Of a DNA stretch of 64,000 bases, positions 1 through 64,000 are shown piece after piece. The notes beneath the pieces are model-generated. The model saw nothing but the letters and a program-made list of their open reading frames with translations. It searched no databases and was not told the DNA's origin. The position numbers and the translations under genes were made by a program. Position 1 is the stretch's first letter, and each line of letters begins with the position of its first letter. Source of the DNA: Isurus oxyrinchus (Eukaryota). The stretch covers positions 868,001 through 932,000 of the forward strand of contig JANJGN010000151.1 of NCBI GenBank assembly GCA_026770705.1, written 5' to 3'.

Positions 1-2484
1 TTACAACAATCGGTGATAGTGGTCGTGGTCAGCATTACTGATTTATAACCCAGAGTTGCTCTTTGAATGCGTGTCCCCAGAGCATTTCCCTGGGTCCCTG
101 GATTTCCAGTCCAGTGATACCAATTTGCCACCGTCTTTCCAAACATGGGTCACCTACATTCAATGCTGCATTTTGTCAGCTTTGATATCATCTCTTACGA
201 GTAACATTCAAATCGGTGGGTAATTCCTCGGAGGGGGATTACAGCCCCTTCTCCAAATATCTGTGAAATTAGAGCCGGATGCCCATGTTCATTGTTTGTA
301 CAGGACTCCAGTCTGTCATTGTGTTTTCCTCTCATATTCCCCTATTTCAAATGATTCCTTTCTCAGCCTCAGTGAAGATTAATCCCGGGTGATGGAACTC
401 CTTCTTTCAGAGAGAGCAATGACTGAGGCTCCGAGAGGCCGCTGCCCCCCTGCCTGACACTCATCAGCTTCATCACCTCTATAAAAGATTTTCACTGACC
501 TACACACTATATATTCATTGTCAAAAGTGTACAGATATCTTAGAATTCCCACCCCAACAGCCAAGGTTCATGACATCCCGGAAAAAGATAATGCCTTTTT
601 AGTGCCCAGATTGAAATACTGGTAATTATGTTCAGGTCCTGAATTTGAGGTGGAATCCACAATCTACTGATTCTGAAATCAGAGTCAAGTTGCTTCAGCT
701 ATGAAACTGCTGAAAGGTTTAAGATAGTCCATTGTGACTACAATTGTGCCATAGCATTCGTTAACGCAGTTGCTGTTAAGCTTTCCTTTGCTAATTTCAC
801 GAATAAGAACGTCAAGAGCATAATTATAGAACGTTTCATTAATAAAAAATCAGTTCAAATAATTCTGAAATGTCACAGCAAAGATGGAAAATATTCTTCT
901 CACCAGAACCATGTCCTCACTCTGAATAAAACTATCCAATTAGCTCCCCTCTCCACTTTCTCCAAAGGCCCACACATCTTTCACTTTCATGTATAAGTAC
1001 AATTTCCTTTTGAAAGTGAAGCTGATTATGCTTCCTTCTCCATACCAGGAAAGGTACTTCAGCTCATTACAACTCGCTGCATAAAAAAATCTAATTTACC
1101 TCTTTAGTATTTACGAAATGTCTGAACTCCGAGTGCTGTACCTATTATTCTTTCTGCCAGAAATATCAATATCTCACTAACAACTCTGTTAAAAGCCTTC
1201 ATAAATTTAAACACGTCCATTACATCATTCTTTCCCATTCTCTACTCTAGGCAAACCAGTCGCAGTTTCTCTAATCTCTTAACATAACCGAGGCCCCTCA
1301 TCCATGGTATAATTCTCGTAAACCTATTCTCGACCCACTCCAAGGCTAGGACCTGCTTCTGAAAGTGTGGATTCAAATAAACTCAATCATTCTTCTCCTT
1401 CAGATAATTTCGAATGATAAATGTTCTCTTAGAATTAAGCTGAGCAGTAATCTATGTAATACCAATATTGGTAACAATGTGATGTTGCTTTCTCCAAAGT
1501 GCTCAACAAAATTGGTTTCTCTATCATTCTGGTGTCAGTAGATCACTGTCGCCACCTGCTGACGAACAGCTTCTTCTATAGGCCCCGGAGTTTATCGGAG
1601 ATGGTTCAGAATTCTTTCCGCAACCACGTCCTCTTATTGATTGAAGTTCATGCACAGGAGTTTCTTAGAGCACATCACGAGGGGCAAGAGATCAAGAGGA
1701 GTTATATGCAGACGGACCAAAATCGTTATCATAAATTATGAGAAATATTCCATGGGAAAGTGAGCAGAAATGGAAAATGATAAACTGACACTGTCCTGAA
1801 TTTGGTTTCTTTTCCCGCATCACATCCTTTGCTCATTTGTGTTAAAGCTGCGAGGGCGGACTTTCATGCCCAGCTTTCGTTCACTCCCTGTTATCTATAG
1901 CCCACCCTATCCCTCGCCCTAGGGGGGTTTGAACCAGCTCCACGGTCAAAGCTCCCAGGAACTGTGCACAGCTGTAAGATGAATTACCGAAAAGCGCCAA
2001 TGCGTTTCTCCTTCAATTCTGTCCCGACACAAATTCAAAAATCTTACAGTTATGGTAATTTGAATATACAATTCCAGCACGAGAACTGATATGATAGGAT
2101 TTCATTCCTTAAGACAATCTTTGTCCAGAGTTTCAAATGTTTGCAAAAGTCCGGGAGCCACGTTTGTCCCTTTGGAGAATCAGTGCCGCAGAGTTATTGT
2201 GTTCCGCTCACTTCCGGCCACAAGGAGTAAAGGAAATTCCTGGCGTTTCGACAATTGACATGATGCGATGGGCACCGATGGCGAAAGGAGCAGGGGATCA
2301 AAAACAACATCCTTACGTCACGATAACAAAGTCTATTTCCCACCTACCCAAGAGCAGCAAAACCACGTGACTGGAACATTATCTCTGGCTGTTACATTAA
2401 CCGGCTGTTGACCCCGTTCAGGCGCTCTGTTCTCTGCTGATGTGAGCTCTGCTTCCTTTTCTTACTGATACTTGAATTGCAAGG

Positions 2485-2919
2485 ATGCATTACCCGGTAC
2501 AAATGAATCTACTCCCTGTCATTTTATTGCTGCTAACTTGTAAGTATAGGGGATATGTCTGTAACCTGTAGAGAGTGTCTGTTTATACTCACGTTGCTCT
2601 AATGTCTCATTGTCTGAATGTTTTTACAGGTCGATGTCGGTCGGAACAAATTTCCCAGTTTCCCACTGCGAGAACAGTCCAGAGCGGGGATTCGGTGCAA
2701 ATAAACTGCAGCTATGACATGTCCAGCACTTACGGAATGCACTGGTACAAACAGAAACCCGGTCAGGGACTGGAGTGGATAATGAAGCGAATATTGGATG
2801 GCGAAGAGAGAAAAGACCGATTCGATTTGGAACTTTCCACTGCAGACAAACGGGGCCAGTTGGTTATTGAGAAGACGGAGAGCGCGGATACTGCTGTGTA
2901 TTACTGTGCCATAGAGCCT
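2485..2919 (+). CDS. TCR alpha/delta V segment, apparently intact (leader 2485-2539, V exon 2630-2919)
   Basis: Leader MHYPVQMNLLPVILLLLT ends at a GTAAGT donor and the acceptor is TTTTACAG. The V exon has C23 (QINC), W41 (WYKQ) and DTAVYYC. 23-RSS at 2920-2958: CACACCG-23-ACAAAAACC. Confidence 0.92.
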
Positions 2920-3339
2920 CACACCGAGAGGAGAGGCGGCAGTTACTGAACAAAAACCTCCCTCCTGTTTACAGCCCCGGAACAGCTGCAGCGATCTCTC
3001 CAATCACAGGCAAGGCGGGTCGGAACGAGAGAAGCAAAAGGGAGGCTTTGAGCAGGGCTGCGGTGGGCTTCATAATATCCTTCAGATAGCGGCTTTGATG
3101 AGAGATTGTGACAGTCACAGCATAAAGGATCCGATAGCAGAAACAGTCACTCACTGTACGCGGTCTTCGTTGTGAGAAAATCTTCAGCATTGCTTAATTG
3201 TAGCATTATAATCAGTTGAGTCGATTCGGACATTTTACTGAATATGTGTGCATGTGATTCTGCTGTGTGACGGCTGATCCGAAATTTTAACAGTGATAAT
3301 TTTTGACTCTATCGCTCTTCAGTTTGGGAAATTATCTGT

Positions 3340-3610
3340 CAGGTCATACAAACATAAGAACAAATAGGAGGAGTAGGCCATTCAGCCCCTCATGCCTGCT
3401 CCGCCATTTAATAAGATCATGGATGATCTGATTTTAACCTGAAATCTGCACCCCATCTACCCTGATAAACTATCACCCCCTCCCTTACGAAGAATATATC
3501 CATATCTGTCTGAACATATTCAAGGTCTCTGCCTCCACCGCCTTTTCCGGAAGAGAGTTCCAAAGACTCACGATCCTCTGAGTGAAAAAAAAATCCCCCT
3601 CATCTCTGTT
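3340..3610 (-). mobile_element. CR1-type LINE 3' fragment
   Basis: Reverse of the CR1 3' end (ATAGGAG..TAGGCCATTCAGCCC, GAGAGTTCCAAAGACTCAC), similar to other copies in the window. Confidence 0.65.
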
Positions 3611-4687
3611 TCAGATCAGGTCCCTGGTTCACTGTACTGCTGATCTATCCAATGGCAAGAACAGACCAACGGAAGCAATACCCCAACAGCAAAATCGGGT
3701 CAGAGGACAGGTAAAAACGGAAGCTGTGGCCGGGGATGCCGCAGATTGAAAACTGAAAAAAGTGCGCCACGGTGATCAGCTGCAGCCGGAACTGATGGAG
3801 CGGAAATAGCGACGGTTGAATTTCCAGGAGACTGTGAGCATCCTGCACCTGTTCACACATCAGGTGACTGAGAACAAATAATGCGGGAGGGACAGGTGGG
3901 GGCCAGAATCAGACGAAGATACAGGGCAGAATAAAGACTCCGCTTATCGTATCTGCGTCTATTCGAAAGAGCCATACCAATCGTCTTTCGCAAGCCATAT
4001 TTTCTACGTTCGTTTCCTTTTTCTACTAATAAACAACTCCATATTGAAATTTACATTTGGATCCTCTTCCCGCATCATTTCAGGCACCGTATTCCAGACG
4101 GTAAAACGCACAATGTAATAAATAAAACAGATCTTTCCCTCAGTTTTTTCATGAAATCGAAATGATTTGGTTATTCAATCTTCTGATAATGGGAACAATT
4201 GCGATCTAATATGTCAAAAGGGCATAATTTTTAGCACATCAATTGAGTCTCTCTTCTACCTTCTTTGCTACGAGGACAAGAAACCAAATTTCCGTATCCT
4301 GTTCGCATAAACTTTCTTCGTCTCTGGTACCATTCTGATGTGCAGCGTCCGCACTTGCTCCAAAATCTAGACATTCCTTCTACTTAGTCACACCCATGAT
4401 TTGGGCAGAGAACTCCAGCAACGATTTCTCCAGATTTAACATCACGTTCCCACATAAACATCAGCAGCAAAAAAGACTTTGTCTGAACAGCTCCAATTTA
4501 CAGCTCCAATTTAGAGTTTTGGGATCATTCGTGCCTTGATGTGCATTTCAATAAACCTTGGGTCCAATCAACGGCCGCACCCGAACACGGATTGAGCCGA
4601 ATTCACCAGTGGACGGCGCCAAATTCAAGCATGGGCGTCACCAAGCCACGTGGTAGAAACAAAAAAGCCAATAGGGATGATTTCCTG

Positions 4688-4697
4688 AGTGATGTCA
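4688..4697 (+). promoter_or_regulatory. CRE-like TCR V promoter decamer AGTGATGTCA
   Basis: Matches the AGTGA(T/C)(G/A)TCA decamer known from TCR V promoters, about 125 bp upstream of the leader ATG at 4822. Confidence 0.5.
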
Positions 4698-4821
4698 CAA
4701 TGAGCCTGGCCACCTGCAGTGTGTGGGTGGAACAATGAGCTGAACAGACTCCGGGTTCCGTCCCTCCTTCTCAATCTCTGGCTCATTCCATTCACATTCA
4801 TCGGGAGGGATTCATTCGGAC

Positions 4822-5349
4822 ATGTTTCTGATAATACTGGCGGCACTGTTGGATAGTAAGTACTGGATTAAGTTAATCAAGGCAGATTAGTAGATTAATG
4901 TACAGCGATTGCGGTAGTATTTAAAACAATTAACGATTAGAAATATCCACATGATAGACAGCTGGGTAGATAGTAAGTTCCACAAAGTCACGGAGCCACA
5001 AACACTTTAGATCAACACTGTTTTACCGCTTGATATTTCATTCCTCTGCCTCACAGACGGATTCTGCGCTGATCCAGTAACTCAGTCCCCAGGCGCAATA
5101 ACGGTGTCAGAAGGGGTTTCGGTGCAGTTAGACTGTGAATTTACAGATCGGAATATGTACAACATGCAATGGTATCGGCAGCAGACGGCACGGCCACCAA
5201 GTTGGATTATTACCAATGCCTTAGCACAGAAGAAAATTGAAATTTCAGGACGATATCTGGCGGCTGCTGACAAGTCTCAAAAGAACGGTTACCTCAATAT
5301 AAGCGAATTGAGTGTGGAGGACGGGGCAGTGTATTACTGTGCAATGAGG
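4822..5349 (+). CDS. TCR alpha/delta V segment, apparently intact (leader 4822-4855, V exon 5057-5349)
   Basis: Leader MFLIILAALLD then GTAAG. V exon reads ADPVTQSPGAITVSEG..LDC..WYRQ..EDGAVYYCAMR. 23-RSS at 5350-5388: CACAGCG-23-ACAAAAACC. Confidence 0.92.
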
Positions 5350-5769
5350 CACAGCGTTTGATCGCAGCTAGAAGCCCGTACAAAAACCTCAGCGGTTATT
5401 GCTCCCGGGTTCCAGAGAAGGGAAACAGACAGGTCTCTTTACCGCAGGTTTATTGCCCTGTTTGTCCTTGTCCAAATCCACAGAGAAGCAGTTTTGGGAA
5501 ATATGTAAACTTATCTCCATGCCACCATTTATAGTGGAAATAGTTCCGAACTTATCCTGAATGTGGGTTTTCCAACAGAGGTAATGATGGGTGGATTGAT
5601 CATCTTATTCTACTTATTTAGACAAGCACTTTATTTAATTTACATTGTATATATCATTATGTTAACTTTATTCTTGCTTTGGAAGCTGTTCCTTTTCGCT
5701 GGGAAAAAATTCAGAAATTGGTTTCTCGAGAACGCAAGAACAACGATTTTGCGTCAACATAACTCTACT

Positions 5770-6003
5770 TTCTCTGCACATGAACTTATATTCTTGAACC
5801 GGCAACTCTCCAGTAGAGCTCCCGAGTATTTCTTCCTCGTATTCACTGATGAAAGAGTTGACGGAAGATTTGAAGTATCTGCGGACCGTGGGAAAGGCTC
5901 TACTACTCTCACTGTTCACTCAGTTCAGTTCTCCGATGGTGCCGTTTAGTACAGTTCGGTGAAGCAGGGGGAGGCAAAGAGTTGAGGAAACTGTACCAGA
6001 ACT
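5770..6003 (+). pseudogene. Degenerate TCR V relic (FR2-FR3) with decayed 23-RSS
   Basis: RQLSSRAPEYFF..DGRFEVSADRGKGSTTLTVHSVQFSDGAV*YS, followed by CAGGGGG-23-ACCAGAACT. Confidence 0.65.
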
Positions 6004-6189
6004 ACTCGACATGGGGACTGGGGACACAGTCAGGACATGGGCTTTAAAAACGAGATCGATACAATTCAATTCTGCAAAGAAAAAGCAGCTCATCATCCGA
6101 GTGATTTAATGGAATGAAAATATTTTTATTTGTAATAACATAACATACAGATTATCTCTTTGTACAAAATAAATCTCACTTGGAAAGGA

Positions 6190-6500
6190 TCTTTCCTCTT
6201 GTAGGCGAATCTAGAACTTGGGGTCACTTAAAATAATGGGTCGCCCATTTAAGACAGAGATGAGAAGATTTTTATCTGTCAAAAAAGTAGTGAGTCTTTG
6301 GAACTCCCTTCCTCAAAGGGCAGGGGTAGCAGTGGCTTTGATTGCTTTCAAGGCAGAGGTAGATCAGTTTTTGATAAACAAGGGAGTGGAAGGTAACCGG
6401 GGTTAGGTGGGAGGTTACAGTCAGATCAGCCTTCACCTTATTTAATAGCGGAGTAGGCTCTAAGGGCAAATTACTCCTGCTCCTATTTCCTATGTTTGCA
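6190..6500 (+). mobile_element. CR1-type LINE 3' fragment
   Basis: Encodes SLKIMGRPFKTEMRRF..VVSLWNSLPQ, the typical CR1 ORF2 C-terminus. Confidence 0.8.
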
Positions 6501-7132
6501 GATGCTTGCCATCCTGAAATTTGATTGATTTTCTACTTTGATGATTAAGGTGCTCGCAAGACTTATATTCTTCCACAATGAACAATCACAACCTCATCAG
6601 TTGCGGATTTAAGAATTCATGAACCAGAATTTCATCTACTTATGCAAATGAACACGTACTTTCTTAATGACGTAGGCAAGTCAGAAAACGGAGGTAAATA
6701 ATCTCGGGCTGAATATTAAATAGTAAAAGTAGCAGAAGCAAAAGAATGGAAATAGAGAAGTAATAATAAAATCAGAGCCATAAAAACCATAATAACGTGG
6801 CAGAATAATCATGCAGCAATATTCGAGAATAATTTGAGAGTCGTTGTTTTACAGGCAAGATTCCACGAGTTGGCACTCCAAGATCTTATCTTTGGAGAAA
6901 ACTTAGCAAGCCGTCAGTTCACTACTCTGACAGGTGACAGCTGGGGATTACAGGAAATATTTAGGTGCCGTGACACGTTACTGTAAACAATAGTGCATAT
7001 AGGGCAAGAATCAATAGATTAAGTCCCGACTTAGAGTTGGAGCCGTATAAATCATTATATTTCATGGTCCAATTTCACTGCACAGTCCGAAATAAAATGT
7101 TACCAAAATGAGAGACAGAGAGAGAGGCAGGC

Positions 7133-7173
<41 letters not shown>

Positions 7174-10060
7174 TAGACCGAGAGAGAGAGAGATCAGTCC
7201 ATTTTTCCGTGACCGAATATTTTGGTCACTATTGGCCATAGCTTCAAAGTATCTGGAAAATACTTGGACACTCAAATCCCTTCAGTCCACTACAAAGGTC
7301 AGAGAGTTAAACATTCCCACTGCCCTCTGTGTAAACAATATTACTAACATCACAACAGCGACTAGACTGGAAAGGTACTTCCTTAGGTTGGAAAGTGGTT
7401 ACTGACACCCTGAGTCTGTGAAAGGCGATTTCTCTTTTCGAGTGATGTTTGATTCCAGGTGTAAAAATTTAATGCCCCCAATGTTTCCATGATGTCCAGT
7501 AAAGTTTAATTTTCCGAATTCCCTTCTCTTTAATTCAATCCTTTTCCCTGGATTGTGTTGATGAAGGGTCAAGACGTCCTGGGATTATCAGGATTCTGTC
7601 TCCGGTATTTTCACAGATTCTGTCCACTCGACGGGACACTGTTAATGTGTCGGAAACGACAATCCGGGAATTTACTAAGGAGCCCCTGACGGAAACTGGC
7701 TTCCTGTTCAGAGAGCCCCAGTGATCGAGGCGCCGAGAGGCCACTGCGACCCGTATGTCAATCAACAACCTGATCACCGCTATGAAAGTCTTATACTCAT
7801 GTACCTGATCGTGTATATATAAATTATGCATTCACTTTCAGGAAGCTGCACATGCATAACAACACAAAGGCCATTCTGCAAACACTACATCTCAGCCGCA
7901 GATTCAGATATTCGCCCTATCGCCTCTGAACAAGACGTTTCAGGTTTCCGTCCATTTCTCGAGGCAGAGTCTATACTGATACTTCAGTTCAGTCCTCAGG
8001 GAATGGTACACCGTTAGAGGGGCCGGCTTTCGGATGAAATGTTAAATCGAGGACACCGTCTATCCCTTCAGGTGGACATAATTGATCACATGAGCGCTAT
8101 TTTGGAGGAAGAAATTGGCTATTGGCCCGGACAATATTTCTCCAACAATCACCGTAACTGAAATGGTTGTAGTTGTTGAATGTCAGCCATCTCAGCTCCA
8201 GGACAAGCAGTGGTAGATCGATTTTTGATAAGCAAGAGAGTGGAAGGTAACAGGGGATAGCTGGGACGTTACAGTCAGATCAGCCATGAACTTATTGAAT
8301 GGCGGAGCAGGCCTGAAGGGCCAACAGGCCTACTCCTTCTCCTATTTCCCATGTTCGTATATATTTGGCATCCTGAATTTTGGATGATACGGGTACTCGC
8401 AAGCTTTACTTTCTTCCGAACTGAACAATCATAACCTCATCAGTTGCGGATTTAAGAATTCATGAACAAGAAATTCATCTATGCAAGTGAACACGGACTG
8501 TCTTAATGACGTAGGCACGTCGGAAAATTGAGGTAATTAATCGAGGACTGAAAATTAAATAGTAAAAGTAGCAGAAGCAAAAGAATGGAAAGGCAGAAGC
8601 TACAGTGATAATACAACTAAAGCCATAAAAAAATAATGTGGCAGAATAATCATGCAGCAATTTTCGAGAATAAATTAAGAGCCGTTCTTTTACAGACAGA
8701 TTTCCACTAGATGGCGCTCCGTAACCTTATCTTCGGAGAAAACTTACCAAGCGCTCATTTCACCGCTCTGACAGGTGACAGCTGGGGATTATAGGAAACG
8801 TTTTGGCGTCGTGACACGTTACTGTAAACAATAGTGTAAATAGGGCAAGAATCAATAAATTAGTTACACAAGATACTGAGAGATGGAGCCCTATAAATCA
8901 TTGTATTTCATGGTCCAAATTCACTGCGTAGTCCGAAGTAANNNNNNNNNNNNNNNNNNNNNNNNNNNNNNNNNNNNNNNNNNNNNNNNNNNNNNNNNNN
9001 NNNNNNNNNNNNNNNNNNNNNNNNNNNNNNNNNNNNNNNNNNNNNNNNNNNNNNNNNNNNNNNNNNNNNNNNNNCTGACCGAATATTTTGGTTACTATTG
9101 GCCACAGCTTCAAAGTATCCGGAAAATACCTGGACACTCAAATCCCTTCACACCACAACAAGGGCCAGAGTGACAACCTTTTCTGGCAGAGAATTAAACA
9201 TTCCCACTGCCGTCTGTGTGAACAAAATTTCTCACATCACAGCAGCGACTACACTGAAAAGGTACCTCATTGGGTTGGAAAGTGCTTACCGACACCATGA
9301 GTCCATGAAAGGCGATTTCTCTTTCTGAGTGATCTTTGATTCCAGGGGTAAAATTTAATGGCCACCTGCTATCAGGGGGACCAGTAAAGTTTATTTATTT
9401 ACATTTCCTTCTCTTTATTTCAATCGTTTTTCCTAACTTGTGTTATTGAGGGATCACCACGTCATGGGATTACCAGGATACTGTTTCCTTTCTGTTCACA
9501 GACTCTCCGCTCAACGGGACATCCTACTCTGTCGGAAGCAACAGTCTGGCAATTTACTGAGGAACCCCTGACGGAAACTGGCTTCCTGTTCTAGGAAGGC
9601 CAGTGATCGAGGCACTGAGAGACGACTGCACCCCGTATAGATGATTTGTACTCATTTACCTGACCGTGTATATATAAACTATATATTCATTTGCAGGAAG
9701 GTGCAATTGCATAACTTTACAAAGGCCATTCTGCAAACACTAATGTCAGCCGGGGCTCAGTTATTCACCCTATCGCCTCGAAACAAGGCGTTTTAGGATC
9801 CTGTCCCTCTCCGGAAACTTGACCCTCAGGATCTATGCCGATATTTCAGTCCTCGGGGAAATAGGCATCGCCAGAGAGACTGGCTTTCAGATGAGATGTT
9901 AAATCGAGGGCACCGCCTAACCTCCCAGGTGGACATGATAGATCACATGAGCATTATTTTGAAGAAGAGAATGGGAATTGTCCTGAACAATATTTCTCCA
10001 CCAATGATCGTCACTGGATCTATTGTGGTTGTTGAAGGTCAATCACCTCAGCTCCAGGAT
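6357..10060 (+). repeat. Tandem duplication of a ~1.85 kb unit (about 6357-8205 and 8212-10060)
   Basis: Colinear similarity from GGTAGATC..TTTTTGATAA through CTCAGCTCCAGGA in both copies. Confidence 0.85.
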
Positions 10061-10615
10061 ATCACTGCAGGAGTTCCTCAGAATAATGTCCTCGGCCCAA
10101 CCACCTTCAGCTGCTTCATGAATGACCTTCCTTCCATCATAAGGTCAGAAGTGGGGATATTTTGTGGATAATTGCACAATGTTCAACACATTTCGCGACT
10201 CCTCAGATACTAAAGCAGTTCATGCCCATGTGCAGCAAGATCTGGACAACATCAGGCTTGAGCTGACAAGGGGCAGATAGCATTCAAGCCGCACAAGTGC
10301 CAGGCAATGAACATCTCCAACAAAACAGAATCTAACCATCGTCCCTTGACATTCAATGGCATTACCATCACTGAATCCCAAACTGTCACCACACTGGGGG
10401 TTATCATTGACAAGAAACTGAACTGGCCTAGGCATATAAATACTGTGGCTACAAGACCAGTTTGGAGGTTAGGAATCCTGTGGCGAGCAACTCACCTCCT
10501 CACTACCCAAAGCCTGTCCACCGTCTACAAGGCACAAGTCAGGGGTTTGATGGAATATTCTCCACTTTCCCGGATGAGTGCAGTTCTCACGGCACTCAAG
10601 AAGCTTGACACACAC
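10010..10615 (+). mobile_element. Non-LTR retrotransposon RT fragment (CR1/L2-like shark LINE)
   Basis: GVPQNNVLGPTTFSCFMNDLP and TVYKAQVRGLMEYSPL motifs. Confidence 0.85.
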
Positions 10616-12921
10616 CGACGTCCATGAGACCGCCCCCACACCTCGCCTGCACCAAAGTGGGTCAGCCCCACACTTTATCCTGAATGTTTAAAACATGAAC
10701 AATATTCCAGTGAGAATGCATGAAATTCCCTCCTTCCAGCGCCGCCTCCACCATCACCATTGTACATCGGCTCAGTACCTGTTTGGCCTCAATGGTTAAA
10801 AACCTGAGATATTTCCCTGTGAAGATCAACGAATGAGGCCCCCATGCCGTCTTCTCTCACTAGTTAAAGATTTCAATCATTGAGCTGTGACAGGCGAATA
10901 GCACCTGGTCTATGGAGTAGCTCTGTGTCTGTCTGCAGCTTTGAGACACGTACAGAATGTGGAACATGAAACTGAGACTAGGAACGATGGGTGATGCAGA
11001 GTGAGTTTGAATAAAATGAGACCCAGTACGGTGCATGTGCAGAGAAACAGCAACAGAGGGACATAGGTGAAGGTGAGATTGAACACATTGAGTGGTAAAG
11101 AGACACATCAACAGAGAGAGATGCAAAATGCTGAGGTGAGGACAGTTAGTGATATAAAGAGCGAACAGCAGAATAATATCGATGTGGATATGTGTTGATA
11201 AATATAAATGCACAGAAAGTAATTGGTTGATAATTACTGTTCTCCCACATGACCCTTGGTGCCGTGAACTGCGGTAAAGCGATCATCACAGCTCTGTGTA
11301 ATAATAATAGATGAAAGAGACAAACACTGACTGAAGATCTGGGGCACGCGCACAATCTGTAGTGACACCAGGAAACATGGGAATTCATGAAACCTGCTGG
11401 TTTTAATAAGGAAAATAGGAATGACGCTGGAGGAAACAATGGGAAACAAAGGCAAAAAATAACAAACAGCAATGTAGATGGAGGTTTATTATTCCATATA
11501 TTATACTGTTTCAGGCCGTGGCAGAGCAGAGCTTACCTCTTTAATAGAACCTGACTTGTGAGTGTAACAGCCCATAGCATGAGAGAGACTAGCCAGGGTT
11601 TCCTGTCCGCTGTGTGCTCATTCTGCCTCTGAGGTTTGGCAGAAAAGGACAAAGGTAAAGGGCTCTTTATTCTGATGCGACAATGGATGACGCAATGGCT
11701 CCTTCACTGAGGGGCCTTGAGTTCAAACCCAGGACTGCCGAAGAAACCCTGTCAGGGAAAGGGGAAAAAACATGTTATTGGGAAAATGCAGCGGTGTGGA
11801 GGAGCCTTGGAGAAAATCATTCATCAAAGTCCAAATTAATTCATCGTCATTCAACATTTGTTCGCAATTTCACAAAGAATATTTTAGAGTATTTTTCTAA
11901 TAATTGACAGAAAGTGTTTATAACAACTGGACATCACCTTGAGAAAAAAAATACATGGGAACAGAGAAAAGTGGGGTTTAGTGTAGAGAGAAGAGAACAA
12001 TTGAGTGCAAAACAAGGAACACTTTAATGCTAGACATCTGGAATATTCAAACAACTGTGAAAATCTAAGATATATTTATATTACAGCCAGAATCACCTCA
12101 CACACTTCAAATCGCATTTATCTGTTTCCTCTGTTAACTGAAGACATTTTACTTTGAGAATTGTCAAGAGGACATATTTTATATTCATACCATAGTGATC
12201 TTAATAAACGGGTGTGGAAAATCCACGGCGTTGGCCATTCAACAGGTCATATGATAAAGGGCTGAACCAAAGTTTTATGACGTGAGGAATTTATCTAGGC
12301 CTTACTGTCCACGAGACGTTTGTAGATTTTTCCAACCGCTTCAGCCAGATTTAAATGTGAATGGATTGAATCTTCTCACTTTCACCAGAGTGACGGCAGC
12401 GCTGTGGAAAATAGTGAAGAGGAACGGGATGATAAATTTAGAAGCGGTTATTCAGGTGTTGTTGCTCTCTTCTTCGTTGTCTTCAATCCAAATGTAGTCT
12501 GAGAAATCTACGAGAGTGTAGAGGAGAAAAGCTAATCAGATGGGTTAATAACCCGGGCACAATATTAGTGTAGATTCTCTTTTCGCCTCCTGAAGGTACA
12601 TGTTTCTTCTCTACTTTACTTTTCAATGTGCTTCTTGTAGTATGTTAATCACTCTGAACAATTTCTCTGTTTCTATCTCCACTGCTGCTCTTCCTGAATG
12701 ATCCTCTAAGTCACACTGAAATATTGAATTCTGATACTAATCACTGGCAAGGCGCGTGAGTGAAAGGTTTGGGAGATTGTGAAATAGATACAAAACTGTG
12801 GAGGAAAGATGCGCTCCGAGATGGGTGCTGCCAGTTTCGGATCTGGGTTTAATATACGACTAGAAGGATGAAAATATTTAGAATAATCTGTTATTTCCTG
12901 TCGAATTCTAAACCAGACACT

Positions 12922-13381
12922 ATGAATTCCCCCATGTTCCTTCCTGATGAAACTGGCCTTACTGCCTGGTGAATCTATGTTTAATTAGTGTGTTATCCAG
13001 GCGTTGTATTGACCCTCTGAGTTTGAAGCATTCTGGATTTGTGCTACAGCAACAATTAGCGATGATCCAGTGTTCCAGGATCCTTCTGAGTTAATGCTTC
13101 GGGAAAGGCAGACTTTCGGTACTCGACAAACTAACTTGCTCCCACTCTGTTCCAGTATATTCAGTGTCCCGGGGAAGTTCTAAGATATTACTGAAGATAT
13201 ATAACTTGGGGAATGAAGCGAGGTCTCCAAACTTACCAAACAGGTTATTTGCTGATTTTCACAATGGAAACAAAACGTTTCCTCTAACTATCGCAAGGGT
13301 GATTCTCGCCAAGAGCGTGGTGTATTTCTATGCTATGAACCGACATTGTTGCAGAGATATAGCGGATCCCATGCTGAAACC
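12922..13381 (+). pseudogene. TCR V pseudogene, 24-spacer clade (leader 12922-12968, V 13050-13341)
   Basis: Leader and donor present. V has an internal deletion and VVYFYAM (C104 lost). RSS GACATTG-24-GCTGAAACC. Paralog of 60666-61131. Confidence 0.75.
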
Positions 13382-13593
13382 CTCACTGGGAGTTCAACTG
13401 TGATCTCGCATCGATAAAGAGAAACAATAATTCAATCACCGCAAAGAGAGTCAAAGGGACATTCCTGAAAGATCCGAGGTTAATGTAGTTTCCTCTCGGT
13501 TTGTGTTTGAGAGGCCGACAAGCTGACACTGCATCTGCCCGAGATTCTCTACAAACCCCAACAGACAGGAGCCCTTATTCACAGTGCCAAGGC

Positions 13594-14096
13594 AGTTTTT
13601 GCACAGGGGTGACACTGCTTTCCATCACTGTGAGTCTGAGAGCGCAGTAATACACGGCAGCGTCAGTCAGCTACAGACCAGAGATGGTTAAACTGGTGAA
13701 GTTATTCGAGGTCTGGAGCTCTGCAGAGAAACGGGTCTTAGAAAAATCTGCTTTATCTTCACCACCGCTCGAGTGTTTTCACAATATAAACTCAGGCCGT
13801 GAGTTTGGATGGTGCCGGCACCAGAAAAAATAATAGTTGCTCATTGTCTCATAGGTACAGTTTAAAGTCACCGCTTCTCCTTCTGCCTTTCCCTCTGAGG
13901 ACAGCGGCTGAATGACATAATCTCCACGACTCAGATCTGTACAACATGTTCAAACAGAAAATGGTCGGACCGAGAACTGTTTAAAATTCACGTTTACGGC
14001 ATTTTTTGACAAATAGGGGAAAATAGTAAATATGTCTGGCTCATATTTACCTGTCAGAAATGCTTCCCACACAACCCAGATGCTGAGTAGCCGCAT
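13594..14096 (-). pseudogene. TCR V(delta-like) pseudogene (leader 14096-14051, V 13936-13633)
   Basis: Leader MRLLSIWVVWEAFLT. V reads GDYVIQPLSSEGKAEGEAVTLNC..AAVYYCALR with two in-frame stops (TGA, TAG). RSS CACAGTG-23-GCAAAAACT. Confidence 0.92.
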
Positions 14097-15538
14097 TGTC
14101 GCTGTTCGCTCTGTAAAAAGGGGAGTTGGATATTTGAAGATAGCCGTTCTAAACCCCACCCTGAACAATCTGCTGTCGTGTCTCATGATGTTCTCACCTC
14201 ACTCTCTTCTGTCCCCAGTGGTGATGTGAGGACGTCAGCTGTGAACTGGCTCCCAATGAGTTGAAAAATCCCGAGCTGGGGTACAGTCAGTGTTCTTATA
14301 GGTGAAATGGTTTCACAGTTAGACTAAAACCCTTATTTAGTTGTTGTAACCGGAAGCATGGGTTTGCTGATTTAGTTTGTTTATTCTGGCGTCAATTCTT
14401 CAGCTGAAGTTCCAGTAGCCTTAACAACAGGATACAGGTAACCGTGACTCCAGTGAGATTTCCCTCCTCAATCAGTGAAGTAGTGAACTAACAATAATTT
14501 CGCCATTTTGTCAGAGTGTTTTTAGGATCCTTCATATTGAAAGGATGATATTTGCTGAAACTGAACATACACTGAGTAAAAATTAATAATAAACTCGCGT
14601 GTAATTGAATCAGCGTTGACCTTTTCTGTGATTTGTATTTAAATTTCTGTTTCAATTTGCTCTGTGAATTCTGACATTCTTCGTGTTTGTGATGATTAAT
14701 CTAACCATCCATCATATACAGGTTTGGAATTTGTGATGAGAGAGAATTTGGGTTGCGGCGCTTTTTAAGCAACTTGTCTCCTATCGCTTTAAAGTGGGCG
14801 GGAACAGAGAGCCTGAGCGGGTTCAAAGCTTCCAGGATGAGCTGCAGAGCGGGTTTTTATTAACAAGAATTGAGTACCAGCAGACTGTTTTAATAACCTT
14901 AGCTGGGGTTAGAAAATGGCTATGGAGCAGAAAAAGAAGTAAACCAGAGACATTTTTAGTTTGTCTTTCGCTCCTTTGATATCCATTTTCACCACCGATG
15001 CATTTAGAATTACTGCGACCTCACGCCCTCTAGTGAGTATTCTGAGAAATGTTCAGTCGCCGCTGGTCAGATTGTGAGAGATTCTTTATTTAATCACTGA
15101 TTTGATGTGACAGTTCATATTTGTAGGATGTTCAGTTTCAGCGGTCCTGACTTAATATTCTGAGCAAAAAAACAAACGTTTTATATTACTGAACTAAAGA
15201 CTGTAAGAAGAAATAAAAAGGGCGATGATTAAATAATAAAGACAGGCGATGAGAGGAAACAGACTGCGAAAATATAGGGAAAGGCAGGTCAGTTAAGATT
15301 CCACAGGTGTATCTGTAAATTTAATTTTTATATAAATGTGAGTTGTTGGTATGATTTTATAAATGGAGCTCCCCTGTTCTTATTGAATGTTGTGTTTCAT
15401 TGCAATTTTAAACGCCTATGTAAATCTCATTGTGGTGGCTGAATTATTGCTTCTGTTTTTATTAAATTTATTGAATTATTTCTTTCCGTTTTATTGTTGC
15501 CTCAGTGCCCTCTAGGGACGCAAGTTGGAGCCAGCGTG

Positions 15539-16010
15539 GGTTTTTGTCCGTGATCCTCCATATCTCTGCAGCATTGTGGGTCTCCAAGGCACAGAAATAC
15601 ACGGCAGAGAGCAGGGTTTTGCTAATCATTACCTCAGCAGTTCAGATAGTCTTGCTAAAGCGTCAAAAGAATTGTTCTGTAAAGTCTGGGTTCCGCTTTA
15701 TTATCCCTCTGCAGAGATAAAACACAAACTGTGGAGTCTGCCCGGGCTGGGGTGGCTTGTTTTCAAAGTGCATGGTATGGTGACATTCCCTTCCTCTTTG
15801 ACAGTCATTTCAGTTACATACTGCTCCACTAAATCCTGATTGCTCTGTTCCGACACAAATAATGACAATATTTATCGTTACTTCATCATTACTTGCAATT
15901 TGCTATAAATAATATTTGGAATACAGTAGCCAGGGGGGAGAACGTTTTTTTTTTACATATACTTACTGAGATGCGATATAATAATGAATGGCCTGACATA
16001 TTTCCACGTT
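15539..16010 (-). pseudogene. TCR V pseudogene, 24-spacer clade (V about 15845-15579, decayed leader near 15966-16010)
   Basis: DLVEQYVTEMTVKEEGNVTIPC..PGQTPQFV..AVYFCALET, with the WY region deleted and a stop. RSS CACAATG-24-ACAAAAACC. Confidence 0.8.
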
Positions 16011-16814
16011 GTCCCCCGAGTCTGTTATTCTGTTGTCCTGGAATCCTCTGTCAGCTTAGAAACAGAGATTGCCTCCCCACTGCGCTGCTGATCCAACCAA
16101 TGTCAAAAAAGGCAAAGTGGCGACAATCTCTCCAATAATAAAACAGGACAGACAAGGCAGGTCAGAGCGACAACAGCAAATGGAAGCTGTGAGCCTGGCT
16201 ACCTCAGGCAGTGTTAACACACGTAGGATTTATCTACAAGGAACTGAACTGAATAATAATCACACCTTCGAAAATTATACAACTTTGCTTCTCTCTCACA
16301 ACTCAGTTTATACTTCATTCCATATTCCGAGCCACATAGATAGCAACAGAAGTGTCAGAGTAAGTATATCATTCAGTAGTAAGCGAAATCTTCTTCAGCG
16401 CTGCGGATTGAAATCAGGACCGAATACATGAGCAACTGGATTGGAGTGGTCCTGAATGAATGTAAAAGGAAGTCGATAAACCTTAAACGTTTATATTAAA
16501 CACGGGAAAAGGAAATGTGCGCAATTTTCAGAAAAGTCTGAAGACGAGTGGTCAGGAAAACTCAGGAAGGGAAAGGTGTCGAAAACTAAAAAGGAGAAAT
16601 TAGGCATGGCAGGCCGATTTGTCAGTCTCATATCTATTAGAAATACAAATTGCAATCACAATCTAATGAGACAGTACAAGTGGACCTCAACAGTTGCTGT
16701 TATCAAGTGTGTTTTGTTGCAATTTTCAGAATCTTTCTGTCACTCTCACAGTGGAAACTGAATTACCGGTGTGTGCGCGCCCTCTGGTGAGCACTGGCTG
16801 GAACTGCCAGTGAG

Positions 16815-17500
16815 GGTTTTTGTACAGAACCCGCTATATCACTGCAGCAGTGTGGGGTCCATGGTACAGAAGTGCACGGAGGTATCGGGGATCAGTACGT
16901 TTGATAAAAATAACAAGATGACTGTGCTAACGATCAACGGATCTTCATCTTATTAGCCGGAATGTGCAAACGAACACCGACCCCAATGATTGGTTTCCTT
17001 CCACGTTTGATAAAAATAACAAGTTTACCGAGCTAACGGTCCATTGATTGTTAGCTCGGTAATCTTGTTATTTTTATCAAACGTGGAAGGAAACCAATCA
17101 TTGAGGTCGGTGTTCGTTTGCACATTCCGGCTAATAAGACGAAACATGTACATTGGAGGATTCCCGGGGCGCTGACGGTACCAGTACACATTTGGACTTG
17201 AATCACTTGTTTTCTAGGTGCAGGTCACTGTGACATTACTTTCTGCTTTTGACGTTATTTTAGGAATCCGTTGTTCCACTGTGTGTTGATAGCTCCATTC
17301 AAACAGAAATAATAGTAACAGACAATCAGCGCCAGCCTCCTATTGATCAACATAATCACCAACACCGCCATCACTATTATTTTAACAACAATAACATCTG
17401 GGTTACAGCAGACAGGAGGAGAATGGAGTTTTACTGGGAAAGGAATACTTACTGAGAAGAGATATAAAGATGAGGAGAGGAGCGAGATGCTTCCCCACAA
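16815..17500 (-). pseudogene. TCR V pseudogene with internal fold-back duplication (V about 17285-16855, leader near 17452-17500)
   Basis: VEQRIPKITSKAESNVTVTCT*..WYRQRPGNPPMYM..DTSVHFCTMDP. RSS CACACTG-24-ACAAAAACC. Leader GKHLAPLLIFISLL then GTAAGT. Confidence 0.85.
16948..17139. repeat. Inverted repeat with 90-bp arms and a 12-nt loop
   Basis: 16948-17037 is the reverse complement of 17050-17139 with 2 mismatches by eye. Confidence 0.95.
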
Positions 17501-17839
17501 TACTTCCTGAGTCTGTAACTCTGCAGGGCAAGAAATCTTCTGTTGGTGCAGAAATACAGACCCCGTCCTACTGCATTGCTGATCCAATCAATGAGAGGAA
17601 TGGACCAGCGGCAGCAATCCCTCCAATAACACAATCAGGTCAGTGCGGCAGCAGCAAACGGAAGCTGTGGGCAGGGAGAAGCAGACTCAATTTTGAGGGA
17701 AATGTGCAGTGACTCTCAGCTGCACCTGGAACTGGTGGAGCGGAAATAGCGACGGTTGGATCTTCAGAAGTCTCTGACTATCCTCCGCCTGCTCACGGTC
17801 CAAGTGTCTGAGGTTATGACGAGAAGGAAAAGAGGCTTT

Positions 17840-18250
17840 TAGTAGGGAAGCAAATCAGCAGAGGCATTACTGGAGGACAGACAGTGCAGGGTGGAGCTTA
17901 AGAAAGTAACTAGGAGAGCAAAGAGGGGATATGAGAAAGCACTGGCTGGTAAAAGTAGGGAAAATCCCAAGATATTCTGCAAGTGTATCAATGGGAAGAG
18001 GATAACCAGGGATAGAGTAGGGCCCATAAGGGACGGAGGTGGCAATCTATGGGTGGAGCCAGAGGACATCGCTAGAGTGTTGAATGAACACTTCACATCT
18101 GTCTTCACCCAAGAGAATGAGGATGAAGGTATGGAACTCAGGGAGAGAGACTGTGAGGTTCTTAAGCAAATTGATATAGGGAGTGACAAGGTATTGGAGG
18201 TGTTGGCGGGCTTAAAAGGGGACAAATCTCTAAGTCCGGATGATTTGTGA
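17840..18250 (+). mobile_element. CR1 LINE ORF2 fragment
   Basis: RRAKRGYEKALA..ENPKIF..LNEHFTSVFT..DKSLSPD, homologous to the 35-37 kb CR1. Confidence 0.9.
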
Positions 18251-20069
18251 ACAGAGGTAGAGAAATCTCTCGGATGAACGGTAACTAAAGCTTAATATGA
18301 TGGACTGTTCTTCCAGACTGTTAACTCAGACACAACGGAGAACTAACTTTGTCACTCCTGTAACAAAATGCAGAATTTGTCAAATCTGGGACTGGATGTA
18401 ACATTTGAAGTTTACAACTACTTAAACATAGACTCACCGTATAACAAGACCATTGCTACCAGAAAGGAACATGGAAAGTATCTGATTTCGATTTCGACAG
18501 AAAATAACTAAACTTAGAAAGTTAGTTGATATTCTTGCTCTGATATTAAAGAGTAATCACGGATCGGGGCAGGAGTCACTTATTGAGATGCCGTGGGGGA
18601 ATGTTAATGAAAACCCAGCTCTCTGATAACGGCACAAGCGACAAAATGTCATAAGAGGCTCCGCATTTGCCAGCCGCTGGCAATTTAAAACATAGAAATG
18701 TGAACCAATCACTGATCCAGATGGTTTTCCAGACAAACGAACCAGCTGGAATTTCAGAACCAATATTCTGAAATATGATGCATCCAATTGGGATATTTAC
18801 CGTTTTCTTTCCACAGGGCTGTTCTGACTTAAGGAAACTCGGTTGGATAATAACGCTTGTTTTGCATGTTTAGCTTGCATTCACTGGGCCCTGTGGTAGG
18901 ATTGGATATCCCTAAGCGAGCAGGGGAGCAAGAGCTGGTGGAGCCAGAGATTCAAATCCGGCTACCAGGCACAATGATTGGATTCAGTGGTACTGGAAAT
19001 TATCACTCTCGACAGGAGAATTTATAATCTCCCTCTATCAGGGCAGAGCAACCAAGGAGAGCGGACAGTTTGGCAAGTGTCTTGACAGGAAAAAGGTTAT
19101 AACACTGTTTGTGGGAAGGAAGTTGTGGCTTCACACACAAGGGTGTATGGCTGCGGGAGGATACACATTGTAGGAAACGGTTACCGATCCTGTACAACAA
19201 CTCTCATTCTTCTCAATCGTCGAGTTAATTACTTTCATCCTCACCATCTCGATTATCATTTTGGCAGTACAACAAATGAGAATTGTCGTATTGTCTTATA
19301 GTGTATCTGCCAAAGATCTGAAACGTTAATGGTTCCGATGCTGTGGGTAGACACATTTGTAGGAGCGCGAAAGGATCTGGGATTACCCAGCAATTGTGAT
19401 TTCACCCAGATACATCAAATACAATGGGTCAACNNNNNNNNNNNNNNNNNNNNNNNNNNNNNNNNNNNNNNNNNNNNNNNNNNNNNNNNNNNNNNNNNNN
19501 NNNNNNNNNNNNNNNNNNNNNNNNNNNNNNNNNNNNNNNNNNNNNNNNNNNNNNNNNNNNNNNNNNNNNNNNNNNNNNNNNNNNNNNNNNNNNNNNNNNA
19601 CAGTGTTCAGCAGGAGGTAAATTAATGAAGGTGTGTGGGAAAACCAGGGATGCATTGTGGATTGATATATTTTTGCTGTTTAGCTGTATACCTCTGGGAT
19701 TTAGCTCCCTTGTCACACAATGGCTGGTGAACCTGATGACTGTTGAAAATAACGTGTTAACCAATACCTCTGGAACCAGCTGCTCCTACTGAACAAGTCA
19801 CCAGTTATCTCCAACGTTAAGTTTAAAGATCAGAAGTGTATGTGAGGAATTTAATCTCTATTGACAAACGGGTAAGTTTGTATTATTGCAGTGAATGAAG
19901 TTAGTTAAAAACAATCCATTGCTGTGCACTTGTTTATGTTTTGTGTGAAATCACCAGATACAACATTTCAAATCAAGAATGAAACACAAGTTGATATCTG
20001 CAGGGGAAAGTTAGCGGTTTCTGTTTGCCTTTCACTCCATCGATCTCCTCTATCAATACACTGAATGGT

Positions 20070-20780
20070 TGCAGAATGGTATCTGCAAGATGCACTGCAG
20101 GAACTCACCAAGTCTCCTTTGACAGCACCTTCCAAACCCCCGGCCACTAGCATCTAGAAGGACAAGGGCAGTAGATGGATGGGAACACCACCAGCTGGAC
20201 GTTCCCCTCCAAGTCACTCACTATCCTGACTTGGAAATATACCGCCGTTCCTTCACTTTCGCTGGGTCAAAATCTTGGATCTCCCTCCCTAACAGCCCTG
20301 TGGGTGTACACTGCTGCAATGAAAATTTCAATTTTTGGAATGAGTCTCTAGCAGCAATATGAGGGAAATTGCGCTCTCAAAATTTCTGAAATTTAACCAA
20401 AAAATATCAGCAACATCTTCTGTGACCACCTATTGTGGCTATTTGAATGCATATGTGTGTTTGCGCTTGTGTGTTTATCTGTATGTATACGTGCAGTGCT
20501 CCGATGTTCTCCAGCGGATTACTCAATAGCGATCATGTTTCTCAGCTACTGGAAGGGTTTTTTTATTTATTCATGGGATGTGGGCGACGCTGGCTGGGCC
20601 AGCATTTCTTGCCCATCTTTTATTGCCCTTGAGAAGGTGGTGGTGAGCTGCCTTCTTAAACAACTGCCGACAGTACTAGTAGGGAGGTGGTTCCAGGATT
20701 TTGACCCAGTGACAGTGATGGAACGGCGATATATTTCCAGGTCAGGATGGTGTGATGCTTGGAGGGTAACTTCTAGAAGG
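20070..20780. mobile_element. Two LINE 3'-end fragments in opposite orientations (about 20070-20310 +, 20570-20780 -)
   Basis: CATCCTGACTTGGAAATAT/GGGTCAAAATC tail motif, repeated at 24.5, 27.7 and 33.2 kb. Confidence 0.7.
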
Positions 20781-20784
20781 TGTT

Positions 20785-20849
20785 GTGTGTTTGTGTGATT
20801 ATGACAGTATCCAGCAGAGGGTAGCTTGCTAAAGGTCTGCTTGTGTGGT

Positions 20850-20916
<67 letters not shown>

Positions 20917-21040
20917 TTCTGTATATGTGTATGTGCGTGATTATAGCAGTGTTCAGCAGATGGTAGATTGCTGCAGAGGTGTGTGTTTGTGTCTGTGTGT
21001 GTGAGGTTATGACGGTGTCCAGCAGAGAGTAAGGTGCCAA

Positions 21041-21096
<56 letters not shown>

Positions 21097-21250
21097 ATGT
21101 GTGATTATGGCAGTGTCCAGCAGAGTGTAGGTTGCTAAAGGGGTGTCTGTATGTGAATGTGTATGTGAGTGTGGATGTGTCTGTGTGTGTGCGTGTGTGT
21201 TGTGTGTGCGTGTGTGCGTGTGATACCGAAAGTGTCCAGCAGAGCAGCAA
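20785..21250 (+). repeat. Compound minisatellite: GTGTCCAGCAGAGGGTAGATTGCT core interleaved with (GT)n
   Basis: Several visible units; related arrays at 23810-23870 and 39760-40071. Confidence 0.85.
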
Positions 21251-22212
21251 ACGGCGATGTCGAATTGAAGGGCCGCATCAATATTAAGGGAACCGTTTCG
21301 TTTTCTTTGTGTAAAACAGCAGATGCTATAACTGGGACTTAGCGAACATTTACTCCGTCACCGAGCTCCATGACCCAGTGAACACCTCAGAGCTTCCACC
21401 GATATTGGAAGTGGCAAAACAGAATTGGCGGAGGTTGCCAAGTAATTGCAGTGCAGTGATATCCAGGGCAACATACAACCTCTTCATTCTGAAAGAGGTT
21501 CCGAACCTGAATCTTCACCATTTCTTCCTGAAAGGCAAAGGCAGAATATTTCAAACGTAAGGGAGTAACCCTGGAAAACAGGCTGACTCTTCAAACCTCG
21601 TTTCACTGTGCAATTTGAGTTCTCTAAATAATTTGGAAATAAAAGTCTAATGATGCCTACGGAACCATTGCCGATTGTCGGTAATAAACACATCTCATTC
21701 ACTAATGTCCTTTGGGGGCGTAAATCTGCCGTCCTTACCCGTTCTGGCCTACATGTGACTCCAGGCCCACATGAATGTGATTGACTCTTAAACGCCCTTT
21801 AGCAAGGGCAATTGGAGCAGGGCAATAAATGCTGGCCTAAAAGCGACACCCATATCCCATGAATGAATCAAAGCAAATGTTTAGAAGATCCATTTTCTTC
21901 CAGTCTCTCGGTGCGAAGATTTTCTACGTGCAGTGCCAGATAAACAGTAGGCGTTCAAATTGATAAAAGGTAATCACCACAGCTCAGAGACAGGTTAAAC
22001 ATAGCAGTTCAAATCGCTCATGAAACGCTGAGAATCACAAATGCTTAGAAATAAAAGAACAGAACATTCTGGAAAAAATAAAGTTTAGCCGGAAAAGATG
22101 CCTCTCAGTGGAGAGAAAATCTGAACTAAATTTTCTGATCGGGTAACTTTTTATCCGAACTGAAAAATCTGGAAGTGAAATAAGTTCTGTTCAATCGTTT
22201 GGCAGGACAAGG

Positions 22213-22400
22213 TTTCATTGTACGGGATCCGGTTAATCTCTGTAGCAGTGTAGGGTTCATGGTGCAAAGGCACACCAGTGGCAGAGGGAAGTTCCCAGCG
22301 ATATTTAAAACAATCCTTGTGATTTCCTTTAGCAAAGCAACAGATACCTTTCCGGAGTCACAGGGACCAGGCAATAGAACGGGTGCCCTCAAATATATGA
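22213..22400 (-). pseudogene. 3' remnant of a 24-spacer-clade V
   Basis: FR3 similar to 61010-61090 (AAGGAAAT..TTTAAATATCGC..GGGAACTTC). RSS TACACTG-24-ACAATGAAA. Confidence 0.6.
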
Positions 22401-22545
22401 CTGTCCTTTTACAGAGCAGACAGTTCAAATGCGAGCTTTGGAATGGGTGCCTTCACTTGAGTCACGTCATCAAATTGTTGAGGGCGGGGTTTAGAATAGG
22501 TGCCTTCAAATATGCGAGTGCCCTTTGAGTGAGCAGGCAGCGACA

Positions 22546-23051
22546 ATGCAGCTGCTCGGCACCTTGGTTGTGCGGGGGAGTATTTATCACAGGTAATTGT
22601 GAACTGAACATCAAGTCATCTTTTCTCCCGTTTCCTAGCCAAGGTTCAGGGTCATGTTTAATCAGCCACCGTTCATATCTTGCCCACTCTTATTTTGTTT
22701 CCAGATCTAAGTGATGGTGATTCAGTGACTCAGCCGCTGTCCACACGTGTTAAGGCAGAGGGAGAAGGAGTGACACGGAGCTGTAGGTACGATTCTACAG
22801 CGAGCAGCTTTAGTCTTATTCTGGTACCGACAACACGCAACACACAGCCCGAGTATATGGTCAGGAAGGATAGTGACGGTGATGAATTTAAAGCAGATTT
22901 TGCTAAACTCGCTTGTCTTCGGGTCTCCAGACCTTCAAGAAAGTCATCTGTTTATCCATCTCGGGTTTGCAGCGGACTGACGCTGCCATGTAATACTGCG
23001 CTTTCACGGACTCACAGTGACGGAATGCAGTCTCACTCCTGTACAAAATTG
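22546..23051 (+). pseudogene. TCR V(delta-like) pseudogene (leader 22546-22592, V 22705-23012)
   Basis: Paralog of the 31648 V with frameshifts in leader and V, and ATG TAA TAC TGC near the end. RSS CACAGTG-23-ACAAAATTG. Confidence 0.9.
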
Positions 23052-24489
23052 CGACTGAACTGCGGAGTGGGATTCACTGACTGTTGAGCATTGTGGTGAA
23101 TCTCAGGCACATTTAGCCTCTCAAAAACACACTGGAAGGAAACCAAATGAACCTCGGAACAAACTGTCACCCAACAGTTTTCTAAGAGAGGCTGAGAAAA
23201 TAAACCTTCAGCTTCTCATCGGGCAGAGAGACACAGAAGAGAATCCTATTGGAAGGGAGCCGTTCAGATCCCTTCCCTCACTGACCTGCTGCCGTGTGAG
23301 AACTGTCGATGCTGATCTGCATGTCAGTGAACGGAAACACCCCAAGCTCGGCTACTCTCAATGCCCTGAGCGGAGTAATGGCTTTGCTGTTCGAGATCCG
23401 GGTGGAAGTGGGAACGCCAGGCCCAGTGCTGATCAACAGGAAAGCAAGTTTAATGGAGAAGAAAACTGTTCCAACGTCATGAAGACTTGCTTGTGTTTGT
23501 TTTAACGACCATAGTCACTAACTTGCAATATCTTCTGCCTGTGTAAAAAGTACTCTGATCCAGTGTCAGGAATATAAAATAATTTTCGTAATGTTATTAG
23601 AAATTATTGTCAAGTGGAGTAACAGTGGGGTCTGGGGTCTGTGCGTGAATTAATTCAATTAAAGGCAGATGGTCTGAAGACTTTGATGTATTGGAAGATA
23701 AGCTCGATTTGAAAAGTGAACGTTTCAGTGGGTGTTTTCGAATGTGTGCGTTTGTGTGTGCGGTGAGCGGGAGCTGTGTGTATGTATCTGTGTGCGTCTA
23801 TCTGTGTTTGCGAGTGTGTGTGTGATTCCGGCAGTGTCCAGCAGAGGGTAGATTTCAAAAGGTGCGTGTGCGTTTGTGCATGCGCGCAGTCGGCCGTTGA
23901 GACACACAAAGTGATAGGAAATCAAATTAACCTCGGATCAAACTGTCAGCCAACTGTTTCTCGCAGCGGCCGAGAATATCAAACAGACTGCAGAATCCGA
24001 TTGGACAGATTGATATGGAAGTGAATCATACCTGAAGAAATCCTGTCCAATCCACATTGGTTGTTCACCTGTAAATCAGGGTTAATGGGGGAGGGAGACA
24101 TTCTAGAGTGAGGGACACATCCTCAAACAGAATACACATTAGGGGCGCTCTTCCTTCACTGCCCCGTTCCTTCTTTGCCGCTGTCTCAAAATACTGGATC
24201 TTTCTCCCTAACAGCGCGGTGGGTGTACACCGCTACAATAAAAACAACAAACTCATGAATGAGTCTCAGGAGGCGATTGAGGTAAATTGCGCTCTCGCAG
24301 CTTCTGCAATCGAAGAAAAAAATTAGCAACATCTATTTCTGGCCACCGAGCGTGGCTATTTGAATATATATGCATGTGTGCCATTGTGTGTTCCGATGCT
24401 ATCCAGTGGAGGGCGCTCGCTGATCACTTGACAGCGATACTTTTGCTCAACAGCAGAAAGAGTTTTTCTCATTGATCTGCCAGCTGCGG

Positions 24490-24990
24490 GCTGCACTGGC
24501 TGGGCCAACATTTATTGCCCATCCCTAGTTACCCTTGAGGAGATGCTGGTGAGCTGCCTTCTTAAACGCTGCAGCCCATGTGGTGTAAGTGCATCCACAA
24601 TGCTGTTAGCGGGGGAGTTCCAGGATTTTGACCCAGTGACAGTAATGCAATGATTATATATTTCCAAATCAGGATTGTGAGGTATTTGGAGGGGAACATC
24701 TAGGTGGTAGTGTTCTCATCTATCTGCTGCCCTTGTCCTTCTAGATGGTAGTGGTTGTGGTTTTGGATGGCCCTGTCGAAGGAGCCTTTGCGAATTCCTG
24801 CAGTGCATCTTATAGATGGTACTTCCTGCTATTGCTGTGCGTCGGTGGTGGAGGTAATGAATGTTTGTGGTGTGGTGCCAGTCAAGTGAGCTGCTTTGTC
24901 CTTGATGGTGTTGAGCTTCTTGAGTGTTGTGGGAGCTGTGGGAGCTGTAATCATCCAGGAAAATGGAGAATGTTCCGTCACAATCAAGCG
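24490..24990 (-). mobile_element. LINE RT 3' fragment
   Basis: TTLKKLNTIKDKAAHL..NIHYLHHRRT..IYKMHCRNS motifs. Confidence 0.8.
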
Positions 24991-25740
24991 AATATTTGGA
25001 GAACGGGCCCATATTCCCAAATGGGATGTTACCAACATTGTCAAAGAATTGGCACCTGGGTACCACAAACAGACAAACTGTGTGTTTGAATTATCATAAT
25101 ATCTTCCATTGTCGCAGGAGTATTTGACATAAGCGCAGAAGGAACGTTAAAAGAAACCACGGGCCACACTTACTCTGAAGAGCGGACATTATTCACTCTC
25201 TGCTCAATTTCCCCCCTTATTGGCGATGAGAAAGATTATTTCTTCTTAGTGTGGTACGTTCAAGCTAGATCAGAAAGGTCTATGATAAATGCGCTGCTAT
25301 GTGCAGTTAACTATAGAACTAAGAGAGATGGATAACTGCATCGTTCACTAGTTACAGTGAATCTTCCAGTAAGATTTCCTCTCGCCCCCTCTAAGCTGAC
25401 ATTATTGTGTTCTTTGTGATAAAATGTTCCAAGAAAGTAAGGATCTTATATTTTTCCAGGAATTAATGACCTGAAGAACCTTCATTAAACCATTTCAGAT
25501 GTTGCTACACAGACAGGAATAGGAGCAATCCCTCCTTTTACCTGATGCTCTGATATTGTCACAAACGGAGAGGCCATGTGCGGAGTCCCTCTCAGCTCTT
25601 CATATTTGATGTTCCGCAGGAACTGACATCGGACCAGTCCCGACTCTTTCCCATAGGAAGGTGACATTAGTGCTTTTTGATTGGATATTGTGCAGCTCCC
25701 TGAGACACAGAAAAGACCCTGGGATTCTGAAGCAGCAGCA

Positions 25741-26834
25741 ATGTGGCTCTCTCTTAACGCTGTGATCTGGGGGCCATTCATTGGCGGTAAGAGGATGAAA
25801 CATTTTTAGAAAGTAACATTAATTTCAGGATGAATCAACGTGAAAAGCAGAGAGTTGGTGTTATCCTTTCAACAGCACGCTGTTCGACCACATTTGCAGT
25901 TTCACCAAAAGCAAATAGAAGATCAGGAGCAATTTAGGGGGAAAATATTTACCAAGACGAGAACAGAATTGAGAGACAACATCGATGAGGAATAATTGGA
26001 GATGGTAGGGTTCTTCTCCACAGTTAAGTCAGGACTGAGGGACTAGCTGACAGAGATCCGTAAATAGATGAAAGAGGTTGATAGGGTTGAAATGGAAAAC
26101 TTTCCACATGTCACGGATTATAGAGCTACGGGGCACAAACACAAGAGTGCGAAAAAATATCCAATGGAGTTTTCAGGAGAGGGTTTGCACCCAGGGAATG
26201 GTTAGAATGTTCACTTCACCTTCACAAAGAGGATTTCGGGTGAACAGTGTCCCTGATATAATTGGACAGGTGATGGGAGAATGAAGAGGAGGATATGATA
26301 GTAGAGTTAATGAGGAGTGATGGAAGGTGATGCTGGCGATTGTAAACACCCGCAGGCACTACTTGCGCCCAATAACCTTTTCTATCGCCCAATGATATCT
26401 CCGTCTAAGTAAAACTCTCTGTGAATTATTGCCGTCAGTTCAGTTGAAGTTTTAATGGCTGATTTCCGCTTTCTTTAACCGTGCGTTCCAGATCCGATCG
26501 ATTGGGATTCTGTTTCTCAGCGGGAATCCTCACTCACACAGACAGAGGGAGAAGGTATCACTTTAACCTGCACCTATACCGGCGCTGGTTATTATTTATT
26601 CTGATACCGTCAGTACCCCGGAAAACAGCCCGAGATTGGAGTCCAGATATACACGGAAGGCAGGGCGGAATATAAGGTGAATTTCGCTCAGAGCCGGTTT
26701 TCTGATACAGCCCAGCAGTCAGACAAGTTGTACCGATTGACCATCCCGGAGCTGTGGCTGTCTGACACCGCGGTCTATTACTGTGCACAGAGTCTCACAG
26801 TGAAGGGAACGAGTGCAAACCTCGTACAATAAGT
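25741..26834 (+). pseudogene. TCR V pseudogene with a single nonsense codon at W41 (leader 25741-25786, V 26492-26795)
   Basis: Leader MWLSLNAVIWGPFIG then GTAAG; the intron is enlarged by a decayed CR1 piece. V reads DSVSQRESSLTQTEGEGITLTC..YLF*YRQYPGKQPE..DTAVYYCAQS. RSS CACAGTG-23-ACAATAAGT. Confidence 0.88.
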
Positions 26835-27709
26835 GCTGCAGCTTTCTGGGTCAAAGCTGCTGCCTGCTGAGTGTTGTTTATCACAGACATGACACGTGAA
26901 AGCAATCCTGTGGGCAAAAAGAACAAGCACAATCCACATATACAGCAGCTGAAATCTTTCCGTTTGAATGCTGACCCTCTTCCTGTTGATTGTTGTGGAG
27001 GCTGAATTGGCTGCTCGCCAGTTCCCATTTGCCAGAACAATCTCCAGCCCCTTTCCTGAAACCAGTTCTACCAGTTTACCGCTGCTTCAGGGACAGCTCG
27101 TGGCAAGGGGACAAGGAATCATTGTGCTAAAAGATTAGTCTGCAGCGTAAACAGAAGTATGCCAAGGGGAGAAGGTCATGATAATTATATGAACCTCATT
27201 AAATGTTCCGAAATGTTAAAGACATTTGAACATATTAATACAAATCATGTACAATATAAGCCGCCCTTGAGGGTTTGCTGCCATCTGGCGGGAGAAATCA
27301 GAATTGTTCCTGTCATTGTTTCCTTCAGTTCAGAGGGCCGGTGTTGCGGAATTATGCTCCGAAGACAATCGAAAGACCACACAGGCGCCGGGGGCGATAA
27401 ACATAACCACCATCCAATTACGTTCACGTTGAACACTGGCTCTCTCTCTCTCTAATGATTGCATTAAGGCAATGAGGGCAGAATTGGCGGCTCGTCATTC
27501 CCGTTAAAAAAACAAACTCCCACCCGCTTTCCTGGAACGAGCTCTGTCGGTTTCCGGCTCCTTCAGACAAAGCTGTAATAATTGGTTTTATATACCAGCC
27601 TGCAGGGGAAGCAGGAGTCCGCTAGCTGGAAACGATCGTAATAATTATGAGCCTGATTAAATATCCCGCGATGTTAAAGACGTTTGACATCATTCAATGA
27701 TTGTATTCT

Positions 27710-28870
27710 TTTTCGATTCATGTACGGGATGTGGGCGTCGCTGGCTGGGCCAGCATTTATTGCGCATCCCTAATTTCCCTTGAGAAGATGGTGGTGAGCT
27801 GCCTTCTTGAACCGCTGCAGTTCATGTCGTGTAGGTAAACCCACAATGCTGTTAGGAAGGGAGATCCAGGATTCTGACCCAGCGACAGTGAAGGAACGAC
27901 GATATATTTCCAAGTCAGGATGGTGTGTGGTTTAGAGGATACTTCCAGCCGTTGGTGTTCCCATCTATCTGCTGCCCTTTCACTTCTAGATGGTACGGGT
28001 CGTAGGTTTGGAAAGTGTTGTCAATAAGGGCCTTCGTGAATCCCTACAGTGAATTTTGCTGCTACTGTGCATCGGTGGTGGAGGGAGTGAATGTTTTTGG
28101 ATAGGTTGCCAATCAAGCGGACTGCTTTGTCCTGGGCGGTTTTAAGCATTTTGAGCCTTGTTGGAGCTGTACATATCCAGGCCAGTGGAAAGTATTCCAT
28201 CACACTCTTGACTTGTGCCTTGTACATGGTGCACAGGCTTTGGGGAGTTAAGAGGTGAGCCAATCGTCACAAGATTCCTACCCTCTGACCTGCTTTCGTA
28301 GCTATGGTATTTATATGGCTAGTCCAGTTCAGTTTCTAGTCAATGGTGACACCCAGGATGTTGATAGTGGGAGATTCAGTGATGGTAATGCAATTGAACA
28401 TCAAGGGTTGATGCTTCGATTCTCTCTTGCTGGATATGGTCATTGCCTGGCATTTGTTGGCCGTGAATGGTAATTGCTATTTGTCAGTCCAATCTTAAGT
28501 ATTGCCCAGGTCTTGCTGCATTTGTACATGGGCTGCCTCAGTATCTGCACAGTCACAAATGGTTCAGAACATTGTGCAATCATCAACGAACATCCCTACT
28601 TCTGGCTTTACGGTAGAAGGGGGGTCATTGATGAAACAGGTTATTGATAAGCAAGTGTCACATGATAGCAATGTTGGTAACCTCTTTTATTACTTTACTG
28701 ATGATGGAGAGTAGGCTGATGAGGCGGTACTTGACCGGAGTCAACTTGTCTTGCTTTTCGTGTACAGGACATGCCTGGGCACTTTTCCATATTCCCGGGT
28801 AGGTGCCAGTTTTGTGGCTGTACTGGAACAGCTTGGCAAGGGGCGCAGCTAGGTCTGGACCACAAATGGC
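27710..28870 (-). mobile_element. LINE RT fragments
   Basis: YKAQVKSVMEYFPLAW and LAAPLAKLFQYS..CPVHEKQDK..YRLISLLSIISKV motifs. Confidence 0.85.
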
Positions 28871-29594
28871 ATCACGATGTGAGAAACTCTCAGGGGAGAT
28901 CCAATCCAGCTGCCCTGGGAGCCAGCAGTGCCTTTTGCATTGACGGTGATCATGGTACTTTAACTCCTTGCAACAGGCTAATTCCAGGCAGCCTGTGGAG
29001 ACCTCAGAGGGATAATGTCGCCTGCTCCATACCATTGCATCAAGGCGTTCACAGATGTAATGTTCTGAAGGGCTGGAAATTACATGGACAGCCATGCACC
29101 TTTATAAACAGGAAAGATTTACACTTGGTCAATGTGCAGCTGGTGTGCCACCATTAGGTGGCGTCCAGTGATCATGAAAGGCACTATATTCGTGCTTATA
29201 TTTTTGTTATGAATTATAGGAAAATAAAAAGTGTCGGATTGAGCCAATGAGACATAGCTTTCCAGACTGACCCTAAATCCAAGCAGTGGGCGAAGCCGCT
29301 CAGCACCCTGGAATAAAAGAACTATCCATTCTTCAAAACCTCCCCTCCCACCCTCACTGCTGCTTCAACATAGCCCTGCATTTTATTTCCATTGGAGACC
29401 ATGTCTCCATTGATAATGGATTAGACCCTATCCAATTGTCCTACTTAGGTTACCCTGGAGCATGACGCCTGTTGCCATGGTTTTCACACCTCAGCACTGT
29501 TGTAATTGACGTGAACTGACAGAGCTTCTGGTCTACAAGGCAGGTGCAGTTTCATGTCAGGGATGTTGCTAAGACTCTCAATGAGTACTTTCGA

Positions 29595-30110
29595 TCAGCA
29601 CTTTCGGTCAGCTGCACACTCGGGATGGGCGAAGTGAACAATTTCTGCAAGCTGTGGAACTCTGCAGAAAAACAAACTATCTTCTCTCAAAATCTGTTTG
29701 CCTTCATAACCGCAGGTAATTCTAGCAGGGTAAAATTGGGATGAGTTATGGCCGATACCAAGGGAAACAATACCTGCTGACGTGAGCATTACTATGGGCG
29801 CAAGCTAAAGCCACTCCCGCTCCTTCCATCTTAATTTCTGAAGGCAGCGACTATGTGAGCGAATCTCCATGACCCGGATCCCGAAATCAGGCTGAGAACG
29901 AGCAGATTAGATGCACACACGTTAAAACAAATAGATTCAAAAGACGTTGGGAAGGAGGGTGAATAGACCCACCAACATCAGCACCCGAATGCAAACTGTA
30001 ATATCCACAGTAGTTTAGACAGTGGGAGAATAGAATTCTATTCGGCAGCAAAACATAGCGAGAAGTGAAATAATAATGAAGACCGGCGCTAGAGAGTTCC
30101 ACAGATTGAT
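29595..30110 (-). pseudogene. Highly degenerate TCR V pseudogene, 3'-truncated, no RSS seen
   Basis: Minus strand reads GHGDSLT*SLPSEIKMEGAGVALAC..PWYRP*..FSAEFHSLQKLFTSPIPSVQLTESA. A leader-like LWNSLAPVFIIISLL lies at about 30060-30110. Confidence 0.65.
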
Positions 30111-31580
30111 TCCTGACTCTGTAACTCTCCGGGATGCCCGCGGTCGGAGAAGTGATGTAATTACCCGTCCCACTGGATTTCTCATTCATGACAAACAGGG
30201 AACGCCGACAGAAATATTCCTGATATCAGAGCGGGCAAGGCGGGACAGGCAGAGAGAGCAAACAACGGAAGCTGTTGCTGGGCCGAGGCAAGACAGATGT
30301 AATACATATACAATCTGAAAGGATTTCTCGCGTCATCCTTGGCTTATATCAAAGCGTTTGGATGCTAATTCAATTGAAAGAATCCAGTCCCAGGAGACAG
30401 ACTACAGTACTTGTGTCATGTAACAGTCGGCTGAACAAAAGACCAGGCGATAGAATAGTGGTAATGCTGCTGATGAGAGTAATACAGAGCATTAATACTC
30501 TGGAGATCTGAGTTCAAAGCGAAACAAAGATCATGGAAGTGTCACATGGTTATAAAACCGCACCTGGTTCACTAACCTGCCTCGGATAAGGAAATCCGTC
30601 ACTTTTGTCCATGTGACGGCAAATTCACAGCAATGAGCTTGCTTCATTACTGCGCCCGGAAATTTCCTCGCAGGCCACTCATTTGAATCAAGCCACCACA
30701 GAAGAATAGGACTGTGTGTGCATCTACATCACAGACAAGACGGCTCACCATCACCTTCGCAATGACATGTCGCAATGTGCGCTTAATTTTGCCCATGCCG
30801 GCTGTGTTCAATTCTAAAGAATGAATTAAAAATTATTTCAATCACCACCCCATCCGAGTGCCCCAATGTAGCCGTATCAGGCAGTGGCTGTGTGGAAACG
30901 TACCCTACAGCAATATCCTCAATGGAAGTGTTGAAATAAAACTGGAGAACATTGATAAAACATATAAGAGCTCAAAATGCAATATCGAGATATCTTTCGT
31001 ACACACAGGGAATAACGAATATGTTCTAATTACGTTCAGTGAGAGTTAGGGAGGAGTATCACCTGGACAAGTTTAAGGGAACTCTTGGGGAAGAAGAGAG
31101 AGAGGGAGCCCCGGAGAATTGAGTTAAAACATGAAAAACCGACATGAAATAGATGTCACCATTTCAAAACGAGAAGCAGTGCTTCATTTTCTACATTCTT
31201 GTTGTCAAGGAGAATAACCTTTTTCTTCGAAATGTGTTCAAGTTTACCATTTTCGTGCATTGACAAACAACCGCCCCTTTGCAGCCTCTCGATAGCTTAA
31301 TTTCCACCATAGCTCTGCATAATCGGAAAGCCTGGAAACATTATATCTGTTCCTTCTCCATCTTGATAACGTCCAGTTGGACTCCATCGGATCAGGAAGG
31401 ATTTCTTCCCCAATCCTGCACTGTAAATCCGAATCGATTCCCTCTGTAAGGATAGTGAGTGTAATCCAGGTCAAGGCGCTTCGAGTTACTCTCTGCTCTC
31501 TCAAAACCTGGCGTTCTCGGCTCACCACAGGGGACACAGGAAATGAGGTGTGAACATCCTGAGACAGAGCAACAGATTAT

Positions 31581-31615
31581 TGAGGGCGGGGATTAGAAAG
31601 GGTGTCTTCAAATAT
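31581..31615 (+). promoter_or_regulatory. Conserved V-family proximal promoter (GC box plus TTCAAATAT)
   Basis: TGAGGGCGGGG..TAGAA..GGTG.CTTCAAATAT is shared upstream of the leaders at 22546, 31648 and (minus strand) 14096. Confidence 0.5.
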
Positions 31616-31647
31616 CGAGCAGCCGTTTGGCAGGGCGGACAGCGACA

Positions 31648-32115
31648 ATGCGGCTACTCAGCATTTGGGCTGTGTGGACAGCGATTCTGACAGGTAAACG
31701 TGAAGGGAATACACTTCATCTTTTCTCTCTTTTCTCAGGCATGTTTTCAATCAGATTTCAATAAGCTATCGGTCTTAACTTTACTGTTTTAATACATCTT
31801 TTCCAGGCGGGACTCATGGAGATTCTGTCACTCAGCCACTCTCATCAGATGTTAAGACCGAAGGCGAAGAGGTGACTTTGAAATGTAACTATGATACTAC
31901 AAGTGACAGCTATACGTTATACTGGTACCGACAACACCCAGACACACAGCCCCAGTTTGTACTGTACAAGGATGATTATGGCAGTGAGAATAAAGCAGAA
32001 TTTGCGAAAAGTCGTTTCACTGTAAAGCTCCAGATCTCCACTAAATTCACCAGTTTAACCATCTCGGGTCTGCAGCTGACTGACGCCGCCGTCTATTACT
32101 GCGCTTTCTGGGACG
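31648..32115 (+). CDS. TCR V segment (V-delta-like), intact (leader 31648-31693, V exon 31807-32115)
   Basis: MRLLSIWAVWTAILT then GTAAA. V reads GDSVTQPLSSDVKTEGEEVTLKC..WYRQ..DAAVYYCAFWD. Near-consensus RSS at 32116-32154: CACAGTG-23-ACAAAAACT. Confidence 0.95.
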
Positions 32116-32499
32116 CACAGTGATGAAAATCAGTCTCACCCCTGTACAAAAACTGCCTATGCACTGTTAGTGGGAACTCCAGTCTGTTGGGGTCTGTGTC
32201 GAATCTCGGGTAGATGAAGTGACAATGCTCAGCGGCGCTGCCAGCCGCTCAGACACATAGCGACGCGAAACCACATTAACCTCGGATCAAACTGCCGCCC
32301 AACTGTTCCCAGGAGCGGCCCAGAAAATCAAACAAACTGCAGAATCCGATCGGGCAGACAGACATGGAAGGGAATTTGACCTGACGTCCGATCCTCATTC
32401 GTTGTTCATTATCACCAGTAAATCAAGGTTAATGGAGGATGAGGGAGACATCTGCAAACAGAATGCAAACCGAACGCGATCTATGCTTGGTTCAGTAAT

Positions 32500-32850
32500 T
32501 ACAGGGCTGGACTGCACTAGCCATATAAATACTGTGGCTACAAGAGCTGGTCAGTGGCTAGGAATCCTGCGACGAGTAATTCACTCCCCTATTCACTAAA
32601 GTCTATCCACCTTCTGCAAGGTAAAAATCAGGAGTGTGATGGAATACTCCTCACTCGCCTGGATCAGTGCAGCTCCCAAAACACTCCAGAAGCTGGACAC
32701 CGTTCAGGACAAAGCAGTCCGTTTAATTGGCACCACATTCACAAACATTCACTCCCTCCACCACCAAAGCACCGTCACAGCAATGTGTACCATATACAAG
32801 ATGCACGGCAGGAATTCACCGAGGCTCATTCGACAGCACCTTCCGATAGC
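32500..32850 (+). mobile_element. LINE RT 3' fragment
   Basis: MEYSSLAWISAAPKTLQKLDTVQDKAVRLI. Confidence 0.85.
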
Positions 32851-34844
32851 AGATGGATGGGAATACCAGCAAAAGTAGGACAGCAAAAGGTAAAAAAAAG
32901 ATATAGATGCATTTCTGAAATTCAACTTTGGTTTATATTGTGAGTTGAAATAAACTACTCTAAATCCGGTACTGATTGTCACCTGTATTGAAAGGGAAAA
33001 ATATAGATAAAGGAGTAGAGACTGGTTTCAAGGGAAGGCATCCCTGAAATTCATCGTGGAGCCTGAATTCTTCCTCCTCCTCATTGGTGTGAAGGAGCCC
33101 TCTTATGCGCACTGACTGGAATTCTCAGTGTGAGGCTTTCTACGGGCTCCTGGAAGACATGTTCAATTGTTATTCATTCATGGGATATGGGCTTCGCTGG
33201 CTGGGCCAGCATTTATGACCTATGTGTAATTGCATTAGAAGTTGGTGGTAAGCTATCTTCTTGAACCGCTGAAGTTCATGTGGTGCAGGTTCAGCCACAG
33301 TGCTGTTCGGGAGGGAGTTCCAAGATTTTAACCCAGCGACAGGGAAGGAATTTCATGCAGTGAATAATACATGTGTCACAATTGCATTGGAGCATCTCAG
33401 ATTGCAACCGTTGTGTAGATAGTTTAAGTGCAGTTGCGCTGGCTCACTGTCTGTGAAGGCCACGTTGACATGTTTATAATATTCATTGACTGCACTGAAG
33501 CACTTCATGATCTATTTGGAAAACTGTAATATGATTTCATTTTTTGTGATGACCACTTTGAAACGCTTTGAACTGTTCTTTCAGATATTTTATGATTAAA
33601 GTATATTTTACCTAAAATAAACTGGATCACAGGAGGCAGACTCACTGATGGGAATGGTATAATTACAGATTGATTTAGTGACTTGGTTCATTTATTACTA
33701 TCATCTTAGCAAGATGCGTGGAAGGCAATAAGTGATACCATAGGTAAAAGTTAGAAATGGTGGAAAATACTATCTGGAATGTGCAGGGACAAGAATTAAA
33801 CGCTACTCCCACTGGGGGCGAGTACTGTCACTGATAATGTATCTATTCTTTTAGCTGGGAGGTCTCCTCTAGATCTGACCTGTTCACTGCACTTTGTCTT
33901 GTGCTACATGCGACTGCCGAATTGTCACCACAGCCGTTTCGGGTCAGTGTCCATCTGAGAGGCTTTGAAGAGTAACTCTGGCCCGCTGAATGGAAGGAGA
34001 AATTGCCCGGGTGAAAGTTTGCTTTCCTCCACCAGGTGGCAGACGAAGCCTAGATATCGCCCAGCTCTCTGCCTGGAGCAGCCCTCAGCCGCTGACCAGC
34101 CTTGGAATTGTCTATCAATCAATCTGTGCTTATAAATCCCATTTCGCTCCTGGAATCCACTCCAGCTGAACGCATGGCATTCACCCGTCTGCTGGGTAAC
34201 GGGAGTCGCTGTCCCACTCGCTGGTCCACGGGAAAAGCAGTGGAGAGTTCAGTTACTTTTACTGACTTCGCATCCATTCTGTCAATTCTTCCTCAGGCAA
34301 TTCTAAGGGAGGTCAATGGCAGAGTAATTAATGCTGCTGAGTCCGCGCAATCACCACCACACATCTGATACAACAACAACCCTCAAACCCCCTCCGCCTC
34401 CACCTTCCCTTCTGAAGCAAATGTGGCTCTTTCTCATTTTGTGGCTCTATTTGAATGGAGACGAATGGCAGCCGGAAAGCATCTGATGTGTTCCTGCTCC
34501 ATCTCAGAAGATGGATCTCGCTTCTTTAGACTTCTGGGTCTCAAGCCAAACGCCACAGGGTGAAAGGTCAGCCTGTGCCCCAATGGCCAACTTAATGGCT
34601 TGTCATAGACAAGAGGCCCTCTGCGAACTCGGCTGAGGCCGAGCGGACTCCGGCTTCGTGAAGATCCTGGAACAAAGATCTGAATCACCCAAGTCACAGC
34701 TATGTGCAAAGCAGCAGAAAGCATGAGAGCATTGGGTCCTGAAATGCGATGAAATGCCACCAGAGTGCGTGTCAGCTTCAATTGGACTTCAGCATGGCAG
34801 TGTGACCTGAATATTCGGATAAGTATAAGAGAGACTTGCATTCA

Positions 34845-37461
34845 GACCCGGCAGAAATTGGCATCAGCGATTGCAATCGGAATTATCCCAACTGATTGAA
34901 ACTCAGTGCAGTGCAAACACCATCGGTATGGGGGCTACCACTGGTGCAGACAAGTACAAAATCGCGGCCCAGAATTCATAACATTAGTGACCGCAATACT
35001 GACGGGGCCGTACAGGCTTTATTTGCACCGTAGGAGAACAAAGAACAAACAACAAAGAAAGGTACAGCACAGAAACAGGCCCTTCGGCCTTCCAAGCCTG
35101 CGCCGATCATAGAGCTCGTAACTAAAACATTTTGCACTTCCCGGGTCCGTATCTTTCTATTCCCATCCTATTCATGTATTTGTCAAGCTGCCTCTTAAAC
35201 ACCACTATTGTACATGCTTCCACCGCCTCCTCTGGCAGCCAATTCCAGACACTCACTACGCTCTGCTTAAAAAAACTTGCCCCGCACATATCCTCTACAG
35301 TTTTCTCCTCTCACCTTAAATCTATGTCCGCTATTAATTGAATCTTCCACCCTGGGGAAAAGCTTCTGACTATCTACTCTGCCCATGCCACTCATAATTT
35401 TGTAAACTTCTATCAAGTCGCCCCTCAACCTATGTTGCTCTAGTGAGAACAATCCGAGTTTCTCCAAACTCTCCTCATAGCTAATAACCTCCAGACCAGG
35501 CAGCATCCTGCTAAACCTCCTCTGTATCCTCTCCAATGCCTCTATATTCTTCTGTTAATGTGGCGACCAGAATTACACGCAATATTCCAAGTGTGGCCTA
35601 ACCAAGGTTCTATACAGCTGCAGCATGACTTCTCAGTTTTTATACTCAATACTCCTGCCAATGAAGGGAAACATGCCGTATACCTTCCTGACTACCTTAT
35701 GCACCTGCGTTGCCACTTTCAGTGATCCTTTGACCTTTAGACCCAGATCCGTCTGCCCGTCGATGCACTTAAGAGTTCTGCCATTTGCTGTATAATTCCT
35801 GCCTGTATTAGACCTTCCAAAATGTATTACCTCGCATTTGTCCGGAGTAAACTCCATCTGCCATTTCTTCGCCCAAGTCTCCAACCGATTTATATGCCGT
35901 TGTATCATTTGACAATCCTTCTTTACTATCTGCAACTCTCCAACCTTAGCGTCTTCTGTAAATTTACTAATTAGACCAGTTACATTTTCCTCCAAATCAG
36001 TTAAGTATACAACAAACAGCAAAGGTCCCAGCACTGATCCCTGCGGAACTCCACTAGTCACAGCTCTCCATTCTGAAAAGCATCCTGCCAATGCTACCCT
36101 CTGTCTTCTATGACCAAGCCAATTCTGTATCCACCTTGCCAGCTTACCTTTGATCCCGTGCAACTTTACCTTCTGTATACGTCGACCATGAGGGACCTTG
36201 TCAAAGGCCTTACTGAAATCCATGTAGATAACATCCACTGCCCTTCCATCATCGACCATCTTTGTCACTTCCTCGAAAAACTCGATCAATTTAGTGAGAC
36301 ACGACCTCCCCTTCACAAAACCATGCTGCCTCTCACTAATATGCCCATTTGCTTCCAAATGGTAGTAAATCCCGTCACAAAGAATCTTCTCCAATAATTT
36401 CCCTACCACTGATGTAAGGCTCACCAGCCTGTAATTTCCTGGATTATCCCTGCTACCCTTCTTAAACAATGGAACAACATTGGCCATTCTGCAGTCCTCT
36501 AGGACCTCTTCCGTAGCCAGTGAGGATACAAAGATTTCTGTCAAGGCCCCAGAAATCTCCTCCCTTGCCTCCCTCAGTACTCTGGGGTAGATCCCATCTG
36601 GTCCTGGGGATTTATCCACCTTAATATACTTCAAGATGCCTAACACCTCCTCTTTTTTGATCTCCACATGATCCAGGCTATCTACACACTCTTCCCTAGG
36701 CAAATCGACCGCTATGTCCTTCTCTTTGGTGAATACTGATGAGAAGTATTCATTTAGTATCTCTCCCATTTCTTCTGGCTCCACACACAGATTCTCACCT
36801 CTGTCCCTGTGTGGGCCAACCCTTTCCCTGGTTACCTTCTTGCTTTTTACATATGTATTAAAGGCCTTGGGGATTTTCCTTAATCCTAGTTGCCAGTGAC
36901 TTTTCATGACCCCTTTTAGCCCTCCTGACACCTTGCTTAAGTTTCTTAGTACTTTCTTTATATTCTCCGGGGTCTTCATCTGTTCCCAGCCTTTTAGCCC
37001 TTACAAATGCTTCCCTTTTCTTTTTGACTAATTTCACAATATCCATCGTTATCCACGATTCCTGAAACTTGCCATGCTTATCCTTCATCCTATCAGGAAC
37101 TTGCCGGTCCTGAACTCTTATCAACTGACGTTTGAAAGCCCCCGACATGTCCGTTGTTGATTTGCCCTCAAACATCCGCCTGCAGTCTAGATTCCTCAGC
37201 TCCTGACTAACATTGCTCTAATTAGCCTTCCCCCAATTAAGCACCTTAACCCGATGACTCCTGTTATCCTTATCCACTTGTACCTTGAAACCTATTGAAT
37301 TATGGTCAGCTTTCCCGAAATGCTCCTCTAATGTTATGTACTGACATAACTAGAAGTTATGACATTCTCAGTATTGAGGGCATCACGGCATCAGACGTTG
37401 GAGTGTTGGGTGTACAGTGAGACATGGAGGGGCCGAGACCAAGTGGGCCCATACAATACCC
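34845..37461 (+). pseudogene. TCR V pseudogene split by a CR1 insertion (5' half about 34845-35034, 3' half about 37331-37422)
   Basis: 5' half VQCKHHRYGGYHWCRQVQNRGPEFI; 3' half SYDILSIEGITASDVGV..CTVR; then CATGGAG-23-ACAATACCC at 37423-37461. Confidence 0.65.
35035..37330 (-). mobile_element. CR1 LINE, 5'-truncated, with a 448-aa RT reading frame (35633-36979)
   Basis: KSPGPDGIYP, DFSKAFDKVPH and GVPQGSVLGPLLF motifs; catalytic YADD-type motif decayed to FTED; short-repeat 3' tail at 35035-35060. Confidence 0.95.
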
Positions 37462-38089
37462 GCTGCGGGTTCCCATCAGCCAGCCCCTACACAGGTACTA
37501 TTATGTGGCCTACTTTCCACAGGCTTCACCCATCCTATAAGGAAAGGATAACTAGATTATCCTAAATGTGCTGACTCCCTTGGTAGGTAGAGTATCATCG
37601 ACCCCGCCCATTCCCCCGGGAAAGGGGTTTAGAAATCATGGTGAGTATTTTACTTGTTTTGTTACACACAAGTCCACAGGCTCCACACATTCTGTAAGGA
37701 AATGGCTCCTTGTGTTGTCCTGATGGCGTTAAATGTTTACTGAGTTACAGCGCCTCGGGAGCTCACTCATTTTGTAAGGGATGGTTTCCACTGGATTTGC
37801 ACATCCAGTGTCAGGCTGGTCGCTTGTGAGAATGATTCTCATAAAGAGATGTGCTTCCCCTCACTTCCTTCCTCGCGGAGCAGAAGCAGCTGCTGGTCTT
37901 CAGACAACTGATAGGTTCAGAGCTGAACCGCGGGGGAAATGAGCAGCGGGCTAACAAACCACCTCCTTATATCCGGTGAACAGTATCAATTTCAAGCCAA
38001 TGAGGAGAGGGAAAAATAAACACGTGACCGAGACATTGAATATCCATCATTGACTTTAAACAGCCAACATTTTAATCTCTTTGAAGTTC

Positions 38090-38190
38090 TGTCGAAGGAT
38101 CATGAGGACTCGAAACGTCAACTCTTTTCTTCTCCGCCGATGCTGCCAGACCTGCTGAGTTTTTCCAGGTAATTCTGTTTTTATTTTAAT
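38090..38190. repeat. Short interspersed repeat, with an inverted copy at about 63880-63975
   Basis: GATGCTGCCAGACCTGCTGAGTTTTTCCAGG versus CCTGGAAAAACTCAGCAGGTCTGGCAGCAT. Confidence 0.7.
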
Positions 38191-38408
38191 CTCTTCACCC
38201 GATTCACTTTCTTCTGTTATGAGCTGCCTCCTATTATTGTATTGACATTCTCATAGCCACCATGTGTTGTGTCGCCCCGTTAAAGCTATTATCCGTCATC
38301 CTGGTGATGCGAACAGGGAGGTACAGGACAGGTACCCAATAACCCAGAGTGAGTTTTTCATTATTCATCTCGTTTTTCCAGTTTTTCATACCCTGAGTAC
38401 TTCTGCAG

Positions 38409-38737
38409 GTCGATGTCTCTCGAACCGTGTCCTTCAATCTCCCGCTTCGAACACAGTCCAGAGCGGGGATTCGCTGCAGATGGACTGCAGCTACGAGGTG
38501 TCCGACTTTTAGGCGATGCGTTGGTATAGACAGCAATACGGCCAGGGACTGCAGTGGATTATAAAGCGAGCATAGATTGGCAAATAGACACGCGGGCGAT
38601 ATGAACTGAAACTTTCCGAGTCGGAGAAACGCGGCAAACCGCTCATTGAAGGCACTGACGACGCCAATGTCACGGTTTATTAATGTGCGGCTGAGCCCCA
38701 CACTGAGACAAAACCGGGCAGTCACTGTCCAAAAACC
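38409..38737 (+). pseudogene. TCR V pseudogene, paralog of the V at 2485
   Basis: RCLSNRVLQSPASNTVQSGDSLQMDCSY..*..WYRQQYGQGLQWI with several stops. RSS CACACTG-23-CCAAAAACC. Confidence 0.9.
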
Positions 38738-39759
38738 TCGCTCCTGGTGACAGTTCCGGAAGAGAGGCAGCAATCTCTTTGATAAAACAAGGCGGGCCAG
38801 GCGGCTCAGAGCATGAGCGGCTAACGACAGAGACGGGCAGGAGTGCCACTGGTTGCCTAGTAAATCCAGGGCTGCCGCGGATTGTCTAGTAAATCCTACT
38901 GGAGAGGATCTTTCATCAGAGATACTGATGGTCACAGCAGAGAGTGTCGGACTGTGGATGCAGTTAGTCAGTGCGGTCTTTCCTACGTGGGGAGCTCCAT
39001 TGTCTGATTGTGTCCCAGGGAACCGAGAGGGATCCTGAGTGTTTAATTTATGCCGTTGTGTGATGATTCTTAAAGAACATTAAGATAATCATACAGTAAA
39101 ATCCGTGCTTAAATTTGCCCCAAATTATGAGCAAACAGTTATTTGAAAGAATGTGCTTGCGATTGTCCTGCGGATGATATTTTACCGACCCCCAACCCCC
39201 TCTTCTATCTCGCAGGGAAATGTTAACCAAATTCGAAACAAAAACAGAAAATGCTGCAAACACAACCAGAAACAGTATGAAGGCTCCAGTCTGTGACCTT
39301 TCACCAGAAATCAGCAACTCCTCAAACTGAGTTCAGGTGGAATGTCGCGGACGTGAAACCTTATATCTGATTCTCCCTGCAGCAATGTTTTCCGACTTGC
39401 CGAGTATGGCAAGAATTACCTGTTTTTGCCCCCAAATGTATTTGAATGGGAGCATAAAGCTGCTGATGACAGAGTCCTACCAAGTGAGAGGCAGCAGCCA
39501 TCATTAGTTGTAACTAGCTGTGGGTTAGAGTCCCACGCACGGCAAGACATTTGTAAGCCAGATGGGTTTTCGTGACAATTGTTTTTTTCCTGCAGATTAT
39601 TAGACAAAGTTATTAAACTCAAGTTTTACCATTTGTCGTGGTGGGATTCGAACACTGGACATTGTACAATGGTGTTGGATTACTAGCTCATCGATAATTC
39701 CACGACACCACTGTAGCACACTGCCTTAACGCAAAAGCAGAAAGGTTAAGGAGTATGAT

Positions 39760-41400
39760 TCCGCCAGTGTTCAGCAGAGGGTAGATTGCTAAAGTTGTCT
39801 GTGTGTGATTATGACACTGCGCAGCAAAGGGTAGATTGTTAAAGGTGTGTGTGTATGTGTTTGTGTATGTGTGTGATTTTGACATTGTCCAGCAGAGGGT
39901 AGATTGCTTAAGATGTGTGGGTGGGTGTGCGTGTTTGTCATGATCACAGTGCCCAGCAGAGGGTAGATTGCTCAAGGGCTGTCTGTGTGTGCATGTGGTA
40001 ATGACAGTGTCCAGCAGAGGGTAGATTTCTAATGTTGTGTGTGTGTGTGTGTGATTCAGGCAGTGTCCAGCNNNNNNNNNNNNNNNNNNNNNNNNNNNNN
40101 NNNNNNNNNNNNNNNNNNNNNNNNNNNNNNNNNNNNNNNNNNNNNNNNNNNNNNNNNNNNNNNNNNNNNNNNNNNNNNNNNNNNNNNNNNNNNNNNNNNN
40201 NNNNNNNNNNNNNNNNNNNNNNNNNNNNNNNNNNAAACAGCAAAGACGAATTGAAGGGCCACATCAATACTAAGGGAACGGTTTCATTATCTTTGTGTCA
40301 AACAGCAGATGCCATGACTGGGACATGTGAAAACATAGGCCCTGTCACCGAGCTCCAATACTCAGTGAACATCTCAGAGCTTCCAAGCGATTTTGGAGGT
40401 GGTAAAACAGAATTGACGGAGTTGGCGAGTAACCACAGTTCAGAGATATCCAGGAAAATTCACAACCCCTTCATTCTGAAAGATGTTCAGAACCTGAATC
40501 TTCGCCATTTCTTCCTGAAAGACATAGGTAGAATATTTCGAAAGAAAGGAAGTAACCCTGGAAAACACGCTGACTCACCAAACCTGGATTCACTGTGCAA
40601 TATCTATTCTCCTAATAATCTGGATTTGCAAGTCTAATGATGACCACGGAATCATTGCCAGTTGCAGTGAATAAACCCATATGTTTCACTAATGTGCTTT
40701 AGGGAGGGAAATCTGCCGCCTTTACCTGGTCTGGCCTACATCTGACTCCAGGCCCACATTTATGTGGTTGGCTCTTAAATGCCCTTGAACAAGAGCAATT
40801 AGAGCAGGACAATAAATGCTGGCCAACGTCCTACTAAGGAATAAAACAAATGTTAAAAATATCAATTTTTCCCCAGTCTCTCGGTGCGAAGAGTTTCTGC
40901 CCGTGCAGTGGCCAACGAACACGAGGCAATGGAATTGATAAAAGCTAATCAGCACAGCTCAGAGCCAGGTTAAACATAGCAAGGGTTCAATTCCAATCCC
41001 ACACGATGCAATAATCGAATGCCGAGAACCATAAATGCTGCAAATCTGAAATAAAAGAACAGAACATTCTGGAAAAGTAAAGGATAGCTGGTTAGGATGC
41101 CTCTCAGTGGAGAGCTAACGTTTCAGATTGATGAAATTTTATCCCAACTGGAAATGCTGGAAGTGACGTAAGTCTTCTTCAATGATTTGGTGGGATTTTG
41201 TGTGTTTCATTGTATGGGACCTGGTTAACTTTTTCAGCCAGTGTGGGGTCCATGGCGTAAGGTGTTGGCGGATGATAGTTCCCATGGATATTTAAAGCAA
41301 ACCTTGTGATTTCGTTTTGCAAAACATCAGATAACTTGTCTGGGGTCACAAGAACCAGGTAACATTCTCTGGAATACTGGGGTAAAAGCGGGACAGGGGG
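39760..41400 (+). repeat. Segmental duplicate of about 20785-22400 (minisatellite, SINE piece and minus-strand V remnant at about 41205-41400)
   Basis: Colinear similarity, for example GAATTGAAGGGCC, GTTC.GAACCTGAATCTTC, CTCTCGGTGCGAAGA. Confidence 0.8.
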
Positions 41401-41834
41401 ATTCTCTCGGTGTCCTGGGGCCACATTCCACCTTTAACAAACACCACCCAATGCAAACACATGCACCGACCTCCCAGTTTATCACTGTGGGGAAAGGAAT
41501 GCAACAGCACAACTGGCAGAAAGAAAAGCTCCCCTCCCCCACCCCTGTACCCCAGAATATTGTGGGAGGGGCTTTCACATCCTGATCACAATCCAAATGT
41601 AGAGTCAGAAAATTGCAGCCTCCTTTTATAAACCTGTCTCTTATTCACACAGCACTTAGCCACCTATCCGGGAACCATGCGGCCCATCAATGATCTCAGC
41701 GAAACTGCCCTGTACAAACAAACTCGAATCCCCTAAAATATTTCAGTCCAGCTCTGAGGTCCGGTTTCCCAGTGCACTCCAGGGCTGCGGTCTCCAGCTC
41801 CCCGTCATATAAACCCTCAGTTCCAGGCAGCAGA

Positions 41835-42317
41835 ATGATGGGAATCTTTCTTGTTTTCACCCTGTGTGAATGTTTACCCCGTGAGTACCGATCAAACAAA
41901 CCGACATTGTCTGGATTTAATAGTAAGCTGCCCGAGCCCATCCCAATTACAGACAATGTCTGGGGTTTAACCCCGTTCTGTGAATCTGCTCTGATGCTCC
42001 ATTAAACTCTCTCTGTTTAATTTCCAGGCTCTTTCAGTCAGTCAGTGACACAGACCCCGGCAGCGGTTACCAGGAAGGAGCGTCAGTCTCTCACCATCAC
42101 CTGTGTTTTCTATGGTGGTTTTTACGCTCGACATTTGACGGGCGGGGATTTCTTCAGAAAAACCCAGACCGGGACAGAGCGGGAGCGGATCTCCAGCGGA
42201 GGAAGATTTGTTGAGTCGTTGAATAAAGCACAAAATACATTTTCACTGGAAATTCGGGATGTGAGAGTTGAAGACACCGCCACCTATTTCTGTAAAGCTC
42301 AGTACGAGTACGAAGAA
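41835..42317 (+). CDS. NAR-TCR V (IgNAR-like V domain): open frame but non-canonical RSS (leader 41835-41880, V 42028-42317)
   Basis: SVTQTPAAVTRKERQSLTITC..FFRKTQTGTERERISSGGRFVESLNKAQNTFSLEIRDVRVEDTATYFCKA has the VNAR-type deleted CDR2 and CKA ending. RSS at 42318-42355: CATGGCG-22-ATAAAAACT. Confidence 0.88.
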
Positions 42318-42683
42318 CATGGCGACGGGTCTCGGTTTCCCGCGATATAAAAACTCTCACTGCAGATTATTACAGAATCAAATAAAAAAACGGAGTTAAT
42401 CTGCAGTTAAACCCCCCACGGTTCCGCCTCGCACCGCCTGCCCCACAGTCTAGTGTATAATGAGATTGGATTATTGCCGTTAACATCTTGAGTTTTATAA
42501 ATGTCGAGTGTGTGCGGATGGCGATGTCTTTGCCGGGATTGGTGTCAGTGAATGGGGATTGGGAATGACTAATCCCAGTTACAAACCTCTAACACCAGAT
42601 GTGATCCTGGTCTAACAGCTGGAACCGGGAACCGCAGTCCCAGCTGTTTACCTAGTATCCCCACAGCGCACCAAGTACCCAGG

Positions 42684-42756
42684 GGATTTCATGCTGACTT
42701 GTAACATTGTGTGTTTGGATGGGGAAGTCACAGTGGAAGAGACTTGAGCAAATATC
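42684..42756 (+). other. NAR-TCR D segment (core 42712-42728 TGTTTGGATGGGGAAGT) with 12/12 RSS
   Basis: GGATTTCAT-12-CATTGTG, core, CACAGTG-12-GCAAATATC. Confidence 0.85.
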
Positions 42757-43072
42757 TCTCCACAATCACAATATAAATTCTCCAGTCCCGGACAGTGAAT
42801 CGTCGGGTTGATGTTATTGTTGCTATAATCTGGTTACATTTCATTGTAATTTCCACCATTCAGTTATCTTTCTTTAATCATTTTTCTCGGTTTATATGAA
42901 GAGAACATTTCGTTCCCGGGACCATTTACTCAGAGCTCAGGGCCTCACAAAGAACAGTTTGAACAGACAGAGACTTTAAAATATTGAATATTGTTTATTT
43001 ATTTATATCCGCTGAATAATTGGGCAGTTTCTACTGTCTGATGACGATTCCCCAGTAGTTTGAGTTGTCGGT

Positions 43073-43160
43073 GGTTGTTGTACCAGGGACACTGAGAGTG
43101 GTGTCACTGTGGTGGGTTACTAAGTATTATTCTGTGGATGGACCCAGGACAGCTAGTAAT
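43073..43160 (+). pseudogene. NAR-TCR J segment with its 3' end deleted
   Basis: GGTTGTTGT-23-CACTGTG then ..SVDGPRTA. It lacks the VTATA-GTAAGT end present in the minus-strand paralog. Confidence 0.75.
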
Positions 43161-43989
43161 AACTCCAAACCTCGCCGGGTTACCGACTGTCCCTTGTAAT
43201 GTTCACCGTCAGTTTATTATTGATATCGGTTGGGTTTGGGGGGATGTGGAAGTTGACGGAATCTGGACCATTATTGGTTTAACGGGCACATTGGGGACAA
43301 CATCAACATCTCGGACTCTCACACTTTAAATCGCTTTTAATGAGAGCAGATTGTCGGCAATCCGGACTCCACTCCCAGTGTTAATTGTGACCGAGGGAGC
43401 TCTGCCTGTCCCTTAGAGCTGGGGAGCGGGGTGACAGATCTCTCTCCTGGGCAGCAGTTTGCAGTCCGAGCTGCGCAATGTGAATGAGGAACCGGGTGAA
43501 TAAACTCAACATAACTGCGGCCAGTTCGGATACCTGACCCAGGAGTAAAACAAGCAAGTGACACAATGGACTTCAGATATAAGAGGTCCTGATGTGGGTC
43601 TACATGGAATTTTATTATTGGATAATCAGTGACTGAAATTAGTGACAATGCCTCCGCCATTTGTTTCAATTGTCTTCAGAAAACCAATTACTTTCCTCCC
43701 TTTCTGACCTCAGACCGAAATGTGAAAGTTTGGAACTGCAGACACTTTATTATCTTGAATGTAGATGTTTGAGAGATGGGATTGCTGTAATTTTTCTGTA
43801 TCCCTGATTACTGTTAATGGAAACAACAAAATGCAGTGAGATAGTGAGGATAATGCATTAATCTTATAAAGGAGAACAAGAACATAGGGAACAATTATAA
43901 ACTGGGGCCATGTTCATTTAGAACCAGCAAGAAATAGTTCAGCGAAAGGGGATGAAGGATTATATGACCTCTGGGCGCCTTCCAAAGTA

Positions 43990-44560
43990 CAATCCGACCA
44001 CGTGGTGGGTGAGCTTTATGGAGGGAAGGACTGAGATAGACTGAAATGCTGTGTAAAGTTTTGGTCTCATTACTGAAGAGAGAACCATCTGCTTTGGAAG
44101 GAGTGCAACAAAGGCTCACCAGACTGATTCCTGAGATGAAGAGGTTGTCCATTGTGAAATGAGTGAGTAGTCTGGGCCTGTATTCCCTAGAGTTTTGGAG
44201 AATGAGAGGTGATCTAATGAAAAAATATAATATTCTTCAGGGACCTTGACTGGGCAGATACTGGGTCGCAGTTTCTCCAGGCTGAGGAGTATAGAACTCA
44301 GGGTCACAGCTTCAGAACAAAGGGTCATCCATTAGAACTGAGAAACGGAAAATAATCTTGAGAAGAACTATTGTTGTGAACCTGTGGCATTCTGTAACTC
44401 AGAGAGTGGTGGGTGTTCAGTATCACCGTGTATGCAAGGCAATATTCGACAGATTTTTGGATACTAACAGAATCAGGGGATATTGGGAGAATGCGGGAAT
44501 GTGATGTTGAGGTTGAAAATCAGCAACCATATTACTGAATGGCTGAGCATGTTTGAAAGG
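43990..44560 (+). mobile_element. Decayed CR1 LINE 3' fragment
   Basis: TTGGAAGGAGTGCAACAAAGG..AATGAGAGGTGATCTAAT..GGGTCACAGC motifs of the CR1 ORF2 end. Confidence 0.7.
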
Positions 44561-46001
44561 TGATCTGGCGCCTCCTGCTTCTATTCGATTCTCTACTTTG
44601 ATTTCCTATAGGCCTGAGGAAAGAAATCAGCAGCATTCCACATCTCTCTGGGAAGTTGAAGCCGGCTGGGCCTCTTTTTTCTGGACAAAAGGGAAACACT
44701 GGGAAAATTAATAGAAACCTTTCAAACAATGAGCGGTTTTAGTCTGGTGAAATTGTTTATTTGTGGCTGAGGCCAAAGCAATGGACCATCAAAATATTAA
44801 CAGGACAAAGAAGAATATTAAGACAAATAAATTTTAACAAAGACAAGTCAGAGTATGGAACTTGCTGTCCCAGGGAGTGCGTGCAGATATTACTGATATA
44901 TTTACGGAACAGACCGACCCAGGGAGCTGGATGGAAATGGTCAGTTAAGTTTCGGTGGGGATTTGGTTGGAATTGAGTCTATGCACAGGTTGAATGGCCC
45001 ATTCCTCTTTTGCGTTCTTTTTCCTCCATAATGTTAAAATTGAGGGAAAACTCCGCCCAGTGAACCCGGGAAAGAATCAGTTAACGTACGGAAAGAATTG
45101 AAATTGTTAGAGAGCCGGAAGAGGCAGTTCCCAGTGAGTAACAGTAAAACCACTGCGGAAACTGAACAAACTGAACCAAACAGACAACTGAGAGAGTTTG
45201 GGACAAGTTCCTACGATTGCAAAAAGCGCAAACAGCACAAAGTAAATGTGAAAAAAGGAAACGTGAAATAAAGTAAATAAAATTAAATTAATTGTAAATA
45301 TTTCAAATGAACTGAACTGCAGAAGATTGGACCCTATTGATAAAACTTAGAGAAATAGAGCACCAGGCCGAGAGAAATTCCTGAGCACTTATAAGCCGCA
45401 GGAAATGATTGACCTTTGGCCCCTGATGTTTGGCTTTGGCCCAATTGGTGCTGATGATTCCCATCAGTTTGTGTTGGGTCTTGTTGTGATGTCACACAGC
45501 TGTATTTCTCTCCAACAAACATTTTTTTTTTTGGAAATCGGTTGCCTCATTGATCATAAAATATTCCCTCGGGTTTGTCTCTCACTAGGGATAATACACA
45601 CAGGGATGTAATTTTATTCATAGAATTATCCGGCCCATCGTGTAGGCGCCGACGCTTTAGAAGTGGAAACCAATTGTTCCTACGGCCCATTAACTTTCTC
45701 CATCGTTCTATATTTTTATTTACATTTCCAGTACAGATCCATTACCTGCTTCAAAGTTACAATGGAATCTGCTCCCACCACCAATTCAAACGGTGCATTC
45801 TTCATGAGGAGAATTCGCTATGGAAAAAAAATCACTTCATTCCCTACTTTATCATATCTTAATAACAGTGAATACGGTTCAAACAGGCTTCAAACGAATA
45901 AAATTACCACAAAAAGCAGAGCTATTCAAGCGATCGACAATTTCTCCTGGACAAACAGTGGATAAACAAAAAGATAATGTTCATTTTTTTTGATTCTTCA
46001 G

Positions 46002-46346
46002 ATTCCAGTTCCATGATTTCCCGGGATCCGCCAGTACAAACCTCTGCAGCCTGTGACACCATTACTTTAAACTATGAATATTCAGGGTTCTGTCCGTACA
46101 CAGTACACTGGTATCGTCTGTCACCCGGACAGGCTCCGGAATATCTGCTTCAGAGACACACTTCAGGAGAGGAGAATAAAGAAAACGCCATCGAGGGGAG
46201 AATTTCTGCTTCTATCGAATCCGTCGAGAAAATCAGCCGGTTAATGATCTCCAAACTACAACGGAGCAACTCCGCTGTGTCTTACTGTGCACTGAGTTGG
46301 CGTGCAGCACAGTGATACAGAGCATGGAGAGAGCTGTAGAAAAGCC
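46002..46346 (+). pseudogene. Leaderless NAR-TCR supporting TCR-delta V, C23 mutated to Y
   Basis: Splice acceptor TTCTTCAG with no leader exon found upstream. CDR1 cysteine (GFCPY), WYRL and SAVSYCALS present. RSS CACAGTG-23-AGAAAAGCC. Confidence 0.82.
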
Positions 46347-46685
46347 TGAACATGGTGGGATTGCAGAAGGACCAACAGTAGCTGAATCTCCTTCAACGCT
46401 CGTGCAATAGCCTACGGGATGGTACCAACTGCTCTCAACACACAGCCCCCCTCCCTCCTCCCCACCCCGTGATGTTAACCTGGGTCCACCCTTACCCCCT
46501 TTCCCATTCTGTCAGTATCGCCCTGTTTTCTCCTCCTGGATATTCAGGGATTTGTACCCTCCCCAATGCACCCAGGACCGCATAATAAAGTCATGTCCCG
46601 TGTATTCACCGGCCTGATCCATCTCCCAGACAAGGGAGCAGCTTTGCCCAGAGATGTGGAGGGGGTGGGTAACATGGATCTTGTG

Positions 46686-46744
46686 ATCAGGTTTAACCAC
46701 GTGCAACATACGGAACAACGGGACCAGGTTGATTGTGGAAACCA
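46686..46744 (+). pseudogene. Possible degenerate TCR J
   Basis: NGTRLIVET plus A then a GTAATT donor in the usual J phase; the FG motif and RSS are decayed. Confidence 0.35.
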
Positions 46745-48186
46745 GTAATTCGGTCATTGTGGATCACTCCACATCTTTTATTTATTTAATTTTCATTCTC
46801 TTTCCCTCCTCTGAACTGACTTAGATGTTAAGTCACGGCGTTATTTCATGTGTCAGTGATGCAAACGGGATTTGGGGTGAGGAGCTGTCGTTGGGAGTCA
46901 GATGGGGGTGGGTGCGAGGGAGGGGGTGCTGATTGACTGGATCCATCCCAGAAAGTAGATGCCAACCCTTGTGCATCGCGATTCCAATGGTCCCCCCCCC
47001 CCCACTCCCCCAAGGCTTTAACAGGCCTTTAATCACCAAGTCAGGCATTNNNNNNNNNNNNNNNNNNNNNNNNNNNNNNNNNNNNNNNNNNNNNNNNNNN
47101 NNNNNNNNNNNNNNNNNNNNNNNNNNNNNNNNNNNNNNNNNNNNNNNNNNNNNNNNNNNNNNNNNNNNNNNNNNNNNNNNNNNNNNNNNCTGGCGGGGGA
47201 AGTTTCACTTGAACTGGGGGGTTGCGCACTGCACTGGTTAAGGGCTCCAGTCTCGAAATATTCGAAGCTTCAATGTCCCCAAAGTACACGGTCAGTCAGG
47301 GTTCGGTGTGGGGGTCGTGGGATGGTACAGCCTGGACGGTGGGAACCATTAAGGACATAATAAATAGGAGCAGCATTGAGCAGTTCAATAAGATCATGAT
47401 TGAGATTCGACCTCAATGTCCTCTTGGCCTGTCCCAATATCATTGATCCCTTCAGCGCCACCTCCCAAAAAATCTATCCATCACCAAATGAAAATCCATC
47501 AGTCACCATTTTGAATATGGGCATCTGCTGAACATCCTGAACCCTCTGGGCTGGAGAATTGCAAAGGCCCCCAGCCCTCTGAGTGAAGGGATATCTCCTC
47601 AACTTTAGCCAAAATGGCCGACTTATTACCCTGAGACGAGGACCAGAGTATTTAAAGTGCCATTTGAAGGTGTTAGTTGTTTTGTGTGTGTATGCGTGTG
47701 CCTGTGTCTGAATTCTAATGTTAAGGAGACTCCGTGAAATTAGAAGTCATGTTTATGTTGCATTGTGTAATGTGGCCCAAAACCCTATGCTCCATTAACC
47801 CAGGCAGCCATATATTGCATCAAATATCGCAGTGTCGAGGAACAGTTGCCGATGGTGGGGTGGGGAATGTACATTGTCTTTGCTTCCAATTCTACTGAAA
47901 CCCCACTTGCAGCATATTTGTAATGCGTTGAGTATTTCGTTTGAAAGTAAAAAAGAGGATTCATCCAACCCTCTGCCTCGCTTGGATTTGTCAATTGGGA
48001 AATTGCGGCCATGATTTCTTATGGTGTGAAATTGAAGGAGAGCTGCGAATCATTTCCAAGATTGCAGGGTTTGAGGATTAACTGTTTAACCCAAGCAAAT
48101 TGCAGAAAATAGCATTATGTGGTGGGACGTGGTGAACTGGCCAGAAGAGTGCCGAAAGCCATTTGAAGTTTATTGGCGTGTCATTG

Positions 48187-48275
48187 AGTTTTCAGATCGA
48201 GTTTTGTCATTGTGTATTCGAATGTTTTTAGACCATTAATATTCGGAACAGGAACCAAACTGACCGAGGAACTCA
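48187..48275 (+). other. TCR J segment (delta/alpha type), coding 48215-48275
   Basis: AGTTTTCAG-12-CATTGTG, then YSNVFRPLIFGTGTKLTEEL plus A and a GTGAGT donor. Confidence 0.85.
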
Positions 48276-48334
48276 GTGAGTATAACCTGTTGGTATCTAT
48301 TTGAGAAGACTCATTCAGCAAACAGAAATTATTG

Positions 48335-49270
48335 CAAAAAGGGGCGGCGGGGGGCGGGGGGCGGGGGGCGGTGAATTTCAAACTGCCGTCCAGAATGATG
48401 AGCCTGGGGAATTTATTTGCGGGGTGGGGTGGGGGGGGGGGAAGGGTGGTAATTTGTGGAGGGGAGAATTTGGGCCTGGGGGGTAAATTTGCGGGGGGTA
48501 AATTTGCACGATGTGGAATTTGCGGGGTGACAGAATCTGCAGGGGGAATTTACAAAGGTGGAAAATTGCGGGGAGAGAGAATTTGCACGGGGGGGAAACT
48601 TGCACATGGGGGAAATTTGCATGGGTTGAATTTGTGGGTGTGGAATTTGCACAGGAGGGAATTTGCCGGGCGGGAAGACATTTGTACAAGGAGAAATTTA
48701 AGGTGGGGGAAATTTTCACAGTGGAAAATTTGTGAGGGGGGAGTTTGCACAGAGGGAAAATCGCACTAGGGAATTTGCAGCGGGGAGATAATCTGGAGGG
48801 GTAAATTTGCAGTGGCAAACTTGCAAGTTGGGAAATTTGCAGGGGGAAATTTTTCAGGGGGAGTAAATTTGCATGGGGGAGAAATTTGCGGGAGGTGGAA
48901 ATTTGCACAGGGCCAATTTGCGGGGAGAGAATTTTGCATGGGGGGAAACTGTGGGGCTGCAAAGGAGAATAGAACCTACAGGGGCTGAATTTGCGGAGGG
49001 GAATTTGTGGGGAAGTAAGTTTGCACAGTTTGTAATTTGCACAGAGCGGAATGTGCGGGGGGAGGTCGAAATTGTGGATGTGGTATTTGCACATGAGGGA
49101 ATTTGCATAGGGTGGAAGTTGCAGGTTGGGGAAATTTGCACATGGAGGATTTTGCCGCGGGGGAGGGTGGATTTGTGGGGTAGAAAGAACCTGCAAAGGG
49201 GATTTTGCACTGGTGGAAAACTGCGGGGAGGGGGACTTTGCAAGGGCGAGAATTTGCAGGGGCGTAAATC
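48335..49270 (+). repeat. Degenerate G-rich minisatellite with GGGG(R)AATTTGC(A/G) units
   Basis: Dozens of imperfect units with strong G skew on the + strand. Confidence 0.9.
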
Positions 49271-50010
49271 TGTGGGAGAGAAAGAAAAAATAGAGATAGA
49301 AGAAAGAGAAAAAGAGACATAGAAGGAGAGACAGAGAAAGAAGAAAGAGAAAGAAAGAGACAGAGAGAAAGGGAGAGAGAGACAGAGAGAAAGAAAGAGA
49401 GAGACAGAGGAAAAGAGACAGAGAGAGAAGATGCTCAATTGAAAGAGAGAGATAGAAGCAGAAAGGCAGAGAAAACTATAGACTTGTCCTAAAATAGACG
49501 TGCATCTGACGAATGAGGGCTTGTGGTGTGACCAGCAAGAGGGTTAGGGTGTGACAAACAGAATAATAAATTAGGTGGGTTGTCGGATGGATAAGTTGTT
49601 GGATGAACANNNNNNNNNNNNNNNNNNNNNNNNNNNNNNNNNNNNNNNNNNNNNNNNNNNNNNNNNNNNNNNNNNNNNNNNNNNNNNNNNNNNNNNNNNN
49701 NNNNNNNNNNNNNNNNNNNNNNNNNNNNNNNNNNNNNNNNNNNNNNNNNATGGATGCATGCACAGATGGACGTATGGGCTGATGGACTTTTGGATGGGTG
49801 GGCGGGTGGACAGATGGACTGAAGGAAGGAGGGACAGGTGGATGGGCGGATGGATGGATGGACGGAGAGGAGGATGGATGGATGGATGGATGGATGAAAG
49901 GGGAGATGGATAGAAGGGCGGCCTGATGCATGAATGGATGGCTGGATGTGCGGGCGGATGCAAAGGGGTGAAAGTGAATGACGGCTGGATAGATGGATGG
50001 ACCTCATCAA
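49270..50010 (+). repeat. GA-rich tract and (TGGA)n-like microsatellite around an N gap
   Basis: Visible low-complexity sequence. Confidence 0.85.
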
Positions 50011-50259
50011 TTGTTCATTTTAATTTAGATGAAGCTTACAACTGCTTTCCTTAAACTTCGGTACTTGGGCCAGTGATGTATGCATAATAATTATTTGTAA
50101 ACCGTAATCCAATAAGCATATTAATGTAATAACTTATCCCTGGTATAGTTGGTTCAGGCTTTGCAGATGACGGGGATCTCACTTTGTAATAAACAATGGG
50201 GCAAACGTAACAAACTTCAGGAGGACATGGACATTTCAATTTGCCTGGACTGTATCAGA

Positions 50260-51010
50260 TGGTATTTGTGAAATGATGCATTTTGGTGGGAATAATGAGG
50301 ATATCCGATATAAACTAAATGATGCAATTTGATCAGCGCTGTAGGAACAGAGAGATGGATACGGTGCAATGTGCTCAAAACTTTGAAGTTGGCAGTGATG
50401 GCTGAGAATCCTGTAAAGAACATTTTAAGTTCTTGCTTTTATCAAGAGGAAAAAGATGTTATGCTAAACATTTCTACAAAGCTGGTAAGGTCTCAGTTGG
50501 ACTGTTATTTACGAATATCTGAACCACACACGATAAATGATTTGAGGGTCTTGGAGAAGGTGCGGGAGTGATTTACTTGGAAGGCACAACTGATGAGGGG
50601 CTTTAGCTTTGTGGTGAGACTGGAGAATCTGTGGCTGTTCTCTGTACAACGTAAAAGATTGGGAGGAGATTTGTTTGCGATATTGACAATTATTAACTGT
50701 TTTAGTTGAATAAATGAGGGAAGTTGCATCTAGTGGCGGAAAGCTCCATAATCAGAGGACTTGGATTTAAATTCATTTACAAAAGAATCAGAGGGAATCC
50801 GAGCAGCCATTTATTTGCACTCTGAGTTGTTGTGCTGCGGAATAAGCTGCTGGATATGTTGGTGGAAGCAGCTTCAATATCAAATGTCAAAAACTGCTTG
50901 AAATAGGAAATTTTGCAAGGCAAAGGGGAGCAAACAGTGGAGTGGGAACAATTTGGTGCCCCTACCAAAGAGGCTACATAGACATGATGTGCTGTATGGC
51001 CTCATTCGAT
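50260..51010 (+). mobile_element. Old CR1 LINE fragment
   Basis: KDVMLNISTKLVRSQLDCY..LEKV resembles the CR1 ORF2 C-terminus. Confidence 0.6.
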
Positions 51011-51099
51011 GATGGTGTGATGAAGGAAAGGAACGAGCATTCATTGATGTCTCTAGGACCTAAACATCCATTTGTGTTCTGTTCATTGAATATTCGAAG

Positions 51100-51443
51100 G
51101 TCTGTGATGCTCAAATATAATGAAGCAACCTGCATCATCAGTATTATGTATAGTGGAAGGACATATGGTGTTGCCCTGTTCATACTCCACGGACAGCCGC
51201 CGATATGATCTGTTCTAGCACAGAAAAAGAACGGGGGAGGCGCCGGTGCTTTTAATCAAAATGAATTCTGAGGGAGGGCAGGAAGCAGGGCGTGTTGGAG
51301 GCCCAGTCTATTCAATACCCCGAGTATCTGACCGTTTTTTCAGCTTACCCCTGACAGGTGTTGAGCTGAGTGCCAGTGGGATTTTCTATTGTGTGCTGAA
51401 TATTCGCAGTGATACAAACTAATACAGGCCCTGTACGGAAACT
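51100..51443 (+). pseudogene. Divergent TCR V pseudogene not captured by the ORF track
   Basis: EGHMVLPCSYSTDSRRYDLF*HRKRTGEAPVLLIKM..SLPLTGVELSASGIFYCVLNI. RSS CGCAGTG-23-ACGGAAACT. Confidence 0.8.
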
Positions 51444-53918
51444 ATCGTTGGGTTGCCATATAACCTCAATGATGGGAGTTCAGTGTGTGAACTCTGAATC
51501 TTCGCCTCTGAAAGAACCAGTAACTTCCGATTGGAAACAGTGAAAGTAGAGCCTGTTATAGGGAAAGCGAAAGCCAAGGAAAGTAGAAAGAAAGAGAAAA
51601 AGTGAGAGACAGAGAGAGAGAAAGAGAGGAAAATATGCCGAGACACTGAAAGATACAGAGGATGGAGACAAAGATTGACGCAGAGAGCAGAAAGTGTGTG
51701 CGTGAGAGAGAGAAAGAGAGAGGGAGGGTGAGACTGCGAGAGACAACGGAGGGAGGCACAGGCAAAACCAGAGATTTAAATGGAGAAGGAGAAAGCGATT
51801 GACAAAGCGTGAGAGGGGCAGACAGAGAAAGGGACAGATATAGAAAGATATAGAAGCAGAAAGAAACAGACAGACAAAGAGAGAGAGAGTCCGCAGCTTA
51901 TTCTATAAAACCCTCAGCTTCAGTTATTGATTTCCAGCTAATTGTGCTTTAATTTTGTCCCATTGTGTGATTTCAATGTGACTAAATCCGGTTCTACTGA
52001 TCAACGGACATCGAGCTGTCGGCAACCGCACTGCAGGAACCGCTCGTTTTACTTTGATGTTTGAAATAAGGAAACTGAACAGTGAAAACGGTTAAAAGCT
52101 GCACGTTTCTCAGGCACTGGGGTTAGAAGGTTAGAAAACTGTGGTTATTGAGAGCGGCAGCCTCTAGCATTCCCCCTCACCTCCTTTTATTTATTAGTTG
52201 TTCTTATTGAACTATGAGAAAATGGGGAGATGTAGCACAGAAATAGAAGGGGTTCATACACCCGCCCATTTTATGTCATTGCTTTGTTAAACACTACTGT
52301 ATTTAATGTTTTTAATCAATTGCCTTCAATTAAATCCCATTTGTCTTCAAGCACCAATTTTCCAAGATTGCCTTTTAAACCCCTCAACTCATCCCTCATT
52401 GTCACACACTCTGCCAAAATGTCTTTGTTTACATAAATTGCTCGTTATTTCCCTGTCAGTCCAACATTCTCTCTTTCTGTGTATCTGAATCTCCCCCTCT
52501 CTGCATCTCTCTCCATCGGAAAAACCTATCTCTGCATCTGAAGACATAATATTTCGGTATAGGAACAGGAGGAGGCCATTCAGCCCCTCGAGTCTGCTCG
52601 ACATTTACTAAGAGAATCTTTGATCTGCCCAAGAACTTCAGTACCTTACCTCCATTTTCCTTAATCAGCAAAAGTGGGAGCAGCACTGGTAAAGAAACTC
52701 GCAGAAATGGAGTTCAAACGCACATGAGCACTCATGTATTCAATTTTATGTTAATTTTCTCAATCACTGGACCATCCTGCTTCACTGGAATTACCTGCCC
52801 AGCGTTCAATCAACTAGATGATTAGTTGGTTTCAAAACTTATTCTACCCCTAACCCCATCTCAAAGCATTACTACGTTATGGTCAGCAATGCCCAGATTT
52901 TCTTCTGGCTTTACTTCTCACCCTAATTTGTTTCACTCCCCGTTACCTTGCTGTTCTTCGTTTTTTTGCATTTTGCTTTATAAAGACAACAGTGCACCCT
53001 GTGGGAACTCTATTCCCTTAGTCCCTTTACATACTTCTGGTGAAGTAATACTAGGTAGTGCACGCACTATTATTAATATTCTGTTTACTACGTTCCTCAA
53101 TTTGTCTGCATATTTCTTTCTTCAACTCCGTTCAAGACGCAAATCAATTCAGAGATAGAGATATGGAAATAAAGAGCTACAGAGTGGCACAAAGACACTC
53201 AAAGAGAGCGAGAAAAATGGAAAAGGAGAGAGAGAGAGACACCGAGAGAGAGAAGGTCCAAATACTGAGGTTTAATATAACAGTTAACACTGCGCTCAGG
53301 TTGTGAATTCAGTCCCATCTTCCGGCTCTGATTTGCAATAGAGAAAGAAAAAAAGCATGCATTTATAAAGCGCCTTTCATGACATCAGAACTTCACAAAA
53401 CACTTAACAGTCAAAAAAGGCTCTAGAGTGTCTTTATGTGGGAAACATGACAGGCAATTTACACACGGAAAGCTTCCATAAACAACAAGGTGAGAATGAC
53501 CTGGTGATCTACTTCTGTGATGTTGATTTGAGGGCGGGGGTGGTGTTGGTTGGGTAGGAGGGGGGGGATGAAAATTGATATACAACCTGTCAGTCAGTCA
53601 TCGAAGCTACCATTTCCACTCATGCCTCGCAGAGATGTAAATTCCTGCGCATGTTTCAGATGGTTCCCTCATGTAACTCGACTGTTCACGCGGAGGGTGT
53701 GTTGTGTCCCATACTATGTGGTCCAGGATTTATGAAGTTACTGTTGTGGGCCTGAGACTCTGTTGTTATTGTGTTTCTTATTTTGATAACATGTTGCCTT
53801 ACCTGTTTGACACCGATATTCATGACCATTCAACCCACTGAGGAAATGGGGCCCTTGTTTCAGGATCCACCGGGCATCATGGTGAGTTATGGAGGCATTG
53901 TAATCCCCACCATGTTCA

Positions 53919-54257
53919 TGTATTTGTACAGATGTCTCCATGCTCTGTATCACCGCGCTATGCGTCGACTCAGTGCACAGTAATACACAGCGGAGTCACT
54001 CAGTTGTGGTTTGGAGATCTTTAACTGGCTACTTTTCTCGGCCGAATTGATAGAAGCAGAAATTCTCCCCCTGGCAGCGTTTTCTTTCTTCTCCTCTCCT
54101 GAAGTGTGTCGCTCAAGCAGGTATTCCTGTCCTGGAGATTGACAGTACCAGTGTACTGTGTACTGACTGAAAACTGAGTATTCACAGTTTAAAGTAACGG
54201 TGTCACCGGCAGCAGAGGCTTGGAAATGCGGACTCTGGGATACCAGAGAACTGGAAT
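53919..54257 (-). pseudogene. Leaderless NAR-TCR supporting TCR-delta V: open frame, defective RSS heptamer
   Basis: SSLVSQSPHFQASAAGDTVTLNCEYSVFSQYTVHWYCQSPGQEY..DSAVYYCALSRR, paralog of 46002. RSS CGCGGTG-23-ACAAATACA. Confidence 0.82.
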
Positions 54258-56969
54258 CTGTAGGGTCAAAAATAAACATTATTTGTCAGCGTAACCACTG
54301 TTTGCCCGGGGGAATTTGTTAATAGCTCTTGATTTTGCGGTTTTCTTCATTTGGTGCCTGTTCGAACTGTATTCACGATTATTAAATGTGGTCAAGATGA
54401 TACATGAGGATGATAATTTATTTTGCAGAGCAAGTTATTCACATCTGGAATGCACGGTGAAAATGGGTGATAGGAGCAGATTCAACAGTAACTTTCAAAA
54501 GGATGATGGATCTGTGCTGGAACAGGGATAAATGCATGTCTACGGGGAAAATGTCTGGTTAACGGGGACAATTGGATTGCACTTTTAAAGGGGCAGCCAA
54601 TGCGCAAGTGCCTGAATGTCATCCTTCCGTGTTGGATGTTTCTGTGATGTATATTAAATTTCTGTTTGTATTTTCTTTGGTGAGAGACAAACCCGAAGGA
54701 ATGTCTTATTATCAATGACGTAATCAATTACCAAAAATAGTTAATCGGTAGCGACACAGCTGCGTTGCATCACTGCACACAGCAAGTTCCAACAAAAAGC
54801 GATGAGCTTAATGATCCGATTGGGCCAAACTGATAGTGAACATCAATGGTCAAAGGTCAATTATTTACTGCAGTTTAACACTGCTCTGGAGTTTCAATCT
54901 GCCGTTCCTTCCATTTCCCTATTTTCATCCATCAACAGGGTCTAATTTATTCCATTTCCATTTAACTTGACATCTTTACATTCAGTTCCCCTTCATTTTT
55001 ACATTTCCTTTGTGCTGTTCGCGCTTCTTACAATCGTGGGAACTTGTCCCAAAGTCTCTCAGTTGTCGGTTTGTTTCAGTCTGTTCAGTTTCCACAGTGG
55101 TTTTACTGTTACTTACTGGGAACTGCTTCTTCCGGCCCTCTGACAATTTAAGTTCTTTCCGCCCATTGACTGATTCTGTCCCGGGTGCTCTGGGCGGAGA
55201 TTTCACTAGGTTTTACATTGTACAGGATCTGCAGAAGATGAAAACGCTATTCGGTCCAACTGAGTAATGGTGAAATGATGATTCCAGCAAGCAATGTTTG
55301 ATTTCCAGGTCTGGATAATTCAGAGTTTCCAGTTCCAGTGATAAAACATGAAGCCACACTCAGAGGGACAATGAAATGGGTGTGGACACTGTGTTTGGGA
55401 CATGGTTTAAAGTTCACACTCACTGCCTTGGTGAAATCTTGTCATTGTGTATAAACTGCCCTGGATCAAACAACACGTTCTGTTGAAATAAGCCTTGCTC
55501 CTGGAAACTGAAGGGGAGTAGGACATGTGGCTGCTGAATAATCCAGGCACCTACCCAAAGGGCAGAAAATGGCCAAGGAACGACTTCAGGAGCACAGGCC
55601 TCACACGGTTTCGGCCGAACGTACATCACTCAAACGTGGTTGATTGTTGAATCGACCTTTGAGTAGCTCCCGATGAGCTGCCGCTGATCCCCGATGTGCA
55701 ATCGGAGACATAAACCTCATCTGATTCATCGGAAAAGAAAAGAAAGATCTACAAAGACCTTTCTGCTTCATACACAAGTTTTGCACGTTAAATATTGTCC
55801 AAATTCTTTCCGATTTTGAATACTACTGCCCTGAAACAGCGCAGAACAACGCATGACATAAACATGTTTTGCCTCAGAGCTACCACAAATACAATTTGTA
55901 TTTTAAAACACATTTAACCTAATGCGATGTCCCTTCAGCAGGTAGTGGCAGTGATCTGCATGCAACATGAATTCTGAGAGGCCGATATGGCTGATCACAC
56001 GAGTCATCGTCTGCAATGTGGGAACACTGATACATATTGCTATCATTATTACTAATACTCAGATTGTAGTAGCTTAAATTTAGGAGACCAAGGTTCTGTA
56101 AAAGTAATCGTACGGTGAAGGATTAATTGAATGTTTTTCAATCAGTATTTGTTTGCAAAAAAAAAACATAATTTCTTCTATCAATAGGTTTCATTTTTCT
56201 CCTTTACATGTATTTTTATATATTTACATTTAGTTTCATTTTATTTTTCCATTTCCTTTGTACTGTTTGCACATCTTGCATGGGAAGGTAGCAAACGTGG
56301 GAACTTGTCCCAAATTCTTTCAGTTGTCGGTTGGATTCAGTCTGTTCAGTTTCTGCAGTGGTTTTACAGTTACTTACTGGGAACTGCCTCTTCCGCCTTT
56401 CGGACAATTGCAAATTTCTTCCACCCATTGACTGATTGACGGGTCTGATTGGAGTTTTCCCTAAGTTTTACTTTACACAGAATCTGCCTGAAGAGGAATA
56501 ATCCATTCTGCTCAAATGATTTATCCCTGTATACTTACTGCAGACCAGCCCCCATCTGCCTGAAATCTAATTGTCAATTTCTAGTCAGCTCCCTGTGCCA
56601 GTCTGTTCCGTTGTCCCTTCTGTATTTTCAAGTATTCCCATAATTGTATCAATACTATTTGCTCCAACCACTCCCTGGGCAGCAAGTTCCACATTTTGAC
56701 TTGCCTGTTTTTACACATCTTCTTCATCGTGTCTTTATTTGTTCTGTTTTTGACTATCTTATGTTAATGGCACTAGCTTCACCCACAAATAAACGGCTAT
56801 TCCACAAATACTCCAATGAACCCGTCCATTGCTTAAACGATTTCTATGAATTCTCCTCCTATTTCTCTGTTCTCCAGATACAAGAGACCCGGCGTGTTCA
56901 ACCTCTGCACAAAGAGGTGGATTGTTCCTGATTTCTTTTCTCAGAGGTGTAACAGATCAAAGCAGTTAA

Positions 56970-57500
56970 TATAACAAACAGAAGCAGGAGCGACCATGTT
57001 ACCTTTCAAAACTTTTCCGCCATTCAGTAATAGCCTGACTCATTCTCGATCTCAACATCGCTTTGGCGCAATGTCCCCATATCCGTTGATTCTTTTAGCA
57101 TCCCAAAATCCATTCAACACTTCCTTTAATACACTCAACTACAGCTCTCTGAGGTAGAGAATGTCACAGATTCACAACAATGATTTCACTGAATAAATTT
57201 CTCTTCTTCTCATTTCTCATGGCCGAATCCTTACTCTGAAACTGTGACCCATAGTTATAGACTTAACACCCTGGGGAAACACCCACCGAGAATCTATACT
57301 GTCCTGGAAGTTAAATGTTCTAATGAAATTACATGTCATTCCTCTAAACTCTTGGGAACATAGGCCCAGGCTACTCAACCTCCTCTTACAGGACAATCCC
57401 TTTATCTCACGAATCAGGCTGATGAACATTTGTTGCACTAGCTCCAAGACAAGGAGGTCCTTCCTTAAGTAAAGAGATCATAACTTTACACAACATTCCA
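56970..57500 (-). mobile_element. Decayed CR1 LINE 3' fragment
   Basis: LELVQQMFISLI..KGLSC..RLSSLGL..GHSFRVR. Confidence 0.7.
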
Positions 57501-58411
57501 AACTGGAGTCCATTTCAGTCATTCCTCCATGCATCTCACCAGTTAACATGGGCTCGGATTGTAATTTGAATGGGCCAGAGATCCTCCAATCATTCTCTCC
57601 CTTGCAATTAATTATTTCCTGCTGCTTCGAAATGAACATTCCCCCAGATTGTAAATGTTTCCTAAGGTCCCTGTTCTCCTTTATAAGATTAATACACAAT
57701 CCTCAGTCTCTCAGTGCGCTGTGCTGTTTTAATTAACAGTAATCAGGGATACAGATAAATTACAGCAATCCCATTTCTCAAACATTTACATTCAATGTAG
57801 AGAAGTGTCTGCAATTCCAAACCTGCACATCTGACAGCTGAAAAGGAGGAAAGTGATTGGTTATATGATGGCAATTGAGAGAAGTGGCGGGGTCAATGTC
57901 ACTTATTTTTGTCACTGGTTGCCCAATCATAAAATTCCATCTGGACCCACATCAGGGTGTCTTATATCTGAAGTCCCTTGTGTCACTCTCCCGTTTCTCT
58001 CCCGGGTCAGGTATTGAACGTGCTGCTGCAGGTATATGAACTGGCCATAGTTGTGTTGAGTTTATTCACTCGGTACCTCATTCACATTGCTCAGGTCGGA
58101 CTGCAATCTGCTGCCCAGTAGAGAGATCTGTGACCTCGCTCCCAGGCTCTAAGGGACAGACAGAGCGCCCTCGGTCAGAGTTAACACCGGGAGTGGAGTC
58201 CAGATTGTTGACAATCTGCGCTCATTATAAACGATTCAGAGTGTGAGAGTCCGTGATGTTGATGTTGTCACCGATGTGCCCGTTAAACCAATAATGGTCC
58301 AGATTCCGTCAACTCGCACATCTCACCCAAACTCCACTGATATCAATAATAAACTGATGGTGAACATTACCTGGGACAGGCTGTAACCTGGCGGTGTTTG
58401 GAGTCACTTAC

Positions 58412-58503
58412 CGGCTGTGGCAGTCACCACCGTCCCGGATCCATCCACATAATCTTATTTTCAGCACAGTGACCCCGCTCTCAGTCTCTCCGGTACAACA
58501 ATC
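58412..58503 (-). other. NAR-TCR J segment (coding 58464-58412)
   Basis: GATTGTTGT-23-CACTGTG, then DYVDGSGTVVTATA plus G and GTAAGT. The DGxGT motif is IgNAR-like. There are in-frame stops at the extreme 5' end. Confidence 0.85.
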
Positions 58504-58816
58504 ATTGACACCTCAAACTGCAGGGAAATCATCATCAGACAATAGAAACTGCCCAGTTATTGAGCAGATTAAAATAAGTGTAAAATATTCAATGTTTCGA
58601 AGCTTCTGTCGGTTCAAACTGTTCTTTGTGAGGCCCTGAGCTCTGAGTAAATGGCCCCGGGAAGGAGATGTTTGCTTCATATAAACCGAGAAAATATCAA
58701 AGAAAGATAACTGAATGGTGGAAATTACAAGAAATATAACCAGATTACAGTGATAATAACATCAACCCGACAATTTCCTATCCGGGCCCAGAGAATTTAA
58801 ACAGTGATCGTACAGA

Positions 58817-59327
58817 GATATTTGCTCCGGTCTGCCCCACTCTGACTGTACCGCATGCTATACATATACAGAGCTTTACAGTAATAGGTGGTGGTGTTTC
58901 CAACTCTCAGATCCCTAATTTCCAGCGAAAATGTATTTTCTGCTTTATTCACCGACACAACAAATCTCCCCTCGCTGGAGATCCGCTCCCGGTCTGGGTT
59001 TGTCTGAAGAAATCCCTGCCCGTCAAGGGACGAGAGAAAAAGCCACCATAGAAAACGCAGGTGATGGTGAGAGACTGACACTCCTTCCTGGTCACCGCTG
59101 CCGGGGTCTGTACCACTGACTGACTGAAAGAGCCTGGAAATTAAACAGAGAGAGTTTAATGGAGAATCAGAGCGGAACCACAGAGCGGGGTCAAAACCCC
59201 GGACATTGTCTGGAATTGGGATGGACTCGGGCAGCTTTATATTAAACAAACACAGTGTCGGTTTGTTTGATCGGTACTCACGGGGTAAGCGGACACACAG
59301 GGTGAAAAGAAAGAGAATTCCAATCGT
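58817..59327 (-). pseudogene. NAR-TCR V fused directly to D (leader 59327-59282, V-D 59133-58845, D 3' 12-RSS 58844-58817)
   Basis: Paralog of the 41835 V. ATGATG is mutated to ACGATT and there is a 10-nt frameshift deletion. YYCKALYMYSMRYS is followed immediately by CAGAGTG-12-GCAAATATC. Confidence 0.88.
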
Positions 59328-60665
59328 TCTGCTGCCTGGAGCTGAGGGTTCATATGACGGGGAGCTGGAGACTGTAGGCCCGGACTGCACTGGGAGACCG
59401 GACCTCAGAGCTGGACCTAAATATTTAAGTGGGTGCTGAGTTGATTTGCACAGGACAGTTCCGCTCTGATCATTGACGGGCCGCACGGTTCCCGGGTCGC
59501 TGGCTAAGTGTGTGACTAAGAGACAGGTTTATGAAAGGAGACTGCAATTTTTTGACTCTTCATTTGGATCGTGATCCGGATGTGAAAGGTCCTCCTGCAA
59601 TACTCTGGGGTACAGAGGTGGGGGAGGGGAGCTTTTCTTTCTGCCAGTTACGCTGCCGCCTTCAAATCCCCGCAATAATGAACTGGGAGGTCGGTGCGTG
59701 TGTTTGTATCGGGTGGTGTTTGAGAGATGGCGCTTCCCGTCAGTCCCTCAGCCTGACCAGTAAAGCCAATGAGTTCGAGGGGCTGAACGGTGACCCGGCA
59801 CTACACCAAGGAGGCAGGAACACCCGGGAGACTTTAATCCAACGAACCTTCAGTTAATCCCACACAAATGGGTTTGCAAGCCAGCATTACGTGGCGCATT
59901 CATATGCAGCACTTTAGTGCGACATCTGTCACTTCATCAGCTGCAACAAGGGGCTTTGGACACAAATCTAAATATCCACTCAAACACAAATGACAGGTCT
60001 GTGAAACATACAAATGCAGCACAAAGGAGCCACCCTCAGTCATAGAAATACATGTGGATTTTATTTTGATCCATCATCTGGTCCAACAAATTTGCCTCAT
60101 ATTTCCTTTCCATTCCCGTGCAGTTTTTCTCTACTGCGCTGTCCCCATGGCCTCTGATCACGATGGTCTTATTGGATGAGGCAAACAGAAACTACATTTA
60201 TTGATTGACTTTAAGTCCGATATAAATGCGAAAACTCCAAAGCAACTTTCACGACGCCTGGAGGTGTTTAGGCGTCAGTGCTTGCTCACCGATTTGTCCT
60301 ATTCTGTCTTCACTCCCAATTTAACGTATTTATTTCCACGTGTTTTACTGCGGTGGGAATGTTTACTTCGAGGAGAGATTTACCCAGCAGAGAGACATCA
60401 AGGCAAAGGGACAGACAAGCTAAGAAGGTCAGAGCGAGGGAGGGGGAACCAACCAGTGAATTAAACTATCCGCAGCTCACATTCATTGGTGCGTAGCTGT
60501 CATCAGCTCGGACAGACAAGTGAATCTTCTCCTTGGGAAACGCCCCTCTCTGCCTCAATAAGTGGAGCCCGATCCTGTTCTGGGTTTCACTTTAATATCA
60601 GACTAGAGGGACCAACATATTAAGAAGAACCTGTGATTTTTTTGTCGAGCTCGAAACCAGATACC

Positions 60666-61131
60666 ATGAGCTCACCATGTCCCTTACTCCCAATAATTGC
60701 CTTGCTGCCTGGTAAGTCTATGTCTACATAGTCACTGTGTTTACGGGGTTGTATTTCCTCGCCAGCTTTGAACCATTCTGTATATGTGTTACAGGGTCGA
60801 ATGGCACAGATTCAATGTCCCAGGATCCGTCTGCATTAATGATAATGGAAGTACAGAGCATAATACTGGGCTGCAGTTACTCGCCTGCCGGCCCTGTCAC
60901 AACTCTGTTCTGGCATGTCCAGTATCCCGGGGAAGCTGCGAGACATTTACTGAAGCTTGGGGAATGAAGAAAGGCTTCCAAGCTAACCAGACAGATTTTC
61001 TGGTTATTTCCACAAAGGAAATATAGCGTCTCCTTTAAATATCGCCGGGGAACTTCTCTCCGAAAGCGCCGTGTATTTCTGTGCCCTGGAGCTCAGTGCT
61101 GCGGAGATATTGCCGATCCCGTGCTGAAACC
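60666..61131 (+). pseudogene. TCR V pseudogene, 24-spacer clade (leader 60666-60711, V 60795-61091)
   Basis: MSSPCPLLPIIALLP then GTAAGT. V reads DSMSQDPSAL..LGCSY..WHVQYPGEA..*..AVYFCALE. RSS CTCAGTG-24-GCTGAAACC. Confidence 0.85.
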
Positions 61132-61154
61132 TCACTGAGAGGTACAGTTAGTGC

Positions 61155-61168
61155 CCACCAGAGGGCGC
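61155..61168 (+). promoter_or_regulatory. CTCF-binding motif next to an RSS (equivalents at 15505-15518 and 16777-16790 on the minus strand)
   Basis: CCACCAGAGGGCGC fits the vertebrate CTCF core. Motif match only; binding is not shown. Confidence 0.65.
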
Positions 61169-61959
61169 TCTCACACCGATAAACATAAGCAATAAAGCAG
61201 CCGCCACAGTGAGGGCCACAGAAAGAGTCAAAACACATCAAACACGAAGAGCTGAGGAACACTTGCGCAATTATATTAATCAATTTCAACTCACGTATGT
61301 ACCATAATCGACATTCCTAAATCGATTTGATCGCTTTCATATATTTATTGCCGTTTGACACAGTTTCAGTGCCTGTTTGAGATATTGAACAACCAGATGA
61401 TCGGCTGAAGCCTCGTCCACGCACAGGACACGTGTGCGGTTTCTCTCTGCTGTGAATGGTGCTTTCTCCTTCCATGTTCAAAATCCGATGATATTCAGGT
61501 TACGATAAATTGGGTAACTCTTGACAGATCCTGATGTGATGCTTGGTTTGAGTTTCCGGACTCGAAATCCTCCCCTTCTAAAAACCTGTCAAAATGTTTT
61601 AAAATAGAAAAAAGTGAGAGAGACCCCACAAAAACACAAAGACAGGTTGTGAAATTGAGCTGAATGAATCTGGTGATTTGTGGGGCCGACACTAGGAAAA
61701 AGTGACCATGAAAACTGCTGGACTGTCGTAAAACCCCAACTGGTTCACTAATGCGCTTCAGGGAAGGAAACATGCCACCCAGTCTGGTCCTATACAAGAC
61801 TCTGGAATATGGGGGGAATAAGAGTGAAAGAGGCCTGGGAGCAGAAGCAGAGAACGAGAGGAATATTATTTATATTTGTGCAAATCGACCAGAACTTTGA
61901 CAGAATCTCATGAATCCTCAATCTCCACCACCTAGAAGGACCAGGGTAGCAGGTGTATG

Positions 61960-62500
61960 TGAACACCATCACCTCCAGGTTCTCCTGCAAGTCACACACA
62001 TCCTGACCTGCCCAACACCCAGCACTGGATGAGGAGAATTTTCCTCCATTTAAATATTGAGAAGGCTGAAGCCGTTGACTTCAGTCCCCAGTACAAACTC
62101 CACTCCCTAGGCACCGACTCCAGCCCCCTCCCTGTCAACTGCCTGAGGCTGAAAGAGATTGTTCAAAACAATGGTGTCATATTTGACCCCAAGACAAGCT
62201 CCACCCACATACCTGCATCATCATGAAGACTGGATTCCACTTTAGTAACATCGCCAGACTCCACCCCAGTCTCAGCTCATCTGCTGCTGAAACCATCATC
62301 CATTCCTTTGTTCCCTCTGAGATGTCTGGACTCTACTTCTGATTTCCTGACAATTCCTGATTTCATTTGCTCCACATTTGGTACCTGTAGCTGCCAAGGC
62401 CATAAACTCTGGGAATTCATTACTAATCCTGTCCACCTCTCTATCTTCCTTTCCTCCTTTAAGATACTCCTTTATAAAGACCTCTGCTTCCGGTACCCCA
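61960..62500 (+). mobile_element. L2-like LINE RT fragment
   Basis: WMRRIFLHLNIEKAEAV..VQNNGVIFD resembles the L2 ORF2 C-terminal region. Confidence 0.65.
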
Positions 62501-63039
62501 TGAGTTCATAGAAGCAATCACTATCAGTCCAGGATGGAAATTCAGAGGAGACAAATATTTTCTTGCTTTGAGTTTGCTGTGCATAAATCCTCCCCTTCTA
62601 ACCCCCTGTAAAAGGAGTTTCCAAAATCCATCCCAGCACAGAAATTCACAGCATTCTCTCCTCCTCCTTCCTGGTCCAGGATGACCTCACATGTGTCCTC
62701 TGCACATTGTCCCTCGTTGTCATCAGCAGTCCCTCGATTAGAGGGTGATGTCTACTCAGGGTTGTGAGTTTCTGCCATTGGTCTTCATGTGACTGAACAG
62801 ACACGCAGATCTTTGGACACATGGGGCAGGTCATCTATGAGATAGTGAGATCAGGAGAGGAGGATTTTCTTCCTTTTCTTGCCTTCTCTGCTGCTGCTTT
62901 GCCTCATCAATAAGACATTATCGATCAGCTCAAAGGTTAATACAGCTTGATGGACAAGTTGTCATCATTTTGAACAATGGGTAATACGCTCCTCCCAGTC
63001 ATTACAACATTGGCCCCTACAAAGATGCTAGTCATGCAC

Positions 63040-63360
63040 GTGGCCATTGTGGTGACATAGTGGCATTGTGATGTACTCGTATTCAAGAGACCCAGGGTAA
63101 TGCTCTGGGGACGTGGGTTCAATCCCCACCACAGTAGATGGTGAAATTTGAATTCAATAAAAATCTGAAATTAAAAATCTAAAGATGACCATGAAACCAT
63201 TGTCGATTGTTATAAAAATCCTTACCTGGTCTGGCCTATCTGTGACCCCAGACCCTGCAGCAATGTGATGATTCTTAACTGCCCTCTGAACAAGGAAACT
63301 TAGGAATGGCCAGTAACTGCTGGCCCAGCCACTGACACCCACATCCCAGGAATGAATAAA
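63040..63360 (+). mobile_element. tRNA-derived SINE (related fragments at 1-140, 21630-21870, 39500-39730, 40620-40830)
   Basis: Box-B-like GGGTTCAATCCC, a shared GATGACCATGAAACCATTGTCGATTGT core and a LINE-like tail. Confidence 0.65.
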
Positions 63361-64000
63361 AAATGATGGGGCCTTTAGCCTGAGCTGAACATGGCTGCGG
63401 GTTTACACAACATGTCTCTGTCCATCGCTCGCTCCGCCCTGCCATCCCCCGCCCCGCCTTCACCCATTGTAGACCCCCCTTATCCGCACTGCACATGCTT
63501 CAGTCAGCCCCGCCTCCTCATTGGTTGCAGGGCCAGCCTCTCGTGTGCACGTGTCCCCCAGTCCCGCCCCCTTTTCCTATTGGTCCGGAGCAACGGTCAA
63601 TTGTGACGGTTTCAGACGCTGAAAGCGGCCACAGACTCAGCCTGACTTGCTGATTCTTGGCAGCATTTTCTGTTTGGGAATTAGAGCTAGAGATGGATGG
63701 TCAGTTCCCCTCTGTCCGGGGGGATTCACACTCATTTCCCCAGTGCAGTGATTATCACATTTACTTTACATGAGAGAGACCCAGGTTCAATCCCGGCCGA
63801 AACTTTGTGTTTAAAATTATTACCGATGAGGAATTAACAATTAGTTTAGTTTCATGTCGAACAGGGTGATAATTACTAAAACAAAAACAAAAATACCTGG
63901 AAAAACTCAGCAGGTCTGGCAGCATTTGTGGAGAGGAGCACAGTTAATGTTTCGAGTCCCAATGACCCTTCAAGACAATTACTGCTGTCTCATTCTTTAA

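Follow-up and report, generated by a model that had tools for sequence, protein, structure and literature searches.

The window analysed here, which comprises 64,000 nucleotides of Isurus oxyrinchus DNA, is part of a shark TCR alpha/delta V region in which many V-set exons are accompanied by 23-type recombination signals. We found two NAR-TCR cassettes in it, paralogous to each other and placed in inverted, convergent orientation with 7.6 kb between them, and the V-alpha/delta-like exons with their 23-type signals (Table 1) confirm the TCR alpha/delta setting of both. In each cassette the parts follow the order leader, V, D, J and then a leaderless supporting V-delta. The minus cassette runs from 59327 down to 53951, and its parts and their order are as in the plus cassette except at the V-D junction. 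The positions of the recombination signals (RSS), D core and V end were re-derived and agree with the coordinates and anatomy that the original prediction had given for both cassettes. Long stop-free, low-complexity frames were also seen between the cassettes (48381-49475 and 51483-51902 (-)); they are CT-rich and rich in Leu, Ser, Pro and Phe, and are probably simple-repeat DNA and not a gene.

Table 1. Parts of the two NAR-TCR cassettes and conventional V exons in the window
Feature	Position	Strand	Details
Leader exon remnant, minus cassette	59282..59327	-	aligns to + leader 41835-41880, 76% identical
Leader intron, minus cassette	59134..59281	-	gt..ag ends kept; 89% identical to + 41881-42027
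Putative fused V-D exon, NAR-TCR V type	58845..59133	-	homologues carry Pfam PF07686
Joint region, 36 nt from Cys codon to last coding base	58845..58880	-	reads C K A L Y M Y S M R Y S
D 3' recombination signal after the joint	58817..58844	-	CAGAGTG, 12-nt spacer, GCAAATATC
J recombination signal, minus cassette	58465..58503	-	GATTGTTGT, 23-nt spacer, CACTGTG
J segment, minus cassette	58412..58464	-	intact (..DYVDGSGTVVTATA), gtaagt splice donor; matches J part of shark gene models
Leaderless supporting V-delta, minus cassette	53958..54257	-	open frame; 73-74% identical to V-delta part of P0008 and P0013
Leader, intron and V of the split comparator	41835..42317	+	leader 41835-41880, 147-nt intron, V exon 42028-42317
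V signal	42318-42355	+	CATGGCG (42318-42324), 22-nt spacer, ATAAAAACT (42347-42355)
D 5' signal	ends 42711	+	GGATTTCAT-12-CATTGTG
D core, 17 nt	42712-42728	+	between D 5' and D 3' signals
D 3' signal	42729-42756	+	CACAGTG-12-GCAAATATC
J signal, plus cassette	43073-43111	+	GGTTGTTGT-23-CACTGTG; J from 43112
J signal and J, plus cassette	43073..43155	+	J ..YSVDGPRTA, gtaata donor
Supporting V-delta and its signal, plus cassette	46002..46346	+	V-delta 46002-46307, signal CACAGTG-23-AGAAAAGCC
Conventional V-alpha/delta-like V exons	2572-2946, 5011-5358, 26605-26829, 31779-32120	+	23-type signal after each
Conventional V-alpha/delta-like V exon	13638-13880	-	then 23-type signal

The NAR-TCR V is described by Criscitiello et al. 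(2006), as far as that work is recounted in PMC1845163, as a V-set domain of IgNAR-V type without the canonical Trp of WYRK, with a leader peptide of its own and an a-b loop that contains a Cys. In the same account (PMC1845163, in part) the cassette also has a J of its own, with a splice donor, and behind it a V-delta that has no leader, starts from a splice acceptor and carries a Cys in CDR1. In the window, the canonical Trp is absent from both copies, which read DFFRQ in the minus and DFFRK in the plus cassette, and the proteins nearest to their V domains are shark NAR-V plus V-delta gene models with PF07686 (Pfam). The minus copy keeps the a-b loop Cys (KECQSL) and has ACG at the leader start, while the plus copy keeps the ATG and has Arg in the loop (KERQSL); this is the NAR-TCR family pattern, degraded in each copy. 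Both have a J with a splice donor and then a leaderless V-delta, which starts after cag at 54257 (-) and 46002 (+), and the CDR1 Cys of this V-delta is kept in the plus copy (GFCPY) and gone from the minus copy (VFSQY). Branching order was not resolved in a tree built from the protein sequences of 18 NAR V domains; the nearest protein to each of the two window copies is Cetorhinus P0011 (84% and 87%).

The plus cassette, which serves as the split comparator, has a V exon with an open frame that ends at 42317, and 328 nt of spacer lie between its V signal and its D 5' signal. The minus exon keeps Cys23 and the YYC motif besides the a-b loop Cys. Its coding run extends from the Cys codon TGT, whose first base is 58880, to 58845 and directly adjoins the D 3' signal CAGAGTG-12-GCAAATATC, in which the heptamer occupies 58844-58838, the 12-nt spacer 58837-58826 and the nonamer 58825-58817. 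The nonamer is the same as that at + 42748-42756, and position 3 of the heptamer is changed from C to G. The minus J is separate from the fused V-D, 380 nt downstream with its own signal.

The two cassettes were compared by MAFFT and BLAST alignment over ~1.6 kb, in which they are about 84-90% identical. Within this alignment there is one large gap of ~400 nt between otherwise colinear sequences, corresponding within a few bases to + 42314..42715. Upstream of the gap the identity is 76-91% by segment (promoter flank and V 90-91%, leader intron 89%, leader 76%), and downstream of it, from the D 3' signal to beyond J, 84-85%. The minus cassette is without + 42318-42711, a piece that opens with the V heptamer and closes with the D 5' heptamer, both in full, and that contains the V signal CATGGCG-22-ATAAAAACT, the 328-nt spacer and the D 5' signal GGATTTCAT-12-CATTGTG. 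Counted from the Cys, the split copy has 27 + 17 = 44 coding bases and the fused copy 36, a net loss of 8 nt. In agreement, the original prediction had placed the missing piece at 42318-42711, from RSS to RSS, with about 8 nt net lost from the coding ends and a homologous downstream flank; it had also proposed aligning the plus cassette with the reverse complement of the minus one, and this alignment put the breakpoints at the RSS borders of a 12/23-compatible pair.

The borders of the missing piece deserve attention. The gap ends can be placed at 42312-42318 on the left and 42711-42724 on the right, about 6 nt (V side) and 13 nt (D side) from the heptamer borders, and the probability that a random deletion within the V-to-J interval hits both signal borders is ~8e-5. 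Both excised signals are wholly gone, with no heptamer or nonamer remnant inside 58880-58845, and a split homologue exists. The excised pair fits the 12/23 rule, with a V spacer of 22 nt (23-type) and a D 5' spacer of 12 nt, and its heptamers face the coding ends, which is the deletional orientation. The minus cassette retains the D 3' signal together with all of the flank as far as J, as expected after a V-to-D joint. In the germline-joined IgL of the nurse shark, Lee et al. 2000 (PMC2193156) described fully excised signals, trimmed coding ends and the same joined sequence in several animals. The breakpoints of the minus cassette match this reasoning in signal excision and the 12/23 pair, and the net loss of 8 nt would be compatible with end trimming. 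An internal contrast to the signal-bounded ~400-nt gap is found in the same exon, where 10 nt were lost between two CGGGA direct repeats (+ 42170-42186); this deletion, near 58989 (-), is of the ordinary slippage type and shifts the minus V frame.

As regards the origin of the joint itself, the first ~25 nt of 58880-58845 are V-derived and the last 11-13 nt (58857-58845) most likely D-derived. The V end lies 27 nt from the Cys in the plus cassette, and the protein sequences suggest the same distance for P0004 (Chiloscyllium), P0005 (Cetorhinus) and P0016 (Scyliorhinus); in these models translation continues past V into the heptamer as ..T-H-S-D or ..T-H-L. Since the minus run has 36 nt against a 27-nt V end, at least 9 extra bases stand before the D 3' heptamer, and D-derived bases would be present. 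Set against the 3' part of the plus D core, the extra bases read ATG-GGGA-AGT against ATGCGGTACAGT. With its end fixed at the heptamer, this match to the D core reaches p ~0.003 versus random 17-mers, in an anchored test that was chosen after seeing the data; as a free local match, the resemblance of the tail to D falls short of significance (p 0.11-0.19). Our confidence in a D origin of the last 11-13 nt is modest, the sole comparator being the plus cassette, which is some 15% diverged (10-18% by K2P). The net loss of 8 nt, as counted against this one pseudogene paralogue, is compatible with coding-end nibbling, and it is speculation that the GCATGC at the presumed V/D border holds P bases. 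Trimming, N and P bases cannot be reconstructed because the only split comparator is a pseudogene paralogue with that divergence.

Whether the joint is inherited or somatic was addressed with four public runs (X1, X3, X4 and X7), all of them as Logan contigs, for which tissue and kind of library are not on record. Record 13 of X3 (organism A, sample S2, study P2) is a 162-nt contig that covers 58817-58978 with 2 differences and bridges the joint gaplessly, and record 22 of X4 (organism B, a different study) is a 246-nt contig that covers 58701-58946 with 4 differences and is likewise gapless across the joint. Both run across the V/D border (~58857) and the heptamer and extend beyond them by more than 31 nt in either direction. 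They differ from the window by 1-2% and may stem from other individuals, from paralogous joined copies or from related or sister species; inheritance would be implied in every case. Record 29 of X7 (organism C), of 331 nt, is ~89% alike on 58871-58991 and also matches 58691-58724. As there are at most 166 nt between its two matches, it has no room for a 400-nt spacer and represents a diverged joined-type copy, which is compatible with a family of joined copies. No contig covers the bin 58824-58864 in two of the four runs (X1 and X7), an absence that is uninformative. No insertion at the joint is listed in the contigs of the four runs, and no loose contig end falls at the joint among those listed. 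The germline test that had been proposed for this locus was thus answered in part: the joint recurs in the X3 and X4 contigs and in the assembly, and tissue, library and identity of the individuals are not on record. Additionally, in X1, a run that comprises only 3.6 billion letters, the summed contig depth over the V exon and the leader intron reaches thousands, so that either that organism has a large multi-copy family of NAR-TCR V cassettes or the run was enriched or targeted.

Protein word searches retrieved NAR-V plus V-delta models in Cetorhinus, Carcharodon, Mustelus and Scyliorhinus, and the CKALYMYSMRYS joint was absent from the models so retrieved. In P0005, P0007, P0008, P0010, P0011, P0013 and P0016 (basking shark, white shark and catshark) we found ..THSD/..THL or AVSLWW instead. 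The former is read-through of the V heptamer and the latter the end of the J signal spacer plus CACTGTG, as confirmed in the frame of the plus cassette. The possibility that these models represent germline-joined genes or a real CDR3 was rejected, as they are splice models across an unrearranged V..J. With the V heptamer or the J signal read through in this way, a RefSeq-style gene model is poor evidence that segments are joined.

We consider it likely that the minus joint is a RAG-type V-to-D coding joint fixed in the germ line. This is the explanation that the original prediction had put forward, and it is upheld by the excised signals, the 12/23 pair, the retained D 3' signal and leader intron, and the presence of the same joint in X3 and X4. 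We infer that RAG was the agent and germ cells the site of joining. The 23-type V signal and the 12-type D 5' signal would have been excised together with the ~330 nt between them, the two coding ends would have been nibbled by a net 8 nt and then ligated, and the D 3' signal, J and supporting V-delta would have been left in place, an arrangement (VD-J) that resembles the partly joined Ig clusters of sharks. In shark Ig genes, V joined to D with the D 3' signal retained and J still apart is an established configuration (PMC2193156). A retro- or cDNA copy of the Vmu-j type was also considered and rejected, as the minus cassette still has its leader intron (59281-59134) and a J that stands apart.

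An ordinary deletion without RAG seems unlikely. In its likeliest form it would proceed by slippage or microhomology repair, with the V and D 3' heptamers as direct repeats. The spacer and nonamer of the V signal, the DNA that follows them, all of the D 5' signal and the core of D would be lost, and V would abut the D 3' signal. The two heptamers lie 411 nt apart in the plus cassette and were both CACAGTG in the ancestor, and the product would be very similar to what is observed; however, such a deletion predicts ~27 nt from the Cys to the heptamer, as in the plus cassette and as inferred for the three species above, and 36 nt are observed. The tail extends the Y-x-Y-x codon pattern of the V end (YMYSMRYS), which makes an unusually long V end possible, and its D-likeness is weak in the unanchored comparison, but the end-anchored match to the D core argues in the other direction. 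Furthermore, the lone clear slippage deletion in the exon removed 10 nt only and has a 5-nt repeat at its ends.

It is much less probable that the reference captured a somatic V-to-D rearrangement of a T cell or an assembly error and that the inherited locus is split. V-to-D joins ahead of D-to-J joins do occur in TCR delta loci, the source tissue of the assembly is not on record, and neither X1 nor X7 has a contig across the joint. However, the same gapless joint is present in X3 record 13 and X4 record 22, from two organism labels and two studies, whereas somatic joints are clone-specific and one clone cannot dominate bulk DNA; in this sense, the diverged joined-type contig of X7 points to a joint that was duplicated or inherited. 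Hardly any credence is left for an ancestral fused state in which the plus cassette gained the 394-nt piece by insertion. Being the logical mirror of a deletion, this idea has nothing specific in its favour, and it is at odds with the two correctly oriented, 12/23-compatible signals that bound the extra piece, with the read-through of V heptamer or J signal in the models of several shark species, which indicates that the split V..J layout is widespread, and with the description of the NAR-TCR V domain as the product of its own V(D)J rearrangement (PMC1845163; PMC5931798). As an extension of the germline RAG joint, the VD-joined cassette might be a surviving intermediate of a stepwise germline assembly (V, VD, VDJ), multiplied from one old RAG event while relatives went on to full joining, or VD relics might be gene-conversion donors like chicken pseudo-VH; we regard this as a doubtful proposal.

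Judged by their lesions, both cassettes are pseudogenes and neither can work. The minus copy has no start codon, its ATG ATG being replaced by ACG ATT at 59327, a frameshift in V caused by the 10-nt deletion, the D 3' heptamer CAGAGTG, the V-delta heptamer CGCGGTG (53957-53951) and a CDR1 Cys changed to Ser; its supporting V-delta also has WYCQ for WYRQ. The loss of the ATG, the frameshift and the heptamer mutation that had been foreseen are thus all present. RAG cleavage requires the CAC of the heptamer, so CAG in its place in the minus D 3' signal makes this heptamer dead, and CGCGGTG after the minus supporting V-delta means that the second rearrangement of the cassette is blocked as well. 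The plus copy has the V heptamer CATGGCG (three transitions from CACAGTG), the a-b loop Cys changed to Arg, Cys23 of the supporting V-delta changed to Tyr and a short J, which lacks 15 nt at its 3' end and the VVTV strand as compared with the minus J. No lesion is common to both copies, which points to independent decay after the duplication. The joining of the minus copy, which the original prediction had placed before its decay, may have preceded or followed it. Neither expression nor function of the minus copy is indicated, and the joint has no functional consequence at the locus.

The closest known counterparts are the germline-joined Ig clusters of sharks (VD-J and VDJ in IgM; VJ in the light chain, as in nurse-shark NS4; Lee et al. 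2000, PMC2193156), with which the minus cassette shares a split homologue and excised signals and probably also trimmed ends and an inherited joint. It differs from them in being a pseudogene and a NAR-TCR cassette among V-alpha/delta segments, not an Ig cluster. In the opossum, Wang and Miller reportedly described in 2012 a partially germline-joined VH with a VD joint that is still recombined and transcribed. The likeness lies in the partial germline joint in a V gene; unlike this VH, which is said to be used, the minus cassette has the CAGAGTG heptamer, no start codon and a frameshift. The chicken pseudo-VH, in the passage of PMC2193156 that deals with them, are germline VD-fused pseudogenes that serve as gene-conversion donors. 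They too are VD-fused, non-functional V segments kept in the germ line, but the minus copy has no sign of gene conversion and keeps a leader remnant, an intron, the D 3' signal and a J of its own. Marsupial TCR-mu has an inherited pre-joined V (Vmu-j) in a T-cell receptor chain with two V domains (PMC7615758). The two cases are alike in having a pre-joined, inherited V in a two-V-domain TCR chain, TCR-mu being structurally analogous to NAR-TCR. Vmu-j is a fully joined, intronless (retro-processed) and functional exon, whereas the minus cassette is a dead gene that still has its leader intron and is joined between V and D only.

Among cartilaginous fish, germline RAG joining is characteristic of the Ig loci with their multi-cluster organisation, and T-cell receptor loci are, to our knowledge, not known for it. 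The latter have been described as translocon-organised (PMC6795676), and according to reviews both V domains of the NAR-TCR chain arise from separate somatic V(D)J rearrangements. The searched literature that mentions NAR-TCR contains no germline-joined NAR-TCR segment; the primary NAR-TCR papers were beyond the reach of this search and a prior report is possible. Germline joining of antigen-receptor genes in sharks is already known, and the T-cell receptor locus as its site is what is new here. A V-D joint fixed in the TCR alpha/delta region would mean that germ-cell RAG activity was not confined to Ig clusters, and that the mini V-D-J cluster of a NAR-TCR cassette may behave like an Ig cluster in germline joining. 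In this sense, the joint also fits the idea of an exchange of NAR V among Ig and TCR loci that are linked (PMC12227049). Although the minus copy is functionless, its value would be that of a fossil of germline joining, which may provide evidence on where RAG acted in the germ line.
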